A stretch of 64,000 nt of DNA, taken from an uncultured delta proteobacterium. Its GTDB lineage: Bacteria; Myxococcota_A; Polyangia; Polyangiales; Polyangiaceae. The translations under genes were made by a program, and so were the position numbers. Below, one piece after another: positions 1 through 64,000 of this stretch; the first letter of the stretch is position 1, and every line of letters begins with the position of its first letter. The notes under the pieces are model-generated. The model was not told the origin of the DNA. It was given only the letters and a program-made list of their open reading frames with translations, and searched no databases. The stretch spans positions 704,001 to 768,000 of the forward strand of contig CAVOKF010000007.1 in NCBI GenBank assembly GCA_963696385.1, read 5' to 3'.

Positions 1-435
1 GAGCTTGAGCATGAGCGCCACTTGCGCCTCCGGCGCGAGACGCGGATGGCAACAGGCGAACATCATCCGGAGCTGGTCGTCGCGGATCTCCGACTCGACG
101 AAGAGCGCGTCCAGGGTCGACCCCAGCGTCCACTCGCTGTCGAGCTGGTAGCTGAGGTCGGGCGCAAACCGCCGTGCCGAGCGCTCGCGACGGACGACGT
201 CCATCGCCCCGTTGCGCGCGGTCAACATCAGCCACGCAGCCGGGTTGTCGGGGACGCGTCCGAACCGCCACGTCTCGAGCGCGCGCACGAGAGTCTCCTG
301 AACGACGTCCTCGGCGAGGTCGACGTTGTGTATGCCCAGAACGCGCACGAGTCCCGCGAGCATCCGCCCGGCCTCGTGCCGGAACAGGTGCTCGACGAGC
401 CTCGGCGCTTCGGGTTCGGGGACCGCGCCCGTCAC
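1..435 (-). CDS. ECF sigma-70 factor (ECF42-like), 3' end runs off the window
   Basis: Manual translation from GTG 435: MTGAVPEPEAPRLVEHLFRHEAGRMLAGLVRVLGIHNVDLAEDVVQETLVRALETWRFGRVPDNPAAWLMLTARN (region 2 motifs AEDxxQE, PxAWL). Lies directly downstream of a YCII/DGPF gene, the known ECF42 context. Not in the ORF track. Confidence 0.85.
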   Translation of the reverse strand, partial: MTGAVPEPEAPRLVEHLFRHEAGRMLAGLVRVLGIHNVDLAEDVVQETLVRALETWRFGRVPDNPAAWLMLTARNGAMDVVRRERSARRFAPDLSYQLDSEWTLGSTLDALFVESEIRDDQLRMMFACCHPRLAPEAQVALMLKL

Positions 436-444
436 CGACGGAGC

Positions 445-792
445 CTATCCTGGCATGGGAGCGAGGCCGCGCACCTCGATCGAGCCCCCCTCGTCCGGGC
501 CGGGGCATCCTTTGGCGATCTCGTAAGCTTCGGCCAAATCCTTGGCGGTGACGATGAGGTACCCACCGACGATGTCCTTGGCCTCGGCATAAGGACCATC
601 CGTGACGACCCTCTTCTTGCCGGCAATGACCTTGCCCCCGCTCTCGAGCGGCTGTCCGCCCTTGAGCTGACCCTTCTTGCCGATCCCGCCGATCCACCCC
701 AACCACTTCTGCGTGCTGGCCTGCAGTTCGGCCGGGGTATGCCCCGGCTCGTGCTGCATGCCGCCCCGAAACAGGAACAGGTAATCTGCCAT
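445..792 (-). CDS. YCII-related (DGPF-type) protein
   Basis: MADYLFLFRGG...VTDGPYAEAKDIVGGYLIV...CP...GSIEVR; AGGAG upstream of ATG 792. Confidence 0.9.
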   Translation of the reverse strand: MADYLFLFRGGMQHEPGHTPAELQASTQKWLGWIGGIGKKGQLKGGQPLESGGKVIAGKKRVVTDGPYAEAKDIVGGYLIVTAKDLAEAYEIAKGCPGPDEGGSIEVRGLAPMPG

Positions 793-866
793 GATGGTTC
801 TCCTGGTTAGGACCGACTTTAGCGTCGGCTGTCTATACAACGGATGACCGGGGCGTCCCCGGACAA

Positions 867-1781
867 CTATCGAACGCCCATCGCGCGGCCCCCGCGGCGA
901 CCTCTACGAGCCTCGTCACGGTCGACTCGCTTCTTCGCTGCGGCGCCGAGGCGCCCGGCCGGACGCCCGCGGGCGGCCCGGCGTCCGAATCGGAATCCGA
1001 TCAGGAAATCGACGCGGAGCATCAGGCCGCCCGCGTCTCGCGCGAAAAGCGGCGCGATCGACCAACCGATCGACGGACGAGCGCCGTCGTCGAGCTTGCC
1101 TGCGCGATAGTGTTCGAGCACGTCCGCGAGATGGTGCGGCTGGGTGAAGACGTTGACTTCGCCGACTGCCGTGCCGATAGAGGCGCTGATGGCCGCCGAC
1201 TTCCAGCGGCCAAAACCCCAGCCGAGGACGGCGACCAGACCCGCGTTGAAGGCGACATTGCCGACGTGCGGAACCCAGCCTGCGCTGAGCCGCTGCTGCT
1301 TCTCGGCGTGGATCAGAGTGTCCTCGGCTTGCGCCAACAGGCGGCAAGGTGGCGCGTCGCGCCAGTGACGCCTCGCGGTCCGAAGAGGAAGTGTGATGGT
1401 CAGCGGCAAGCCGAAGAGCGACACGGACCCGATCGCCGCCGAAACGGCACCCACGGCCAGGTCCTTGTGAAGGCCGGCATCGCTCACGAGTGAAATCGCG
1501 ACGCCCTGCGCGACGGCCGCACCGACGTAGATCGAGCCCCACGTCCAAGACCAGAGATCGAGGTCGCGCACTTCGCGATCGAAGGATCGCGCCAGAAACG
1601 CGAGACGCGCTTCCGCATCGACGTCGGCGAGGCCTGGCGCGTCGGCGGGCGCAGGACACGACGCCGCCCGACAGGGGCGAGCGGCGAATCCGACGGCCGC
1701 CCACGCGACGAACGCACCGGCGACGCACCGGCTACGCCGACACGGCCGTTTGCGCGCACCCGGCCGGTGGCGACGCGTCAC
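867..1781 (-). CDS. hypothetical exported/membrane protein
   Basis: C-terminal half of the 867..3053 ORF. GTG 1781 overlaps the MFS stop (GTGA). Signal-like N-terminus and several hydrophobic helices (WSWTWGSIYVGAAVAQG, GNVAFNAGLVAVLG). The true end may be near 1001 (...GGLMLRVDF) if there is a 1-nt indel. Confidence 0.65.
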   Translation of the reverse strand: MTRRHRPGARKRPCRRSRCVAGAFVAWAAVGFAARPCRAASCPAPADAPGLADVDAEARLAFLARSFDREVRDLDLWSWTWGSIYVGAAVAQGVAISLVSDAGLHKDLAVGAVSAAIGSVSLFGLPLTITLPLRTARRHWRDAPPCRLLAQAEDTLIHAEKQQRLSAGWVPHVGNVAFNAGLVAVLGWGFGRWKSAAISASIGTAVGEVNVFTQPHHLADVLEHYRAGKLDDGARPSIGWSIAPLFARDAGGLMLRVDFLIGFRFGRRAARGRPAGRLGAAAKKRVDRDEARRGRRGGRAMGVR

Positions 1782-3053
1782 GGCGTCGCCCCGCGAGCGA
1801 AGTCCAACCCCGCTTCGTCGAGTCGATCCATCCCCCGCAGCGTACGAAACCAAAACGTGTACATCGCGACCACGACGAGCGTCCCGAAGCCACCCACCAC
1901 CACCGCCGGGACCGCGCCCCACCATGCCGCGGTCACGCCGGACTCGAGCCCGCCGAGATCGCTCGACGCTGTGATGAACATCATGCTGACGGCGCTCACG
2001 CGGCCGCGCATCTCGTGGGGCGTGCGAAGCTGCACCACCGTCGCGCGAAGGACGACGCTGACCATGTCGGACGCCCCGAGAACGACAAGCGACGCAAGCG
2101 AGAGGCCGAAGTTGCGCGAAAGGCCGAAAACGATGGTCGCAAGGCCGAAGGTCGCAACGCATGCGAGCAGGATCGGACCCGCTCGCCGCGTGAGGGGCCG
2201 GTACGCCAGTGCGACCGCCATAGCGACGGCACCGACGGCAGGTGCGCTCCGAAGCGCGCCAAGCCCCCGCGGGCCGACGTGCAGGACGTCGCTCGCGAAA
2301 ATGGGCAAAAGCGCCGTCGCACCCCCAAGGAGAACCGCGAACAGATTCGAGCGACACGGACTCGAGGATGAGCGGGTGTGCGCGCACGAAGTGCAGCCCG
2401 GCGAGGACCTCGCTCCACGTCATGGCTTTCTTGTCGGCCGCCGAAGGCCGCGGGCGAAGCGACAGCGCCAAAAGCGAGGCGGACGTGTGGAGCGCCGCGC
2501 ACGCGGCGTAGACCCACGTCGCGTCCCCGGCGACGCCATAGAGAAGGCCGCCGGCCACTGGGCCGACGATGGTCGAAGCTTGCCAAGCCGTCGAAGTCCA
2601 CGAGACCGCGTTCGGAAAGTGTTGCGGCGCTACAATCTCCGGCACCAGAGCCTGACCGGCCGGTGCGTCGAACGCGCGCGCGACGCCGACGAGGAACAGG
2701 ACGGCGTAGATCGGCGCGACCGTCTCGAGGCGATAGGCCGCGATGGCCGCGAGCGCGAGGGCACACGCCGCCAGCGCGAGATTGCAGACGGCGACGAGCC
2801 GCCTGCAATCCACGCGGTCGGCGACGCTTCCCGCGAGCAACGAGAGCCCGAACGCCGGCACGAACTGCACGAGCCCGACGTAGCCGAGGTCGATCGCCCG
2901 ATGCGTGATCGCATAGACCTGCCAGCCGACGGCCACGCCGAGCATCTGCTCGCCGAGATTCGCGAGCGACCACGAAGCGACGTAACGGCGAAAGTCGCGA
3001 TGCTGAAAGGCAGCGCGAGGCGCAACGGTCGCATGGATGGCCTCGCCCGCCAT
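1778..3053 (-). CDS. MFS transporter (EntS/macrolide-efflux-like), frameshifted near 2346
   Basis: AFQHRDFRRY...AVGWQVY...AGSVADR in one frame. Removing one A (CTC GAA TCT G -> CTC GAT CTG) gives [28 protein letters not shown]..., continuing in the 1778..2308 frame. Confidence 0.88.
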
Positions 3054-3147
3054 CGGTCAGCGCAGCGCCCCTTGGCCCAGGCTTCCACGGCAGCCAAAGC
3101 CCCGCGCGTCCGAGGCGAGATGGTTTGGTGCTACGGTCGCGGCCGCC

Positions 3148-5079
3148 ATGGAAAACGTTCCCGCCTCGACTCTACCCTATCGCCCCGCCGCCTCCGCCGA
3201 CCTTCACCCCAAAGCTTCCCTGGCGGCCCTGACGATCGGCGCACTCGGCGTCGTCTTCGGCGACATCGGTACGAGCCCTCTTTATACGTTGCGCGAGTGT
3301 CTGCACGGGACGGGGCGCGGCGCTCCAGCGGCGGAGGACATCTACGGTCTGCTTTCGCTCATCTTCTGGTCTCTCACGATGGTCGTCACGCTCAAATATT
3401 TGACGTTCATCATGCGCGCGGACGACCACGGTGAAGGCGGGATCTTCGCGCTGCTGGCCATCGTCCCCGAGAGGCTCCGGATGCGAAGTGCAAACAAGAT
3501 CTCCGCCGTCGCCCTCATCGTCGTGGTCGGTGCGGCGCTCCTCTACGGCGACGGCGCGATCACTCCCGCCATTTCGGTCCTCAGCGCCATCGAAGGACTC
3601 ACGGTCGCACGGCCGTCGCTCGCGCCGGCGGTCATCCCGATCACGTGCATGATTCTGCTCGCCCTTTTCACCGTACAGAAGCGTGGGACCGGAGCCGTGG
3701 GGCAGCTTTTCGGGCCCATCATGCTCGCGTGGTTTTTGACGATCGGCGGGCTCGGCGCTTACCAGGTCCTGCTGCAGCCCCAGGTTCTGACAGCGCTGTC
3801 GCCGCACCACGCCGTCCATTACTTCGCGGTGCACGGCGTGCCCGGCTTTCTCGTTTTGGGATCGGTCGTCCTGGCCGTCACGGGGGGCGAGGCCCTGTAC
3901 GCGGACATGGGCCACTTCGGCGCCCGACCCATCCGTGTCGCGTGGCTCTCGCTCGCGATGCCGGCGCTGGTGCTCTGCTACTTCGGCCAAGGAGCGCTCA
4001 TTCTTCGCGAGCCGGAGGCGGCCGAGGCCCCATTTTTTTCCATGGTCCCCGCCGGGCCCGCCACCTTGGCGCTCGTCGGACTCTCGAGCGTGGCCACGGT
4101 GATCGCGTCCCAAGCGCTCATCTCGGGAGCGTTCTCGCTCACGCGCCAGGCCATGCAGCTCGGCTATTTCCCACGCGTGACCATCAAACACACGGCGGCG
4201 CATACCGAGGGGCAGATCTACATCCCGCAGATCAACTGGATTCTCGCCGTCGGCTGCCTGCTTCTGGTCATCGGCTTCCAGAAGTCCGATCGCCTGGCTT
4301 CGGCGTACGGCATCGCGGTGACGGGAACGATGGCCCTCACCTCGCTCGTTTATTACGTCGTCATGCGCAACACGTGGAAGTGGCCGCAGCCGGTGTGCTT
4401 GGCGGTTCTTTTGGTCTTCCTTTCTTTCGATCTGCCCTTTTTCGCCGCGAACACGGTCAAGATCCTCGACGGGGGATGGGTCCCCGTGGCGATCGGGATT
4501 GGGTTCATCGCCGCCATGCTCATCTGGAGCAAGGGCCGCACGTTGATCGTCGAAGAGTACCTTCGCCGGAGCTCGACGATGGAAGAGGCGCTCGAGCGCG
4601 TGCTCTCACGGGTCGTGGCCCGACTGCCTGGGACGGGCATTTTCATGTCGTCGACCACGACGCACGCCCCGCCGGTCCTGCTCCACATGGTGGAACGGGA
4701 GCGGGCGCTCCACGAGAGGGTCGTGCTCCTCACCGTGGTCACGGAAACGAGGCCGGAGGTGCCCGAAGAGCGACGCCTCGACGTCAAAGCCCTCGGCAAC
4801 GACATCTATCAGGTGGTCGCCACGTACGGATTCATGCAGGAGCCGAACGTGCCGAAGGTCCTCGCCGAGGCGGCGTCGCTCCTCGGGCTGCCCATCAACC
4901 CCGACGAGACGACGTATTACCTGGGACGCGAGAGCGTGCACGCGTCGCAAAAGGGGGCCATGGGGCTCTTTGCGGAGGGCCTCTTCAGCTACCTGCAGCG
5001 CAATGCCGTCACGGCCGACCGGCACTTTCACATCCCGCCCAAGCAGGTCATCGAGATCGGCATCCAACTCGATCTGTAG
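3148..5079 (+). CDS. kup: KUP/HAK/KT potassium transporter
   Basis: ALGVVFGDIGTSPLY, GEGGIFAL, GDGAITPAISVLSA, GGEALYADMGHFG, GQIYIP, YGFMQ motifs. Confidence 0.97.
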   Translation: MENVPASTLPYRPAASADLHPKASLAALTIGALGVVFGDIGTSPLYTLRECLHGTGRGAPAAEDIYGLLSLIFWSLTMVVTLKYLTFIMRADDHGEGGIFALLAIVPERLRMRSANKISAVALIVVVGAALLYGDGAITPAISVLSAIEGLTVARPSLAPAVIPITCMILLALFTVQKRGTGAVGQLFGPIMLAWFLTIGGLGAYQVLLQPQVLTALSPHHAVHYFAVHGVPGFLVLGSVVLAVTGGEALYADMGHFGARPIRVAWLSLAMPALVLCYFGQGALILREPEAAEAPFFSMVPAGPATLALVGLSSVATVIASQALISGAFSLTRQAMQLGYFPRVTIKHTAAHTEGQIYIPQINWILAVGCLLLVIGFQKSDRLASAYGIAVTGTMALTSLVYYVVMRNTWKWPQPVCLAVLLVFLSFDLPFFAANTVKILDGGWVPVAIGIGFIAAMLIWSKGRTLIVEEYLRRSSTMEEALERVLSRVVARLPGTGIFMSSTTTHAPPVLLHMVERERALHERVVLLTVVTETRPEVPEERRLDVKALGNDIYQVVATYGFMQEPNVPKVLAEAASLLGLPINPDETTYYLGRESVHASQKGAMGLFAEGLFSYLQRNAVTADRHFHIPPKQVIEIGIQLDL

Positions 5080-5379
5080 CGGCGAGGGGGGCCCGCGGCT
5101 GCCTGGCCACCGCTACGGCCCTGGCGGCCCGGCTTGGGCCGTTGAGCCCGCACGCCCATCCGCAAGGTGGGGGTGAAGCAGCGGGGCCGTGCGCCGCTAC
5201 CGCCGTAGCTGTCGGTCATCTTGCAGCCGTGCCAGAAGTCGCTGGCCCCGAAGGATGCGTATCGAGCGCTGCTTCCACTGGCATCGGCGCTGGCCGGAAC
5301 GGAGAATGGAACCCGCCGCCACGCAACGCCGCTCAGGCGATGCCTGCAACGGCGCCACAAGTTGCTAGCATACGTCGCG

Positions 5380-7395
5380 ATGCGTGTTCGCTTTCCGCAT
5401 GCTCTCGCTTCGGGTATCGCCGTCGCGGGGCTGATCTTCGCCTGCGGAGCGCGCACCGGGCTCATCGTGGTCGAGCGCGGACCGGCCACCGAGGCAGGCG
5501 TCGATGCCACAAGCACGGTGCAAGACTCCTCGGTCGGCGAGCGCGACGTTTGCTCGGACCAAACCTACTGCGACCCGAACGACCCTGGACACGTCTACCA
5601 ATGCGGCGAGCCGCTCAGCACCCCCGCGTGCAGCTTGCTCGAGCAGTGCGAAGAGACCGACGGTGGTGCCGCGTGCGTCAATCCGTGCGTGGATTCTCTG
5701 GGCAACAACACGTCGAACGGATGCGACTTTTACGCGGTCGAGATGGATACCACGCCGGACGCAACCGGCGTCTGCTACGCCGTCTTCGTCGTCAACCAAT
5801 GGGCGACCGGCGAGGCGGCGAGACTGCAGGTCATGCTCGGAAACACGATTTTGCCCATTGAGCAGTTCGCGCGCATTCCTACCGGCACAGGGACCGGGAT
5901 CGCATACGGTCCGTTCAATGCCGAGACGGGTCTACCGACCAACCAGATCGCCATTCTGTTTCTCTCGCGCGATCCGACCCATGCCGGTGACCCGGACGCC
6001 GCTCTGGACGACCCGGCCGTCCTTGCCGATTGCCCCCCCGGCGTGACGCCCGCCGTCGTGGGCGACGCTGCCCTCCACGGCACCGGGATCGGTACGGCCT
6101 TCCACATTCAAACGAACGTCCCGATCGTGGCGTACCAGATGCTGCCTTACGGCGGCGGACACGCGCGAGTCACCGGGTCGACGCTGCTCGTGCCCACGAA
6201 TGCATGGGACACGAATTATGTCGTCGCGGACGCGTACAAGGCGCCCTCGGTTCTGATTCGAAGCGATCCGCGCGCTGGGCCGACGACCGTCGTCGTCGCC
6301 GATCACGACGGAACGAACGTCACGATCAAGCCGACGGTCGACGTCGTCAAAGGGCCGGCGCTCGCCGGAACGCCGGCGAACGTGCCCGTCACGTACACGC
6401 TCAACCAGGGCCAGTACCTGCAGTTCACACAACCCGCCGAGCTCACGGGCAGCGCCGTGCAAGCGGACGCGCCCATCTCGGTCATCGGCGGGTCGACGCT
6501 GATGGATGTACCGTTGAACATTGCCCGCGCCGACACAGCCGAGCAGATGCTGCCGCCCGTGCGAGCTCTCGGCAGCGAGTACGTCGCGGTCCGCTACCGG
6601 AACCGAGGATCGACCGAAGAGATCGTCCCTTGGCGGATCGTGGGTGTCGTCGACGGCACGGAGCTCACCTACGACCCACCTCAGGCCGGAGCCCCGGCTG
6701 CGATCGACGCGCAGGAGATGATCGAGTTTGACGAGCCGGGTCCGTTCGTCGTGTCGAGTCAGGACGCGAACCATCCCTTCTACGTTGCCGCCTACATGAC
6801 CGGTGGCTGCGGCGACAGCCCCGCGCCCGAGCCCGCGGACGCGGGGGACGCGGGCGAGGCGAGCGTATTGGGCTGCGCCCCAGGGACCGGCTCGCTCGAA
6901 GGGTTCGGCGACCCGGAGTTCATGGGCGTGGTACCTCCGGCTCAGTACCTGCCGCGCTACACCTTTTTCACGGATCCGACCTATCCGGAAACGAACCTCG
7001 TCATCGTGCGCGTTCGCGACTCCCAAACGGCGCAGATGCCCGACGTGACACTCGACTGCGCGGGGGTGCTCAACGGCTGGCAGCCCGTCGGCGCCAGCGG
7101 AAGGTATGAGATGACGCGCGTGGATTTGTCGACCGGAAACTTTCAAGGTGTGGGCAATTGCAACAATGGTGTGCACATCATCTCGGCGGCGCTCGCCGGT
7201 GCAGCCGGCAATCCCCCGCCCACACCCTACCTCGGAGTCACGATATGGGGATGGGGCAATGACATCACATGGCCCACGGACAACTTCGTGCTAACGGACG
7301 AAACGAATCCGAATTTCACGCGCTGGGTCAGCTACGGGTATCCCGCAGGGGCGAATTTCAAGCCGCTCAATACCGTCGTTCTGTCGGCGCAGTAG
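5380..7395 (+). CDS. lipoprotein with IgGFc-binding-like domain
   Basis: Lipobox (LIFAC). SNGCDFYAV, AFHIQTNVPIVAYQ, EQMLPPVRALGSEY, GDPEF, SYGYPAG are typical of myxobacterial IgGFc_binding proteins. Confidence 0.8.
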   Translation: MRVRFPHALASGIAVAGLIFACGARTGLIVVERGPATEAGVDATSTVQDSSVGERDVCSDQTYCDPNDPGHVYQCGEPLSTPACSLLEQCEETDGGAACVNPCVDSLGNNTSNGCDFYAVEMDTTPDATGVCYAVFVVNQWATGEAARLQVMLGNTILPIEQFARIPTGTGTGIAYGPFNAETGLPTNQIAILFLSRDPTHAGDPDAALDDPAVLADCPPGVTPAVVGDAALHGTGIGTAFHIQTNVPIVAYQMLPYGGGHARVTGSTLLVPTNAWDTNYVVADAYKAPSVLIRSDPRAGPTTVVVADHDGTNVTIKPTVDVVKGPALAGTPANVPVTYTLNQGQYLQFTQPAELTGSAVQADAPISVIGGSTLMDVPLNIARADTAEQMLPPVRALGSEYVAVRYRNRGSTEEIVPWRIVGVVDGTELTYDPPQAGAPAAIDAQEMIEFDEPGPFVVSSQDANHPFYVAAYMTGGCGDSPAPEPADAGDAGEASVLGCAPGTGSLEGFGDPEFMGVVPPAQYLPRYTFFTDPTYPETNLVIVRVRDSQTAQMPDVTLDCAGVLNGWQPVGASGRYEMTRVDLSTGNFQGVGNCNNGVHIISAALAGAAGNPPPTPYLGVTIWGWGNDITWPTDNFVLTDETNPNFTRWVSYGYPAGANFKPLNTVVLSAQ

Positions 7396-7449
7396 CGACC
7401 CCGACCCCGACTACCCCGACCCCGACAACCCCGACCCGACCCCGACAAC
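7396..7449. repeat. short tandem (ACCCCG)-based repeat between convergent genes
   Basis: CGACCCCGACCCCGACTACCCCGACCCCGACAACCCCGACCCGACCCCGACAAC read directly. Confidence 0.9.
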
Positions 7450-8793
7450 TCATCCCTCTTCTTGAACGCGACCGCCCGCGAGGACGGCTCGACGCCACCA
7501 CGCCGGCCGGTCTCGCCTCTGTGGACGCGAAGGCGTCCGGCACGCGAGCTCGAGGGCATCCGCCAGCGCCCCCGATGTCGCGAAGCGCTCGTTGGGATCG
7601 ACCGCGCAAACGCGATCGAACCAGGCCTGGAAGCCGCACGGCAAACCGCCCCGGACGCTGTCGGCCTTGGGACGCGGCGCAAGGCACACGCGGTAAATCG
7701 TATCGCCGGGTGCGCGCCCGGCGAATGGAGAGCGGCCGGTGAGCGCTTCGTACGCGCAGACGCCCAGCGCCCACAGGTCCGATTGCGCGCTGACCTCGCC
7801 ACCCTGCAGCTGCTCGGGACTCATGTATTCGAGCGTGCCCATCAGGTGGTCTTGCTCGGTGAGCGGCGAGCGGCCCTCTTCCGATAGCTTGGCGACTCCG
7901 AAATCGACCAGCTTGGCCGTGTAAGCCGAAGTCGCGTCGACCGTAGGCACGGCGAGAAAGACGTTCGCTGGAGTGATGTCGCGGTGGAGCACGCCGTGAC
8001 CGTGGGCCGCCGCGAGGCCTCGCGCGACGTGCGCGACGATGTGCACCACCTCGCCCGCGGCAAGCGGTCCGCGACGCGCGATCGCTTGGGCGAGCGTCTC
8101 ACCGTGGAGGCGGTCCATCACGATGTACGGCTCGCCGCCCCGCGTGACGCCGTAGTCGTGCACACGTGCGACGTGATCGGAGTGAATGAGCGACGCTGCG
8201 CGCGCCTCGCGGGCGAATCGCGCACGGGCCTTTACGTCGCGCGCGAACTCGGGCCGCATGAACTTGATGGCGACCCGCGTGCGAAGCGCGATGTGTTCGG
8301 CCTCGAAGACCGTGCCCATGCCACCCTCGCCGAGCTTGCCCGTGACGCGGTAGCGATCGGCCACGATATCGCCCAAGTCGGTCGCCGCCGAGGGCGACGG
8401 ATCGCCGGTCCGCCCCGCCACCCGGCCGCGTAGGCCGGCGCGAAGCCGCATTTCGAGCTCGGCCCGCTCGAACGGTTTGACCACGTAGTCGTCGGCTCCG
8501 GCGGCCAGACCGGCGACCACGTCGGCACGGCTCCGCGCGGTGAGCATCAGAATGAACGTGTCGCCGTGGGGAGACCGCTCCCGCACACGTCGGATCACCT
8601 CGGTGCCGTCGAGACCCGGCATCATCCAGTCGACGATGGCCGCTTTGGGAGCGTCCGGCTCGCTCATGATCCGCCAGGCCTCGTTGCCGTCGGCCGCTAC
8701 GACCGGCTCGAAGCCCCACGCGCGCACGCTCACCTCGAGCAGTCGCCGCAGCGCCGCATCGTCATCGGCCACGAGGACACGTTGGCTCACCAT
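7450..8793 (-). CDS. response-regulator receiver fused to Hanks-type Ser/Thr kinase
   Basis: REC: VLVADDD, IVDWMMPGLDG, LTAR, DYVVKPF. Kinase: LGEGGMGTV, VAIK, HRDITPANV, DFG, GTLEYMSPEQ, DLWALG. Confidence 0.93.
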   Translation of the reverse strand: MVSQRVLVADDDAALRRLLEVSVRAWGFEPVVAADGNEAWRIMSEPDAPKAAIVDWMMPGLDGTEVIRRVRERSPHGDTFILMLTARSRADVVAGLAAGADDYVVKPFERAELEMRLRAGLRGRVAGRTGDPSPSAATDLGDIVADRYRVTGKLGEGGMGTVFEAEHIALRTRVAIKFMRPEFARDVKARARFAREARAASLIHSDHVARVHDYGVTRGGEPYIVMDRLHGETLAQAIARRGPLAAGEVVHIVAHVARGLAAAHGHGVLHRDITPANVFLAVPTVDATSAYTAKLVDFGVAKLSEEGRSPLTEQDHLMGTLEYMSPEQLQGGEVSAQSDLWALGVCAYEALTGRSPFAGRAPGDTIYRVCLAPRPKADSVRGGLPCGFQAWFDRVCAVDPNERFATSGALADALELACRTPSRPQRRDRPAWWRRAVLAGGRVQEEG

Positions 8794-8924
8794 CCATGGA
8801 ACGCCCGCCCCGAAAAACTCTTGAGCCGATTCGTGGGCGACCGCGCAGGGGCGCCGACGTCCAGGCACACGATGGGCCTTCGGAAAGACGTCACATTCCG
8901 GTGCCGCCAGCGTCTCAAGACATT

Positions 8925-9797
8925 ATGAGGACGTTTGCGGCATCGTCACGCGCGGTCGCTTCAGGCTTTCTGGGCGCGGTCCTCTTGTCGGCGTCCGTCG
9001 CGCAGGCGGATCCCCCGCCCCTCGAGGAGGGACAGCACTTCTCGCTCGACCCGGTCTCCGACGGCGTGATGACGGTGACGGGCTTCGGGTTCGCGGGATT
9101 GCTCGGACTGGTTCTCGGCACCGGCGAGATCAAACCCCCGCTGCCGACAGCCTCCACGAGCCAACTCCTGTTTTTCGACCGAATCGCCGTGACGCAGACG
9201 ATCGATCCGCACGCGGCCACGTACTCGAACATCGGCCTGTATACGGCCATCGGGTTCGCGGTGGTCGATCCCGTTCTGTCGGGCTTTCGGGATGGCACCG
9301 ACGCTTTGCTCGTCGACGCGTTCATGTACGCGGAGTCCGGATCGCTCGCGCTCACGCTCACGGACATCACCAAGATCGCCGTTCGCCGGCCCCGTCCCAT
9401 CGACTACAAGAACTGCGAGCTGCCGACCGGCGCGACCACGGTCCCGGCCAGCTGCAACTCCACCGATCTCGGCCTTTCCTTCTTCTCCGGGCACGCCGCA
9501 GCCGTTTCCGCCATTGGCGCGACGGCAACGTACCTCGCCTTCGTGCGATCGCCCCGCTCGCCTCGCCCGTGGATCACGCTCGGCGTCGCCACGGCGCTCA
9601 CCGCGTTCGTCAGCTACGAGCGCGTCCGAGCGGGCGAGCATTTCCCGAGCGACGTCGTCGCGGGATCGTTAGCGGGCGCGGCCGTGGGCATTCTCGTGCC
9701 GCACCTTCATCGGCACAAAGCGGAGGCTCCGGCCGTCTGGATCGGCGTCGCCCCGGTTCCCGGGGGGGGTTCGCTGGCGTTGCAGGGACGATTCTGA
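8925..9797 (+). CDS. PAP2-family phosphatase, exported/membrane
   Basis: KIAVRRPRP, SFFSGH, RVRAGEHFPSDV (three PAP2 motifs); signal peptide ending AQA-D. Confidence 0.92.
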   Translation: MRTFAASSRAVASGFLGAVLLSASVAQADPPPLEEGQHFSLDPVSDGVMTVTGFGFAGLLGLVLGTGEIKPPLPTASTSQLLFFDRIAVTQTIDPHAATYSNIGLYTAIGFAVVDPVLSGFRDGTDALLVDAFMYAESGSLALTLTDITKIAVRRPRPIDYKNCELPTGATTVPASCNSTDLGLSFFSGHAAAVSAIGATATYLAFVRSPRSPRPWITLGVATALTAFVSYERVRAGEHFPSDVVAGSLAGAAVGILVPHLHRHKAEAPAVWIGVAPVPGGGSLALQGRF

Positions 9798-9891
9798 GAG
9801 CGGCCAACGCCCCCTGCCCTGCCGCGCGCAGGCGGGCTCACGGCTCCGCACACACTGGAATCGGTTTTTCTGGCGCGGGGGCGCTCCGATG

Positions 9892-11634
9892 TCACCGATC
9901 GGGCCGCTCGAGACCGGCCAGGCGGTAGCCCCGTACCGGCCCCAAATCGTACAGATGCGCCACGAGCGGTCCGGGGGCCACCCCGTCTTGGATGCGCACG
10001 CGAACGTAGCGCGCGGGCGCGTCGTCGGGGGCCCCGCCATCGGCAGCCACGTGGGGCACGGTCACGCAGATCTGTGCCCCCGGTTGCCTTTCCACCTTCA
10101 ACCAAGGTCCGGTCAGGAGCCGCGCCTCGTAGCGAAACGCCCACGGATCGCGCAAACCGCGCCACTCCGCGAGGTCGACTCCACAGAGCCGGTTCGGCCC
10201 ATCGACCCGCACCTGGGCGATGGGCGACACCCGCGTGAGGTAGCGATCGAGAATCTTGGCCAGCCGGCCGTCGAGAACGCTCTGCAGGTAATCGGTGTTG
10301 GCCGGGTCGGCGAGCTTCGCCATCTCGGCCAAGGTTCGGACCATGGGCGGCGTAACGTGCGCCAGGATGCGCGCCATCCACGCGCCGTCGCGCTCGGTCA
10401 TCCGCGAGAACGCCGCGTTCGGGTACTCGTTTTTCCACTGTTCGGGATCGAAGTCTTTGACGTTGAAGTAGCCGAACATCTCGTGGCCCGGGACTTTCCG
10501 GATCTGTTCCCAGACGCGCGCGGTGGCCCCCAGCGTGAAAAAATCCTCCGCGATGTCCCCCCAATCGACGACGTACGCGTAGCCGAGCCGTCGCGAGATG
10601 GGATCCCAGTCCCACACCGACCCGAGAGCGGCACTCGTGCCCATCTGAAGGTGGACGACGTGACCGGGAGACGCGTCGGGCGGCCCGCCCTTCGCCTCGG
10701 TGAACCAGGTGTCGAGCGAATTGCCGGCGCGCGCATCGAAGTGATCGATCCAGGCCGTGAGCAGTCGCGCGGCGCGAAGCTCGCGACGATCTTGGTGCGG
10801 AATGACGTCGTTGGGGTCGTCGCCGCGCACCCCCTCGTAGCGAAACTGCTGAAGGATGTAGCCCGGCACCCACGCGGAGGCGCTGATGCGAAGCAGCCCG
10901 CCGTGCTTGTTGGACTTCGCGAACAGGTCGTCGAGCGCCTTCTGGTCGAAGTCGTAGTAGTCCCCGAAGTTGCCGTGTGCGGCCTTCAACCCGGGTTTCA
11001 GGGTGAAGATCGACGGTCGGACCCACAGCGCCTGCTCGCACGTCGCGTTGTAGCCGACGGCATAGTAGACCGCCTCGCCGATCACCGTGGCCGCGACTTG
11101 GCGTTCGGGCAGTCCGGTGGCCTCGACCTTGACCAGGAACTTGCCCTTGCCGGGCACAGTCATGCGAAAGCCCGGCGTCGACCCGCTGGTCTTGCCCTGA
11201 TCGATGAGCCACGCACCGTCGGGGGTGTGATCCGGGTCGAGGAGCACTTCTTTCTTGCACTCGTTCAGCCGCAGCTCGTCGAGGCTCATCGGGCGAACAC
11301 CGAGTCGGTTGGTAAACCAGGCCGAATCGGGCACCTCGTCCACGCTGTTCACGTCCACGGATTCGCCGCTCGTCACGATCCCAAGAGTCTCGGATAGGGG
11401 TCGAAAGAACAAATTGTCCACGCCGTCCCAGTCGGTGGGGGCGTCGTAGGGCTCCGGAGCGCACGAGATATGGTGGGGATCGCGCGGTTGCGGCGCCTCG
11501 TGGCAGCGCGCAAAGACCGGCTGCAGGTCGGTATCGCGCCAGATCGGCGGGCGAAGCGGAAAGCGCGAATCGGCGGGCCCGCACGAGATCAGAAGGCCGC
11601 CGACCAGAGCGAGGAAGCGTGGTTCAGAACCCAT
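9892..11634 (-). CDS. uncharacterised lipoprotein with atypical kinase-like motifs
   Basis: Lipobox LLISC. GKTSGSTPGF, FLVK, AWIDHFDARAGNSL. Start overlaps the stop of the upstream Omp85 gene. Confidence 0.8.
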   Translation of the reverse strand: MGSEPRFLALVGGLLISCGPADSRFPLRPPIWRDTDLQPVFARCHEAPQPRDPHHISCAPEPYDAPTDWDGVDNLFFRPLSETLGIVTSGESVDVNSVDEVPDSAWFTNRLGVRPMSLDELRLNECKKEVLLDPDHTPDGAWLIDQGKTSGSTPGFRMTVPGKGKFLVKVEATGLPERQVAATVIGEAVYYAVGYNATCEQALWVRPSIFTLKPGLKAAHGNFGDYYDFDQKALDDLFAKSNKHGGLLRISASAWVPGYILQQFRYEGVRGDDPNDVIPHQDRRELRAARLLTAWIDHFDARAGNSLDTWFTEAKGGPPDASPGHVVHLQMGTSAALGSVWDWDPISRRLGYAYVVDWGDIAEDFFTLGATARVWEQIRKVPGHEMFGYFNVKDFDPEQWKNEYPNAAFSRMTERDGAWMARILAHVTPPMVRTLAEMAKLADPANTDYLQSVLDGRLAKILDRYLTRVSPIAQVRVDGPNRLCGVDLAEWRGLRDPWAFRYEARLLTGPWLKVERQPGAQICVTVPHVAADGGAPDDAPARYVRVRIQDGVAPGPLVAHLYDLGPVRGYRLAGLERPDR

Positions 11635-13039
11635 GGTTGACCGCGAGGTTGAGACGGACGGAGTCCACCTGCCCGCCGTGTTCGAAGGTCTCCGATCCGC
11701 ACCCGGCGAGGAGCTCGATGGGGTAATCGCCCATGCCGATGCTGGTCAGGGCGACCGAGCCCGAAAAGCGCAACCGTCCAGGGCGAAACCCCTCGAGGTG
11801 CTCGTCGAACACATTGCCGACGGCGGCCTCGAGGCTGCCGCCCAGCCACGGCCCGACCGGCCAGACGTAGTGCAACGCCCCTGCGGCGGCGCTCCGGTCG
11901 ACGAGGCGACCCGGGTAATAGCCGCGCATCGGGCCATCGCCGCCGAGGGTGGCGAGCTCGGTGAAGGGGACTGGATTCGTGCCAATCGGGTCGGCGAACA
12001 CCGCCGTCACCAGGATACCCAGAACGCGCCCGTGCTGGTTGAGGTCGATGTAACCGCCCGCCGTGCCGCCGTAGCGAATCCAACCCGAAGCGGGCGACCC
12101 GCGCACGTCGCTGCCCTGCTCGCCCTTGATCTCCAGATGAACGCCCGACCCGGGCACCGTGTTCTGGGCCGTCGCTTGCTCGGCCGACGTGGGCCAGGGC
12201 GGCCGGGAATCCACAATGAGGTCGAGTCGGTTGTACTCGGCCGAATAGCCACGATCGAAGCCATACGGGATCGCGAACGCTTGCGTCGCCGCTTCGCGCG
12301 TCAGGCTGGGGTCACTGCCGTAGTGCCCGTCGGTCATGTCGGCGATGCGCATGCCGGCGCCCGCCTCGATGCGGCTCTGACGCCAGAAATGCCACTGAAG
12401 CAGTCCCCCGACCTCGAGGGTCTGCTGCGTGTAGCGGCTCTGGTACGATTGGAGCGTGTCGGGGCCGATGCCGTAAAAGACGCGGTCCGGCCGATGAAGC
12501 TCCGACAGGTGAAAGACCACGGCGCGATGGGTGCCGACCGGGATTCGCTCCGTCAACGACGCGGCGTACCAATCCGTGGGCCAGGCCTCCACATGAGCGC
12601 TCAGCCGGTGACCGGCGAAGAACGCGTCGTTCCAAAACGCGTAGATGCCGACGCTCGGGTTGAAGCCGAATTCGAGCAACCCCACCGGCGTGAACCCCGC
12701 CTTGTGCTCCGGTCCGAACGTGAAAAAGTCGTAGACCTTGCGAGGAATGTCTGCGTCCTCGGCCGCCGGAACGACGATCGACAGCGGCCACCGAATCACG
12801 TATTCGCTCACCAGATACAGAGGCGAGAGCAGGATTCGCGGGACCCAGAGCAGCACCTCGCCCGCGGTCGTCGGCTCAGGCCCGCGACCGCTGTAGTCGG
12901 GCACGGCCCGCCGGGGCGATGGAGAGGTCGCCCGGGCGGGCGCCGGGGCCGGGGCGGGCGCCGGGTCGAGCGCATCCCCGTTCGCGGACCGCGCAAGGCC
13001 AACCGCAAGAGCGAGCAGAACGAAAGGGGCGCACCTCAC
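11624..13039 (-). CDS. BamA/TamA (Omp85) family outer-membrane protein
   Basis: Signal peptide, alternating beta-strand pattern, TLGGDGPMRGYYPGRLVD (loop-6 VRGY-type motif), C-terminal Phe. Confidence 0.8.
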   Translation of the reverse strand: MRCAPFVLLALAVGLARSANGDALDPAPAPAPAPARATSPSPRRAVPDYSGRGPEPTTAGEVLLWVPRILLSPLYLVSEYVIRWPLSIVVPAAEDADIPRKVYDFFTFGPEHKAGFTPVGLLEFGFNPSVGIYAFWNDAFFAGHRLSAHVEAWPTDWYAASLTERIPVGTHRAVVFHLSELHRPDRVFYGIGPDTLQSYQSRYTQQTLEVGGLLQWHFWRQSRIEAGAGMRIADMTDGHYGSDPSLTREAATQAFAIPYGFDRGYSAEYNRLDLIVDSRPPWPTSAEQATAQNTVPGSGVHLEIKGEQGSDVRGSPASGWIRYGGTAGGYIDLNQHGRVLGILVTAVFADPIGTNPVPFTELATLGGDGPMRGYYPGRLVDRSAAAGALHYVWPVGPWLGGSLEAAVGNVFDEHLEGFRPGRLRFSGSVALTSIGMGDYPIELLAGCGSETFEHGGQVDSVRLNLAVNHGF

Positions 13040-13243
13040 GGCCGTGGCTGTACCACCCCCGCCTTCGCGACGAGACCCTCACCCCTTTCGATCCTTGCCA
13101 AAGAATGCGCCGGGCGCACAACGGCGCGCTCTTCGAACCGTGGACCCATACTCCACTCCGATGCCGCGCGAGTGCCGCTTGTGACGTGGATCGCGCGGCA
13201 TTTTTCATGCGCTGCTCCCAGCGCCGGGGCATGGGGCGGCAAA

Positions 13244-13792
13244 CTAGTCGGACGACCCTGCCGCCGCGATGAGCCGGCGAACCTCGACCCGATGCATTTC
13301 GCTTCGTCGCGCGAGCACCGTCGTGCTGGTCGAGCCGTCGGCGCCGGGGCGAACCTCGCTCACGGCCACCGGGGTCACGACGATGTGTCGCGCCACCGGT
13401 CCGCTGGGGTCCGCGAGCATGCGAATCGCTTCGAGCAGTCCTTGATTGAACTCGAAACGTGCCCAGCGAATGGGGGTGGCGTCGCCGCTGGTCCGGGTCC
13501 ACACCAGGTTTTCGCCGCAGCAGCTCGGGGGAGACGACCACTCGCCCGCGCCGTGGTCGGTGAATGCGACGCGGACCGACTCCGGCGTCATGCCGAGACG
13601 CACGCCTCGCACCGCACCCAACGAGACCGGCCGCGCTCGCGCGACGGCGAACCAGAACGCGCCCGCCGCGATCAGTACGATCAGCGAACCGACGGTCCAA
13701 GGCCGGATCGCCCGCCGAACCGGCGGGCCGGCGGCCGGCACCTCCTGCCGGCTAGGGACGTTTTCCGATGGTTGCGAGGATTCGACGCGCAT
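13244..13792 (-). CDS. hypothetical single-TM protein
   Basis: TM segment VGSLIVLIAAGAFWFAV, then GVRLGMTPESV; last gene of the SCO-CusF run; start uncertain. Confidence 0.6.
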   Translation of the reverse strand: MRVESSQPSENVPSRQEVPAAGPPVRRAIRPWTVGSLIVLIAAGAFWFAVARARPVSLGAVRGVRLGMTPESVRVAFTDHGAGEWSSPPSCCGENLVWTRTSGDATPIRWARFEFNQGLLEAIRMLADPSGPVARHIVVTPVAVSEVRPGADGSTSTTVLARRSEMHRVEVRRLIAAAGSSD

Positions 13793-14087
13793 CCTCGGCC
13801 TCCGTGAATTCGAATGCGACGCGATCGCCCACGACGAGCCCGTCGAGCTGCTCTTTGCGTTCGGGCCAGAACGACATCGTCATCGCGCTCATGTACCCAG
13901 GAATCTCGTCATGCGCGATGTTCACGTACCTGCGATCCGGACCGAACGATCGAATGACGCCCGTGGCTCGGTACCTCTTCGGGTCGGCTTGCGGAGCGTC
14001 CGGCGGCCCTGCCGCAAACCCGACGATCGACCTTCCGAGCAGGAGGGCGCCGCAAACCAGGACCGCGGCCGCCCGCACACGCCGCAT
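13752..14087 (-). CDS. CusF-like copper-binding protein
   Basis: Signal peptide; RYRATGVI...IAHDEIPGYMSAMTMSF...GDRVAF. ATG overlaps the SCO stop (TGATG). Confidence 0.88.
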   Translation of the reverse strand: MRRVRAAAVLVCGALLLGRSIVGFAAGPPDAPQADPKRYRATGVIRSFGPDRRYVNIAHDEIPGYMSAMTMSFWPERKEQLDGLVVGDRVAFEFTEAEDARRILATIGKRP

Positions 14088-14764
14088 CACGACGCCCCGG
14101 TCAGGTCGAGCACGTCGTGCACGAGTCCCACCATTCGTTCCGGGTCGCCGGCCGCGTAGTAGCCGCGAATCCCCCCGTCGCCATCCACGAGCACCAGCCA
14201 CTCGCCGTGCATGATCGTGGCAATGCCGGCGCCGGGATCGGCCCGCTGGAACGTGGTCTTGAAGCCGCCCACCACGACTCGGTCGAGGTCCGCACTGCGG
14301 CCCGACAGAAAGGACCAGCGGCGGGCATCGGCGCCGTACCGAGCGGCATACCGGTCGAGCACCTCGGGGGTGTCGTTCTCGGGGTCGAGCGTAATCGACA
14401 CGAGATGGACGCCTAGCGGCCGCCCGATCTTTTGCTCGCGATCGGCCACGGCCTTCTCGACCGAGGCCATCTGTGCCGTGAGCATCGGGCACGATGTCGT
14501 GCAGGACGCGAAGAAAAAGTCGACAACGAGCACTTGGCCGCGCAGCGTCGTGTCGCTGACGGGTGTCCCACGCTGATCGGGCATCTCGAAGGACGGGATG
14601 TGTCCGAGCACTACGGCGGGGACTTGCTGCGCCCCGGCCCGGGCGTGGCGCCGCGCCACCGAGGCCGTGACCAGCGCGCAGACCGCCAGAGCGGCCAGCA
14701 GTGCGAAGCGGGCATTGTACACCGGGCGATGGCGCGGACTCGCCCCGTCCACGGCGGGTTGCAT
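14087..14764 (-). CDS. SCO1/SenC family copper chaperone
   Basis: DFFFASCTTSCP (CxxxC), SITLDPENDTPEVL, conserved His in IMHGEWLVLVD. Confidence 0.93.
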   Translation of the reverse strand: MQPAVDGASPRHRPVYNARFALLAALAVCALVTASVARRHARAGAQQVPAVVLGHIPSFEMPDQRGTPVSDTTLRGQVLVVDFFFASCTTSCPMLTAQMASVEKAVADREQKIGRPLGVHLVSITLDPENDTPEVLDRYAARYGADARRWSFLSGRSADLDRVVVGGFKTTFQRADPGAGIATIMHGEWLVLVDGDGGIRGYYAAGDPERMVGLVHDVLDLTGAS

Positions 14765-14942
14765 CACGGCGCCAAGTATACGGTCGGCGGCCCGCGAACG
14801 CCATGAGGCGAACTGTCGCACCGGCGCGCAGCCTACCCGCGTGTCCCGGCCGCTCGAGACCGCCACGGCCCGGGCGCACGACCGCTCCGATCGGGGATTG
14901 CGTCAGAGTACGTTCGATCCATCTTGGAAGCGGACAAATGTC

Positions 14943-15533
14943 ATGACCGACACCCTCGCGATCGATCCGAAAACCGCAGCACTGCTCGTCATGGACTTCC
15001 AAACGGCCATCGTGGACGGCTTCGTCGGCGACAAGGTGGCGCTGTTGGCTCGCACTGCCGCCCTCATCGAGGCTGCCCGAAAGGCGAGTGTGCGGGTCAC
15101 CTACGTGGTCGTCGCCTTCCGTGCCGGGTATCCCGAGGTGAGTCCGCGCAATCCGAGCTTCAATGCCCTCCGCTCGACGGGACGCTTTCTCGAGGGTGCA
15201 GCCGGGACCGAAGTCCACCCTTCGGTGGCCCCCCAGCGCGGCGAGGCGGTCGTGACCAAGCGGCGGGTAAGCGCATTCGCGGGGACGGACCTCGACATGC
15301 TCCTGCGTGCCAACGGGATCGAGACACTCGTGATCGCCGGCGTCGCGACGAGCGGGGTCGTGCTCTCGACGGTCCGGCACGCCGCCGACGCCGACTACCG
15401 GCTCATCGTGGTCGCCGACTGCTGCGCGGACCGCGACCCCGAGGTCCACCGCGTGCTCGTCGAGAAAATCTTCGCCCGGTCGGCCACCGTGACGACCGCC
15501 GAGGCGGTGATCGCGGCGCTCTCCAACGTGTGA
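14943..15533 (+). CDS. isochorismatase-family cysteine hydrolase
   Basis: TAALLVMDFQ, KRRVSAFAGTDL, GVATSGVVLSTVRHAADADY (YecD-like subgroup). Confidence 0.92.
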   Translation: MTDTLAIDPKTAALLVMDFQTAIVDGFVGDKVALLARTAALIEAARKASVRVTYVVVAFRAGYPEVSPRNPSFNALRSTGRFLEGAAGTEVHPSVAPQRGEAVVTKRRVSAFAGTDLDMLLRANGIETLVIAGVATSGVVLSTVRHAADADYRLIVVADCCADRDPEVHRVLVEKIFARSATVTTAEAVIAALSNV

Positions 15534-15563
15534 TCCGAGGCCACCTCCACCCTCGAGCGGTGC

Positions 15564-16153
15564 CTACCGGCTCTGTGGCGTTGGACCCCTCAAGATGGCA
15601 TGCACCCGAGCCCTGTCGCCCAGAAGAAGCTCGATGGCCCGCCCGAGCCCGACCTCCGCGGCGACGACCTTGAGCAGATCTCGGGCGACGCCGTGGCGAA
15701 GGCCGGTTGGATCGCGCTCGGAGCGACGACCTCGGCAGGAGGCCTCTTCGCGGGGGCCTTCGTCTTGACCGCGGCCAACTTGTCCGCCGACCGGATGTTA
15801 TACACGTAGCCGACCTCCAATTGGATTCCGGCGGCCTTCGCCCGGTCCACGATCTCGCCCGGCGACAGGGTCGCGTGGGATCGTACGAAGGCGGCCTTGC
15901 TCACGAGGGCCGGCTTCGATGTCGCGATCGGGGCGTTCGAGGTCTTTTTCGCGGGCGCCGCCGCCTTCTTCGGGACAGCCGCTTTCGCGGCTTTCGCGGT
16001 TCGGCGCACCTCGTAGACGAGGCCGGGCCGGAGATCGATCCCCTTGGCCTTCGCCTTTTCGACGATTTCGGCGGCGGACATCGCGGCGGACTGGGCGCGG
16101 ATAAAGTCGGACTTGTTGACTGGTTTCGGGGTGCTGGTCGTCGTAGGGGCCAT
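15564..16153 (-). CDS. Lys/Ala-rich tandem-domain putative DNA-binding protein (paralog A), frameshifted near 15681
   Basis: Two copies of a KSxF[IV]R..LS..E[IV]V..AKA.GI....[LY]VY.[IV]R domain. Adding one G restores PEDLLKVVAAEVGLGRAIELLLGDRARVHAILRG, matching the C-terminus of paralog B. Confidence 0.8.
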
Positions 16154-16165
16154 GTTCCGTACTGG

Positions 16166-16195
16166 ATTTCAGCACGAGCGACGCGGCATGGCCAA
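16166..16195 (-). promoter_or_regulatory. putative sigma70-like promoter of paralog A
   Basis: TTGGCC-N18-TGAAAT with TG at the extended -10 position, 12 nt before ATG; same geometry as upstream of paralog B. Confidence 0.5.
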
Positions 16196-16314
16196 CATTC
16201 GCCCGGTTGCTCCCCGCGACGAGCGGCGGAAGGGCCACCGTCGTCGCCGAAGGAATGGATGCCAAAGGATACGGTTAGGCGCGGCGCGCGCCTGGGGAGG
16301 GCGCACCATGACGA

Positions 16315-16347
16315 ACGGCATGGGCTCCTGAAAGCTGCCCATGCCGT
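16315..16347. terminator. inverted repeat hairpin (terminator-like, no U tract)
   Basis: ACGGCATGGGC-N11-GCCCATGCCGT, perfect 11-bp stem about 25 nt downstream of the TAG at 16372. Confidence 0.55.
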
Positions 16348-16371
16348 GGTCAGCCGCCCAACCCCCGGGGG

Positions 16372-17509
16372 CTACTTCCTCTGAGGCTTCTTGGGCGCAG
16401 CCGGAGCGGGGCGCGGAGCCGCGGGCGCCGTGTGCCCAGCCTTCGCCGCGGGATTCCGTCCGAGCTGGTTCGGCCCTGCCTGCGGGCTCCCTGGACGCTT
16501 CGCTCTTGCCCGTGGGCTCGCTCTTGCCCGCGGGCTCCTTGGACGCTTCGGCCTTGCCTGCGGGCTCCTTCGGCTCCTTGGAGGCTTCGGTTCTGCCTGC
16601 CGGACCCTTGGAGCCTTCGCTCTTGCCGGGCTCCTTGGACGCTTCGGCCTTGCCTGCGGGCTCCTTCGGCTCCTTGGAGGCTTCGGTTCTGCCTGCCGGC
16701 CCCTTGGGGCCTTCGCTCTTGCCGGGCTCCTTGGACGCTTCGGCCTTGCCCGCGGGCTCCCTGCCATTGGTCGGTGTGCCGTGAGGTTCGGCCGAGCTGC
16801 CTCGGGCGGCCGTGGCGCGTCCCTCCGCGTGCTCGTTGCCCGGAGCGCCCTTCGGTTCCGATCGGGGCGTTGCCGTCCGTCCCGCCGCCGCTGTGCGGTG
16901 CTGCGGGGCGGTCGCGCGCGGCAGCGGGCGAGCGGGGCCGGTTGCATGCGCGTAGGCACCGCCCGGGCGATGACCCGGCGCTGGACCCGCTCTGTGCTCG
17001 ACGACGACGTGCTCGCCGCGATGGTAGTTCGCCGGCCGTTCCGGATGGGAAAACTGGATGCGGTCGCCGCCGTAGCTCCGATGCGGAGCATCGTGGGGAC
17101 CCCAGTAGCCCTGCACGTAGACGACGTGGTCGCCCACGCGCTCGTAGTACGGCTCGATGTAGAACTGGCCTTCGGGTGCCACGGCCCAATGCCCCCAATT
17201 CCAGCCCCAGTCCACGCCGTTCCAACCCCAATAGCCACCGACCCACACGTAGGCCGGACCGGGCGAATCCGTCTCCTCTTCGTAGACTGGATTGGGGGGC
17301 TCGCTCGTCGCGGTGACCTCTTCAGGGTCGGTGGGCACGGGCTCGGCCGTGTCGGCCGCGGCTTCTGCCGGCGGGGCCGCGGGTTCGGGCGCGGGCGCTG
17401 GGACTCCGACCGACACAGTCGCCACCGGCGGCTCGGGCGTAGCAACCCTTATCTGAGCGGCGCAGGCCGACAGCAGTACGGGAATCGTGAGCAATCCGAG
17501 GCGTTTCAT
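16372..17509 (-). CDS. YXWGXW-repeat lipoprotein with repetitive E/P/A/G/K tail (probable frameshift near 16451)
   Basis: GGAGG RBS; MKRLGLLTIPVLLSAC lipobox; YVWVGGYWGWNG, WNWGHW, YVQGYW. As sequenced the ORF runs to 16169; removing one C gives ...TESAAKAGHTAPAAPRPAPAAPKKPQRK* at 16372. Confidence 0.82.
16480..16760 (-). repeat. coding tandem repeat, 96-bp unit (EPAGKAEASKEPGKSEG[PS]KGPAGRTEASKEPK) x2 plus partial copies
   Basis: Near-identical DNA and protein units read directly. Confidence 0.88.
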
Positions 17510-17766
17510 TGATCCTCCCATTTGCGCAACCGCGGCCGTTGCCGCCGATACCTGCGCTTGCACTTGTGTACCAGAAGCGCGCTCAGTGGAGTGCGCCGCA
17601 ATGGACGGTGACGTTCGACATTTCGCAGTGACGGAGGCCGTCACCACCGTGACGTACCGGCGGCCGTTGGGAGCCGAAGCCAGCCCCCAATCCGCTTTCG
17701 ACGATGTCGGTCACCGTAGTTGAATGCAAAACTAAAACCAACTTTTCGATACCATGGCTTGCTTTT

Positions 17767-17804
17767 GCTCCGCAAGACGGAAAAGCGCTCCACAAGACGG
17801 AAAA
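17767..17804. promoter_or_regulatory. 18-bp direct repeat with 20-bp period (operator-like)
   Basis: GCTCCGCAAGACGGAAAA / GCTCCACAAGACGGAAAA in the divergent intergenic region. Confidence 0.6.
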
Positions 17805-18018
17805 ACGGGCGGAGGCGAAGATCGGGTTAACCCGGATCCATCGAGTGTTGCGCCCGGTATCCCGGTATATCGATGACGGACCTCCACCTTCGCTGTGCCG
17901 CCGGCGCGCGCCCTCACTGCCGCTTGCATCGGCAAAAACCCGCCACCCTCTGGAGACCCGCCGCTCGGTGCCGGATCACAAAAGGCCCCATCCAGGTGTT
18001 GATTTCAAAAATTGGACA

Positions 18019-18048
18019 TTGCCCACATGGCCTGGACCGTGCTGAACT
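18019..18048 (+). promoter_or_regulatory. putative sigma70-like promoter of paralog B
   Basis: TTGCCC-N18-TGAACT with TG at the extended -10 position, 12 nt before ATG 18061. Confidence 0.5.
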
Positions 18049-18060
18049 CTCGCGCTCAAC

Positions 18061-18651
18061 ATGGCCGCCGAGAAAACCAACCCCTCCGACAAGAAACCAC
18101 TGACCAAGTCCGACTTCATTCGCCAGCAACCGGCGAGCCTTTCCGCCGCCGAAGTCGTCGCGAAGGCGAAAGGCGAGGGGATCGAGTTCGGCCCTGGGCT
18201 CGTCTACGAGGTCCGCCGGCTTGGGAAAGCCAAGAAGAGCGCGGTACCGACGAAGGCGGTGGCGGTCGCGAAGAAGACCTCGACCGGATCGAACGGATCC
18301 GTGGCGAAGCCCGTGCCCAGCAAGGCCGACTTTGTTCGCAAGTTCCCTAACCTCTCCCCCAAAGAGGTCGTCGAGAGGGCCAAGGCCGAGGGTGTCACGT
18401 TCGACGTTGGATACGTTTACAACATCCGGTCCGCGGATAGGGCGGCCGAGGCGAAAAGGAAGCCCTCTCCAAAGCCGACCGCCGCAAAGCCCCAGCCGGC
18501 CGCCGTGAGCGCAAGCCGACCGTCCGCCCCCGCGAGCGCCACCGCCACCGAGGATCTGCTGCGTGCCGTCGCCGCTGAAGTCGGGCTGGGGCGAGCGGTC
18601 GAGATCCTCGCGGGCGAGCGGGCAAGGGTGCACTCCATCCTGCGAGGCTGA
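18061..18651 (+). CDS. Lys/Ala-rich tandem-domain putative DNA-binding protein (paralog B)
   Basis: TKSDFIRQQPASLSAAEVVAKAKGEGIEFGPGLVYEVRR and SKADFVRKFPNLSPKEVVERAKAEGVTFDVGYVYNIRS, basic linkers, C-terminal helix EDLLRAVAAEVGLGRAVEIL. Confidence 0.85.
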   Translation: MAAEKTNPSDKKPLTKSDFIRQQPASLSAAEVVAKAKGEGIEFGPGLVYEVRRLGKAKKSAVPTKAVAVAKKTSTGSNGSVAKPVPSKADFVRKFPNLSPKEVVERAKAEGVTFDVGYVYNIRSADRAAEAKRKPSPKPTAAKPQPAAVSASRPSAPASATATEDLLRAVAAEVGLGRAVEILAGERARVHSILRG

Positions 18652-18718
18652 CGGATTTTCCGGGGCGCCGAACGTGTTGGCGGACCGAGGATCTCAAGGG
18701 TAGAGAGGCCGCCTGGAG

Positions 18719-18880
18719 TCAGGCTTTGTTCGGCTTGGACTGCGTATTTCCCAGCGCGATCCAGCGCATCACGACCTGCCAGGCGGCCTGCCTTTGCGCC
18801 TCCGATGTGCTGCGGCGCAATGCGTCGAGGTAGTCCCCACTAGCGGCGTACAAGCCGCGAGCGATTTCGTCTTCGGTCAT
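18719..18880 (-). CDS. small hypothetical protein (53 aa)
   Basis: Manual translation MTEDEIARGLYAASGDYLDALRRSTSEAQRQAAWQVVMRWIALGNTQSKPNKA; below the ORF-track cutoff; no clear RBS. Confidence 0.4.
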   Translation of the reverse strand: MTEDEIARGLYAASGDYLDALRRSTSEAQRQAAWQVVMRWIALGNTQSKPNKA

Positions 18881-19164
18881 GGAGCCGAAAGCCTAGCCCA
18901 CGCGCACGCCGAACGTCACCTCGGACATCGCACCGTCGGCGTCGGCCGCGCGAAGCAACCAGGAAAACGCTCGCCCGCGTCTTGGCCCTTCGGGGCAAGG
19001 CCCCGATCCGAGGCTGTCGCGACGCATCCGCCCGTTGCAGGCAGCCTTTCCGGGCAGGCAGCCGAACCCCGCCTGAAGGAGGGGTCGTCGTGCGGTGCGA
19101 CGCACCTCCAGGACCCCATGGACGGTGAAGGTTCGTCGTTCCGCTCTAAGTCGTCGATATTGTT

Positions 19165-19239
19165 GGGTGACCGACGGGGCTCGAACCCGCGACATCTGGA
19201 GCCACAATCCAGTGCTCTACCAACTGAGCTACGGCCACC
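19165..19239 (-). tRNA. tRNA-His(GTG)
   Basis: GGTGGCCGTAGCTCAGTTGGTAGAGCACTGGATTGTGGCTCCAGATGTCGCGGGTTCGAGCCCCGTCGGTCACC: cloverleaf, anticodon GTG, G-1:C73 pair. Confidence 0.97.
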
Positions 19240-19381
19240 ACGCTGCCAGGCAGCTCGCACCATAGCCGCTGGGCTCGGCGTTTCAAGGAGCCGAGCCCGG
19301 GGCCGGCAACCGAACTCCCGCGGATCGGCCGGTCGAGCAGGTCGGCCGCTCGGACCACGGCGTTATGGTACGACGCGTCGC

Positions 19382-20560
19382 ATGCGCGCACCGCCGAGTG
19401 CCTCGATCGAGACCCTCTGCATCCATGCGGGCCAGGAGCCGGACCCCGCATCGGGGGCGGTGATGTTGCCCATCGTGCTTTCCTCGACGTTCGCGCAGGA
19501 CGGTCCCGGCGTCCACAAGGGATTCGACTACTCGCGGGCCGGCAATCCGACGCGCGCGGCGCTCGAGGCGTGTCTGGCGACGCTCGAGGGAGCCCAGCAC
19601 GGCATCGCGTTCAGCAGTGGTTGCGCCGCGTTGACCGCGGTTGTCCTAACGCTCCGGTCGGGCGATCATGTCCTGGTCGGCGATGACGTGTACGGAGGAA
19701 CGTTCCGCATTTTCGACCAAGTCGTGGCCCCATTCGGGATCGAGTCGAGCTTCGTCGACATGAGCGACCCCGTGCGGGCCATCGAAGCGATGCGACCGAA
19801 CACCCGGCTCGTTTGGATTGAGACCCCGAGCAATCCCTTGCTCAAAGTGCTCGACATCCAGGCTCTCTCCGCAGCCGCGCGCGCGAGAGGCGTACCTGTG
19901 GCGGTGGACAACACGTTTGCGACGCCCATGCTCCAGCGCCCGCTCGATCTCGGCGCATCGATCGTGGTGCATTCGACGACGAAATACTTGAATGGGCATT
20001 CGGACGTCGTCGGCGGGGCGGTGCTGACCAACGACCGAGCGCTCGCGGAGCGGCTGCATTTCGTGCAGAAGGCAGCGGGCAGCGTGCCGAGTCCGTTCGA
20101 CTGCTACCTCGTACTGCGCGGACTCAAGACCCTCGCGGTGCGGATGAAGCGACACGTCGAAACGGCGCGCGGGATCGCGCAGTGGCTCGCGACCCACCCG
20201 CGGGTCGCGCACGTTCACTACCCGGGACTGCCGGGCCACGCCGGCCACGCGATCGCGGCGCGGCAGATGAAGGGTCCCGGAGGAATGATCACGTTCGAGA
20301 TCGAAGGGGCGCTCGCGCAGGCGGTGGCTTTCTTACGGGCGCTTCGCATCGTCGCGTGCGCGGAAAGCCTGGGAGGCGTCGAGTCGCTCGCAGAGCACCC
20401 GGCGACGATGACGCATGCGAGTGTGCCTCCGCAGGCGCGGCAAGCGCTCGGAATCCGGGACGGATTGATCCGTCTGTCGGTCGGATTGGAAGACGCCGGC
20501 GACCTGAGGGGCGACCTCGAACGAGGCTTTCGCGCCGCGTTCGAGCAGACCCACGGATGA
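19382..20560 (+). CDS. cystathionine gamma-synthase/lyase family PLP enzyme
   Basis: YSRAGNPTR, ETPSNP, VDNTFATP, HSTTKYLNGHSD, AESLGGVESL, RLSVGLED. Confidence 0.95.
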   Translation: MRAPPSASIETLCIHAGQEPDPASGAVMLPIVLSSTFAQDGPGVHKGFDYSRAGNPTRAALEACLATLEGAQHGIAFSSGCAALTAVVLTLRSGDHVLVGDDVYGGTFRIFDQVVAPFGIESSFVDMSDPVRAIEAMRPNTRLVWIETPSNPLLKVLDIQALSAAARARGVPVAVDNTFATPMLQRPLDLGASIVVHSTTKYLNGHSDVVGGAVLTNDRALAERLHFVQKAAGSVPSPFDCYLVLRGLKTLAVRMKRHVETARGIAQWLATHPRVAHVHYPGLPGHAGHAIAARQMKGPGGMITFEIEGALAQAVAFLRALRIVACAESLGGVESLAEHPATMTHASVPPQARQALGIRDGLIRLSVGLEDAGDLRGDLERGFRAAFEQTHG

Positions 20561-20709
20561 CGGGGTCGACCGCAGGGTGGAGGTCGGGAACCACCCGTGA
20601 TCGGGAAATTTGCCGTGTGCATGCCACTCTGCACCCGACGCGACGCACTCGATTATTGGCAGTCGCGCGCGGTATGCTCGGCGCGGCCCGCTGCCTGGAG
20701 ATCGCCTCG

Positions 20710-21267
20710 ATGACATTTCGCGCCCCCCACCCCGCCGTGATCGCTCTGTTTTCCCTCGCCCTGGCGACGGGGTGCTCGAGCCACAAGACAGAACCGCCCG
20801 CGGCTTACGTCAACGCCTCGATCTCGAACCCCGGCGGGGGCACGTGCAACAACGACGAGGCGAACTTTCTCGTCATCGGATCCGACCAGGACGGGGGCCC
20901 TTCGGACCCGACACGAGTCTCGAGCGGGGCGGGAGTCACGGTGACGTGCATGGTCAGCGCCGGAAGCAACGGCACATTCGACCTCGATCTCTACGCGCAG
21001 AACGGCCTAGGCACTGCCACGATCCAGGGCTCGATCTCGGCGAACGGGGGGCCCATGGATATCCAAGCCGACTTCTATCAGGCTGGAGGCGGCCACTACC
21101 AACAGTCGACTTGCTCGATCACGTTCGTTCAGATGCCGGCCGGCGGTCCAGTCGCCGCCGGCCGGGTCTGGGGAACGATCGACTGTCCCATGGCGACTCT
21201 CGTCGGCAGCACAGGAGTCTCGTGCGACGTGACGGCAGAATTCGTCTTCGAGAACTGCACCGAGTGA
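20710..21267 (+). CDS. hypothetical Cys-containing lipoprotein
   Basis: Lipobox LATGC; beta-rich domain ending FVFENC. Confidence 0.75.
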   Translation: MTFRAPHPAVIALFSLALATGCSSHKTEPPAAYVNASISNPGGGTCNNDEANFLVIGSDQDGGPSDPTRVSSGAGVTVTCMVSAGSNGTFDLDLYAQNGLGTATIQGSISANGGPMDIQADFYQAGGGHYQQSTCSITFVQMPAGGPVAAGRVWGTIDCPMATLVGSTGVSCDVTAEFVFENCTE

Positions 21268-21357
21268 TCGACCACCAGCCCGGGGGGGGGCCTCACGCCC
21301 AGCGCCGGCCGCATGGACAGAACCAAGGGGGGCCGCACGCGGGAGTGGCCCGGCGAG

Positions 21358-21894
21358 TCAGTCGTCGTCCGATTCGTCGGCGCCGAAGGTTGGGCGATCG
21401 GGGTCAACGACGAGGCCGGCGAGGATCGCGCGCGCTTCGACGGCGACCTCGAACTCGGGACGCGTCGCAAGAAATGCTTCGATGTACTTGCGCGCAGCCG
21501 GTTCCTCGCCGCGGGCGTGATAGGCGAGACCCACGGCGTAGAGGGCGTCGGCATCTCCCGGAGATTGGCTCAGGGCGGTCATGCCTTCGCGTAACGCGCC
21601 CCGCGTATCGCCCAGCATGCGCAGCACATGGCAGAGAGCCACCCGCCCACCGAGATGGGCGGGCGACAGCTTGAGACAGGCGGCGTAGGCGTCGCGCGCC
21701 GGCTCGAGTTCTCCAACTTCGAAGAACGCGATGCCCAGGAAATAATAGGCGTACGGGTTCGTCGGGTCCGACTCGAGAACGCGCCGCAGCTCCCCCAGGG
21801 CTTCCCGAAAGCGCTCTTCGTGAAGAAGCTCGGTCGCTTCTTCGACGGCGGACCAGCGCTTCGAATCCAGGTTCGGGTCGTCGATCGCCACCAT
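21358..21894 (-). CDS. tetratricopeptide repeat protein
   Basis: DPTNPYAYYFLGIAFF...ARDAY..CLKLSP, DADALYAVGLAY TPR units; acidic tail. Confidence 0.88.
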   Translation of the reverse strand: MVAIDDPNLDSKRWSAVEEATELLHEERFREALGELRRVLESDPTNPYAYYFLGIAFFEVGELEPARDAYAACLKLSPAHLGGRVALCHVLRMLGDTRGALREGMTALSQSPGDADALYAVGLAYHARGEEPAARKYIEAFLATRPEFEVAVEARAILAGLVVDPDRPTFGADESDDD

Positions 21895-22112
21895 GAAGCT
21901 GGATATCCACGTTCTCGCCGGTAGGCCATCGGCGCGTACCGCGGAACGCGGCCGGAAGCCTTAGCGGTGTCCGCGGAGCGGCTGGGCTTGGGCGCGACGG
22001 GCCCTGATCGCCCGGGAATCGGCAACACCGTACGAAAAATCGCGTGGGGGTTCATCGCTGGGGGGGCTGCTCGAAACTCGTCTCGATGCGCACGTTTCAT
22101 GCTTAATACGCA

Positions 22113-22856
22113 GTGAACGTCATGTCCCTGCCCGTAGCCATCGAACAACTCATCGGCAGCGAGCGACTGGCATTTTTTCGCCAGGTCGCGCTCTTTCCGC
22201 GCGACTTGGCAGCGGTCGTTCCCAAACTGGCCCCCGGCGACGACGCCGTCGTTCTGGTGCACGGATTCTGCGCGAGCGCGGGCGTGTTTCGCCCCTTGCG
22301 AGCACGCCTCGAAGACGAGACCGGCGCGCGCGTCGCGACGTTCACCCACCCCCCCGGTGTCGGCGTTCGGAGGATTGCGCGGCAGCTCGCACGCCTCGTC
22401 AGCCGGATGCCGCGAGACGTCCGGCTCACCGTGGTTGGACACTCGCTCGGCGGCGTCGTGGCCCGCTGGTACGTCCAGGAGATGGGCGGGCACACGCGCG
22501 TTTGCCGCACCGTCTCGCTCGCCAGTCCGTTCTGCGGAGTGGCCGTGCCGCCGCTGCTCGTCGGCGCCGACTTGCACGCGCAAAGCGCCTTGCTCAAGCG
22601 GCTGCGCGAGCGGGCTTCGGCCTGCCCGGTGCCTCACACATCGATCGTCGCGGCCTCGGATTCCGTGGTCCCCGGCGTGCGGACCGCATGCCTCGGCGTC
22701 GGCGACGTGGTCGTTCTGCCGAACCGGGGACACAACGAGCTGCTCTTCGATCTCGAAGCCGCGGGGATCGTCATCGATCGAATTCGGCGGTCGCGACCCG
22801 AGCGCGCACCGGGCCCCTGGGCGCCGCGCAGCAGACGGCGGGCGTTCATGCTTTGA
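22113..22856 (+). CDS. alpha/beta hydrolase (lipase/esterase family)
   Basis: VVLVHGF, VGHSLGG, SLASPFCG, DSVV, GHNELL. Confidence 0.9.
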   Translation: MNVMSLPVAIEQLIGSERLAFFRQVALFPRDLAAVVPKLAPGDDAVVLVHGFCASAGVFRPLRARLEDETGARVATFTHPPGVGVRRIARQLARLVSRMPRDVRLTVVGHSLGGVVARWYVQEMGGHTRVCRTVSLASPFCGVAVPPLLVGADLHAQSALLKRLRERASACPVPHTSIVAASDSVVPGVRTACLGVGDVVVLPNRGHNELLFDLEAAGIVIDRIRRSRPERAPGPWAPRSRRRAFML

Positions 22857-22890
22857 AGTGTTGCGCCGAGCGTGGTACGGCCTCGGCCAC

Positions 22891-23472
22891 GTGCGATCCG
22901 GTCTGACCTCGTGTTTCATTTTCGCCGCGACGACGGTGGTCCTCCCCTGCCCGGCGCGCGCCGACGTCAGTTCGTGGCTGGCGGTCGGGGGCGGCTATGC
23001 GACCGAGCGCGATCGGCCGATGGGCAAGAACGACCTCGCGCCGACGATCACGTACTCCATCGGGGTCGGAAGCTCTCCTCTGCAGCCCTGGGTCTTCGGG
23101 GGACTGGTCCGCGGTACGACGCTCTTCGGGCTCGGCACGGACGTGGGGTTGGCCGTGCGCGCGGCGACCGGGGGCTTTGCCCGCGGAGACTGGGGAGCGG
23201 CCATCGAAGCGGGTGCCATGTGGCGTTACTGGCGCGACGGCAACTACGGCGAGTGGCCCGCGCAGGCCGTGGTGACCGGCGGATCGCCGTGGGGCTTCCA
23301 GATCGCGGTCGGCACGCAGCTCGAGGCGATCGACGGAGCGCGATCCGCGGTGGGTTTCTTCGCCGCACTCGAGATCGACCTTCTGCGCCTGACGGTCATG
23401 CGGCAAGGGACGACCGAGCGCTGGTGGTACAATCCGGCGCCGGCCGGCGGACACGCAGACCGTTCGCCCTAA
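22891..23472 (+). CDS. hypothetical exported beta-rich protein
   Basis: Signal peptide ending ARA-D; alternating beta strands; start uncertain. Confidence 0.65.
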   Translation: MRSGLTSCFIFAATTVVLPCPARADVSSWLAVGGGYATERDRPMGKNDLAPTITYSIGVGSSPLQPWVFGGLVRGTTLFGLGTDVGLAVRAATGGFARGDWGAAIEAGAMWRYWRDGNYGEWPAQAVVTGGSPWGFQIAVGTQLEAIDGARSAVGFFAALEIDLLRLTVMRQGTTERWWYNPAPAGGHADRSP

Positions 23473-23581
23473 CTTCGGCGCGCGAACCCGCCAAGGCCTG
23501 CGTCAACGGCCTGGGCGACCCCCGGCGCGCGTCGGCCGGCCGGGCGAACGGCCTCGCAGACGCCGGGGCTTGCGCCGCCCT

Positions 23582-24674
23582 TCAGGGCGAGCTCGGCCCG
23601 GGGGCGTGCGGCATCTTATGAGCTTCGTCGGCCTTGATCGAGTATCGAACGAAGGCCCGAAGAACTTCGTTGCGCTCGACATTGCCGATGGCGCTTTTGA
23701 TGTCCTCGTAGATGGTGGGGTCGACGAGCAATGCGCCAATCGTGCCCTTGCCCTCGCGGACTCCCGCGACGATCGCCCGCAAGTCGTCGCTCATCGCATT
23801 CACGTTCGACATCAGGTGATCGGACGGTCCGTCTCCGTAGAGCAGTGCATGGGCCAGGCCGTTGCCCTCTCGAATCGCACGCAAGTCGGCGTGGATCTCG
23901 ACCATCGAACCGGCCACCTCCTTCGACATCTCGCCGTCGTAGATGAGCGCGTGGGCGATGCCGGGGCCCCGACGGACGTGGTCGGCCAGGTCTTGCACGT
24001 CGCCCAACGTGGCGTCGAGCCGCGCCGAGGCTTGGTTCAGCCCGTCGAGCAGGTCGTTCACGCGTTCGGCTTGCTGCCGGTCGAAGAACAAATGGTGGAT
24101 CGGGCCATTGCCCTGAACAATCGCGTCGAGCATCGCGCGGATGTCGCCGACCGAGTCCTTCACGTCGTCCGAGAGACGGGCGTCGCCGAGCGCTTTGGCT
24201 AGCGGCTCGAGGTTCTGGATGGCTTGTTCGGCCTCGGCAGCGACCTTGTTGAATGCCGAAAAGACGTCGGCGGGCTCTTCGGAGGGAATCAGCGCATGCG
24301 GATCGAGTCGCGGCGCCTTGGGGGAACCGACGCTCAGTTGGATCATTTTGTCGCCGAGCAGCCCCTTGTTGACGACCGTCGCGACCGTATCGGTACGAAT
24401 GCGTGCCGCTTGCACCTGGACGATCGACATGTTCGCGAAGATGCGCGTATCGCCCAGGTCCTTGTCGTATCCCACGCTCGTCACCGAACCGATGTCGAGC
24501 CCTCCCATGCGCACCGGAGCGCCAGGTTTGAGGCCCGCGACGTCGGAGAACGCCGCGCGGTATTCGACCTTGCGATCCCATAGGCGGGTGGTGTTGCCGA
24601 TGAGAAAGATGCCCGCCATGGACAAAGCCAGCCCGACGATGACGAAGAGTCCCACCTTGATTTCCGCGTGTCAT
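23582..24674 (-). CDS. mlaD: MCE/MlaD family protein (frameshift in codon 4)
   Basis: FSDVAGLKPGAPVRMGGLDIGSV, GLLGDKMIQL, GKGTIGALLVDPTIY. Removing one G gives a canonical start MTREIKVGLFV. Confidence 0.9.
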
Positions 24675-24700
24675 GAGTCCTCCTGACGACAGCAGCCCGG

Positions 24701-25522
24701 CTACGACGACGAAAGCAACGACGCGACGTCCTCGCCCACAGGGGCCCGGCCCTCGATGAAGTCGCGCACGGCGGGATTGTTCGTCGATCGAAATTCGTCG
24801 GGAGATCCGACGAGAAGAACCCGTCCCTTTCCGATCATGGCGAGGCGATCGGAGACCGTGAACGCCGTGCCCATGTCGTGGGTGACCACGACGCTCGTCA
24901 GGGCGAGGGCCTTCTGAATGCCCTGAATGAGGTGGTTGATTCTCGCCGTATTGATCGGGTCGAGCCCCGTGGTCGGCTCGTCGTAGAGGATGACCTCGGG
25001 CTGTAGCGCCAGTGTCCGGGCGAGGCCGACGCGTTTCTTCATACCGCCCGACAGATCGCTCGGGCGCATGACGCCGATGCCGGGGAGACCGACGAGTTCG
25101 AGGGCTTGCTCGACACGCGCCAGGATCTCAGCCTCGGTCATCGTGTTCCAGAACTGTTCGCGCAACCCGTAGGCAACGTTTTCTCCGACGCTGAGCGAAT
25201 CGAACAGGGCTGCGCCTTGAAACAGGTACGCGATGCGGCGCCGCACCTCCGTCAGCGATTCGTCGTTCATCTTGGTGACGTCGCGGTCCTCGAGCAGGAT
25301 CTCGCCGGCATCCGCGGGGATGAGACCGATGAGCATTTTGAGCATCACGCTCTTGCCGCTGCCGGAGGCGCCCATCACGGTGAGCGTTTCGCCGCGTCGT
25401 ATCTCGAGGTTCAAGTCGGAGAAGATGACTTTGGATCCGAAGCGCTTTTGAACCGCTACAAATCGCAAAAACGGTTTTCGCGAGGCCGGATCGGACCGGT
25501 CTGGAACGCGGCGATCGTTCAC
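24701..25522 (-). CDS. mlaF: ABC transporter ATP-binding protein MlaF/Ttg2A
   Basis: GASGSGKS, LFQGAALFDSL, LSGGMKKRVGLAR, YDEPTTGLDP. Confidence 0.93.
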   Translation of the reverse strand: MNDRRVPDRSDPASRKPFLRFVAVQKRFGSKVIFSDLNLEIRRGETLTVMGASGSGKSVMLKMLIGLIPADAGEILLEDRDVTKMNDESLTEVRRRIAYLFQGAALFDSLSVGENVAYGLREQFWNTMTEAEILARVEQALELVGLPGIGVMRPSDLSGGMKKRVGLARTLALQPEVILYDEPTTGLDPINTARINHLIQGIQKALALTSVVVTHDMGTAFTVSDRLAMIGKGRVLLVGSPDEFRSTNNPAVRDFIEGRAPVGEDVASLLSSS

Positions 25523-25547
25523 GGGCAGCGATCTTAGCGCGGGCAGT

Positions 25548-27236
25548 TTACGCCGGCTCGGCGGCCGCGAGACGCATCTCGACCGCTCCTCCACCGGTCC
25601 AGGTGTCGCGCCGCAGAGCGCCTACCACGCGCACGTGCCCGCCGAGCCGGCTGACGAGGTGGGCCATGTCCGCGCCGAAGCACGACAGGCGCGTGCCGGC
25701 GACATCGAGCCAGAGCCGCGCGTGACCCCCGCGGACTTCGCGAGCCCCCACGACTCGCGCCCGCGCAATGGCAACGCGCGGCGCCGGGTTGGCCTGGCCA
25801 CAAGGCTCGAATCGCTCGAGGTCGCTCACGACACGCGGGGGCGCGTCGCCCTCCTGCAGGACGGCGTCCGCGTCGAAGGCAGACCCCGCATCCGGCACGC
25901 CGATGGCGGCGCACGCTTCCGAGAACCGATCGCGCAAAGCGTCGATGCGATCGCTCCGGACGTCGAGCCCGGCGGCCGCATGGTGCCCGCCGAAGGCCAC
26001 GAGCAGGTCGCGCACTCGCGTGAGCGCGTCGAAAACGGAGAATCCGGCAGGAGCCCGCGCCGAGCCCCGCCCGCGCGATCCGTCCAGGGAGACGACGACC
26101 GATGGCTTACCAAAGCGCGAAGCAAGTCGGCCCGCCACGATTCCCACGACACCGGGATGCCAGCCTTGGCGGGCGAGGACGATGGCGGGCAACCGGGCCA
26201 GGGCCGGATCGGCGAGCATCTCGAGCGCCTCGGCCGTCACGGCGCGCTCCACTTCTTTGCGGCGCGTGCAGAGGACCTCGACTTCGGCGGCGATCTTGCG
26301 GGCCTCTTGGTCGCCCGTCGCGAGCAACAGCGCGAGCGCCAGGTCGGGCTTGTCGAGCCGCCCGGGCGCATTGATGCGCGGGGCGAAACGAAAAGCGACG
26401 TCTTCGCCGCTCGGGGTCCCCGATGTGCACCCCGCGATCTCGGCCAGTGCTCGCGTACCGGGACGCACGCCGCGCGCCAGCATAGAAAGGCCCGCCCGAA
26501 CGAGCGCTCGGTTGTCCCCGTCGAGCGGGGCGACGTCACCGATGGTCCCGATCGCCACGAAGTCGAGCCACGCCCGCATGTCGAGGGCGACCCCGAGTTC
26601 GGTGCGAACTCCGGCGCCGATCGACAGCGCCAGACCGACCGACGCGAGGCCTTTGTAGGAGAATCCGCACTGGGGCCTGTGGGGGTTCAGAAATGCGAGG
26701 GCGGGAAGCGGCGCGTCGGGGACACGATGGTGATCGATGACGATGGCGTCGATGCCGGCTCGGCGGGCGCGTTCGAGACGATCGTGGTCGCTCGATCCGC
26801 AGTCGCACGTGACGAGCAACGTAGCCCCGGTGGACACGACTCGATCGAGCGCCGGATCGGAGAGCCCGTATCCCCCGTCGAACCGATTCGCCAAGACGGT
26901 CGCCACCTCGCCGCCGAGTCTCCGCAACACGTCGGTCATCAGCGCGGCCGCCGTGACGCCGTCCGCGTCGTAGTCGCCGAACACGCAGATGCGTTCCCGA
27001 GCGCGAACGGCGCGGGCCATACGCGCCACTGCCTCGGTGCGGTCGAGCATCGCGCCGGGCGGCGTCAAGTGCGCGAGCCGGGGCTCGAGAAAGCGCGCAC
27101 CGTCCGAGGCGTCGCCGAATCCGCGAGCGATGAGAACGCACGCCGCCGTTCGCGTCATGCGGAGCTCGCGTCCGAGACCGATCGCCTGGTCGCTCGCGTC
27201 CGCCGGCAGCCGCACCATCTCCTGGGGCGACATCAA
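25548..27236 (-). CDS. recJ: ssDNA-specific exonuclease RecJ
   Basis: GDYDADG, GYGL, DCG, IDHH, GTIGDV, PRINAPGRL, GSAR, GGH, PCGQANP. Confidence 0.96.
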   Translation of the reverse strand: MMSPQEMVRLPADASDQAIGLGRELRMTRTAACVLIARGFGDASDGARFLEPRLAHLTPPGAMLDRTEAVARMARAVRARERICVFGDYDADGVTAAALMTDVLRRLGGEVATVLANRFDGGYGLSDPALDRVVSTGATLLVTCDCGSSDHDRLERARRAGIDAIVIDHHRVPDAPLPALAFLNPHRPQCGFSYKGLASVGLALSIGAGVRTELGVALDMRAWLDFVAIGTIGDVAPLDGDNRALVRAGLSMLARGVRPGTRALAEIAGCTSGTPSGEDVAFRFAPRINAPGRLDKPDLALALLLATGDQEARKIAAEVEVLCTRRKEVERAVTAEALEMLADPALARLPAIVLARQGWHPGVVGIVAGRLASRFGKPSVVVSLDGSRGRGSARAPAGFSVFDALTRVRDLLVAFGGHHAAAGLDVRSDRIDALRDRFSEACAAIGVPDAGSAFDADAVLQEGDAPPRVVSDLERFEPCGQANPAPRVAIARARVVGAREVRGGHARLWLDVAGTRLSCFGADMAHLVSRLGGHVRVVGALRRDTWTGGGAVEMRLAAAEPA

Positions 27237-27324
27237 TCAGTACGGGCGCGCGGCGTCAACGGCCGCCGACCTCGCGCCGGCGGATCGGCCGGCCCGGTTA
27301 CGGCCGCCGGTCCACCCTCGCCCA

Positions 27325-28554
27325 TCAAGTCGCCTGCGCCGACGCGCTCAAGCCGCCCTTCGCGGCGGGCTTGCCCGCCATGCGATGGTCGATCCATTCG
27401 GTGAGCGGGGCGGCCACGTAAATGCTCGAATAGGTGCCCGCAACGATTCCGACCACAAGCGCCAGCATGAAGTCCTTGATGACGCCCGTGCCGTAAATGA
27501 AAAACGCGAACACGCTGAGCAGCGTCGCACCCGAAGTCAGGATCGTTCGCGAAAGCGTTTCGCTCACGCTGAGGTTGATGATCTGCGCGAACGACTTGCC
27601 ACGATGTTTGCCGAGATTCTCGCGGATACGGTCGTAGACGACGACCGTGTCGTTCATCGAATAGCCGAGGACGGTCAGCACGGCGGCGATGGTCGAAAGC
27701 GTGATCTCTTTGTGCAAGAGGATAAAGACGCCGATGACGACCATCGCGTCATGAACGCACGCGACGACCACGCCCGGCGCGAAGCGCAGGTCGAACCGGA
27801 ACGCGAGATAGAGCATGATGAACACGATCGCGATCGCGACCGCGTTGCGGGCACTGTCACGAAGTTGCTTGCCCGCCTTGGGCCCGACCCATTCGACGCG
27901 CAGCACGGCGTCGTCGGGAACGACTTCCGGTCCGAGATCCTGGCGCAGTCGGTCGACGAGCTGATCGCCCTTGCTCAGCAACTGCACTTCGACGCGGTGA
28001 TCGCGCGGGTTGAGCACCTGCGGATTGGTGGCGCTCGCTCGAAGAGACACCCCCGCGACGCTCGTGACTTGGCGTTTGATTTCTTCCAGGTCCGGATCGA
28101 CGTCGTAACGGGTCGTGATCTTGTCTCCGCCCGCGCTGAATTTGACCTCGCTCGCGCGGGCGTTGTCCGGGCACCGGACCGCGTCGCTCAGGGGAGCCTG
28201 CGGGTCGTCGACGTAGCAGAGCGCGATCCGCAAGGCGCTCTTCTCTTCTTCCGTGATGGCGCTCACGTCCTGAACACGGACGAGAAAGTGGTAGGGCTTG
28301 TTCGGGTCGACCACCTGGATGACGTCCGGGGACTTGAAGCCCGCCGACTCAATCGCGCTGCGCACGCCGGCCGCGTCCATCCGCTTCGCGAATGCGAGCT
28401 CGATCTCGGTGCCGCCTCGAAAGTCCGTCCCGTAGTTCGGACCCGGAACGAAGCAGAGAATCGTCGAGCCGACGACGAGGATCAGGCTGAGCGGGATCCA
28501 GAACCAACGCTGGCCCATGAAGTCGAAGACACGTCCGGGCTTGAAGAACTCCAT
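27325..28554 (-). CDS. secF: protein translocase subunit SecF
   Basis: GTDFRGGT, VGPKAGKQL, HDA, GYSMNDTVVVYDRIRE, GTYSSIYVA. Confidence 0.96.
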   Translation of the reverse strand: MEFFKPGRVFDFMGQRWFWIPLSLILVVGSTILCFVPGPNYGTDFRGGTEIELAFAKRMDAAGVRSAIESAGFKSPDVIQVVDPNKPYHFLVRVQDVSAITEEEKSALRIALCYVDDPQAPLSDAVRCPDNARASEVKFSAGGDKITTRYDVDPDLEEIKRQVTSVAGVSLRASATNPQVLNPRDHRVEVQLLSKGDQLVDRLRQDLGPEVVPDDAVLRVEWVGPKAGKQLRDSARNAVAIAIVFIMLYLAFRFDLRFAPGVVVACVHDAMVVIGVFILLHKEITLSTIAAVLTVLGYSMNDTVVVYDRIRENLGKHRGKSFAQIINLSVSETLSRTILTSGATLLSVFAFFIYGTGVIKDFMLALVVGIVAGTYSSIYVAAPLTEWIDHRMAGKPAAKGGLSASAQAT

Positions 28555-28595
28555 CGCATTCGTCCTCTGTCGACCCAACCCCGCACTAGCGCGAT

Positions 28596-30866
28596 CTAAA
28601 ACTCCGCGCCGACGCTCAGTCGCTTGAGCTTGGCACCACGGACCCACCAATCGAAGACCAGCCTCGTGCAGAACACGCCGGTGAACAGGCTGCACAAGAT
28701 GCCCACGATGAGCGTCACGGCGAACCCCTTGACCGGCCCGCTGCCGTACTGCGCCAGAATGAGACCGGTGATGAGGACGGTCATGTGACCGTCGATGATC
28801 GACGGCCATGCGCGCGAGTATCCGGCGTCGACCGCCGAACGAACCGTTTTGCCCGTCCGCAGCTCCTCGCGGATGCGCTCGTTGATGAGAACGTTCGCGT
28901 CGACACTCATCCCGAGCGTCAGCGTCAGGCCGGCGATGCCCGGCAGCGTCATCGTCGCGCCGAAACTCGCGAGCACCGCGAGCTGCAGCATCAAGTTGAA
29001 CATGACCCCGATGTCGGCGACGATTCCCGACTTGCGGTAGTACAGGAACATGAAGAGCAGCACGGCGGTCGACCCGATGAGACCGCCTTTGAGCGCCTCT
29101 TTGATCGAGTCGCGTCCGAGCGACGGACCGATCGTCTGCTCCGAGCTCGGAGTGATCGGCGCGGGAAGCGCTCCTGACCGGAGAACGAGCTCGAGCTGTT
29201 TTGCGTCGTGCAGCTGCTTTTCCGGATCGCCCGCGCCCATCGTGATGGTCGCCCTGCCCCCGCCGATTTTCTGTTTGATGACCGGTGCGGAGTCGACCAT
29301 GTCGTCGAGAATGATGGCAAAACGCCGATCGACGTTCGCGCCCGTCACTTCTTCGAAACGGTCGGCGCCCGCGGGCGAGAACGACAGGAGCACGTAGTAT
29401 TGGCCGAAGTTCTGCTGGTCCTGCCCGATGCTCGCGTCCGTGATGTAGTCGCCCGTGAGCTCGGCGCGGCCGAACAAATACAAGGTTCTCCAGCCGACTT
29501 GCTTGAATTGCAGCGGTTCGGTCCCCTCAACGGGCTCGGTGACCCCCTCGAACCCGACCACGTGATCGTCGGGAATCGTGAGCGTTTTGGTCCACGCCTT
29601 GAAGCGAGCCAGGCAGTCGGTCAGCGTTTCGGTGGGGTACTTCGGCGGCTGGCAGGACAATCGCGTGTAGAACGCGCGCGTCGACTTGCGGTGGCCGGAG
29701 GCGTCGAGCCCGTCGGGGGCAACCTCTTGGTATTGCGCGATGCCTTCACCATCGGGAATTTCGTCGGCTTTCAACGCGGGCGGCCCGAAGACCTTTTCGC
29801 TGCCGCCGTCGTCGACCATTTTGAACTCGAGCCGGGCCGTCCGCCGAATCGTGTCTTTGATCTCGCGGAAACTTTCTTCATTGCTTCCCGGCACTTCGAC
29901 GATGATGTCCTCGTCGCGCGTCGTGACGGAGGCTTCGCGCAACCCGAGACCGTCGACGCGACGCGAGACCGTATCCTTTGCTTGGGCGACCGCACGATCG
30001 CGAATTTGCGACTCGACGTCGGCGCGGATTTTGAAAGTCGTCTCGTCGTCGCCCGGGCCGGGTGACTGCGAAAGCTCGCCCACGAATTTTCTCAGGAACC
30101 GATCGTCGAGTTTGGACTTGTCGCTTCGGTCCTTGAACTTGAGCCGGATGATCGCCGTTTCGGGTTGCGCGACGTGAACTCTCTCCTCGAGCTTCGCGAG
30201 CTCGTCGCGGGTCACACGGCCCTGACCCGAGTGAAAGGCAAACGACGTCGCGAGCTCCTGACGCATCTCGTCGGCAAAGTGGTCGCGCTTGTCGCGAATG
30301 GCCTCGTCGACCTCGACGGTATAAACCAGGCGAAGCCCGCCGCTCAGGTCGAGACCTGGCGCAATCGCAAAGGTCTCATTTTCTTTGAGGAACGCGGGGC
30401 AGTGGAGCCGACTCCCGATGAAGCGTCCCGCGGCCGCAAGGGGCGTCATCCACGACGGGCCGATGGGCAGGGGCGTGTCGGCGCGCGGCAGAATTCCGTC
30501 GAAGGTGGGCCACAGCGCGAGGAAAGCCCCAACGAACATGGCGGCGACGAACCCCACCTTGAGTCGCCAAGGACCGTCCATGACGGGCAGAAGCGAGAAG
30601 GACGCCCAAACGGCACCGAGCCCGGCGACGAGCAGGCCCCAAAAGTTGTCGAAGTGATAAAAAAGCGCGCCCGAACCAATCGCGAGCACGATGGCGAGGA
30701 GCGCATTGCGGCGCGCCGGAGTCTTCACGGTCCAGACGCAGAAGCCCATGACGGCCGCGGTCGCACCGACGACGGCGAGCGGGTCGCCGCGCAAGAACAC
30801 GGCGAGCGTGCCCAACGCAACGGCGAGCGCTCCGCTCAGGATGGCGAGGACGCTTTTCTTCGGCAT
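28596..30866 (-). CDS. secD: protein translocase subunit SecD
   Basis: GLDLSGG, RRVDGLGLRE, LRSGALPAP, IGPSLG, TLPGIAG, GMSVDANVLINERIREE. Confidence 0.96.
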   Translation of the reverse strand: MPKKSVLAILSGALAVALGTLAVFLRGDPLAVVGATAAVMGFCVWTVKTPARRNALLAIVLAIGSGALFYHFDNFWGLLVAGLGAVWASFSLLPVMDGPWRLKVGFVAAMFVGAFLALWPTFDGILPRADTPLPIGPSWMTPLAAAGRFIGSRLHCPAFLKENETFAIAPGLDLSGGLRLVYTVEVDEAIRDKRDHFADEMRQELATSFAFHSGQGRVTRDELAKLEERVHVAQPETAIIRLKFKDRSDKSKLDDRFLRKFVGELSQSPGPGDDETTFKIRADVESQIRDRAVAQAKDTVSRRVDGLGLREASVTTRDEDIIVEVPGSNEESFREIKDTIRRTARLEFKMVDDGGSEKVFGPPALKADEIPDGEGIAQYQEVAPDGLDASGHRKSTRAFYTRLSCQPPKYPTETLTDCLARFKAWTKTLTIPDDHVVGFEGVTEPVEGTEPLQFKQVGWRTLYLFGRAELTGDYITDASIGQDQQNFGQYYVLLSFSPAGADRFEEVTGANVDRRFAIILDDMVDSAPVIKQKIGGGRATITMGAGDPEKQLHDAKQLELVLRSGALPAPITPSSEQTIGPSLGRDSIKEALKGGLIGSTAVLLFMFLYYRKSGIVADIGVMFNLMLQLAVLASFGATMTLPGIAGLTLTLGMSVDANVLINERIREELRTGKTVRSAVDAGYSRAWPSIIDGHMTVLITGLILAQYGSGPVKGFAVTLIVGILCSLFTGVFCTRLVFDWWVRGAKLKRLSVGAEF

Positions 30867-30891
30867 GTCGTTCTCGAGCCGCCGGCGCGGA

Positions 30892-31307
30892 TCACTTCTT
30901 TTCCGGTAGCGCCTTGGCTTCCTTCAGATCTTTGGCCGGGACCTTCTCCGGCTCGACGAAGGGCGACACCGTATTGGCGACGATCTGCAGCGTGACACCC
31001 GCGGCGACCTTCACTTTCGCGATGCGGTCATCCATCTCGACCAGCTCGCCGATGAGCCCCGCATTGGTCATCACCCGATCCCCCTTCTTGAGCGAGGCGC
31101 GCGCCGCCGATTCTTTCTTTTGTCGACGCGACATCAGCAAGAAGAAAGGCACGAAGATGACCAGCATCACCAGAATCGGCAGAAATCCGGCAACGGGCGA
31201 TCCGGCGGGCGGCCCCGCGGCGGGACCGGGGAAGAGTCTTGGACCACCCCCGGCACCGCGGCCTTTGGCTGGACGTTCTGGGCGAGCAACAGGTCGTTGG
31301 AGAGCAT
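30892..31307 (-). CDS. yajC: preprotein translocase subunit YajC (frameshift near 31230)
   Basis: TM helix then RQKKE..LKKGDRVMTNAGLIG. Adding one C in a C-run joins MLSNDLLLAQNVQPK... to this frame; lies upstream of secD. Confidence 0.9.
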
Positions 31308-31578
31308 GGGGGAGGACACGGGTACGGCTCCACAAAAGAGCGCGTCCGGCGGGGTCCAGACGCGGCCGCGGGTGGATAGTCCTGGGCTGCGGTGCCGTCA
31401 ACCCGCAGCGGCACCCGCGGACCCGCAGCTCGGCCGCCGGCATGCCGGGGTGACGAACGCCGTCTCTCGCGCGTCTCTGACAAGGGCCGCCGCGTGTTCG
31501 ACCCCATTTTCACGCAAAGCTGGTCCGTAGCCTTCGCAAGTGGCACGCTATCCAGACCTGGCGCTCAGGCGCTCCCCG

Positions 31579-32532
31579 ATGCTGCGTCGATCCTCCGTCC
31601 TCGTCATCGTCACGGCCGCAGCGTCCGGGCTCGGCCTGGCGCGGGTCGCCCACGGAGTCGGCGAGTCGCGCGCTGGCATCGCCGCGCACGCGACCTTCGC
31701 GGCGACATCGCCTTTCGCCGCCATCGTCTCTGCCGGCGACGAGGGCGAACACGACGAACCGCATGCGGGCGGGGCGAGCGACAACCCCTACGAAGAGTCC
31801 GCCTCCTCGCCGGCCCGCGCGGCAGTGGCCCGGGTGCCTGTGGTCTTCGAGGGCGGAATGCTGCGCCTGCCCGGCGGCCGCTTCGTCATGGGCTCGCTCA
31901 ACGCGCGCAGCCCAGCCAACGAGCGCCCCTCGCGACCCACGACCGTGGGGGCGTTCTGGATGGATCGCACCGAAGTCACTGTGGGGGCGTACCGCACATG
32001 CGTCGATGCGCAGACCTGCGACCGACCCAGCCGATCGAGCCCCCATTGCACCTACGACACAGGCGATCGGGAGCTGCCCGTATCGTGCGTTCACTGGCGA
32101 GACGCGGACGCTTACTGCCGTTTTGTCCAAAAGCGGCTCCCGACCGAGGCGGAATGGGAGTACGCCGCGCACGGCACCCTGCCGGTGGCATTCCCCTGGG
32201 GTGGCAACTCATCGTGCTCGAACGCGATCACGCTCATTAACGATCAGTCCGCCAAGAGCTGCGCGCCAAGTCCGGCGCGCGTCGGATCGCACCCGAGCGG
32301 CGCCAGCGTGTTCGGGGTCCAGGATCTGAGCGGCAACGTCGAAGAATGGACCGCCGACTGGTACACGGAATCCGTGGCCCCCGGTCCGGCGCCACGCGCA
32401 GGGGCCGCGCACGTGCTTCGGGGCGGAGGCTGGCTGTCTCCGCCTTCGCTCAGTCGCACGACCGCACGGAACTGGGGGTCGGCGCTCGAATCGGGCCCGA
32501 ACGTCGGCTTCCGCTGCGCTCGTGACGACTGA
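31579..32532 (+). CDS. FGE-sulfatase (SUMF1) domain protein, exported
   Basis: FVMGS..NERP, RTEVT, RLPTEAEWEYAA, DLSGNVEEW, RGGGW, GFRCA. Confidence 0.93.
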   Translation: MLRRSSVLVIVTAAASGLGLARVAHGVGESRAGIAAHATFAATSPFAAIVSAGDEGEHDEPHAGGASDNPYEESASSPARAAVARVPVVFEGGMLRLPGGRFVMGSLNARSPANERPSRPTTVGAFWMDRTEVTVGAYRTCVDAQTCDRPSRSSPHCTYDTGDRELPVSCVHWRDADAYCRFVQKRLPTEAEWEYAAHGTLPVAFPWGGNSSCSNAITLINDQSAKSCAPSPARVGSHPSGASVFGVQDLSGNVEEWTADWYTESVAPGPAPRAGAAHVLRGGGWLSPPSLSRTTARNWGSALESGPNVGFRCARDD

Positions 32533-32539
32533 AAGGGCC

Positions 32540-33340
32540 ATGATCCCGAACGCGGTGTCGTTCGAGCACCGGACCGTCGACGAACTGACCATCGGCGACG
32601 AGCGATCGTTTCGCCATGTCGCGCTCTATTCCGATTTGAAGTCGATCCTGCGCCGCAGCCGATACCCGTTCCGCATTCTGCCCAAGACGCCACCGGCGCG
32701 CGCGGACCGGGCCCTGCTGCTCAATCTCACATTTTGGGCGCCGGACGAAGGCGGAGACGTGCTGGTCGACCTCCACGTCGAAGCGGACGTCGTCGCGCAT
32801 GCGGCCTGGCACCATCTCGCCGCGCGGGCTTTCGCCACGCATCCAGGGCGTCGTCGTGCGTCGGTCCACGCACTTTTTCTCGGAGAGGCTATCGCGAGCG
32901 CGTTCGACGTCTATCTGGTCGGGCGTTTGCTGGGCCATGCCCCGCGATCGACGTTTCTCGAAACCCAAGTTCCCGCGATGGCCGAGGCGGCCTTTGCCGC
33001 GGGCCTCTCCGAAGACGGGTTCGAGCGGCTGCTCGAGCAAATCGCTGCCGATCCCGATGGCGCGTTTCGCGACCTCCGCGAGCTGCTTTACGACGCGACG
33101 AGCGCGGTGTTCGCGTGCCACGGGTGCGAGGAGGCGTACGCGGCTCTCGTCGCATTCGACGGACATCGCTTCGGCCCGCTGCTGCATCGATACGAGATTT
33201 CGAACTGGGTGCTTTACGCCAGGGCCCACGGCGACGGCGATGGGGTCGATTCGCGTGTGCAGGACGTCGACCGGGCGATCCGCCAAGGGGACGCCCTCGG
33301 GTGGCTCGGTGCGCACTGGATCGACCCGGCGATGGCCTGA
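32540..33340 (+). CDS. hypothetical helical protein (zincin-like His/Glu motif)
   Basis: Well-formed ORF immediately after the FGE gene; HAAWHH and GEAIASAFD. Confidence 0.75.
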   Translation: MIPNAVSFEHRTVDELTIGDERSFRHVALYSDLKSILRRSRYPFRILPKTPPARADRALLLNLTFWAPDEGGDVLVDLHVEADVVAHAAWHHLAARAFATHPGRRRASVHALFLGEAIASAFDVYLVGRLLGHAPRSTFLETQVPAMAEAAFAAGLSEDGFERLLEQIAADPDGAFRDLRELLYDATSAVFACHGCEEAYAALVAFDGHRFGPLLHRYEISNWVLYARAHGDGDGVDSRVQDVDRAIRQGDALGWLGAHWIDPAMA

Positions 33341-33351
33341 CGACGATCGCG

Positions 33352-34661
33352 TCAGAGCATGTTGGCCGCAAGCTCCGCCAGGTCGCTGCGCTCGCCTTTG
33401 GCGAGGACGATGTGGGCGGCAAGCCGTTCGCCCCGGAAGCGCTCCGCGGCGACCGTCAGGCCGTTGGAGGCGCTGTCGACGTACGGGTTGTCGATCTGGC
33501 CAGGGTCGCCGGTCAACACGATTTTCGTGCCGTCGCCGGAGCGCGTGATGATGGTCTTCACCTCGTGCGGCGTAAGATTCTGGGCCTCGTCGACGACGAT
33601 GAACTGCTGCGGCAGAGATCGACCGCGGATGTAGGTCAGCGGCTCGACCTGGATCTGGCCGCTCTCGAGGAGCTCCGCATACGCGCGCGGCCCCTTGCGG
33701 GAGCCGGTCGAGAAGAGAAACTCGAGATTGTCGAAGATCGGCTGCATCCACGGGTTGAGCTTCTCGTCGACGTCGCCGGGAAGAAAGCCGATGTCTCGGC
33801 CGAGCGGCATGACCGGACGCGAGACCAGCATGCGCGTGAAGGCGCCGTCCTCCAACGTGCGCTTGAGACCCGCGGCGAGCGCGAGAAGTGTCTTGCCCGT
33901 GCCGGCTTTGCCGACGAGCGTCACCAGGCGAATGGACTCGTCGAGCAGAAGGTCGATGGCGAACGACTGTTCCTTGTTTCGAGGCCGGACCCCCATGACG
34001 CCCTCACGAGGAACGCGGAGCGCGACAATCGCCCGTTTCGTGGCGTCGTAGCGACCCAACGCCGTGTGGGACGGATGCGATCGGTCGCGAAGCAGGATGC
34101 ACGTGTTCGGGGCGGGCGGCGGCTCGTACCCGGGCAACCGCCCGTCGCGGAAGAATGCGTCCACTTCGTCACCGGGCAAATCCATCTCGAGGATGCCGCT
34201 CGTCAATTGCTCGAAGTCGACCCGCTGATTTTCGTAGGTCTCCGAGACCATTCCGAGCGCGTCGGCCCGGATGCGTAGGTTCGTGTCCATCGTCACGAAG
34301 ACGGTCGGCCGACCGCCATCGTTTTCGCGCACGTCGAACGCCGTCTGCAGGATGGCCTGGTCCATCGCCGTGTGATCGATGGCGCTCGGAAGCTCCAGCC
34401 GCTTGCTCGGGACGGCGACGCGCAGCGTCCCCCCGAGTCGAGCGCCACGCCTTTGGCGAGCGATCCGCCCCGGTCGCGCAGCTCGTCGAGCATGCGGGCG
34501 GTCGAACGGGCGTTGCGCCCTCGCTCCGACCCCTCACGCTTGAACTGATCCACCTCTTCGATGGCATAAATGGGAATGATGACGTTGTTGTCCTCGAAGC
34601 GGAAAATAGCGTGCGGATCGTGCAACAGGACGTTGGTGTCGAGGACGTAATTTTTCTTCAT
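33352..34661 (-). CDS. phoH: PhoH2-type PIN-PhoH ATPase (frameshift near 34430)
   Basis: YVLDTNVLLHDP (PIN), GKAGTGKT, IGFLPG, YIRGRS, DEAQN, GDPGQID. One G is missing in a G-run (DSGG|TLRV). Confidence 0.93.
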
Positions 34662-34781
34662 CGGGTACATTTGTGCAGGCGCGGACGACCGCCCGCGTTG
34701 GGAACGATCCAAGTGCCTAGCCCCCCGTAAGGGTACGGCGGCCCCAGCGCAAGATGCGAGCCCGATCTATCGTTACCGGTG

Positions 34782-35939
34782 ATGCAGTCCCCGCCGACCG
34801 ACGTCGCCCCTCCGACGAGCACGGGTCCCGCGTGGCTTCGACGCGAAGCCATCGATCGGCTCATCACTCGGGCGGCTCGCGACATTCAGCCGCTTTCGAC
34901 CCTCACCCCGGTCGACGCCCGGCGTGAACGGAACCGTCTGGTCGACGAGTTAACCGCCCGGCGGCGAGCCATGCCGCGCTGGACGTATGCACCGCGCGAT
35001 CACGACGAGCTGCGGCGGGCGCTCGATGCCGCAGATCGACGGCTGACCGCGACCGTCGACGGGGCGCTCGATGAGCTCTACTTGGCGAGGATCCGCGAAC
35101 TGTCTCTCGAGGCGGCGCTCTGCGCCGCAGCCGGGACGAGCCAGGTCGGTCGGCTGGCCCGCGAGCGCTTCGCCCCCGACGCACACACCGCCGAAGCGGC
35201 GGCGGCGCTGTGCGCCGAATGGCTCGGCGAGGCCGAGCGCGCCGATCCAGCGGCGGCGCGCCTCACGGCGAGCGACGACCCCCGCCCCCACTCGCTGCTG
35301 TCGCGGATGCGCACGGCGGTCGGGCGACTCCGGCTGCCGTTCGCCGTCGTGCCCGCGCCGGCGCTGGCTCCCATCGCGGCCACCGGCGAACGCGCCATTC
35401 TCATCGCGACCGGTCGTCTGCTGTCGGACGAGGATGCGGCGCGAACGGTCTGCCATGAAATCGAGGGCCACGCCCTGCCGCGAGCGCGCGCGCTGCGGGC
35501 CAAATCGGTGTTGTTCCGCGCCGGAACGGCACGCGGCGTCGACGACCAGGAGGGCCGGGCAATCCTCATCGAGCAGCGCGCCGGCTGGCTCGGGCATCAG
35601 CGCCGGCATCATTTGGCCGCGCGGCATCGCGCGGTACAAGCCATGCTGGGGGGGGCATCGTTCGCCGACGTGGCCGAGACGCTCTTCGACGTGCACGGGC
35701 TCGATGCCTCGGAGGCGATCGTCGTGGCCGAGCGCGCCTTCCGCGGTGGAGACGGTCGATGTGCAGGGCTCGGTCGAGAGAGGATTTACCTCGAATCGTT
35801 CGTGCGGGTGCACGCACACCTCGACGCAGCCCCCGACGACGAGCACGTCCTGGCGTCCGGCCAGGTGGCCGTCGGTGCCATCGCCCCTCTGCGCACGTTC
35901 GCACCCGAACGCGCCGAAGCCACTGCGCCGCCGCAGTGA
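34782..35939 (+). CDS. DUF1704 / QEGLA-motif metallopeptidase
   Basis: HEIEGH (HExxxH) and DQEGRA (QEGLA-like), RAFRGG, IYL. Confidence 0.78.
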   Translation: MQSPPTDVAPPTSTGPAWLRREAIDRLITRAARDIQPLSTLTPVDARRERNRLVDELTARRRAMPRWTYAPRDHDELRRALDAADRRLTATVDGALDELYLARIRELSLEAALCAAAGTSQVGRLARERFAPDAHTAEAAAALCAEWLGEAERADPAAARLTASDDPRPHSLLSRMRTAVGRLRLPFAVVPAPALAPIAATGERAILIATGRLLSDEDAARTVCHEIEGHALPRARALRAKSVLFRAGTARGVDDQEGRAILIEQRAGWLGHQRRHHLAARHRAVQAMLGGASFADVAETLFDVHGLDASEAIVVAERAFRGGDGRCAGLGRERIYLESFVRVHAHLDAAPDDEHVLASGQVAVGAIAPLRTFAPERAEATAPPQ

Positions 35940-36181
35940 ACCGCCCGGAATCCGGAAAGTCGGTCCGACGAAGTCCCGCGAGATCGGCGACAATCGACGG
36001 GGATGGCGACAAATGTCGGGATTCGTGGCTTTGCCCAAAAGTCATGATCGGCGTCCGGATTCCCTATTCCGTCATTGCTCAATTGTTCGCATTACGTCAT
36101 AGTTGTCTCCTGCGGGCGATGCGCGCGGGCTTCATGCGCGGAGCCCGCCGCGGCGGTCGGCATCCATCTCGAGGGCCGGAC

Positions 36182-39100
36182 ATGCAATTGAGTGCTTTTG
36201 GTCGTTGGCTCGGCAACTTCGTCCTTATGGGCGTCGGCGGTCTCGCCGCTGCGGCGTGCGGCTCCTCGAGCAGCGAGTTCGGCAAGGTGACTCCCGACGC
36301 TTCGTCGCTCACCGACGGAGGGGGCGTCGTCCTGAATCCGAGCGAAGGGGGCGCTCTGGTCACCGCTTGCGTTCCGAAGACCTGCGCCCAGCTTGGGTAC
36401 ACGTGCGGCCAAAACGCCGACGGCTGTAACGGAACCGTCAACTGCGGAACGTGCGTCGCGCCGGCCTTCTGCGGCGGCGGCGGGTACAGCGTATGCGGAA
36501 CGGGCGTCACCGGGGAACACGAGGGGGGCACGGTCGATGCTGGTTCGCCCTGCGTGCCCAAGACGTGCGCCGAGCTCGGATACAATTGCGGCTATGCGGG
36601 CGACGGCTGCGGCAATCAGCTCGATTGCGGCGGGCCTTCGGCCTGTACCGCGCCGGCGTACTGCGGCGGCGGGGGGCCCGAGCAGTGCGGCGGCAGCGTG
36701 CTCATCGCGGCCGACGGCGGACTCGCCAGCCATTGCACGCCCAAGACCTGCGCCGACCTTGGATACAACTGCGGCCTCGCGGGCGACGGCTGCGGCAACC
36801 AGATCGATTGCGGCGGCGTCTCGGCGTGCGCCACCCCGGAATACTGCGGCGGCGGCGGGGCGAACGTGTGCGGCGGCAACGTCTTCGTCGCGGCCGACGG
36901 CGGCACAGTCAACCTCTGCACCCCCAAGACGTGCGGCGAGCTCGGGTACAACTGCGGCCCCGCAGCCGACGAATGCGGCAACCTTCTGAACTGCGGGACG
37001 TGTACGTTACCGGAGTACTGCGGCGGCGCGGGCCCCAGCCAGTGCGGCGGCACGGCATCGGTCGGCGCCGACGGGGGGATCATCACCCCGTGCGCACCCA
37101 AGACGTGCGCCGAGCTCGGGTACGACTGCGGCTATGCGGGCGACGGGTGCGGCAATCAGCTCGATTGCGGCGGCGCAAGCGCCTGTCCATCGCCGGAATA
37201 CTGTGGCGGGGGCGGGGCGAACGTGTGCGGCGGCAACGTCTTCGTCGCGGCCGACGGCGGCACCGTCAACCTCTGCACCCCCAAGACGTGCGCCCAGCTC
37301 GGGTACAGCTGCGGCCCCGCAGGAGACGGATGCGGCAACCTTCTGAACTGCGGATCGTGCACCTTACCGCAGTACTGCGGCGGCGGTGGAACGAGCGTCT
37401 GCGGCGGAAGCGTCTACGTCGCGGCCGACGGCGGCACGGTCAGCGCCTGCACTCCCCAGACCTGCGCCCAGCTCGGATACAACTGCGGCGCCGCGGGCGA
37501 TGGGTGCGGCAACCTTCTGAACTGCGGATCGTGCACCTCACCGCAGTACTGCGGAGGAGCCGGAGCGAACGTCTGCGGCGGCAGCGTTTACGTCGGGGCC
37601 GACGGCGGCACCGTCAACCTCTGCACCCCCGAGACCTGCGCCCAGCTCGGATACGATTGCGGCCCAGCGGGAGACGGATGCGGCAACCTTCTGAACTGCG
37701 GGTCGTGCGCCCTGCCGCAATACTGCGGCGGCGGCGGAGCCGCGAACGTGTGCGGCGGCAGCGTCTACGTCGCGACCGACGGCGGCACCGTCAACCTCTG
37801 CACCCCCAAGACGTGCGCCGAGCTCGGATACAACTGCGGCCCCGCGGCCGATGGATGCGGCAATCTTCTGAACTGTGGATCGTGCACGTCACCGGAGTAC
37901 TGCGGCGGCGGTGGAACGAGCGTCTGCGGCGGCAGCGTTTACGTCGCGGCCGACGGCGGCACCGTCGACCTCTGCACCCCCAAGACGTGCGCCCAGCTCG
38001 GATACAACTGCGGCCCCGCGGCCGATGGATGCGGCAACTTGCTGCAGTGCGGGACCTGTTTGGGCGCCGACACCTGCGGTGGCGCTGGAGCGGCAGGTGT
38101 CTGCGGGCATACGTGCGGCGGGCTTTGCGCCTACCAGGCGAGCTGCCCGAACGGGCCCCCGACGACCATCACCGGAACGGTCCTCGCCGGCGTGTCCGCA
38201 TGGACGGGGCTCGCGCAGGATCCGGTGCCGAACGTTCTCGTGTACGTGCCGAACGGGCCCTTGACGACCTTGAACCAGGGCTTCACGGTCGGTTCCTGCC
38301 CGCAATGCGGGGCCGACGTCTCGGGTGACCCGCTCGTAACGACGTACACCAACTACGACGGAACGTTCACTCTGACGAACGTCCCGAACCCGCCCGCGGG
38401 CCAGACGCTGCCTCTGGTCATCCAGCTCGGACGCTGGCGCCGCGAGTTCCAGATCGCGCCTCCGGCGCCCTGCGCGGTCACGCCGATCGGCAGCCTCAAC
38501 TTGCCGAGCAACCACACGGAGGGATCGATCCCCGAGACCGCGATTTCGACGGGCGCCGTCGACGCGCTCGAATGCGTGCTGCTGAAGATGGGCGTCGATC
38601 AGGCCGAGTTCACGTCGAATACGGCCAACCCGAGCGGGCGCATTCACGTCTACGCTGGGGGCCCTGGAAACAACGGCGGCAACCCCGGCGCGACCGTGCC
38701 CAACGCCCAGCCGGAGACGACCCTCATGGGCGCCACCGGGACGTATCTGAATTACGACCAGATCCTGTTCCCGTGCTGGGGCGCTGCGGCGACCAAGACA
38801 CCGGCCGAGCTCGCGAATCTGGTGACGTACGCGAACAACGGCGGTCACTTTTTCGCGACGCACTACAGCTACTCGTGGCTCTACGGCAACCCCTACGGTA
38901 CCGGCGTCTACGCGAACGGCGAATTCAACAACGTCGCGACGTGGAATCCCAACTTCAACAATCCCGGCACCGTCACCTGGACGCTCAACGTGAGCAAGGT
39001 CCCACCCGTCGTTCCGGCGCCGATGCACTCGGGGATCTTCTGGCAGTGGCTGAACTTGGTGGACGCTCTCTCGAACTCGAACGTCGCCAATCCGCCGACG

Positions 39101-40936
39101 AATCCCGAGGTGGCCATCACCAACCCGCGTCACGATGCCAACGCCGTCGCCAACGGATCGATCGACTGGATTGACGGAACCGATCCGCAGAAAAACGACC
39201 CGTTGGTCGAGCACTTCACGTTCAACACCCCGGTCGGTGAGGCCACGCAGTGCGGCCACGCCATCTTCAGCGACTTCCACGTGAGCGGCGTCACCAACGC
39301 GAACAACACGCCGTTCCCGACGGAGTGCTCCAAGACCTTCAGCGCGCAGGAGAAGATCCTCGAGTACATGATCTTCGACCTCGCGTCCTGCGTCACGCCA
39401 CCGACGTCGTCTTGCGTGCCTTTGACCTGCTCGGGCCAAGGTCTGTCGTGCGGCCCAGCGGGCGACGGGTGCGGCAACACGATCCAATGCGGAACGTGCA
39501 CGGCCCCGCTCACCTGCGGCGGCGCTGGGGTGCTCGGCCAATGCGGCGAACCCGACGGGGGCGCATGCACGCCCGCGTCGTGCATCCAGCAGGGAATCGC
39601 TTGCGGTCCGGCCGGCGACGGCTGCGGCAACGCGCTCAACTGCGGCACCTGCCCGGCGGGCCAGACCTGCGGCGGCGGCGGCACCCCGGGACAATGCGGT
39701 GCGCCCGACGGCGGGGCCTGCTCGCCCATCTCGTGCGCGAGCCAAGGGCTCGCCTGCGGTCCAGCCGGCGACGGCTGCGGCAACGTCATCGAATGCGGCA
39801 CGTGCCCGGCTGGGCAAACGTGCGGCGGCGCCGGCACTTCCGGTCGCTGCGGAGCGCCCGACGGCGGGGCGTGCTCGCCGCGGTCCTGCAGCGCCCAAAA
39901 CATCGCATGCGGTCCAGCCGGCGACGGCTGCGGCAACGCGATCAACTGCGGCACCTGCCCGGCGGGCCAGACCTGCGGCGGCGGCGGCACCCCGGGACAA
40001 TGCGGAGCCCCCGATGGCGGGGTCTGCTCGCCCGTCTCGTGCGCGAGTCAAGGGCTCGCGTGCGGGCCGGCCGGCGACGGCTGCGGCAACGCGATCAACT
40101 GCGGCACCTGCCCGGCGGGCCAGACCTGCGGCGGCGGCGGCGTCTCGGGACAATGCGGAGCCCCCGATGGCGGGGTCTGCTCGCCCGTCTCGTGCGCGAG
40201 TCAAGGGCTCGCATGCGGTCCAGCGGGCGACGGCTGCGGCAACGCGATCAACTGCGGCACCTGCCCGGCGGGTCAGACCTGCGGCGGTGGCGGCACCCCG
40301 GGACAATGCGGAGTTCTCGACGGCGGCACGTGCGTGCCCGAGTCGTGCGGGGTACAAAACATCGCTTGCGGGCCCGCCGGCGACGGCTGCGGCAACGCGA
40401 TCAGCTGCGGCACCTGCCCCGCCGGACAGACCTGCGGCGGGGGGGGCACCCCGGGACAATGCGGAGCGCCCGACGGCGGAGCGTGCGTGCCGATGACGTG
40501 CGCGGCGCAAAATATCAGCTGCGGGCCGGCGGGCGACGGATGCGGCAACGCGATTGCGTGCGGCGTCTGCCAAACGCCCCTCAGCTGCGGCGGCGGCGGG
40601 GTCTCCGGCGTGTGCGGCGCCCCCGACGCGGGATCGTGCGTTGCGCTGACCTGTGCCCAGCAGCAGATTGGCTGCGGCCCGGCCGGCGACGGATGCGGCG
40701 GAGCGCTCGAGTGCGGGCCGTGCACCTCGCCCCAGACCTGCGGGGGCGGCGGCGTCAACGGACAGTGCGGCGGCGGACAGTGCGTCCCCTATACCTGCGC
40801 CGAGCTCGGCTACACCTGCGGGCCGGCCGGCGACGGATGCGGCAACCTGCTGCAGTGCGGCACATGCACGGCACCCAATACATGCGGCGGCGGCGGTCAG
40901 CCATCGCAGTGCGGAATGCCGAGCATCCCGCGGTAG
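36182..40936 (+). CDS. giant Cys/Gly-rich repeat lipoprotein with a central carboxypeptidase-regulatory-like domain
   Basis: Lipobox AAAAC; 10 + 10 CxPxxCxxxxxxCGPAGDGCG repeats around TITGTV..PVPNVLVYVP..DGTFTL..LVIQLGRWRR and GGHFFATHYSYSW. Confidence 0.9.
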   Translation: MQLSAFGRWLGNFVLMGVGGLAAAACGSSSSEFGKVTPDASSLTDGGGVVLNPSEGGALVTACVPKTCAQLGYTCGQNADGCNGTVNCGTCVAPAFCGGGGYSVCGTGVTGEHEGGTVDAGSPCVPKTCAELGYNCGYAGDGCGNQLDCGGPSACTAPAYCGGGGPEQCGGSVLIAADGGLASHCTPKTCADLGYNCGLAGDGCGNQIDCGGVSACATPEYCGGGGANVCGGNVFVAADGGTVNLCTPKTCGELGYNCGPAADECGNLLNCGTCTLPEYCGGAGPSQCGGTASVGADGGIITPCAPKTCAELGYDCGYAGDGCGNQLDCGGASACPSPEYCGGGGANVCGGNVFVAADGGTVNLCTPKTCAQLGYSCGPAGDGCGNLLNCGSCTLPQYCGGGGTSVCGGSVYVAADGGTVSACTPQTCAQLGYNCGAAGDGCGNLLNCGSCTSPQYCGGAGANVCGGSVYVGADGGTVNLCTPETCAQLGYDCGPAGDGCGNLLNCGSCALPQYCGGGGAANVCGGSVYVATDGGTVNLCTPKTCAELGYNCGPAADGCGNLLNCGSCTSPEYCGGGGTSVCGGSVYVAADGGTVDLCTPKTCAQLGYNCGPAADGCGNLLQCGTCLGADTCGGAGAAGVCGHTCGGLCAYQASCPNGPPTTITGTVLAGVSAWTGLAQDPVPNVLVYVPNGPLTTLNQGFTVGSCPQCGADVSGDPLVTTYTNYDGTFTLTNVPNPPAGQTLPLVIQLGRWRREFQIAPPAPCAVTPIGSLNLPSNHTEGSIPETAISTGAVDALECVLLKMGVDQAEFTSNTANPSGRIHVYAGGPGNNGGNPGATVPNAQPETTLMGATGTYLNYDQILFPCWGAAATKTPAELANLVTYANNGGHFFATHYSYSWLYGNPYGTGVYANGEFNNVATWNPNFNNPGTVTWTLNVSKVPPVVPAPMHSGIFWQWLNLVDALSNSNVANPPTNPEVAITNPRHDANAVANGSIDWIDGTDPQKNDPLVEHFTFNTPVGEATQCGHAIFSDFHVSGVTNANNTPFPTECSKTFSAQEKILEYMIFDLASCVTPPTSSCVPLTCSGQGLSCGPAGDGCGNTIQCGTCTAPLTCGGAGVLGQCGEPDGGACTPASCIQQGIACGPAGDGCGNALNCGTCPAGQTCGGGGTPGQCGAPDGGACSPISCASQGLACGPAGDGCGNVIECGTCPAGQTCGGAGTSGRCGAPDGGACSPRSCSAQNIACGPAGDGCGNAINCGTCPAGQTCGGGGTPGQCGAPDGGVCSPVSCASQGLACGPAGDGCGNAINCGTCPAGQTCGGGGVSGQCGAPDGGVCSPVSCASQGLACGPAGDGCGNAINCGTCPAGQTCGGGGTPGQCGVLDGGTCVPESCGVQNIACGPAGDGCGNAISCGTCPAGQTCGGGGTPGQCGAPDGGACVPMTCAAQNISCGPAGDGCGNAIACGVCQTPLSCGGGGVSGVCGAPDAGSCVALTCAQQQIGCGPAGDGCGGALECGPCTSPQTCGGGGVNGQCGGGQCVPYTCAELGYTCGPAGDGCGNLLQCGTCTAPNTCGGGGQPSQCGMPSIPR
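36367..38105 (+). repeat. N-terminal array of 10 coding 8-Cys repeats (~180 bp unit)
   Basis: Units such as CTPKTCAQLGYNCGPAADGCGNLLNCGSCTSPEYCGGGGTSVCGGSVYVAADGGTV. Confidence 0.9.
39412..40915 (+). repeat. C-terminal array of 10 coding 8-Cys repeats (~153 bp unit)
   Basis: Units such as CSPVSCASQGLACGPAGDGCGNAINCGTCPAGQTCGGGGTPGQCGAPDGG. Confidence 0.9.
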
Positions 40937-40951
40937 CCCCCCTTGGGGGTT

Positions 40952-42436
40952 TCAGGGAACCGCCGACGGGCCGCCTTCGGAACAGACCGGCGGCGGCGAG
41001 CAGCCGCCGTCGGGGCAGGGCGCCAGGCACGCCGGATCGCACGAATCGCTGCACACGTGCACCGGGATGGTCACCCAGCTCGCGCCGCCTCGGTCATCGT
41101 GAACGACGACGAAGATCACTCCGTCGTGGGGGTCGGTCGGCGCAAGGAAAGGCGGATTGAAGTCCGTGTCGGGATCGCTCACGGCACCGGTGGTCGGATC
41201 GTAGAGCAGGCGGGTATCCGATTTGAATCCGCCGAAGGTGCTGTAGTACTCGGCCCAGATCTCCTCGTGGCGCGCCACCCCGTTCGGACCGACGTCGAGC
41301 GGGTTCACCTCCCAGCTGTCGGGCGTCAGCGTGGGACCGATTGGAACCTGCGGGCAGGAGGCCGGCGTGCACACGACCGCGAAGGGAGCCGACACCGCGA
41401 ACAAAGGCGACGATCCCTCGATCGTGGCCTGAGCGGTTCCGCCGTCGCGGGAACCGAGATCGAGACTGGCCACGACGGGATTCTGGTTGATGTCATAGCC
41501 CCCGTCGGATCCGACGTACGAGTACACGCGCGTATAACCGAAGACGTAATCGTTCGCGCCGAGCTGGGTTCCGGCGTCATCGAAACAGCCGATCGGCAAC
41601 TGTTGCGGGTTGTTGCTCGAACCCACCGGCAGCGGCGCGAGGTGACCCGCGCAGGCCATATTGAATAAAATCACGAGTCCGTACGGTCCCGATCCCGCCA
41701 CCGGGGGGTGGGAGGTGACGACGTTGCACGGCATCGTGAACTGGAACGAGGACTCGACGGGCACCGGGACGGCGGCGTCCGGCGAGGCCATCGCGCAATG
41801 GGCATCGTCCGAACAAGCATCCGGCTCGGTACCCGCGCTTGCATCCAATCCAGCCGCGTCATCGGGAACCGCGTCGGCCGCTGCGCCCGCGTCGCCGACC
41901 GGCGGAGCAGCGGACTCCGTGCCGGCATCCGACCCGGCGTCGCCCGTCGGAGCCGCGCCGGCATCGACGCTGGCGTCCGGCACGGGAGCCGACTCGGCAT
42001 CGGAGGCGTCGGAACCCGCGGCCGCGCCGTCATCGGCCTGCGGCGCCGCGTCGTCGACGTCGGGGGCCCCGGCCTCTGTCGCCATCCCACTGCCGGTCGG
42101 ACACGGGCTCGGGCCCGGCCCGCCCCTACCCGCGAGCTCGGCCAGCAGTTGGCCAAAACACGCGTAGTACGCGTCTTGCGCGGGGTTCTCGCAGACCACC
42201 GGCAGCCATACGACGTTCATCGGAGCGGTACGCTGGGCGGCCGGACGACCGTCGTACGCCAACACGCGGACGCGCACCGTATCGCCCGGCTTCGCGTAAG
42301 GCTCGCTGGCGCTCGAGGCCAGAATGCGCACGCTCGCCAGCAGCGACGGGTCGGCGAAACCGCTCGGGGCACACGACGACGACCCCCACCCGAGTACGAC
42401 GACGAGACCCGCGGCGACGCGGCCGGCGATCCTCAT
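40952..42436 (-). CDS. lipoprotein partner of TonB-dependent receptor
   Basis: Lipoprotein-like signal (...GSSSC); SVRILA, NQNP, VVVHDDRGGASW; acidic DAG-rich linker; starts 1 nt after the receptor stop. Confidence 0.8.
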   Translation of the reverse strand: MRIAGRVAAGLVVVLGWGSSSCAPSGFADPSLLASVRILASSASEPYAKPGDTVRVRVLAYDGRPAAQRTAPMNVVWLPVVCENPAQDAYYACFGQLLAELAGRGGPGPSPCPTGSGMATEAGAPDVDDAAPQADDGAAAGSDASDAESAPVPDASVDAGAAPTGDAGSDAGTESAAPPVGDAGAAADAVPDDAAGLDASAGTEPDACSDDAHCAMASPDAAVPVPVESSFQFTMPCNVVTSHPPVAGSGPYGLVILFNMACAGHLAPLPVGSSNNPQQLPIGCFDDAGTQLGANDYVFGYTRVYSYVGSDGGYDINQNPVVASLDLGSRDGGTAQATIEGSSPLFAVSAPFAVVCTPASCPQVPIGPTLTPDSWEVNPLDVGPNGVARHEEIWAEYYSTFGGFKSDTRLLYDPTTGAVSDPDTDFNPPFLAPTDPHDGVIFVVVHDDRGGASWVTIPVHVCSDSCDPACLAPCPDGGCSPPPVCSEGGPSAVP

Positions 42437-42437
42437 G

Positions 42438-45047
42438 TCACATCTCCACGCGGAGGCCCAAGCTGGGCAAGATGGGGAGATCGCCGAGGTACGAGGTCAT
42501 CGTCGAATTGTAATTGTAATTTATCCCATCGACATTGGCGTTATTGTAGACATTGAGAACATCGAGGTACGCCGCGACCTTGCCCCATCGAAAATTCCAG
42601 GTCTTGTCGACGCGGAGGTCGAGCGAATCGAACAGAGGCAGCCGCGATCCGTACTGAGGATACGCTTGAAGGGCGGAATAACTCCCGACGTTTTCGTCGT
42701 AGTAGCCATACTGCTGCGGCGTGTACATGTAGCCGCTGGTCAATCGGAAACGAGCGCCGAACTCCCAGCCATGCCCGAGCTTGTAGCTGCCGAGAATCGT
42801 CAATACGTGGGTCTCGTCGTACTCGGACACCATGAGCGGAGCGCCCGGCGCGTCGCGCCGCAGGCTGCGCGAAAGGGTGTAAGCAATCCAGCCGAAAAAG
42901 TGGGCGTCGGGCTTGTACCGAAGCAGCACCTCGGCTCCGTAGATGACGCCGGTGCCGGTGTTGCCCAGGTCCTGGACCACCAGGTGGTCGAGCTGCTTGT
43001 AAAACCCCTCGAACGATCCGTCGATCTGCTGGGTGAACTCGCGCTCGATTCCGAGATCGTAGTGGTACGCGCGGTTGCTCGTCAGTCCCGACATGCCGAA
43101 GACGGCGTTGGTCTCCTGGGGCTGCGGCGGCTGCGAGAAAAGTCCGATCCCGGCCTTGATCGTGGTCCGCGGCGCGGTCGTTAGGTCCTGTCGAACGACG
43201 ATGCGCGGATCCAGGTCCCAGGCGTTGGTGGCCTTCGTGTAGTCGAGCCGAAGGCCGGGCACGATGCGAGCGCCTCGCCACGGCGTGGCCTCCCACTCGA
43301 CGTAGGCCGCGGGCTCGTAGAGCGACGAGTTGCTGTTGGCCTGAAGCGGAGCCTGACTCGAAAAAGGACCCGACGGCGGGGACCCGGCAGTCGGGGCCGG
43401 CGGCAGTCGCGCCGCAAGGCCGTACGGGGCGTAAACCATGTCGACACCGACGTTCATCGTGAGCTGTGGGTCGATTTTCTGCGAGATCTCGGCTCTGCCG
43501 GTGATGGGCCAATCGGTCAGGGTGAAGTAGATGTTGCCCGCGCTCAAGTCCACGGCGTCTTCGCCGAACGCGACGACGGCGTGGAATCGCGTGTTGTCGC
43601 CCATCTGCAATTTGTACAGAGCTTGCGCTCTCCAGAAACCCGTATGGTCGCTGAGCTGCCCGGCCAGGGTCGGCGCCCCTTGACTTCCGCTGGTGAGCAG
43701 GATCGCGAGCCGATCGTCGGATCCGAAGAACGCAAAACGGATACTCGATCGATTGCTGAGATTGCGTTCGAGAATGGCTTGATAATCGTAATAGACAGGG
43801 GCCACGCTGACATCCGCGCCGGTCGCTTTGAGCACCGGTCCGAGCCACGTATCCACGTACGATCGGCGTCCGGCGACCAGAAATTTCCATCCCGTGTCGA
43901 AGACAGGACCCTGGACGAGCACACGGGCATCGATGAGGTTCGCCTCGGCCAGGGCATGCACCCTGTCCCCCTTGGGCTCGGCCAAGCCGACGTCGACGAT
44001 ACCGCCCATCGCGCGGCCGTATTCGGTGCTGAAATTGCCCGGGAAAAAATCGATTCGATCGATCGCCTCGGTGGGCAAGACCGAAAATAGCCCGCCGAAG
44101 TGGTAGACGATCGGGATCGGCGTCCCGTCGACGAAATACTGGGAGTCTTCCGGGGCCGATCCCCGCACAATGAGCAGCCCGGACAGCGCCGGGGGCCGGG
44201 CCACCCCAGGCAGGTTCTCGAGCGAGTGCAGGGCGTCGCCGCTCGTGCCGGGAATGCGATTGATCTCGCTCTGGTCGAGCGTGAATTCGGTGACCTCGCG
44301 AGGCGGCCTCTTGCCGTGAACGTCGACCTGCTCAATCTCATCCGACGCGTCCGGGGCGCCCGGCGCCGGCGCCGCCGTCGTCGGCTCGAGCCGGTCGATG
44401 GCGCGCTCCTCCTGGGCGGGCTTGAGCGTCTGGTCCACTTCGTGCGCTTGCATGCCCGCGGCGGCAATCGTCACGTGGTACGCGCCCGGGGGTAGCTTTT
44501 CGATGCGCCAGGAGCCATCGGCCCCCGTCACGGTCGACCGCTCGCTGGCCGTGGCGTCGCGCACGGTGATGGTCGCGCCCTCGACCGGCCGATCGCTCGC
44601 GAGCACGCGCACCGTGCCGGAGAGCGTCGCCGGCGGCGGCGTAAACGTGTACGTAAAGCGAATGCGGGCGGCGACGGGGACGCCGTCGCGCTTGGCCGGG
44701 TCGAACTTCAGGTCCATGGCGGCGGCGACCGCCGCTTCGTCGAAGCCGTGACCCGCAGGACTCTCGACCTCGGCCTTGCTCACGGCACCGCTCGAGTCGA
44801 TGCCGACGAACAGCGAAACGGTGACGGCTCGATCGACCCCGTCATCGACCGCTTGCTTGGGGTACCGCGCGCCGCCGTCGAAGCGCAGGACCGGCGGAGT
44901 GACTTCGCTCGGCCGGACGGGCACGCCAGCATCCGGGCCCGATCCGCCGGTGTCGTCGGCGTGAGTCGGTACCGGGCGCGCGAAGACCCCTATCGCCGCC
45001 GCGATCGCGAACAGCCAGGCCTGAATGGGGGAGCGCGGCGCTCGCAT
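42438..45047 (-). CDS. TonB-dependent receptor with N-terminal TonB-C and carboxypeptidase-regulatory-like domains
   Basis: YPKQAV..FDEAAVAAA..FDPAKRDGVPV (TonB-C); plug IPGTSGD..LPGV..VRGSAPEDSQYFVDG; barrel PGLRLD, LDLRVDK, PILPSLGLRVEM. Confidence 0.92.
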   Translation of the reverse strand: MRAPRSPIQAWLFAIAAAIGVFARPVPTHADDTGGSGPDAGVPVRPSEVTPPVLRFDGGARYPKQAVDDGVDRAVTVSLFVGIDSSGAVSKAEVESPAGHGFDEAAVAAAMDLKFDPAKRDGVPVAARIRFTYTFTPPPATLSGTVRVLASDRPVEGATITVRDATASERSTVTGADGSWRIEKLPPGAYHVTIAAAGMQAHEVDQTLKPAQEERAIDRLEPTTAAPAPGAPDASDEIEQVDVHGKRPPREVTEFTLDQSEINRIPGTSGDALHSLENLPGVARPPALSGLLIVRGSAPEDSQYFVDGTPIPIVYHFGGLFSVLPTEAIDRIDFFPGNFSTEYGRAMGGIVDVGLAEPKGDRVHALAEANLIDARVLVQGPVFDTGWKFLVAGRRSYVDTWLGPVLKATGADVSVAPVYYDYQAILERNLSNRSSIRFAFFGSDDRLAILLTSGSQGAPTLAGQLSDHTGFWRAQALYKLQMGDNTRFHAVVAFGEDAVDLSAGNIYFTLTDWPITGRAEISQKIDPQLTMNVGVDMVYAPYGLAARLPPAPTAGSPPSGPFSSQAPLQANSNSSLYEPAAYVEWEATPWRGARIVPGLRLDYTKATNAWDLDPRIVVRQDLTTAPRTTIKAGIGLFSQPPQPQETNAVFGMSGLTSNRAYHYDLGIEREFTQQIDGSFEGFYKQLDHLVVQDLGNTGTGVIYGAEVLLRYKPDAHFFGWIAYTLSRSLRRDAPGAPLMVSEYDETHVLTILGSYKLGHGWEFGARFRLTSGYMYTPQQYGYYDENVGSYSALQAYPQYGSRLPLFDSLDLRVDKTWNFRWGKVAAYLDVLNVYNNANVDGINYNYNSTMTSYLGDLPILPSLGLRVEM

Positions 45048-45254
45048 CGCGCAGCTCAGCGCTTAGCCGAGTCCGGCGGGGGCGCCAACCGACAAAGTGC
45101 GGGTGCTCCGAAGAGCGGCCTCGTCCGATGCGGTCGGTCCGCGACCGCAGAAGCCACGGCCCGCGCGCCGGGCGGGATGCCGCCGTGACGGACCGGATCC
45201 CGAAGGGCACGGGGCGCCCGCAAACCGGTGTGATATACGCGCTCGCGCAAGCGC

Positions 45255-47372
45255 ATGGCTGTCCCGCAAGCCCTCGACGGGGCCATGTCGAGCTCCTCGT
45301 CGCGGAGCCTGTCGCTCGACGCCGAGGGCTGGCGTTCGACGTGGTCACGCCCTCCGGACCTGCCGGCCCAGGCAGCGCTCGCCCTCGCCATCGTGCTGCT
45401 CGCGAGCTCGCTCACCCGCCGCAGCACGCGATGGGTCGCTTCGTGGTTCGACTTTGCCGCGATCGCGCAGCCGGCGCGCCGCCACCGCTTTCTGACCGTC
45501 GCCGCCTTTGCCGCAGCGTTTCTGTCGCTCGGCTACATCGCGTTCTACCTGCGCGGCGGGCCTCGCGCCGTGGATGCCCCCATCTACTTTCTCCAGGGAC
45601 GAGCGTTGTCGCACGGTCATTGGTCATGGGGCGCAGGCCAGCCCACGGCCAGCTTCCGAGCCGGCGGGCTGCTGCTCACGCCTCCTGACCGTCTCGCCGG
45701 CATCTTTCCCCCCGGGTTCCCTCTTCTGCTGGCGTTCGGGTTCCTCGTCGGCGCGCCGATGTTGGTGGGACCCCTCGTCGCCGCCGCGGTGGTGATCGCC
45801 ACCTGGTGGCTCGCGCGCGAGCTCGCCCTCGGCACGGGCGAGAGCCCGCAGAGGGCCGAGGGCGCCGCGTGCGTGGCCGCTGGACTCTCCATTGTTTGTG
45901 CGGCGCTGCGCTATCACACGGCCGACACGTTACCGCACGGAGCCGCCGCGGCCGCGGTGGCGACGGCGATGGCGTCGGCGCTTCGGGGGCGCCGTCTCGA
46001 TCGCGCGGGCGACGGCCGTCCCCTGCTCTTCGCGGCGTCGGGGTTGGCGTTGGGCATGCTGGTGGCCACGGAGCCACGGTCGGCGATCGCGGTCGGGGCC
46101 ATCGTCCTCGGGCTTTCGATCGGATGCCGCCAGCGCATCCGATCGATCGGTTGGGCGGCGGCCGCAGCCCTGCCGGGTGTGATCGTGTTGCTCGCGGCCA
46201 ACCGCGCGGCCGGCGGCCGAGCGTTCGCGTCGCCGGCCTCGGCGTACTTCGTGCTGGCCGGCCGCGGGCCGGGCGGCTTTTCGACCGCCGACGCCCTCGC
46301 GCGAACGATCGATCGGCTGGGGGCGCACCTATTCGACGTGGCGAACTTCGAGCCGCTCGCGCTCTTGCCCCTCGTCGCGCTGTTCGGCCGCCGGCGCGCC
46401 CGCCCCAGCGTTTATTGGGCCCCAGCACTCATCGTCGGTCAACTGTTGGCGTATGGGCCGGTTGCCTCCGAGGTCGTCGGACCGGGCGCCGGCGCGAGCA
46501 TCCTCGCGGACGTCCTTCCGATCGACCATGCGCTCATCGCGCTCGCTCTCGTGCGCGTGTTCCCGAACGCGCTCGGACGCGCCGCGACGGCGCTTCTGGG
46601 CTTCGCGATCGGGGGGTTTGCCGTCCATGCGGCGTACGCGCACGACCGGCTCGCCACGAGCGACATCGGACGCCCGCGCTTCGAACCGGATGTACCGCGC
46701 GACGCTTCCGTCAACACCGGTCTGCTCTTTTTCGACAATGACGCGGGGTTCGAATTGGCCCACGACCCGGACGTGGCCGCCAACCGCGGACTCGAGGCCG
46801 TGCGGCTGCGGGGCGATGATCACGATCGGCTGATTTTCGACTGGCTCGGCCGTCCTCCAACGCACCGGTACATGACCTCCGCGACCGGCCGTTCAACCGT
46901 GCCGCCGTGGTCTCCGGGGCCAGCGAGCGACTTCTGGCGCTTCGAATCCGAGAGCGAATGGCTGGTTTCGGCATCGGGTGGATTGGCCGAGGCGCAGGCT
47001 CTTGCCGTTCCCACGTGCGTATCGGGAGGCCACGCTGTCGTGCTGACGCCCGCCGCATCGGCCATGGCGAGCGTCCGGATCGAGCTGCCGATGCCTCGCG
47101 AGAACATCACTCGCAAGGGGCATAGCTGGATCGTGACGCCGCGCGTGATCGAGCGCTCGACCGGAGCCGCCGGCGAACTCACTCTCGTGACGAAGTCGGC
47201 CGGGCCGACGCTGGCGCACTGGTCGTGGTCGGACGACGTGCAAACGCCCAACTGCCGCGACCTGAGTCCACAGGTCGTCGATGTCGCCACCGACGGGGAT
47301 CGCTACTGGCTCGTCCTTCAAGCCCGTCGCGGCGCGGTCGCGCTCGACCGGACCACGTTGCAAGCCCGCTGA
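45255..47372 (+). CDS. polytopic membrane protein, GT-C (ArnT/PMT-like) glycosyltransferase candidate
   Basis: GPRAVDAPIYFLQGRALS, FPPGFPLLLA, many TM helices, periplasmic C-terminal domain; start uncertain. Confidence 0.65.
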   Translation: MAVPQALDGAMSSSSSRSLSLDAEGWRSTWSRPPDLPAQAALALAIVLLASSLTRRSTRWVASWFDFAAIAQPARRHRFLTVAAFAAAFLSLGYIAFYLRGGPRAVDAPIYFLQGRALSHGHWSWGAGQPTASFRAGGLLLTPPDRLAGIFPPGFPLLLAFGFLVGAPMLVGPLVAAAVVIATWWLARELALGTGESPQRAEGAACVAAGLSIVCAALRYHTADTLPHGAAAAAVATAMASALRGRRLDRAGDGRPLLFAASGLALGMLVATEPRSAIAVGAIVLGLSIGCRQRIRSIGWAAAAALPGVIVLLAANRAAGGRAFASPASAYFVLAGRGPGGFSTADALARTIDRLGAHLFDVANFEPLALLPLVALFGRRRARPSVYWAPALIVGQLLAYGPVASEVVGPGAGASILADVLPIDHALIALALVRVFPNALGRAATALLGFAIGGFAVHAAYAHDRLATSDIGRPRFEPDVPRDASVNTGLLFFDNDAGFELAHDPDVAANRGLEAVRLRGDDHDRLIFDWLGRPPTHRYMTSATGRSTVPPWSPGPASDFWRFESESEWLVSASGGLAEAQALAVPTCVSGGHAVVLTPAASAMASVRIELPMPRENITRKGHSWIVTPRVIERSTGAAGELTLVTKSAGPTLAHWSWSDDVQTPNCRDLSPQVVDVATDGDRYWLVLQARRGAVALDRTTLQAR

Positions 47373-47478
47373 TGAGCCCGCCGGCGCCATAGGCGTTGAC
47401 GTCGCGGAAATGTAAGTGATAGCGATACTTTCTGAACGACCGGTAGCGTCTCATCCGGCCCTCTGCGAGCGGAGCACC

Positions 47479-47799
47479 ATGACGAAGAGCGAACTCATCG
47501 ACGCGCTGGCGGCTCGCCGGACGGACCTCACCAAGGCGCGAGCGGAGCTCGTCGTCAACTGCGTGTTCGACGCCATGACCGAGGCGCTGCAAGGCGGTGA
47601 GGGAATCGAGATCCGCGGCTTCGGCAGCTTTACGGTACGGCCGTACAAGCCCTACTCGGGCCGCAACCCGCGAACCGGCGATCCGGTCGACGTCCCGGCC
47701 AAGCGCTTGCCCTTCTTCAAGGTCGGCAAGGAGCTGAAAGAGATTGTCAACGGAAGTCGCCACCTGCCCATTACCGGTGGCAAGGACGACGACAAGTAG
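47479..47799 (+). CDS. ihfB: integration host factor beta / HU family
   Basis: MTKSELI, IEIRGFGSF, GRNPRTG, PFFKVGKELKE. Confidence 0.93.
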   Translation: MTKSELIDALAARRTDLTKARAELVVNCVFDAMTEALQGGEGIEIRGFGSFTVRPYKPYSGRNPRTGDPVDVPAKRLPFFKVGKELKEIVNGSRHLPITGGKDDDK

Positions 47800-47814
47800 C
47801 GCCCTCGACCGCGC

Positions 47815-49065
47815 ATGTCTTCATTCCTTCCGGTAGCCGACCAGATCGCCTGGCTCGAGCGCGGCATCGAGGACTTTCACGTGCGCGCCGAGCTCGAAGA
47901 GCGCCTCGAGGAATCGAGGTGCATGGACCGGCCGCTGCGGGTCAAGGCGGGCTTCGATCCGACGCGGCCCGACCTTCACCTGGGCCACTGCGTGCTCCTG
48001 CAGAAGATTCGGAATTTTCAAGACCTCGGGCACACAGCCCTATTCCTCATCGGTGACTTCACGGCGATGGTCGGAGACCCTACCGGCCAGAGCGAGAGCC
48101 GACCCCGCCTGACGCGCGACGAGGTCCAGCGCTCCGCGGAGACGTACCTGGAGCAAGCGTTCAAGGTGCTCGACGCTCAGAGGGTGGAGCTGCGGCGCAA
48201 CAGCGAGTGGCTGGACCGCATGTCGCTCGTCGACACCGTCGAGCTCATGGCGAAGACGACGGTCTCGCGAATGCTGGAGCGCAAGGATTTCCGCCAACGA
48301 TTCGAGCAAGAGCGTCCAATCCATCAGCACGAGTTTCTCTACCCATTGCTCCAGGCGTACGACTCGGTCGCGCTCGACTGCGACGTCGAACTCGGCGGGA
48401 CCGATCAGCTCTTCAACTTGCTCATGGGACGCGAGTTGATGGCCAAGTACGGCAAACGCGCACAGATCGTGATGACGACGCCGATTCTCGAGGGAACCGA
48501 CGCTCGGATCGAAGGGGGCGTCGTCGTCGGCAAAAAAATGAGCAAAAGCAGCGGGAACACGATCGGTCTTCAGGAGGAGCCGGCCGCGATGTTCCGCAAG
48601 GCGATGCAGATCGACGACACGGTCGTCTTCCGATTCTTTCGCCTTCTATCGGGCAAGAGCGCCGAGGAGATCGCGGCGCTCGAGCGGGACAAGGCGAGCG
48701 GCCGCAGCCCGTTGGAGATCAAGGCGCTCTTTGCGGCCGAGATCGTCGAACGCTTCCACGGCGCGGAGGCCGCCCAAAAGGCGGCACGTGACTTCGAGAA
48801 TGTCTACGGCCGCGATCGCGTGCCCGACGTCGTGCCGCGCTTCGAGCTGACGCCACCCGGTGGGGTCGCGGAGCTCGCTTGGGCCCTCAAGCAGGCGAAT
48901 CTGGTCGCCTCCACGACCTTAGCCCGGCGCTTGGTCGAACAGGGCGGCGTGGAGGTCGACGGGCAGCGGGTGACCGATCCGAAGGCCCGGCTCGATCCCG
49001 GCACCGAGCGGCTGGTACGAGTGGGGTCGAAGAATCGCCGATTCGCGCGAATCTTGGTCAAATGA
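47815..49065 (+). CDS. tyrS: tyrosine--tRNA ligase
   Basis: GFDPTRPDLHLGH, YPLLQAYD, ELGGTDQLFN, KMSKS, S4 domain. Confidence 0.97.
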   Translation: MSSFLPVADQIAWLERGIEDFHVRAELEERLEESRCMDRPLRVKAGFDPTRPDLHLGHCVLLQKIRNFQDLGHTALFLIGDFTAMVGDPTGQSESRPRLTRDEVQRSAETYLEQAFKVLDAQRVELRRNSEWLDRMSLVDTVELMAKTTVSRMLERKDFRQRFEQERPIHQHEFLYPLLQAYDSVALDCDVELGGTDQLFNLLMGRELMAKYGKRAQIVMTTPILEGTDARIEGGVVVGKKMSKSSGNTIGLQEEPAAMFRKAMQIDDTVVFRFFRLLSGKSAEEIAALERDKASGRSPLEIKALFAAEIVERFHGAEAAQKAARDFENVYGRDRVPDVVPRFELTPPGGVAELAWALKQANLVASTTLARRLVEQGGVEVDGQRVTDPKARLDPGTERLVRVGSKNRRFARILVK

Positions 49066-50060
49066 CGGTCCCCCGGCGGCGGGCGCTCGCCGCGCTGGGA
49101 GTGCTCAGCGCGGCCGCCTGCGGCGTCCCGTCGGCGCGCACGTCCATCGTCCAAGAAGCACCGAGCCCCCTCTTGGTCGATCCGCTGGTCGACCTCGTTG
49201 CTATTGCCCGTCTGGCGTGGCTCGTACAGTTGAGACCCCGCGACCTGATGAGCCAGCCGACGTTCGCGCGCGCCCTAGCGACCCTCATCCCCGCGTGGCG
49301 CTTCGACGCGCTCGCCGAGCACCACGGCGGAGTGGACATCCGCCGTGCGAGCGAATTGGTCGTAGCCGGATATCCCGAAACGACCTTGGTTTTGGCGCGG
49401 GTCGACGTGGACGCAGCGCGCGTCGAACGGGCGTTCTCCGAGCGGGCCGCGGCCGTCGACGGGCGAAGCGTCGAGCGCAGCGTCACCAGGGTCTGGGGAG
49501 CGGCGGGCGGCACGCGCGCCCAGCTTGCCGTCTTCGGTCGCGAAGCGGTGGGGATCGAGCGCGGGCGACCGGGTCCGCTGGGCGCGGCGGTGTACTTCGC
49601 GGAAAAGCGGCTGAAGCGATCGGTGCCCGCCCTGCGGGCCGAGCCCCTCGCGGCGGCGGCCGAAGGGATCGGTGACGCGCCGATTCGCGCCTTCGCTGCG
49701 GGTCCGTTCGATGAACGGTGGGGCGCCGGCCTCGGGGGGTTGCTGCGCGCCACCACCGCCGCCGGCGCGTCGTTGCGGGCTTCCGGCTCCCGCGAGAACA
49801 CCTTTGTGGCACGTTGCGTGCTGACGGGCTCCTGGGGCGACGCCAGTGCGGCCGCCGCCCAACGGTTCGGCGCGGCATTCGACCTCTTCGCGAACGACCC
49901 GATCGGCCGCCTCACGGGCCTCGACCGGCCCGCGACGGCCTGCCGCGTGCAAGCCGATTCGGAGGCCCTGAAGCTCGAAGTCGGCCTCGACGCAGAAGCA
50001 CTCGCCCGGGGGCTTGCCGCGGTGACGACCGGAACGCTCGCCGACATACTTGCCCTTTGA
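49062..50060 (+). CDS. hypothetical lipoprotein
   Basis: MTVPRRRALAALGVLSAAAC; ATGA overlap with the tyrS stop. Confidence 0.7.
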   Translation: MTVPRRRALAALGVLSAAACGVPSARTSIVQEAPSPLLVDPLVDLVAIARLAWLVQLRPRDLMSQPTFARALATLIPAWRFDALAEHHGGVDIRRASELVVAGYPETTLVLARVDVDAARVERAFSERAAAVDGRSVERSVTRVWGAAGGTRAQLAVFGREAVGIERGRPGPLGAAVYFAEKRLKRSVPALRAEPLAAAAEGIGDAPIRAFAAGPFDERWGAGLGGLLRATTAAGASLRASGSRENTFVARCVLTGSWGDASAAAAQRFGAAFDLFANDPIGRLTGLDRPATACRVQADSEALKLEVGLDAEALARGLAAVTTGTLADILAL

Positions 50061-50106
50061 CGGCGCGTCCGCACGCGGCTGCGGAAAGTGTGGCACGCTG
50101 TCCGGG

Positions 50107-50961
50107 ATGGCGGCCATGGCCCCCCGCTCCCCGCCTCGCGAGCCCGGCGGATCCACGCCCTGGACCGCCCGCGCGCCGATGCTGGGGGCGCTCGGCGCAG
50201 CGGCGATCGGCCTCGGAGGTTGCGTCGCCTCGATTTGCGAGGAGCGCGTGTACGGTCTGCCGCACCCGGCGATCGATGCCCAAACGCAGGTCGTCGCCGT
50301 GCGGGGGCCCAGCTTCTCCCGGGTGCAGGCCACGGCGCGCGGCAGAAGCGTCGACGTGAGCGTCGAGGAAGTGGCCGAGTGCCGCGACGAAAGCGTGACG
50401 GCCCCGATGGTCCGTGACGTCGAGCTCCGGCGTACGTTCGTGGACGACGCGCAGGAGCGAAACGGGGCGCTCGCCATACTGGCCGGGGGCGCCATCGCTC
50501 TGCTCACGTACGGCGCCCACCAAGCGGACTGTTCGGCGGGCGATCACGCGTGCACCGACGTCATTTCGACGACGAGGACCTTGGCGTACGCCACGCTCGC
50601 AGTCGCCGCGATTCCGGTGGCCATGCTCGCGTACAACGCGATCGTCGTGCAGAGTCATTCCACGATCGATCGCGCGCCCCCCGTGACGAGAGCCACACCG
50701 TGGACACCCTGTCCGACGCGACCTGTCCCCCACGAAGAGGTCGAAATGACCGTCGGGGGGCGCACGCTGCGGGGCGTCACCGGTCCGGACGGACGCGTGG
50801 CCCTGGACCTCTCGACCGTTCCGGGGGATGACGTCGCGCACGCCAGCGAGGCGATCGTCCACCACGCAGGCTCTCCCGACATCACGGTCAATCTCGTCTC
50901 TCCCACGATGGCGCCGCCGGTCTCGACGGCGCCCCCGAGCCCCGGTTCAAAGACCCCCTAA
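50107..50961 (+). CDS. hypothetical lipoprotein/membrane protein
   Basis: AAIGLGGC lipobox-like segment, two internal TM helices, C-terminal GVTGPDGRV; start uncertain. Confidence 0.65.
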   Translation: MAAMAPRSPPREPGGSTPWTARAPMLGALGAAAIGLGGCVASICEERVYGLPHPAIDAQTQVVAVRGPSFSRVQATARGRSVDVSVEEVAECRDESVTAPMVRDVELRRTFVDDAQERNGALAILAGGAIALLTYGAHQADCSAGDHACTDVISTTRTLAYATLAVAAIPVAMLAYNAIVVQSHSTIDRAPPVTRATPWTPCPTRPVPHEEVEMTVGGRTLRGVTGPDGRVALDLSTVPGDDVAHASEAIVHHAGSPDITVNLVSPTMAPPVSTAPPSPGSKTP

Positions 50962-51054
50962 ATGCCCCTCAATTCTCGCTTTGTTCGGCCGGTGATTGAC
51001 GCCGGCAGGCCGCTGATGGTAGCGCACCCCGCTCGCTTCGCCTTCGAAACCTCG

Positions 51055-51873
51055 ATGAATCGCCCCGCCCGCTCTGGTTCGGCCGCTCGTGCCGTCGCCT
51101 CCACAACTCGCGGCGGCGCGCCGCCGTCTGCCGCCAAAAGCCGTCCAAAGCGGCCCGCCGCGGCAGCTCCGCCCTCGCGACGGACTTCGACCGCCGCGCC
51201 GGCTGCACCGGTGCGATCGGGGAGCCCTCCCGCCGCAAAGCGGGTATCGGGTTCGACCCCGACGGCGCAAACCGCCGCCGTGGCGCCGAGCGCACCGCCG
51301 CCGCCGGCCGCGCCGGCCACTCGCCTGTCGTCCCGACCCTCAATCCCGGGCGTGTACATCGCTCCTCCCATGTCGAATACGCCTGCGCCCGACTTCAAAG
51401 TCGGCGACAAGGCCGTCCACCCCGCGCACGGTGTGGGTGAGGTCACTGCCGTCGAACAACGCGAGATCGGCGGGACCCGGACGACGTTCTACGTGCTGCG
51501 CATCCTGGACAATGCGATGAAGGTGATGGTGCCCACGACGGCAGCCACTCAGGTGGGTCTTCGGAGCATCATGAGCGATGCGGAGGCCAACGAGATCCTC
51601 ACGACCATGAAGGCGCGCGAAGTCGCCGTCGACGTCCAACCGTGGAGCCGCCGGTTTCGCGTGTATACTGAGATGATCAAGAGCGGCTCGGCCACGGAAA
51701 TCGCCAAGGTGCTGCGTGACATGAACCGCCTCAAGTTCGACAAGGAATTGTCGTTCGGCGAGCGGCGCTTGCTCAATCAGGCACGCAGCTTGCTCCTCAA
51801 AGAGCTGGCGTTCGCAAAGAAGAAGACCGAGGCCGAGATGGCCGAAGAAATCAAGCGCATCTTCAGCACCTAG
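51055..51873 (+). CDS. CarD/CdnL family RNAP-binding regulator (core domain from ~51370)
   Basis: FKVGDKAVHPAHGVG, VGLR, WSRRFRVYTEMIKSG, LSFGERRLL; resembles M. xanthus CdnL. Start could be 51055 or 51370. Confidence 0.92.
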   Translation: MNRPARSGSAARAVASTTRGGAPPSAAKSRPKRPAAAAPPSRRTSTAAPAAPVRSGSPPAAKRVSGSTPTAQTAAVAPSAPPPPAAPATRLSSRPSIPGVYIAPPMSNTPAPDFKVGDKAVHPAHGVGEVTAVEQREIGGTRTTFYVLRILDNAMKVMVPTTAATQVGLRSIMSDAEANEILTTMKAREVAVDVQPWSRRFRVYTEMIKSGSATEIAKVLRDMNRLKFDKELSFGERRLLNQARSLLLKELAFAKKKTEAEMAEEIKRIFST

Positions 51874-51899
51874 CGCGTTCCTGCAGTATTCTTGGATCC

Positions 51900-52169
51900 A
51901 TGTTCGATCCGAGGGTCCTCGACGATGCCCTGGCGACGGTGCGCCGAACGCTGGATCGGTTGACCGAGCGCGGGCAAAACGACGCCGCCTTCGACATCGC
52001 GCGCGCTCAGTTCGCCGCGAGCATCCGGGCGTCGTGGCCGGCCAACGTTTCCGCGCTCGCGCGGGCCATCGATGACGCCCTGGCCAACTCCGGCCTTGCG
52101 CTCCCCGCCGAAGAGGAGGCCGAGCTGCGCCGCGCAGCCGCCGTTCTTCGCGGCGTGCCGCACGGCTGA
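51900..52169 (+). CDS. small helical hypothetical protein
   Basis: 89-aa ORF tightly packed between the carD-like and mglA-like genes. Confidence 0.7.
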   Translation: MFDPRVLDDALATVRRTLDRLTERGQNDAAFDIARAQFAASIRASWPANVSALARAIDDALANSGLALPAEEEAELRRAAAVLRGVPHG

Positions 52170-52172
52170 GCC

Positions 52173-53387
52173 ATGGCATCCATCAACCGGCTCAAGCGAG
52201 AGCTCGTATTCAAGATCGTCTTTTACGGTCCGGGTCTCGGAGGCAAGACGACGAGCCTCAGGCACATCCACACGGCGACCAACCCCGAGAACCGTGGCAA
52301 CTTGATCTCGCTCGCGACCGATACGGACCGCACGCTCTACTTCGACTACCTGCCCATCAAGCTTGTCAAGCTCGGGGACATGGGCGTCAAGTTGCAGCTG
52401 TACACGGTGCCGGGTCAGGTCTACTACGCCGCCACGCGCAAGCTCGTGCTCAGCGGCGCCGACGGAATCGTGTTCGTCGCCGACACGCAAACGGCCCGAT
52501 ACGATTCGAACCAAGAGTCGCTCGACGATCTCAACCTGAACCTCGCCGAACAGGGTCGCAAACTGAGCCGGGTGCCGCACGTGTTCCAGTGGAACAAGAG
52601 GGACTTGCCGGCGCTCGTAGCGGTGGACGAACTCGATCGACGGCTGAACCTGTTCGGCGCCCCCGCGGTGCCCACGATCGCCACCTCGGGCCAAGGGATC
52701 TTCGACATTCTCGAGCGCATCACTCGGCTCGTCGTAGAGGGATATCGGGCCGATCTACCGGGCGTTACACGCAACGACGGATTCCCGCTGTTTCTCGACG
52801 CCGAAGAAATGGGGCTCGCCCTCGCGATCAAGGGACTAGCCGACTCGCAACCGGGCCGGGTGCAAGCGAGCGCGCGGCGCGAGGCAGCCCTGCCCGCCGT
52901 GATGGCGCCCATCGAGGGGACGTTGCCTTCGCACACGCTCTCCTCGGCTCCGACGCCGGCTCCGTTGCGAGCTCGATCTCCGCAGCAGCCGGCGGCCGGC
53001 CCTCCGGCGGACCTCGGGCCATCGGAGGCCAACGGTCTTGCGTTCACGTTCGCCGAAATCTGGCCGGGTGGCGATCGCGACGTCGTCCGACGAATCGAGC
53101 GGGCGCTGTCCGCGAGGGACGCCGTGGCCGCGATCGCCGCCTGCGAGATCCTGGTCGCACGAGTCCTGGCGGGGGTGTGGACCCAGGTCGGTGACGCGAA
53201 GCGCTCCCCCGATCCGGCCACCTTGGTGATGCTGCTCGGTTTGGATGGCCCTCGTTACATCGAATTCCTGAACGTCGTTCGCGCTGCGCGGTCGCAACCA
53301 GCGCCCACGCTGCACGACGCGCTCGGGTCCTACGCATTCGCCCTACAAGCACGCCTAGCGTTCGACCGCACTCTGCGGGACGGGTGA
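52173..53387 (+). CDS. MglA-family small GTPase with C-terminal extension
   Basis: KIVFYGPGLGGKTT, DRTLYFD, LYTVPGQVYY, NKRDL; ~210 extra C-terminal residues. Confidence 0.92.
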   Translation: MASINRLKRELVFKIVFYGPGLGGKTTSLRHIHTATNPENRGNLISLATDTDRTLYFDYLPIKLVKLGDMGVKLQLYTVPGQVYYAATRKLVLSGADGIVFVADTQTARYDSNQESLDDLNLNLAEQGRKLSRVPHVFQWNKRDLPALVAVDELDRRLNLFGAPAVPTIATSGQGIFDILERITRLVVEGYRADLPGVTRNDGFPLFLDAEEMGLALAIKGLADSQPGRVQASARREAALPAVMAPIEGTLPSHTLSSAPTPAPLRARSPQQPAAGPPADLGPSEANGLAFTFAEIWPGGDRDVVRRIERALSARDAVAAIAACEILVARVLAGVWTQVGDAKRSPDPATLVMLLGLDGPRYIEFLNVVRAARSQPAPTLHDALGSYAFALQARLAFDRTLRDG

Positions 53388-53390
53388 CGT

Positions 53391-53807
53391 TTACGTGCCG
53401 GTCACGTGCACGATGAACTCGCGCCGATGGCCTTCGCGCCGGTGCTCCCATACGTACAGGGCCTGCCAGGTCCCCAGCCCGAGCTCACCGCGCACAATCG
53501 GGATCGATTCGCTCGAGCGCGTGATGGCGGAGCGCAGGTGGCTCGGCATGTCGTCCAGGCCTTCGTCGTCGTGTTCGTAGGCGCGACCCTCCGGCGCGAG
53601 GGCATCCATCCATCGGCCCAGATCGCGTAGAACCGCGGGATCCGCGTTTTCCTGAACGACCAGCGACGCGCTCGTGTGGCGCAAGAAGACCGTGCATAGC
53701 CCGGTGTTCACACCGGCTTCGGCAACGACGCGAACGACGTCCGCCGTGACGTCGTAGAAACCGCGGCCGCGGGTCGAGCAGGAAAGTGTTCGCTGGTGAA
53801 TTTTCAT
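53391..53807 (-). CDS. yjbQ: YjbQ/UPF0047 family protein
   Basis: HTSASLVVQENADPAV, HDDEGLDDMPSH, LGTWQ. Confidence 0.93.
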   Translation of the reverse strand: MKIHQRTLSCSTRGRGFYDVTADVVRVVAEAGVNTGLCTVFLRHTSASLVVQENADPAVLRDLGRWMDALAPEGRAYEHDDEGLDDMPSHLRSAITRSSESIPIVRGELGLGTWQALYVWEHRREGHRREFIVHVTGT

Positions 53808-54775
53808 CGCGCACCGGCGTCGACAGCGCACATGGCCAACGTCGGAAAGACGCAGAACTGACCGGCGCATACGGCAGGGGCCAAGCAGTCGAGGCCCTGG
53901 GTGACGTCGCACGGGTCGCCGTCCACCTCGGGCGGAAAACAGATGCCGTAGCACGTGGCGTCACCGCCGCAGGTCGTGGGCGTCGACGACTCGCCGCACG
54001 ATTGGTTGTACCCAAGGACATCGAAATCGGCGCAGCGCCGAGTGGCGTCGCAGTATTCGGCGACATCGGCGCACGGCGAGCCGCCCGCGCAACCCTCTTC
54101 GATGCCCGTGAGCGGGCCGCAGCCATTGCCGCAAGGCTCCAACGGCTGCGCCGCCGGTGCGCAGACGCGCTCTGCCGCCCCACCGTCGGCGGACTCCGGA
54201 GCCTCGCAATTGAGGCTCGCACAGTCGACCGCTACGCTACATGACTCGCCCACCGCACGCGCGCCCATGCAGGGGATGCCGGATCCGTCGATCCCTGCAT
54301 CGCAGTCTTGGCCGGGCGGACAAGCCGCAGCGCAGGGATTCGACAAGCACGTGCCGCATACCCCCGAGCACGCCCCACTCTGGCACGCTTCGTCGAACAC
54401 GCAGGTGCCACCGGCGGGAGTCCGGCCCGACGGCAGACAGTCCAACGGAAGATACGCGACCGACGAGCTGCACGAGGGCGGGTACTGGCACGACTCCAAC
54501 TTTTGCTCGTTGAAGACCACGTTCGGATCGCTCGCCACCAGTTCGCACAAGATCGTGGATCGCGCGACGCATTGATTTTGGCTGACCCACGGCGAGTAGG
54601 GCGGGCAACGAGCCTCGTACGCGCAGACGGTCAGCGCCCACGCGCCGCAGGCAGACGCATAGCGAGCGCTCGGAGTCCCGGCGTCCACGGGCAGGATAAC
54701 GAAGCTAGACTGACCACTGCACCCCAGAAGCAAAGCGGACAGACCGAGGGCACGAAGACGGGCCCGCCGCGGCAT
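53804..54775 (-). CDS. Cys-rich lipoprotein
   Basis: Lipobox LLLGC; more than 30 Cys with GxxC...C..CxS..C motifs. Confidence 0.8.
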   Translation of the reverse strand: MPRRARLRALGLSALLLGCSGQSSFVILPVDAGTPSARYASACGAWALTVCAYEARCPPYSPWVSQNQCVARSTILCELVASDPNVVFNEQKLESCQYPPSCSSSVAYLPLDCLPSGRTPAGGTCVFDEACQSGACSGVCGTCLSNPCAAACPPGQDCDAGIDGSGIPCMGARAVGESCSVAVDCASLNCEAPESADGGAAERVCAPAAQPLEPCGNGCGPLTGIEEGCAGGSPCADVAEYCDATRRCADFDVLGYNQSCGESSTPTTCGGDATCYGICFPPEVDGDPCDVTQGLDCLAPAVCAGQFCVFPTLAMCAVDAGAR

Positions 54776-54809
54776 CGACCCAGCGTATGACGTCCGCCGC
54801 AAGCGCTCC

Positions 54810-57092
<2,283 letters not shown>

Positions 57093-57147
57093 CGAGCCCG
57101 CGCGATCCGCCAGGGAGGCACCGACCGAGCCGAGCGCATCGCGGCGA

Positions 57148-57894
57148 TCAGCGCGACTCGTACACGTGCATCGCCGGAAGCTCAAGCGCGGTCAAGAAGC
57201 CTCCCTTGCCGGCACCCGTGTCGAGCCCCACGCAGCACGGGCCGGCCCAGACGTCGAGCGGGTCCTCGGGGGTGTACGTGCTCAGCTCCGGCGGCAAAAA
57301 CGCCGTCGCGGTGTGCCCGAACACGACGAGCTTGCCCCGGTAGTTGCGAAAGAAGTCGTCGTCGCGAAGCCAAAGCAGGGTCGCCCGGAGGGGCACTTCC
57401 GACGGATGCAGAAATCCGTTTGGGCCCCGCGGCAAGCCCGCATGAACGTAAATGGCGTGCTCGTCCTCGTACCAATGCGGCAGCCCCTGCATCCATTCGA
57501 CGACGTCATCCGGAAAGAAAGCTCCTGCGAGTAAGGCGCGCATTTCGTCGGGCCGCGGCTTTTCGTCCGGCACGACGAGAGGGCCTCCCGTAAACGATCG
57601 CATCGCGGCCAGGCAACCGTTGCCGGCCGGCGTCACGTACTCCGGCCAGCCCGTTTCGATCACGCGAAGCCAAGCGTCCTCGTGGTTGCCCCGGAGCGCG
57701 AACACTTTCGCCGGTCCTCCGCGCGCAAGGGTACGAATGAAGTCGATGACTTGAGCGGATCTTGGACCCCGGTCCACGTAGTCGCCCAGGAAAACGATCG
57801 TGTCGGTCGACTGCAACGGTGGAAGCCGCCCGAGCATGCACTCGAGCGCGTCGAGGTCGCCGTGAATGTCGCCGATAGCGAACGTGCGAGCCAC
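57148..57894 (-). CDS. PPP-family metallophosphoesterase (Ser/Thr phosphatase-like)
   Basis: GDIHG, GDYVDRG, GNHE, HAG, FGHT, DTG. Confidence 0.93.
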   Translation of the reverse strand: MARTFAIGDIHGDLDALECMLGRLPPLQSTDTIVFLGDYVDRGPRSAQVIDFIRTLARGGPAKVFALRGNHEDAWLRVIETGWPEYVTPAGNGCLAAMRSFTGGPLVVPDEKPRPDEMRALLAGAFFPDDVVEWMQGLPHWYEDEHAIYVHAGLPRGPNGFLHPSEVPLRATLLWLRDDDFFRNYRGKLVVFGHTATAFLPPELSTYTPEDPLDVWAGPCCVGLDTGAGKGGFLTALELPAMHVYESR

Positions 57895-57994
57895 GATTGG
57901 CCACTATAAATCGAAGGCGCGCGGAACGGAAATGGACCGCCGTCCGACCTTGCGCGCCGACGCCGACCGAGACCCCCGCGCCCTCGGCACAACC

Positions 57995-58492
57995 TCAGGG
58001 GTTCGGAGTGCGCCCAGCGCCTTGGCCAAGCCGCTGCGTCTCGAGCCGTCGGACGACCTCGAGAGCGCTCTCGGCGTGTTGATGAAAGCGAAACTGCGAG
58101 ACGAGCACGTGGCGAACGACCCCGTCTCGATCAATGACGAACGTCGCGCGGCCCGGCAACAGGCCGAGCGTGGGGCGCACGCCGTAGAGCGCTCGCACCT
58201 TGCCATCGACGTCGCTCAGCAGCGTCATCGGCAAGCGGTGCTTGCTTGCGAAGCGCTCGTGAGACCCCAACGAGTCGGAACTGATGCCGACCACTTGGGC
58301 GCCGGCCATCACGAAATCGCCGTTCAGATCGCGGAACGTGCACGCCTCGACGGTGCACCCCATCGTATGGTCTTTGGGATAGAAGAAGACGACCACGGTG
58401 CGCTGACCGAGCAACAGAGAGAGGGTGACGGACTCGCCGGTCGTCGAGGGCAAGGTGAAGTCCGGAGCTCGGTCGCCGACAGCAACGGTCAT
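57995..58492 (-). CDS. bcp: peroxiredoxin Bcp/PrxQ
   Basis: GDRAPDF, FYPKDHTMGCTVEACTFRD, LLSD, RATFVID. Confidence 0.93.
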   Translation of the reverse strand: MTVAVGDRAPDFTLPSTTGESVTLSLLLGQRTVVVFFYPKDHTMGCTVEACTFRDLNGDFVMAGAQVVGISSDSLGSHERFASKHRLPMTLLSDVDGKVRALYGVRPTLGLLPGRATFVIDRDGVVRHVLVSQFRFHQHAESALEVVRRLETQRLGQGAGRTPNP

Positions 58493-58530
58493 AGGGGCAC
58501 TCCCAGCACTTGGATGATCCGAGCGAGCCG

Positions 58531-59169
58531 TCAGTCGCTCGCGGCGATCTTGTCGCGAAGCTTCTTCACGATGTTGGGATAGCCCTCGTTCGGGTTGTGC
58601 ATCTTCTTTCTGAACTGGTCGTAATAATTTTTGGTCAAGCTGGAGCCCTCGGTCACGATGTCGACCACTTTCCAGCCGGCCGGTGTCTGCTTGACGATAT
58701 AGTCGACGCGCACCGGAGGCTCGCGGGGCTTGAGGCGGTCTTGCGCTTCGGTCATGACCCGCGTATCTCCGGCGGCGTCGCGCGAGCCGCGGTAGTTGAT
58801 GTCGTAGTCGAGCGTCTTCGTCAAGTTGCGCTGGTACGTCTTGCTCACCAGCTGTTCGAGCAGGCCACGGACCTCGGATCGCTGCGCGTCGCTGTAGCCG
58901 ATCCATAGGTCTTCGCACGAAGGCTCGGAGAGCGGACAGGGTTCACCGAACGCGCGGTGGGTCAGTTCGTCGTAGTCGACGAAGGTGCCAAGTGCGCGCT
59001 GCAGCTGGGCGTGTCGCTCGGCCGATTCGGGCTCGTGCAGCAACTGCTCGAGGTGATGGTGCTGGCGTTCGACGAACGCATGGGGGTCCTCCGCGGCGGC
59101 GACAGCAGGCCCCATGAGCGCGACCGCGCTCAGTGCCGATGAAATCCCGATGATGTGGCGAAACGACAT
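58531..59169 (-). CDS. mlaC: MlaC/Ttg2D phospholipid-binding protein
   Basis: Signal peptide; VDY...WKVVDIVTEGSSLTKNYYDQF. Confidence 0.85.
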   Translation of the reverse strand: MSFRHIIGISSALSAVALMGPAVAAAEDPHAFVERQHHHLEQLLHEPESAERHAQLQRALGTFVDYDELTHRAFGEPCPLSEPSCEDLWIGYSDAQRSEVRGLLEQLVSKTYQRNLTKTLDYDINYRGSRDAAGDTRVMTEAQDRLKPREPPVRVDYIVKQTPAGWKVVDIVTEGSSLTKNYYDQFRKKMHNPNEGYPNIVKKLRDKIAASD

Positions 59170-59307
59170 GAGACTTGACCTCGAAAGCAGACAACAGAGC
59201 CTCGCCGGCACTGCAAGCGCCGCCTGGGGGAAACCAGGCGAGAAGGCGCAACAATGGCGCACAAGTCATCGTAGCGCTGCGGACATTCAATCGGTTGGAT
59301 TACTCAT

Positions 59308-60720
59308 TCACGAGGGATCGGGCGAGGGGGGCGGAGGGCGCGTGCTCCGACGCAGGCCGCTGACATCGCGGCTCAGCGTCAGGCGAAAACTCGCCCCGCC
59401 CGAATCCGACCGCTCGACGCGCAGCGTGACCCCCATGGGCGCGTGGTCTTCGACGATGCGCCGCACGACCGCCAGACCGATCCCAGCGCCGTGCGTTCGC
59501 GTCGTGAAGAACTCGTCGAAAATGCGATCTGCAGTGGCATCGGGAATTCCGGGCCCCTGGTCGTCGACCCCCAGCATGACCTCGCGTTCGCGAACGCGCA
59601 GCCACACCGTCACCGTCGAACCAGCCGAAGTCGCCTCCATGGCATTTCGGACGAGGTTCCAGAGCACTTGCCGCATCTGGGACCCGTCGCACCGTGCCCG
59701 GGTCTCTTCGTCAGGGCCGTCGTAGAGCACCCGCACGTCCACGCCGCGCGAAGCGTTCGTCGCGAGCGCCACCACTTCGCGGGCGAGCGCGCCGATGTCC
59801 GTCGATTCGGCGGTGGGCGGGCGAGGCCTCGAAAGGTCGACCATGTCGCCCACCAGATCGTTGAGGCGGATGGCTTCACGTTTGACGATGTCGCACAAAA
59901 GTCGGTCCTCGTCGGACAGTGCCGACGAGTCGCGAAGCATCTCGATCGAGCCGGTAATCGACCCCAGCGGATTGCGAATTTCGTGCGCGAGTCCTGCGGC
60001 GATCCGGCCGAGCACCGCCAGACGTTCGGCGTCGTTCGCGCGTCGCGTCGCAACCTGCAGAGCCCCCCCCGTCAGTCGCAAGCGCTCCGCCAGATAGCCC
60101 GCCAGCAGGGCGACGACCGCAACACCGAGCGCGTTGATGAGCACGGGGAAAATCAGGTCGCTTGCGCTCGCCGCGTAGCTGGCCGGCGCTTGGTCCGGTG
60201 GAGCGAGCACCCAGCCGAAGTGAAACGCTGCGCACAGCAGCGCATACATTCCAATGCCGAGCGCGGCCGCGACGAGAGCGCCGCGTACGCCCACGAGAAT
60301 GGCCCCCACGAGACAGGTCAAGGCGTAGAGCGACGTCGCGCCGCTCGACGCGCCCCCGGTCACGTACACGATGGCGGTGCTCGTCACCTGATCGAGCGCG
60401 ATCTGGGCCCATGCGACGCCGAGCAGGTGTCTCGATCGCCGTAGCGTCGCCGCATAGATCGCGGCGAGCGCGAAGCCGGCGGCGATCGTCACGAAAACGA
60501 CGCGCAGACTGAACGGATAAAGCGTGAGCGCTCCGCGCAGATACAGCGTGGCCGTCGCGCCGAGCAGCAGGAGCAAAAACGCAAGGCGAAGACCGGTGAC
60601 CCACGCGAGCCTCGTCGCGAGACTGTGATCGGGTGGGCGGTTGCTCGACGACTTGCTCTTGACCGAACCATCGTGCGCCTGCGGCCGCAAGGCGGCGGAG
60701 CGGCTGGCAGGCGCCCTCAT
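59308..60720 (-). CDS. pilS: PilS-like sensor histidine kinase
   Basis: Multi-TM N-terminus (DQ..TAIVYVTGG..S..LY); AHEIRNPL, NLVRNA, DQGPGI, FFTT, GIGL; directly after pilC. Confidence 0.88.
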   Translation of the reverse strand: MRAPASRSAALRPQAHDGSVKSKSSSNRPPDHSLATRLAWVTGLRLAFLLLLLGATATLYLRGALTLYPFSLRVVFVTIAAGFALAAIYAATLRRSRHLLGVAWAQIALDQVTSTAIVYVTGGASSGATSLYALTCLVGAILVGVRGALVAAALGIGMYALLCAAFHFGWVLAPPDQAPASYAASASDLIFPVLINALGVAVVALLAGYLAERLRLTGGALQVATRRANDAERLAVLGRIAAGLAHEIRNPLGSITGSIEMLRDSSALSDEDRLLCDIVKREAIRLNDLVGDMVDLSRPRPPTAESTDIGALAREVVALATNASRGVDVRVLYDGPDEETRARCDGSQMRQVLWNLVRNAMEATSAGSTVTVWLRVREREVMLGVDDQGPGIPDATADRIFDEFFTTRTHGAGIGLAVVRRIVEDHAPMGVTLRVERSDSGGASFRLTLSRDVSGLRRSTRPPPPSPDPS

Positions 60721-60724
60721 GGAT

Positions 60725-61936
60725 CTAGTCGGCTTTGATTTTACCCGCGATCGCGAAGATCGGCAGGTACATCGCGATGAGCACGACGCCGACCGTTCCG
60801 CCGATGCCGACCATCAGCAGCGGTTCGATGAGGCTCGTCAACGCCGAGACGGCCACATCGACTTCCTCTTCGTAAAAATCGGCGATCTTGTTGAGCATCG
60901 CATCGAGGGCGCCCGTCTGCTCGCCGACGCCGACCATCTGCACGACCATCGTGGGAAACACGGCCGTCTCGAGCAGCGGCTGCGCCATCGTCTTGCCCTC
61001 CGAGATCCGAAGCCGGGCGTACATGATCGCTTCTTCGACAATGACGTTGCCGGCCGTCTTGGCGACGATTTCCAAGGCGTCCAAAATGGGCACGCCCGAA
61101 GACAGCAGCGTGCCGAGCGTCCGGGTGAAACGAGCCACGGCGATCTTTCTCAGCACGTCACCGACGACCGGCAGGCGCAGCAGCCACTTGTGGACGGTCT
61201 TTTTTCCCTTCGGCGTTCGATAGAAGTAGATGAAGCCGAACACCAGTCCGGCAAGCCCCAGTAGAATGAACGGCCCGTTGCTGATGAACCCGCTCGAGAC
61301 GGCCATGACCATCTTCGTGAGCGCCGGCAGCTCGTCCTTCGCGCCGAAGTCCTTGAACATGGTCTGGAATCCGGGGATGACGAAGATCAGCAAGATCGAC
61401 AAAACGGCGAAGAAGACGATGATGACCACGCTCGGGTAGGCCATGGCGCCGCGCACTTGTCGGCGCAATTTCATGGCCTTCTCGATGTAGACCGCCAAGC
61501 GGTTCAGAATCGTATCGAGGATGCCGCCGACTTCGCCCGCTTGGACCAGGTTCACGTAAAGGTGATCGAACACCTTGGGATGACGCCGGAGCGAGTCGCT
61601 GAACGTCGCACCCTGCTCGACGCTGGCTTTGACGTCCCGCAATATGACGCCGAATGCCTTGTTGTCGGTTTGGCCCTGCAGAATGTCCAGACACTGGACG
61701 ATCGGCAGACCGGCGTCGATCATCGTCGCGAACAGGCGGGTGAACGTAACGAGATCCTTCGGGCCGACGCCCGTTCCAAAGCGGAACGAGAACTCCTTGG
61801 CCTTTTTCTTCACCTTCGTGGGCTGGAGCTGCTGCGAACGCAGCCGTTGATTGACCGCGTCCTCGGACTCGGCGTCCATGGAGCCTTTGCGCACTTCCCC
61901 CGTGCGCGCTCGCGCTTCCCATACGAATTCGGCCAC
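60725..61936 (-). CDS. pilC: type IV pilus platform protein PilC (GspF family)
   Basis: FTRLFATMIDAGLPI, AGEVGGILD, AMAYP, LSSGVPIL, GEQTGALD, IEP, YLPIF. Confidence 0.95.
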   Translation of the reverse strand: MAEFVWEARARTGEVRKGSMDAESEDAVNQRLRSQQLQPTKVKKKAKEFSFRFGTGVGPKDLVTFTRLFATMIDAGLPIVQCLDILQGQTDNKAFGVILRDVKASVEQGATFSDSLRRHPKVFDHLYVNLVQAGEVGGILDTILNRLAVYIEKAMKLRRQVRGAMAYPSVVIIVFFAVLSILLIFVIPGFQTMFKDFGAKDELPALTKMVMAVSSGFISNGPFILLGLAGLVFGFIYFYRTPKGKKTVHKWLLRLPVVGDVLRKIAVARFTRTLGTLLSSGVPILDALEIVAKTAGNVIVEEAIMYARLRISEGKTMAQPLLETAVFPTMVVQMVGVGEQTGALDAMLNKIADFYEEEVDVAVSALTSLIEPLLMVGIGGTVGVVLIAMYLPIFAIAGKIKAD

Positions 61937-62099
61937 GATTTGTCGCTTTGAACAACAAGTGTACAGGTCGCGCAAGCAAGGGGTCAAAGACTCTTCGCGA
62001 CCCGGCGCGCGCCAAACGTGAGCGCCGGTGTGCATTGCCCCCGCCCCACCCGAGCGTGCCGCACCCGCGCAACTTCTGCTGATAAGCTCCGAGTCCGCC

Positions 62100-63884
62100 G
62101 TGCCCCATCGAAAGTCGTCGCTTCGACCGCGCGCAGGCGCTCCAGCCGCGTTCCCATTGTGCGTCGCACTCCGGAGGTCGTTCGCGCAGGGGTACTCGTT
62201 GGAGCGCTTCCGAAAGGACGCGCTGGCGGGCGTCGTCGTCGGGATCGTGGCGCTGCCGCTGTCGATGGCCCTCGCCATCGCGGTCGGGGTGGAACCGCAG
62301 CGCGGTTTGTACACGGCAATCATCGCAGGGGCCGTCGTCGCGCTGACGGGCGGATCCAAGCACCAAGTGACCGGGCCGACCGCAGCGTTCATCGTCATCC
62401 TGGCGCCCATCGTCTCCAAGTTCGGCGTTTCCGGTCTGCTCACCGCCGGGCTGATGGCTGGGTTTCTCCTCATCGTCATGGGTGCGATGCGCATGGGTCG
62501 GCTGATCGAGTTCATTCCGCACCCCGTGACGACCGGATTCACGTTGGGGATCGCGACCGTCATCGCCACGCTGCAGGTCAAAGACGTGCTCGGACTGCCG
62601 GTCTCGAAGCTACCCGACGCCTATGTCGAGAAAATCGCGACGATGTGGGCGGTGCGCCACGGCGCGTCGGCCGCGGAGTTCGTCGTCGCCGCCGCGACGC
62701 TCGGGTTGCTCATCCTCTGGCCACGGGTGGCGCGTTCGATCCCGGCTCCCCTGGTCGCCATCGTCGGTGTGACGCTGGCGACAACCCTGGCCACACACCT
62801 GTGGCCCGCATTTCACGTCGTGACCATCGGCTCGCGGTTCCACTCCTTGGTCAATGGCCACGAGTTCGCGGGCATCCCGCCGGTCCCGCCGATGCCCATG
62901 CTGCCGTGGGGGTCGGGCGGAATGTCGATCGGCACGGCGCGCGATCTCGTCTCGCCTGCACTCGCGATCGCGATGCTCGGCGCCATCGAAAGTCTGCTCT
63001 CCGCCGTGATCGCCGACGCGATGACGGGCAAAAAGCACGATCCCAACGCCGAGCTCGTCGGCCTGGGCATCGGCAACGTGATCACGCCGTTTTTCGGTGG
63101 AATTGCAGCAACGGGCGCGCTCGCGCGAACGGCCACGAACGTCCGCGCGGGCGCGACTTCGCCGATCGCCGCGGTGGTGCACGCGTTGACCGTTCTCTTG
63201 GCCGTGCTGATCGCCGCACCGCTCGTCGCTTATGTACCGATGGCCGCACTCGCGGCGCTCCTTCTCCTCATCGCCTGGAACATGAGCGACGCTCGGCACG
63301 TCGTGCACATGCTGCGGGTCGCGCCGGGCAGCGACGTCGCCGTGCTCCTGACGTGCTTCGCCCTGACGGTCGTCTTCGACATGGTCGTTGCGATCGGAGT
63401 GGGGGTCGTCCTCGCAGCGCTGCTGTTCATGCAGCGCATGTCCGAGCTCACGAGTTCGCGCTTGGTCGCCGCGTCTTCCGAGCAAGACCGTGCCCTCGCC
63501 GTGCCGGCTGGTGTCAGCATGTACGAGATCGCGGGGCCGTTGTTCTTCGGCGCCGCGCAGCGAGCGATGAGCGCCATCGAAACGGTGGGAGGCGGCGCGC
63601 GCGTCATCGTGCTTGCGCTCGGCGCGGTCCCGACGATCGACGCCACCGGCCTCGTTGCGCTCGAGAGCGCTCTCGCGAGGCTGCATCACGCGAAGAAGAT
63701 CGTCGTCATCGCCGGGCCATTGCCCGAACCGAGGCGCGTGTTCGACAAGGCGAACCTCGAAACAGGTCACGGTCACGTCTTTCTGGCGGCCACGATCGAG
63801 GAGGGCCTTCGGCTCGCGCAGGACCTCATTCTTCTGACGCCCGCCGGTGCCGACGCGCTGACCCCACCGGTCGGCGAAGCGTGA
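62100..63884 (+). CDS. SulP-family transporter with STAS domain (DauA-like)
   Basis: DALAGVVVGIVALPLSMALAI, GPTAAF, ATGALART, GPLFFG, IDATG; start uncertain. Confidence 0.93.
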   Translation: MPHRKSSLRPRAGAPAAFPLCVALRRSFAQGYSLERFRKDALAGVVVGIVALPLSMALAIAVGVEPQRGLYTAIIAGAVVALTGGSKHQVTGPTAAFIVILAPIVSKFGVSGLLTAGLMAGFLLIVMGAMRMGRLIEFIPHPVTTGFTLGIATVIATLQVKDVLGLPVSKLPDAYVEKIATMWAVRHGASAAEFVVAAATLGLLILWPRVARSIPAPLVAIVGVTLATTLATHLWPAFHVVTIGSRFHSLVNGHEFAGIPPVPPMPMLPWGSGGMSIGTARDLVSPALAIAMLGAIESLLSAVIADAMTGKKHDPNAELVGLGIGNVITPFFGGIAATGALARTATNVRAGATSPIAAVVHALTVLLAVLIAAPLVAYVPMAALAALLLLIAWNMSDARHVVHMLRVAPGSDVAVLLTCFALTVVFDMVVAIGVGVVLAALLFMQRMSELTSSRLVAASSEQDRALAVPAGVSMYEIAGPLFFGAAQRAMSAIETVGGGARVIVLALGAVPTIDATGLVALESALARLHHAKKIVVIAGPLPEPRRVFDKANLETGHGHVFLAATIEEGLRLAQDLILLTPAGADALTPPVGEA

Positions 63885-64000
63885 TCGGGTTCGGCCGCCG
63901 TCACGAGGCGGCGAGTGTCCGTGGCGGAATCCCCGAAAGTGGGGGGGGCATGCCGCTCTCGGGAGCGCCGGCGACGAACTGTGCTCGCAGCGCAAGGTGC

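Follow-up and report, generated by a model that had tools for sequence, protein, structure and literature searches.

What kind of protein is encoded by two small, basic paralogs that face away from each other in a myxobacterial genome? The genes lie in a 64,000-nt stretch of contig CAVOKF010000007.1 (assembly GCA_963696385.1; positions 704,001-768,000, forward strand), which is called the window here and within which all positions are counted. The host is a soil myxobacterium of the Polyangiaceae; the host genomes are called H-NS-less and have a GC content of 68%. A preliminary description of the locus proposed that both products, each of ~195 aa, combine two helix-turn-helix (HTH)-like repeats, Lys/Ala/Pro-rich (K/A/P) linkers and a C-terminal helix, and that they belong to an undescribed nucleoid-associated or silencer-type family. 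To our knowledge, nucleoid-associated proteins (NAPs) are known in detail from few cultured phyla only, and we know of no lineage-specific NAP described for the Polyangiales, which have large genomes and a complex development.

The plus-strand gene has exactly the proposed architecture, and its orthologues P0002 and P0003 are 94-95% identical to it. Its parts are:

18061..18651, plus strand: plus-strand paralog, intact ORF of 196 aa, pI 10.2
18097..18234, plus strand: HTH-like module 1 (residues 13-58), matched by the module HMM; AF2 pLDDT ~90 in the full model
18235..18312, plus strand: K/A/P-rich linker 1, predicted disordered, net charge ~+4; pLDDT <50 at residues 61-82
18313..18450, plus strand: HTH-like module 2 (residues 85-130), matched by the module HMM and modelled alone by AF2
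18451..18537, plus strand: K/A/P/S-rich linker 2, predicted disordered; pLDDT <50 at residues 141-158
18538..18648, plus strand: conserved C-terminal module (residues 160-196), from family alignments; conservation 0.75

The minus copy is not a single ORF in the window, where a 1-base frameshift, silently read across in the preliminary description, splits the gene into two frames. The ORF at 15590..16153 (187 aa) contains both repeats and ends in unrelated residues, and the conserved C-terminal module has to be read in a different frame, whose stop is at 15564-15566.

15564..16153, minus strand: minus-strand paralog, 196 aa once the base absent from the window is counted, then equal to P0013; pI 10.4
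15986..16123, minus strand: HTH-like module 1, matched by the module HMM
15770..15907, minus strand: HTH-like module 2, matched by the module HMM
15585..15695, minus strand: C-terminal module, in the shifted frame
15680..15681, minus strand: site of the 1-base deletion (assembly indel); public contigs have an extra base behind 15680

DNA contigs from public sequencing runs of two studies, X1 and X3, were compared with the window. One contig of each has an extra base behind 15680, supported by the full depth (33.4/33.4 in X1 and 7.77/7.77 in X3), and its addition yields a 196-aa protein identical to P0013. Because contigs of two studies carry the missing base, the frameshift is an assembly error. 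The X1 and X3 contigs also have one base fewer than the window at 16454, within the neighbouring lipoprotein gene; the window therefore contains assembly indels, and the minus gene is intact in nature. A programmed frameshift or a pseudogene was rejected for the minus copy, given the extra base in two independent studies and the second indel 770 bp away. Single-base indels of the assembly thus split real genes.

Both paralogs contain two homologous three-helix modules of 46 aa, disordered K/A/P linkers and a C-terminal module of 35 aa. They share 52% identity over 163 aa (E 1e-38), and an inverted DNA repeat of 203 nt from their 5' halves is 74% complementary. These values support the proposed old inverted duplication, both as inverted and as not recent. 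Transcription of the two genes is directed away from each other, and the single lipoprotein gene said to lie between them and the tRNA-His gene said to lie nearby are both present.

15925..16127, no strand: left arm of the inverted DNA repeat, pairing with 18093-18295; trace of the inverted duplication
18093..18295, no strand: right arm of the inverted DNA repeat, pairing with 15925-16127
16372..17512, minus strand: lipoprotein gene between the paralogs, with a lipobox-containing signal peptide, a W/Y/G-rich domain and a repetitive E/A/S/K/P tail
19165..19238, minus strand: tRNA-His (GTG), matched by Rfam

The lipoprotein signal peptide with its L-S-A-C lipobox was read off the sequence; the gene matches no Pfam family and, given the one extra base at 16454 in the window, its ORF extends to 16169. 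Neither this gene nor a 53-aa ORF beside the window copies has a counterpart at ~40 other family loci. The pairing around the lipoprotein gene is lineage-specific and no feature of the family. A divergent intergenic region of 550 bp, containing a 20-nt tandem repeat at 17767-17806, separates the plus copy from the lipoprotein gene; a promoter scan returned no promoters at the locus, and Rfam matched the tRNA alone. Flanking genes identified by Pfam encode Omp85, CusF, SCO1, an isochorismatase and a Cys/Met PLP enzyme. A search of 13000-19400 for a direct repeat of the tRNA-His 3' end was negative, so nothing points to an integrated island. This origin was rejected, with no flanking integrase or mobile gene and an ordinary GC content as further grounds. 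Metatranscriptome contigs of two studies cover parts of both paralog genes, and one X13 contig spans 18070-18612 and ends near the ends of the plus gene. These contigs hint weakly at in situ transcription but cannot give abundance, and uncovered stretches carry no meaning.

The repeats are well defined. The profiles of repeat 1 and repeat 2 align with an hhalign probability of 99.4% (E 5e-21), and module 2 of the plus copy, modelled alone by AF2, folds into three helices (pLDDT 93.0, pTM 0.72); three helices and no strand are predicted in each module. The best structural neighbours of the modules and models are mostly DNA-bound HTH domains, and fold searches yield generic HTH DNA-binding domains alone as candidates, which supports the suggested three-helix, HTH-like repeat of 40-46 aa. 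With the full two-module model as query, Foldseek ranks the DNA-bound, bipartite paired domain of Pax6 first (E 0.087, probability 0.60), and the HTH pairs of Tc3, SETMAR and Sleeping Beauty are matched as well. The module profile finds a marginal match to the HTH of EspR among PDB sequences (E 0.04-0.056, 16.3-16.8 bits, 28 residues), EspR is a weak match in Foldseek (TMq 0.54, E 0.78), and 16% of the members of an ESM Atlas look-alike cluster (score 0.90) contain HTH_Tnp_Tc3_2. Conservation reaches 90% or more at six positions (K4, F7, G27, V35, Y36 and R39) in 52 modules that cover both repeats, paralogs and distant genomes. The module contains the HTH glycine at the turn and conserved Y and R residues in helix 3, which bears a near-invariant V-Y-x-x-R. 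So uniform a recognition helix is easier to reconcile with a common, non-specific target than with a variety of operators.

The C-terminal module is conserved, as proposed, but is probably not a simple helix: the hydrophobic faces of its two halves are 164 degrees apart, and nearly all positions from 164 to 190 are conserved, on every helical face. Its G-L is invariant and a second G nearly so. A simple amphipathic coiled coil is less likely than a pair of helices with its hinge at G-L-G, or than a helix enclosed on all sides, and the single straight helix of the AF2 monomer is at odds with the hairpin reading. The G-L-G motif presumably resembles a helix-hairpin-helix (HhH); when 25 tail sequences were compared with Pfam, none matched any family (E<=5), HhH profiles included, and the tail profile found nothing in the PDB below E 0.2. 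A degenerate HTH module was rejected as the origin of the tail (hhalign probability 0.3%).

The isoelectric points of the two copies, 10.2 and 10.4, compare with a family median of 10.8. Linkers are 26-27 aa long with a net charge of ~+4 each, and lysine makes up 10-11% of each protein. With linkers this short and only moderately lysine-rich, the label 'histone H1-like' describes composition and not homology. Mean column conservation reaches 0.71, 0.73 and 0.75 in the modules, the C-terminal one included, but 0.32 in the linkers, and 8 of the 10 differences between the plus copy and the 95%-identical P0002 fall in linker 1. Selection acts on the modules rather than on the linkers.

The absence of a named family, already suspected from the sequence, was confirmed in several collections. 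Pfam has no consistent match in any of 53 family members, NCBIfam does not match the paralogs, the best PHROGs hits reach only E 0.032 and 0.0078, and PADLOC returned 0/4; with these last two results, a phage or defence origin was rejected. The sole Pfam match over threshold is Protamine_like (22.3 bits, cut-off 21.3), on the frameshifted 187-aa ORF; it occurs in just 3 of the 53 members and therefore reflects composition. No description of the family was found in the literature searched, which comprised papers outside subscription-only access.

Defined by its module, the family comprises 2,337 clusters at 50% identity, and 463 homologues were found at E<=1e-3, with one to five modules per protein. 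The copy number and taxonomic range, singled out for checking in the preliminary description, are now available: the genome of the window contains about nine family loci, the pair accounting for two of them, and the named records of the family all come from uncultured Polyangiaceae or Myxococcales MAGs. In P0156, family modules and tail are joined to two LuxR/GerE HTH domains, and in the genome of the window, one SNF2-family ATPase ends in the family tail, which here, and in this genome only, takes the place of another conserved C-terminal tail. This SNF2 fusion occurs only once, in an assembly with known indel errors. A search for the tail on longer proteins found two, of 354 and 370 aa, the SNF2 fusion not being among them, and a '770-aa fusion' in G118 was rejected as a small one-repeat gene within a spurious long ORF. 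The 93 ORFs neighbouring 18 family loci reveal no recurrent partner gene by Pfam; RecD2 helicase, CLC channel and ECF sigma genes occur twice each and HU once, and IS elements are found at 3 of the 18 loci. Family genes stand alone, one of them adjoining the HU gene.

Architecture, charge and fold suggest that these proteins may bind DNA, associate with the nucleoid and take part in silencing. We give about an even chance to the reading that they form an undescribed nucleoid-associated family of small, basic, modular proteins, which would bind DNA multivalently as architectural proteins and assemble via the tail. Each 46-aa module would serve as an HTH-type DNA-contacting unit whose third helix bears V-Y-x-x-R, and the flexible, positively charged linkers would string the modules together and add non-specific DNA affinity, like the tails of histone H1. 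The invariant C-terminal module would assemble the chains mutually, different paralogs included, so that numerous HTH units would come together in one complex able to coat, bend or bridge DNA. Low sequence specificity and self-assembly through the tail are expected on this proposal. The fold, the conserved helix 3, the charge, the selection on the modules, the range of one to five modules and the nine or so loci all fit the nucleoid-associated reading. The fusions, all to DNA-related domains, the marginal match to EspR, the solitary genes without a conserved partner, one of them beside HU, and the weak hint of transcription also count in its favour. Against it, the genome of the window encodes six to seven separate HU/IHF proteins (PF00216), and hence no gap in the NAP repertoire demands this family; the lack of a named homologue, the short and moderately lysine-rich linkers and the straight-helix tail of the AF2 model likewise speak against it.

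The same architecture could instead belong to sequence-specific transcription regulators, in which the two HTH modules read a bipartite operator in the manner of Pax or Tc3, the tail dimerises, and each paralog controls a separate regulon, to which the divergent lipoprotein gene perhaps belongs. The Pax6, Tc3, SETMAR and Sleeping Beauty matches, the tandem repeat in the divergent intergenic region as a candidate operator, and the LuxR-type regulator domains of P0156 are all consistent with such a function, but regulators with different targets vary in their recognition-helix residues, and here these are near-invariant over repeats, paralogs and distant genomes. The variable module number and the missing conserved neighbour also argue against regulators, and K/A/P linkers, a pI >10 and some nine paralogs per genome suit an architectural protein better; we regard this explanation as rather unlikely. 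Alternatively, modules and linkers might anchor the protein to DNA, while the invariant tail docks on a conserved partner, RNA polymerase or some other cellular machine for example, to act on transcription or repair and not on DNA architecture. Conservation on all helical faces is common where a surface has to match an unvarying partner, and the swap of the tail onto the SNF2 ATPase is expected of a portable docking module. Myxobacterial CarD, which combines a basic, disordered DNA-binding tail with a protein-interaction domain (PMC8156234), offers an analogy. Yet a tight homo-oligomeric bundle explains the all-face conservation equally well, the SNF2 fusion is one case from one indel-bearing assembly, and neither a candidate partner nor a partner gene conserved beside the family genes emerged from the 18 loci. 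Such DNA-tethered adaptors are quite improbable.

Action on DNA might also be absent altogether, with the basic modules binding RNA, ribosomes, polyphosphate or another polyanion, or with the helical domain serving as a protein-protein module. Basic K/A/P proteins bind any polyanion, and the non-DNA folds of the PEX14 N-terminal domain, PqqD and a lasso-peptide leader-binding protein are matched at similar scores; the predominance of DNA-bound HTH domains among the best neighbours, the fusions to LuxR HTH domains and an SNF2 ATPase, and the turn glycine with the conserved Y and R of helix 3 make this the least probable explanation, and a very improbable one. The nucleoid-associated reading can also be extended: the family might constitute the core of a lineage-specific bacterial 'chromatin' in the Polyangiales, its paralogs co-assembling via the portable tail into mixed, multivalent oligomers that coat or bridge DNA, with the tail recruiting enzymes such as the SNF2 remodeller-type ATPase and foreign, AT-richer DNA possibly being silenced. 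This is a long shot; if true, it would provide a bacterial analogue of linker histone plus remodeller, and possibly a silencer otherwise missing from H-NS-less genomes.

The family is large and under strong constraint, neither Pfam nor NCBIfam contains it, and it offers a simple modular scheme of tandem mini-HTH units, charged linkers and a portable, putative assembly tail. If coating or bridging of DNA holds true, these proteins would represent a new structural class of bacterial chromatin proteins and a way into the question of how important natural-product producers organise their genomes and silence genes.

Compared with known systems, the family shares its proposed logic with the DNA-bridging silencers H-NS, Lsr2 and MvaT, which are likewise small proteins of the abundant type with several paralogs, in which a flexible linker joins an oligomerisation part to a DNA-binding part. 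The folds differ, and so does the order: H-NS, Lsr2 and MvaT oligomerise N-terminally, whereas the present proteins begin with the HTH modules and end in the putative assembly module. PF00816 (Histone_HNS) matched neither the paralogs (E<=1) nor the 53 members nor the whole genome, the E. coli control being detected, and PF00216 (HU/IHF, Bac_DNA_binding) is absent from paralogs and 53 members. The same sequences contain no Pfam linker-histone match; the globular domain of H1/H5 is a winged helix with three helices and a β-hairpin wing, unlike the modules with no predicted strand, and the resemblance to H1 is confined to linker composition. In mycobacterial HupB, Streptomyces DdbA and CarD variants, basic, disordered low-complexity segments rich in Lys, Ala and Pro are reported to add DNA affinity to a folded domain, and in CarD the basic disordered domain suffices for function (PMC8156234). 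Here, by contrast, the K/A/P sequence does not form a long tail but short linkers inside the chain, from one folded module to the next, and none of the folded domains is related to HU, DksA or CarD_CdnL.

The mycobacterial NAP EspR likewise has its HTH in front of a C-terminal assembly domain, which mediates dimerisation in EspR and would be an assembly module here; EspR acts as a dimer of dimers and bridges distant DNA sites (PMC3315491). Its single Xre-type HTH, without tandem modules or K/A/P linkers, its unrelated dimerisation domain and its occurrence in Actinobacteria set it apart, and the likeness falls short of any membership threshold. The bipartite domains of Pax, Tc3, Mos1 and SETMAR also join two small three-helix HTH units by a linker; they are site-specific, occur on transposases or developmental regulators and have no sequence relationship to the family by Pfam. 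In contrast to this bipartite type, the proteins described here carry one to five modules of the same type together with a conserved tail.

The window (G000:C7:704001-768000) belongs to a genome, G000, of 6.9 Mb in 8 contigs with 68% GC. The preliminary description noted two paralogs of about 195 aa on opposite strands in it. As written, the window contains the following ORFs:

18061..18651, plus strand: plus paralog, an ORF of 196 aa
15590..16153, minus strand: minus-strand ORF as written, 187 aa with an unrelated end

The description holds for the plus copy. The minus copy is not a single ORF in the letters of the window: residues 1-160 share 52% identity with the plus copy (E 1e-38), and its C-terminal module follows in a different frame, up to a stop at 15564-15566. 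Logan contigs from four public runs were aligned to window positions 15400-18800. DNA contigs of the runs X1 and X3, which come from two different studies, carry one additional base behind 15680 at full depth, and this base yields exactly P0013, a 196-aa protein already present in the protein database. Both sets of contigs also lack one base of the window at 16454, within the lipoprotein gene between the paralogs; with this base removed the lipoprotein ORF ends cleanly at 16372-16374, and with the window letters it extends to 16169. Because the two indels lie less than 800 bp apart in a highly contiguous assembly, they point to consensus errors and not to biology, which makes both paralogs intact genes. 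Each has an orthologue in a closely related Polyangiaceae MAG, namely P0003 (94%) and P0014, with locus tags two genes apart. Relative to the public contigs, the window is one base short at 15680/15681 and one base long at 16454, which splits the minus paralog and lengthens the lipoprotein ORF; single-base indel errors of this assembly may affect other genes too.

The alignment of 53 two-module family members (A1), together with AF2 models, gives the following layout:

N-terminal tail: short
residues about 13-58: module 1, pLDDT about 90
residues 61-82: linker 1, disordered, pLDDT below 50
residues about 85-130: module 2, pLDDT 94-95
residues 141-158: linker 2, disordered
residues 162-195: C-terminal helical module, pLDDT about 80

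The proposed tandem architecture with a second repeat copy was borne out, as modules 1 and 2 are homologous over 44 columns (hhalign probability 99.4%, E 5e-21) and are followed, across the linkers, by a conserved C-terminal module. The paralogs have pI values of 10.2 and 10.4 (family median 10.8, n=120 family proteins), with a net charge of about +4 per linker and a neutral C-terminal module. Mean column conservation is 0.71 for module 1, 0.73 for module 2 and 0.75 for the C-terminal module, and 0.32 for both linkers. Eight of the ten differences from the 95%-identical orthologue P0002 fall into linker 1 and two into module 2. The folded parts are the target of selection.

Modelled alone from 52 diverse single modules (A2), the 46-aa repeat forms a three-helix domain (pLDDT 93.0, pTM 0.72), in line with the HTH-like character ascribed to it. 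A Foldseek search against the PDB gave no match at E<=1e-3; the top rows were the HTH parts of Fur, EspR, the phage G20C small terminase, the Sleeping Beauty RED subdomain and Pax, and the best row for the whole protein was the bipartite Pax6 paired domain (E 0.087). Non-DNA folds (PEX14, PqqD) also occur among the structural matches, and these scores lie in a range where only the common arrangement is certain. Searched against PDB chains, the A2 profile matched a designed repeat protein (E 0.006, no single stretch passing alone), followed by four EspR sequences over helix 2, the turn and helix 3, which at E 0.04-0.056 are marginal. Near-invariant residues are K4, F7, G27 in the turn, and V35, Y36 and R39 in helix 3. 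The fold class is HTH, and we infer that the module contacts DNA as an HTH-type unit and represents a new sequence family.

Nearly all positions from 164 to 190 of the C-terminal module are conserved in the 53 sequences, with G175, L183 and R187 invariant. The AF2 monomer draws this segment as a single straight helix; averaged over the family, the hydrophobic moment is directed to 289 degrees in the first half and 125 degrees in the second and collapses to 0.05 over the whole segment, so a straight amphipathic helix fits poorly. Of 259 family proteins, 214 have a motif G-h-x-[RKQ]-h within their last 60 residues, where x is G in 135, A in 30 and a helix-start residue (P, D, S, T or N) in 20. 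The residues at x favour either a hinge at G-L-G between two helices or one helix buried on every face. A relationship to the HTH module was ruled out (hhalign probability 0.3%). None of 25 tail sequences matches a Pfam family, and the tail profile finds nothing below E 0.2 in the PDB; the segment may serve self-assembly or docking.

Of 3,130 candidates from a word-indexed search, 463 proteins passed E<=1e-3. Among the 120 listed, every name given is 'hypothetical protein' except for a clear misnomer and a corrupted entry, in agreement with the earlier failure to recognise a named family, and all named organisms are Polyangiaceae MAGs. An exhaustive single-module profile search yielded 2,337 cluster representatives at E<=1e-3, 1,228 at <=1e-10 and 139 at <=1e-30. 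In a set of 259 proteins, biased against one-module forms, 182 have two modules, 70 three, six four and one five; the tail profile matches 198 of them, in 195 at the very end. About nine family loci are present in the genome itself:

genes with two modules: three
genes with one module: five, of which one has a degenerate N-terminus
tail only, at the C-terminus of a 795-aa SNF2-type ORF: one

In an order-level sample, 33/151 genomes and 4/24 families had matches (f1 10/23, f3 10/15, f7 10/10, f11 2/9). A phylum-wide sample of 301 genomes, which is not exhaustive and clearly failed to pick up the order's three further positive families, was positive for this genome and 11/23 genomes of its own family, and for 0/277 others. 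The 23 named loci (GTDB species genomes) all derive from MAGs of uncultured organisms in soil, peat and comparable sources, labelled Polyangiaceae (12), Myxococcales or Myxococcota (5) and 'delta proteobacterium' (6). The pair is real, intact and strongly constrained, and belongs to a large, unnamed, Polyangiales-restricted family of the HTH fold class. A one-module paralog with a garbled N-terminus (G000:C4:117297-117644, locus L029) could be an indel or a pseudogene, and upstream of another paralog there is an isolated half C-terminal module (L026:2964-3074); each points to turnover within the family or to additional assembly errors.

In their 5' halves the two genes share a 203-nt inverted DNA repeat (74% complementarity). 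In a FastTree phylogeny of 87 two-module members, given without support values, the plus copy clusters with the database proteins P0002-P0005, and this clade is sister to a larger one containing the minus copy, P0014-P0016 and other lineages. From this placement, the inverted duplication predates several speciations, as the suggested old age implies. The paired arrangement is local: there is no second copy nearby at 34 other family loci (flanks up to about 4 kb per side), and this lipoprotein gene does not adjoin family genes elsewhere. An island at tRNA-His was rejected, given the lack of a tRNA 3'-end repeat and of mobile genes, the ordinary GC and the housekeeping neighbours. The lipoprotein gene and the plus paralog diverge from a relatively AT-rich stretch of 550 bp, which contains a tandem 20-nt repeat (17767-17806, copies 90% identical) that may be a regulatory site. 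Tandem repeats of 96 nt and of 27-48 nt make up the 3' part of the lipoprotein gene (16467-16754) and code for an E/A/S/K/P-rich tail; 121 nt (16654-16776) are missing from one X1 contig, which suggests that repeat number varies between strains. Neither a Pfam family nor a counterpart at other family loci was found for a 53-aa ORF with high GC3 (18719-18880, minus strand) that lies between tRNA-His and the plus paralog.

Across 18 family loci no operon partner was found and neighbours are heterogeneous; such stand-alone genes would suit an architectural protein without proving one. At three loci, divergent one-module paralogs (L026:3086-3862, L027:3366-4187, L064:2587-3393) adjoin the gene of a conserved zinc-ribbon (CxxC...CxxC) protein with a lipobox-like segment, D/A-rich repeats and 60-67% identity between loci, a small conserved pair unlike the arrangement in the window. 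The genome encodes no H-NS, and six to seven of its genes belong to HU/IHF. The best-scoring HU/IHF gene (PF00216, E 5e-30) lies at 47479-47751 (G000:C7:751479-751751), about 29 kb from the pair, and at locus L056 an HU gene directly adjoins a divergent family gene. Metatranscriptome contigs of two studies reach both genes: those of run X13 cover the plus copy at 18070-18612 and leave its immediate flanks uncovered, and those of X12 cover parts of the minus copy; as such contigs may include DNA carry-over and give no abundance ranking, they are a weak hint of transcription in situ.

Fusions point to a DNA-related function. The 635-aa protein P0156 combines family modules with two GerE/LuxR HTH domains and the tail, and other long members keep the modules and differ at their C-termini. 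The 795-aa SNF2-family ATPase ORF (G000:C8:664505-666892, L022/L030) ends in the family tail after an acidic D/E/P linker, and its orthologues in five other genomes with a readable C-terminus (53-61% identical) carry a different conserved tail instead. This swap, seen in one assembly, is specific to the lineage of this genome.

With an NAP-like architecture, the family could as well as not be a nucleoid-associated, multivalent DNA binder, and this reading fits best because tandem HTH units with a uniform recognition helix are joined by charged flexible linkers, because valency ranges from one to five modules among multiple paralogs with a portable, putative assembly tail, and because the genes stand alone and the fusions are DNA-related. 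The HTH units, linkers and assembly tail would together confer multivalent DNA binding. The Pax-like Foldseek match and the 20-nt tandem repeat in the divergent promoter region would also suit a sequence-specific bipartite regulator, but helix 3 is invariant across paralogs and module number is variable, and we regard this as unlikely. The conservation of the tail on all faces and the SNF2 tail swap would agree with a DNA-tethered adaptor docking on a conserved partner, for which the chances appear slimmer. A role away from DNA, to which the weakness of all structural matches would lend itself, is very improbable.

Tests for membership in the H-NS, linker histone, HU and HhH families were negative, the domain order differs from the Lsr2 type, and a full-text literature search, with subscription journals outside its scope, found no paper on this family. 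Closest to the nucleoid-associated reading in working logic is EspR, which is described as having the HTH in front and a dimerisation domain at the end, with dimers of dimers bridging DNA (PMC3315491). Closest in composition are bacterial proteins with H1-like tails, such as HupB and DdbA, and CarD with its basic disordered domain (PMC8156234).
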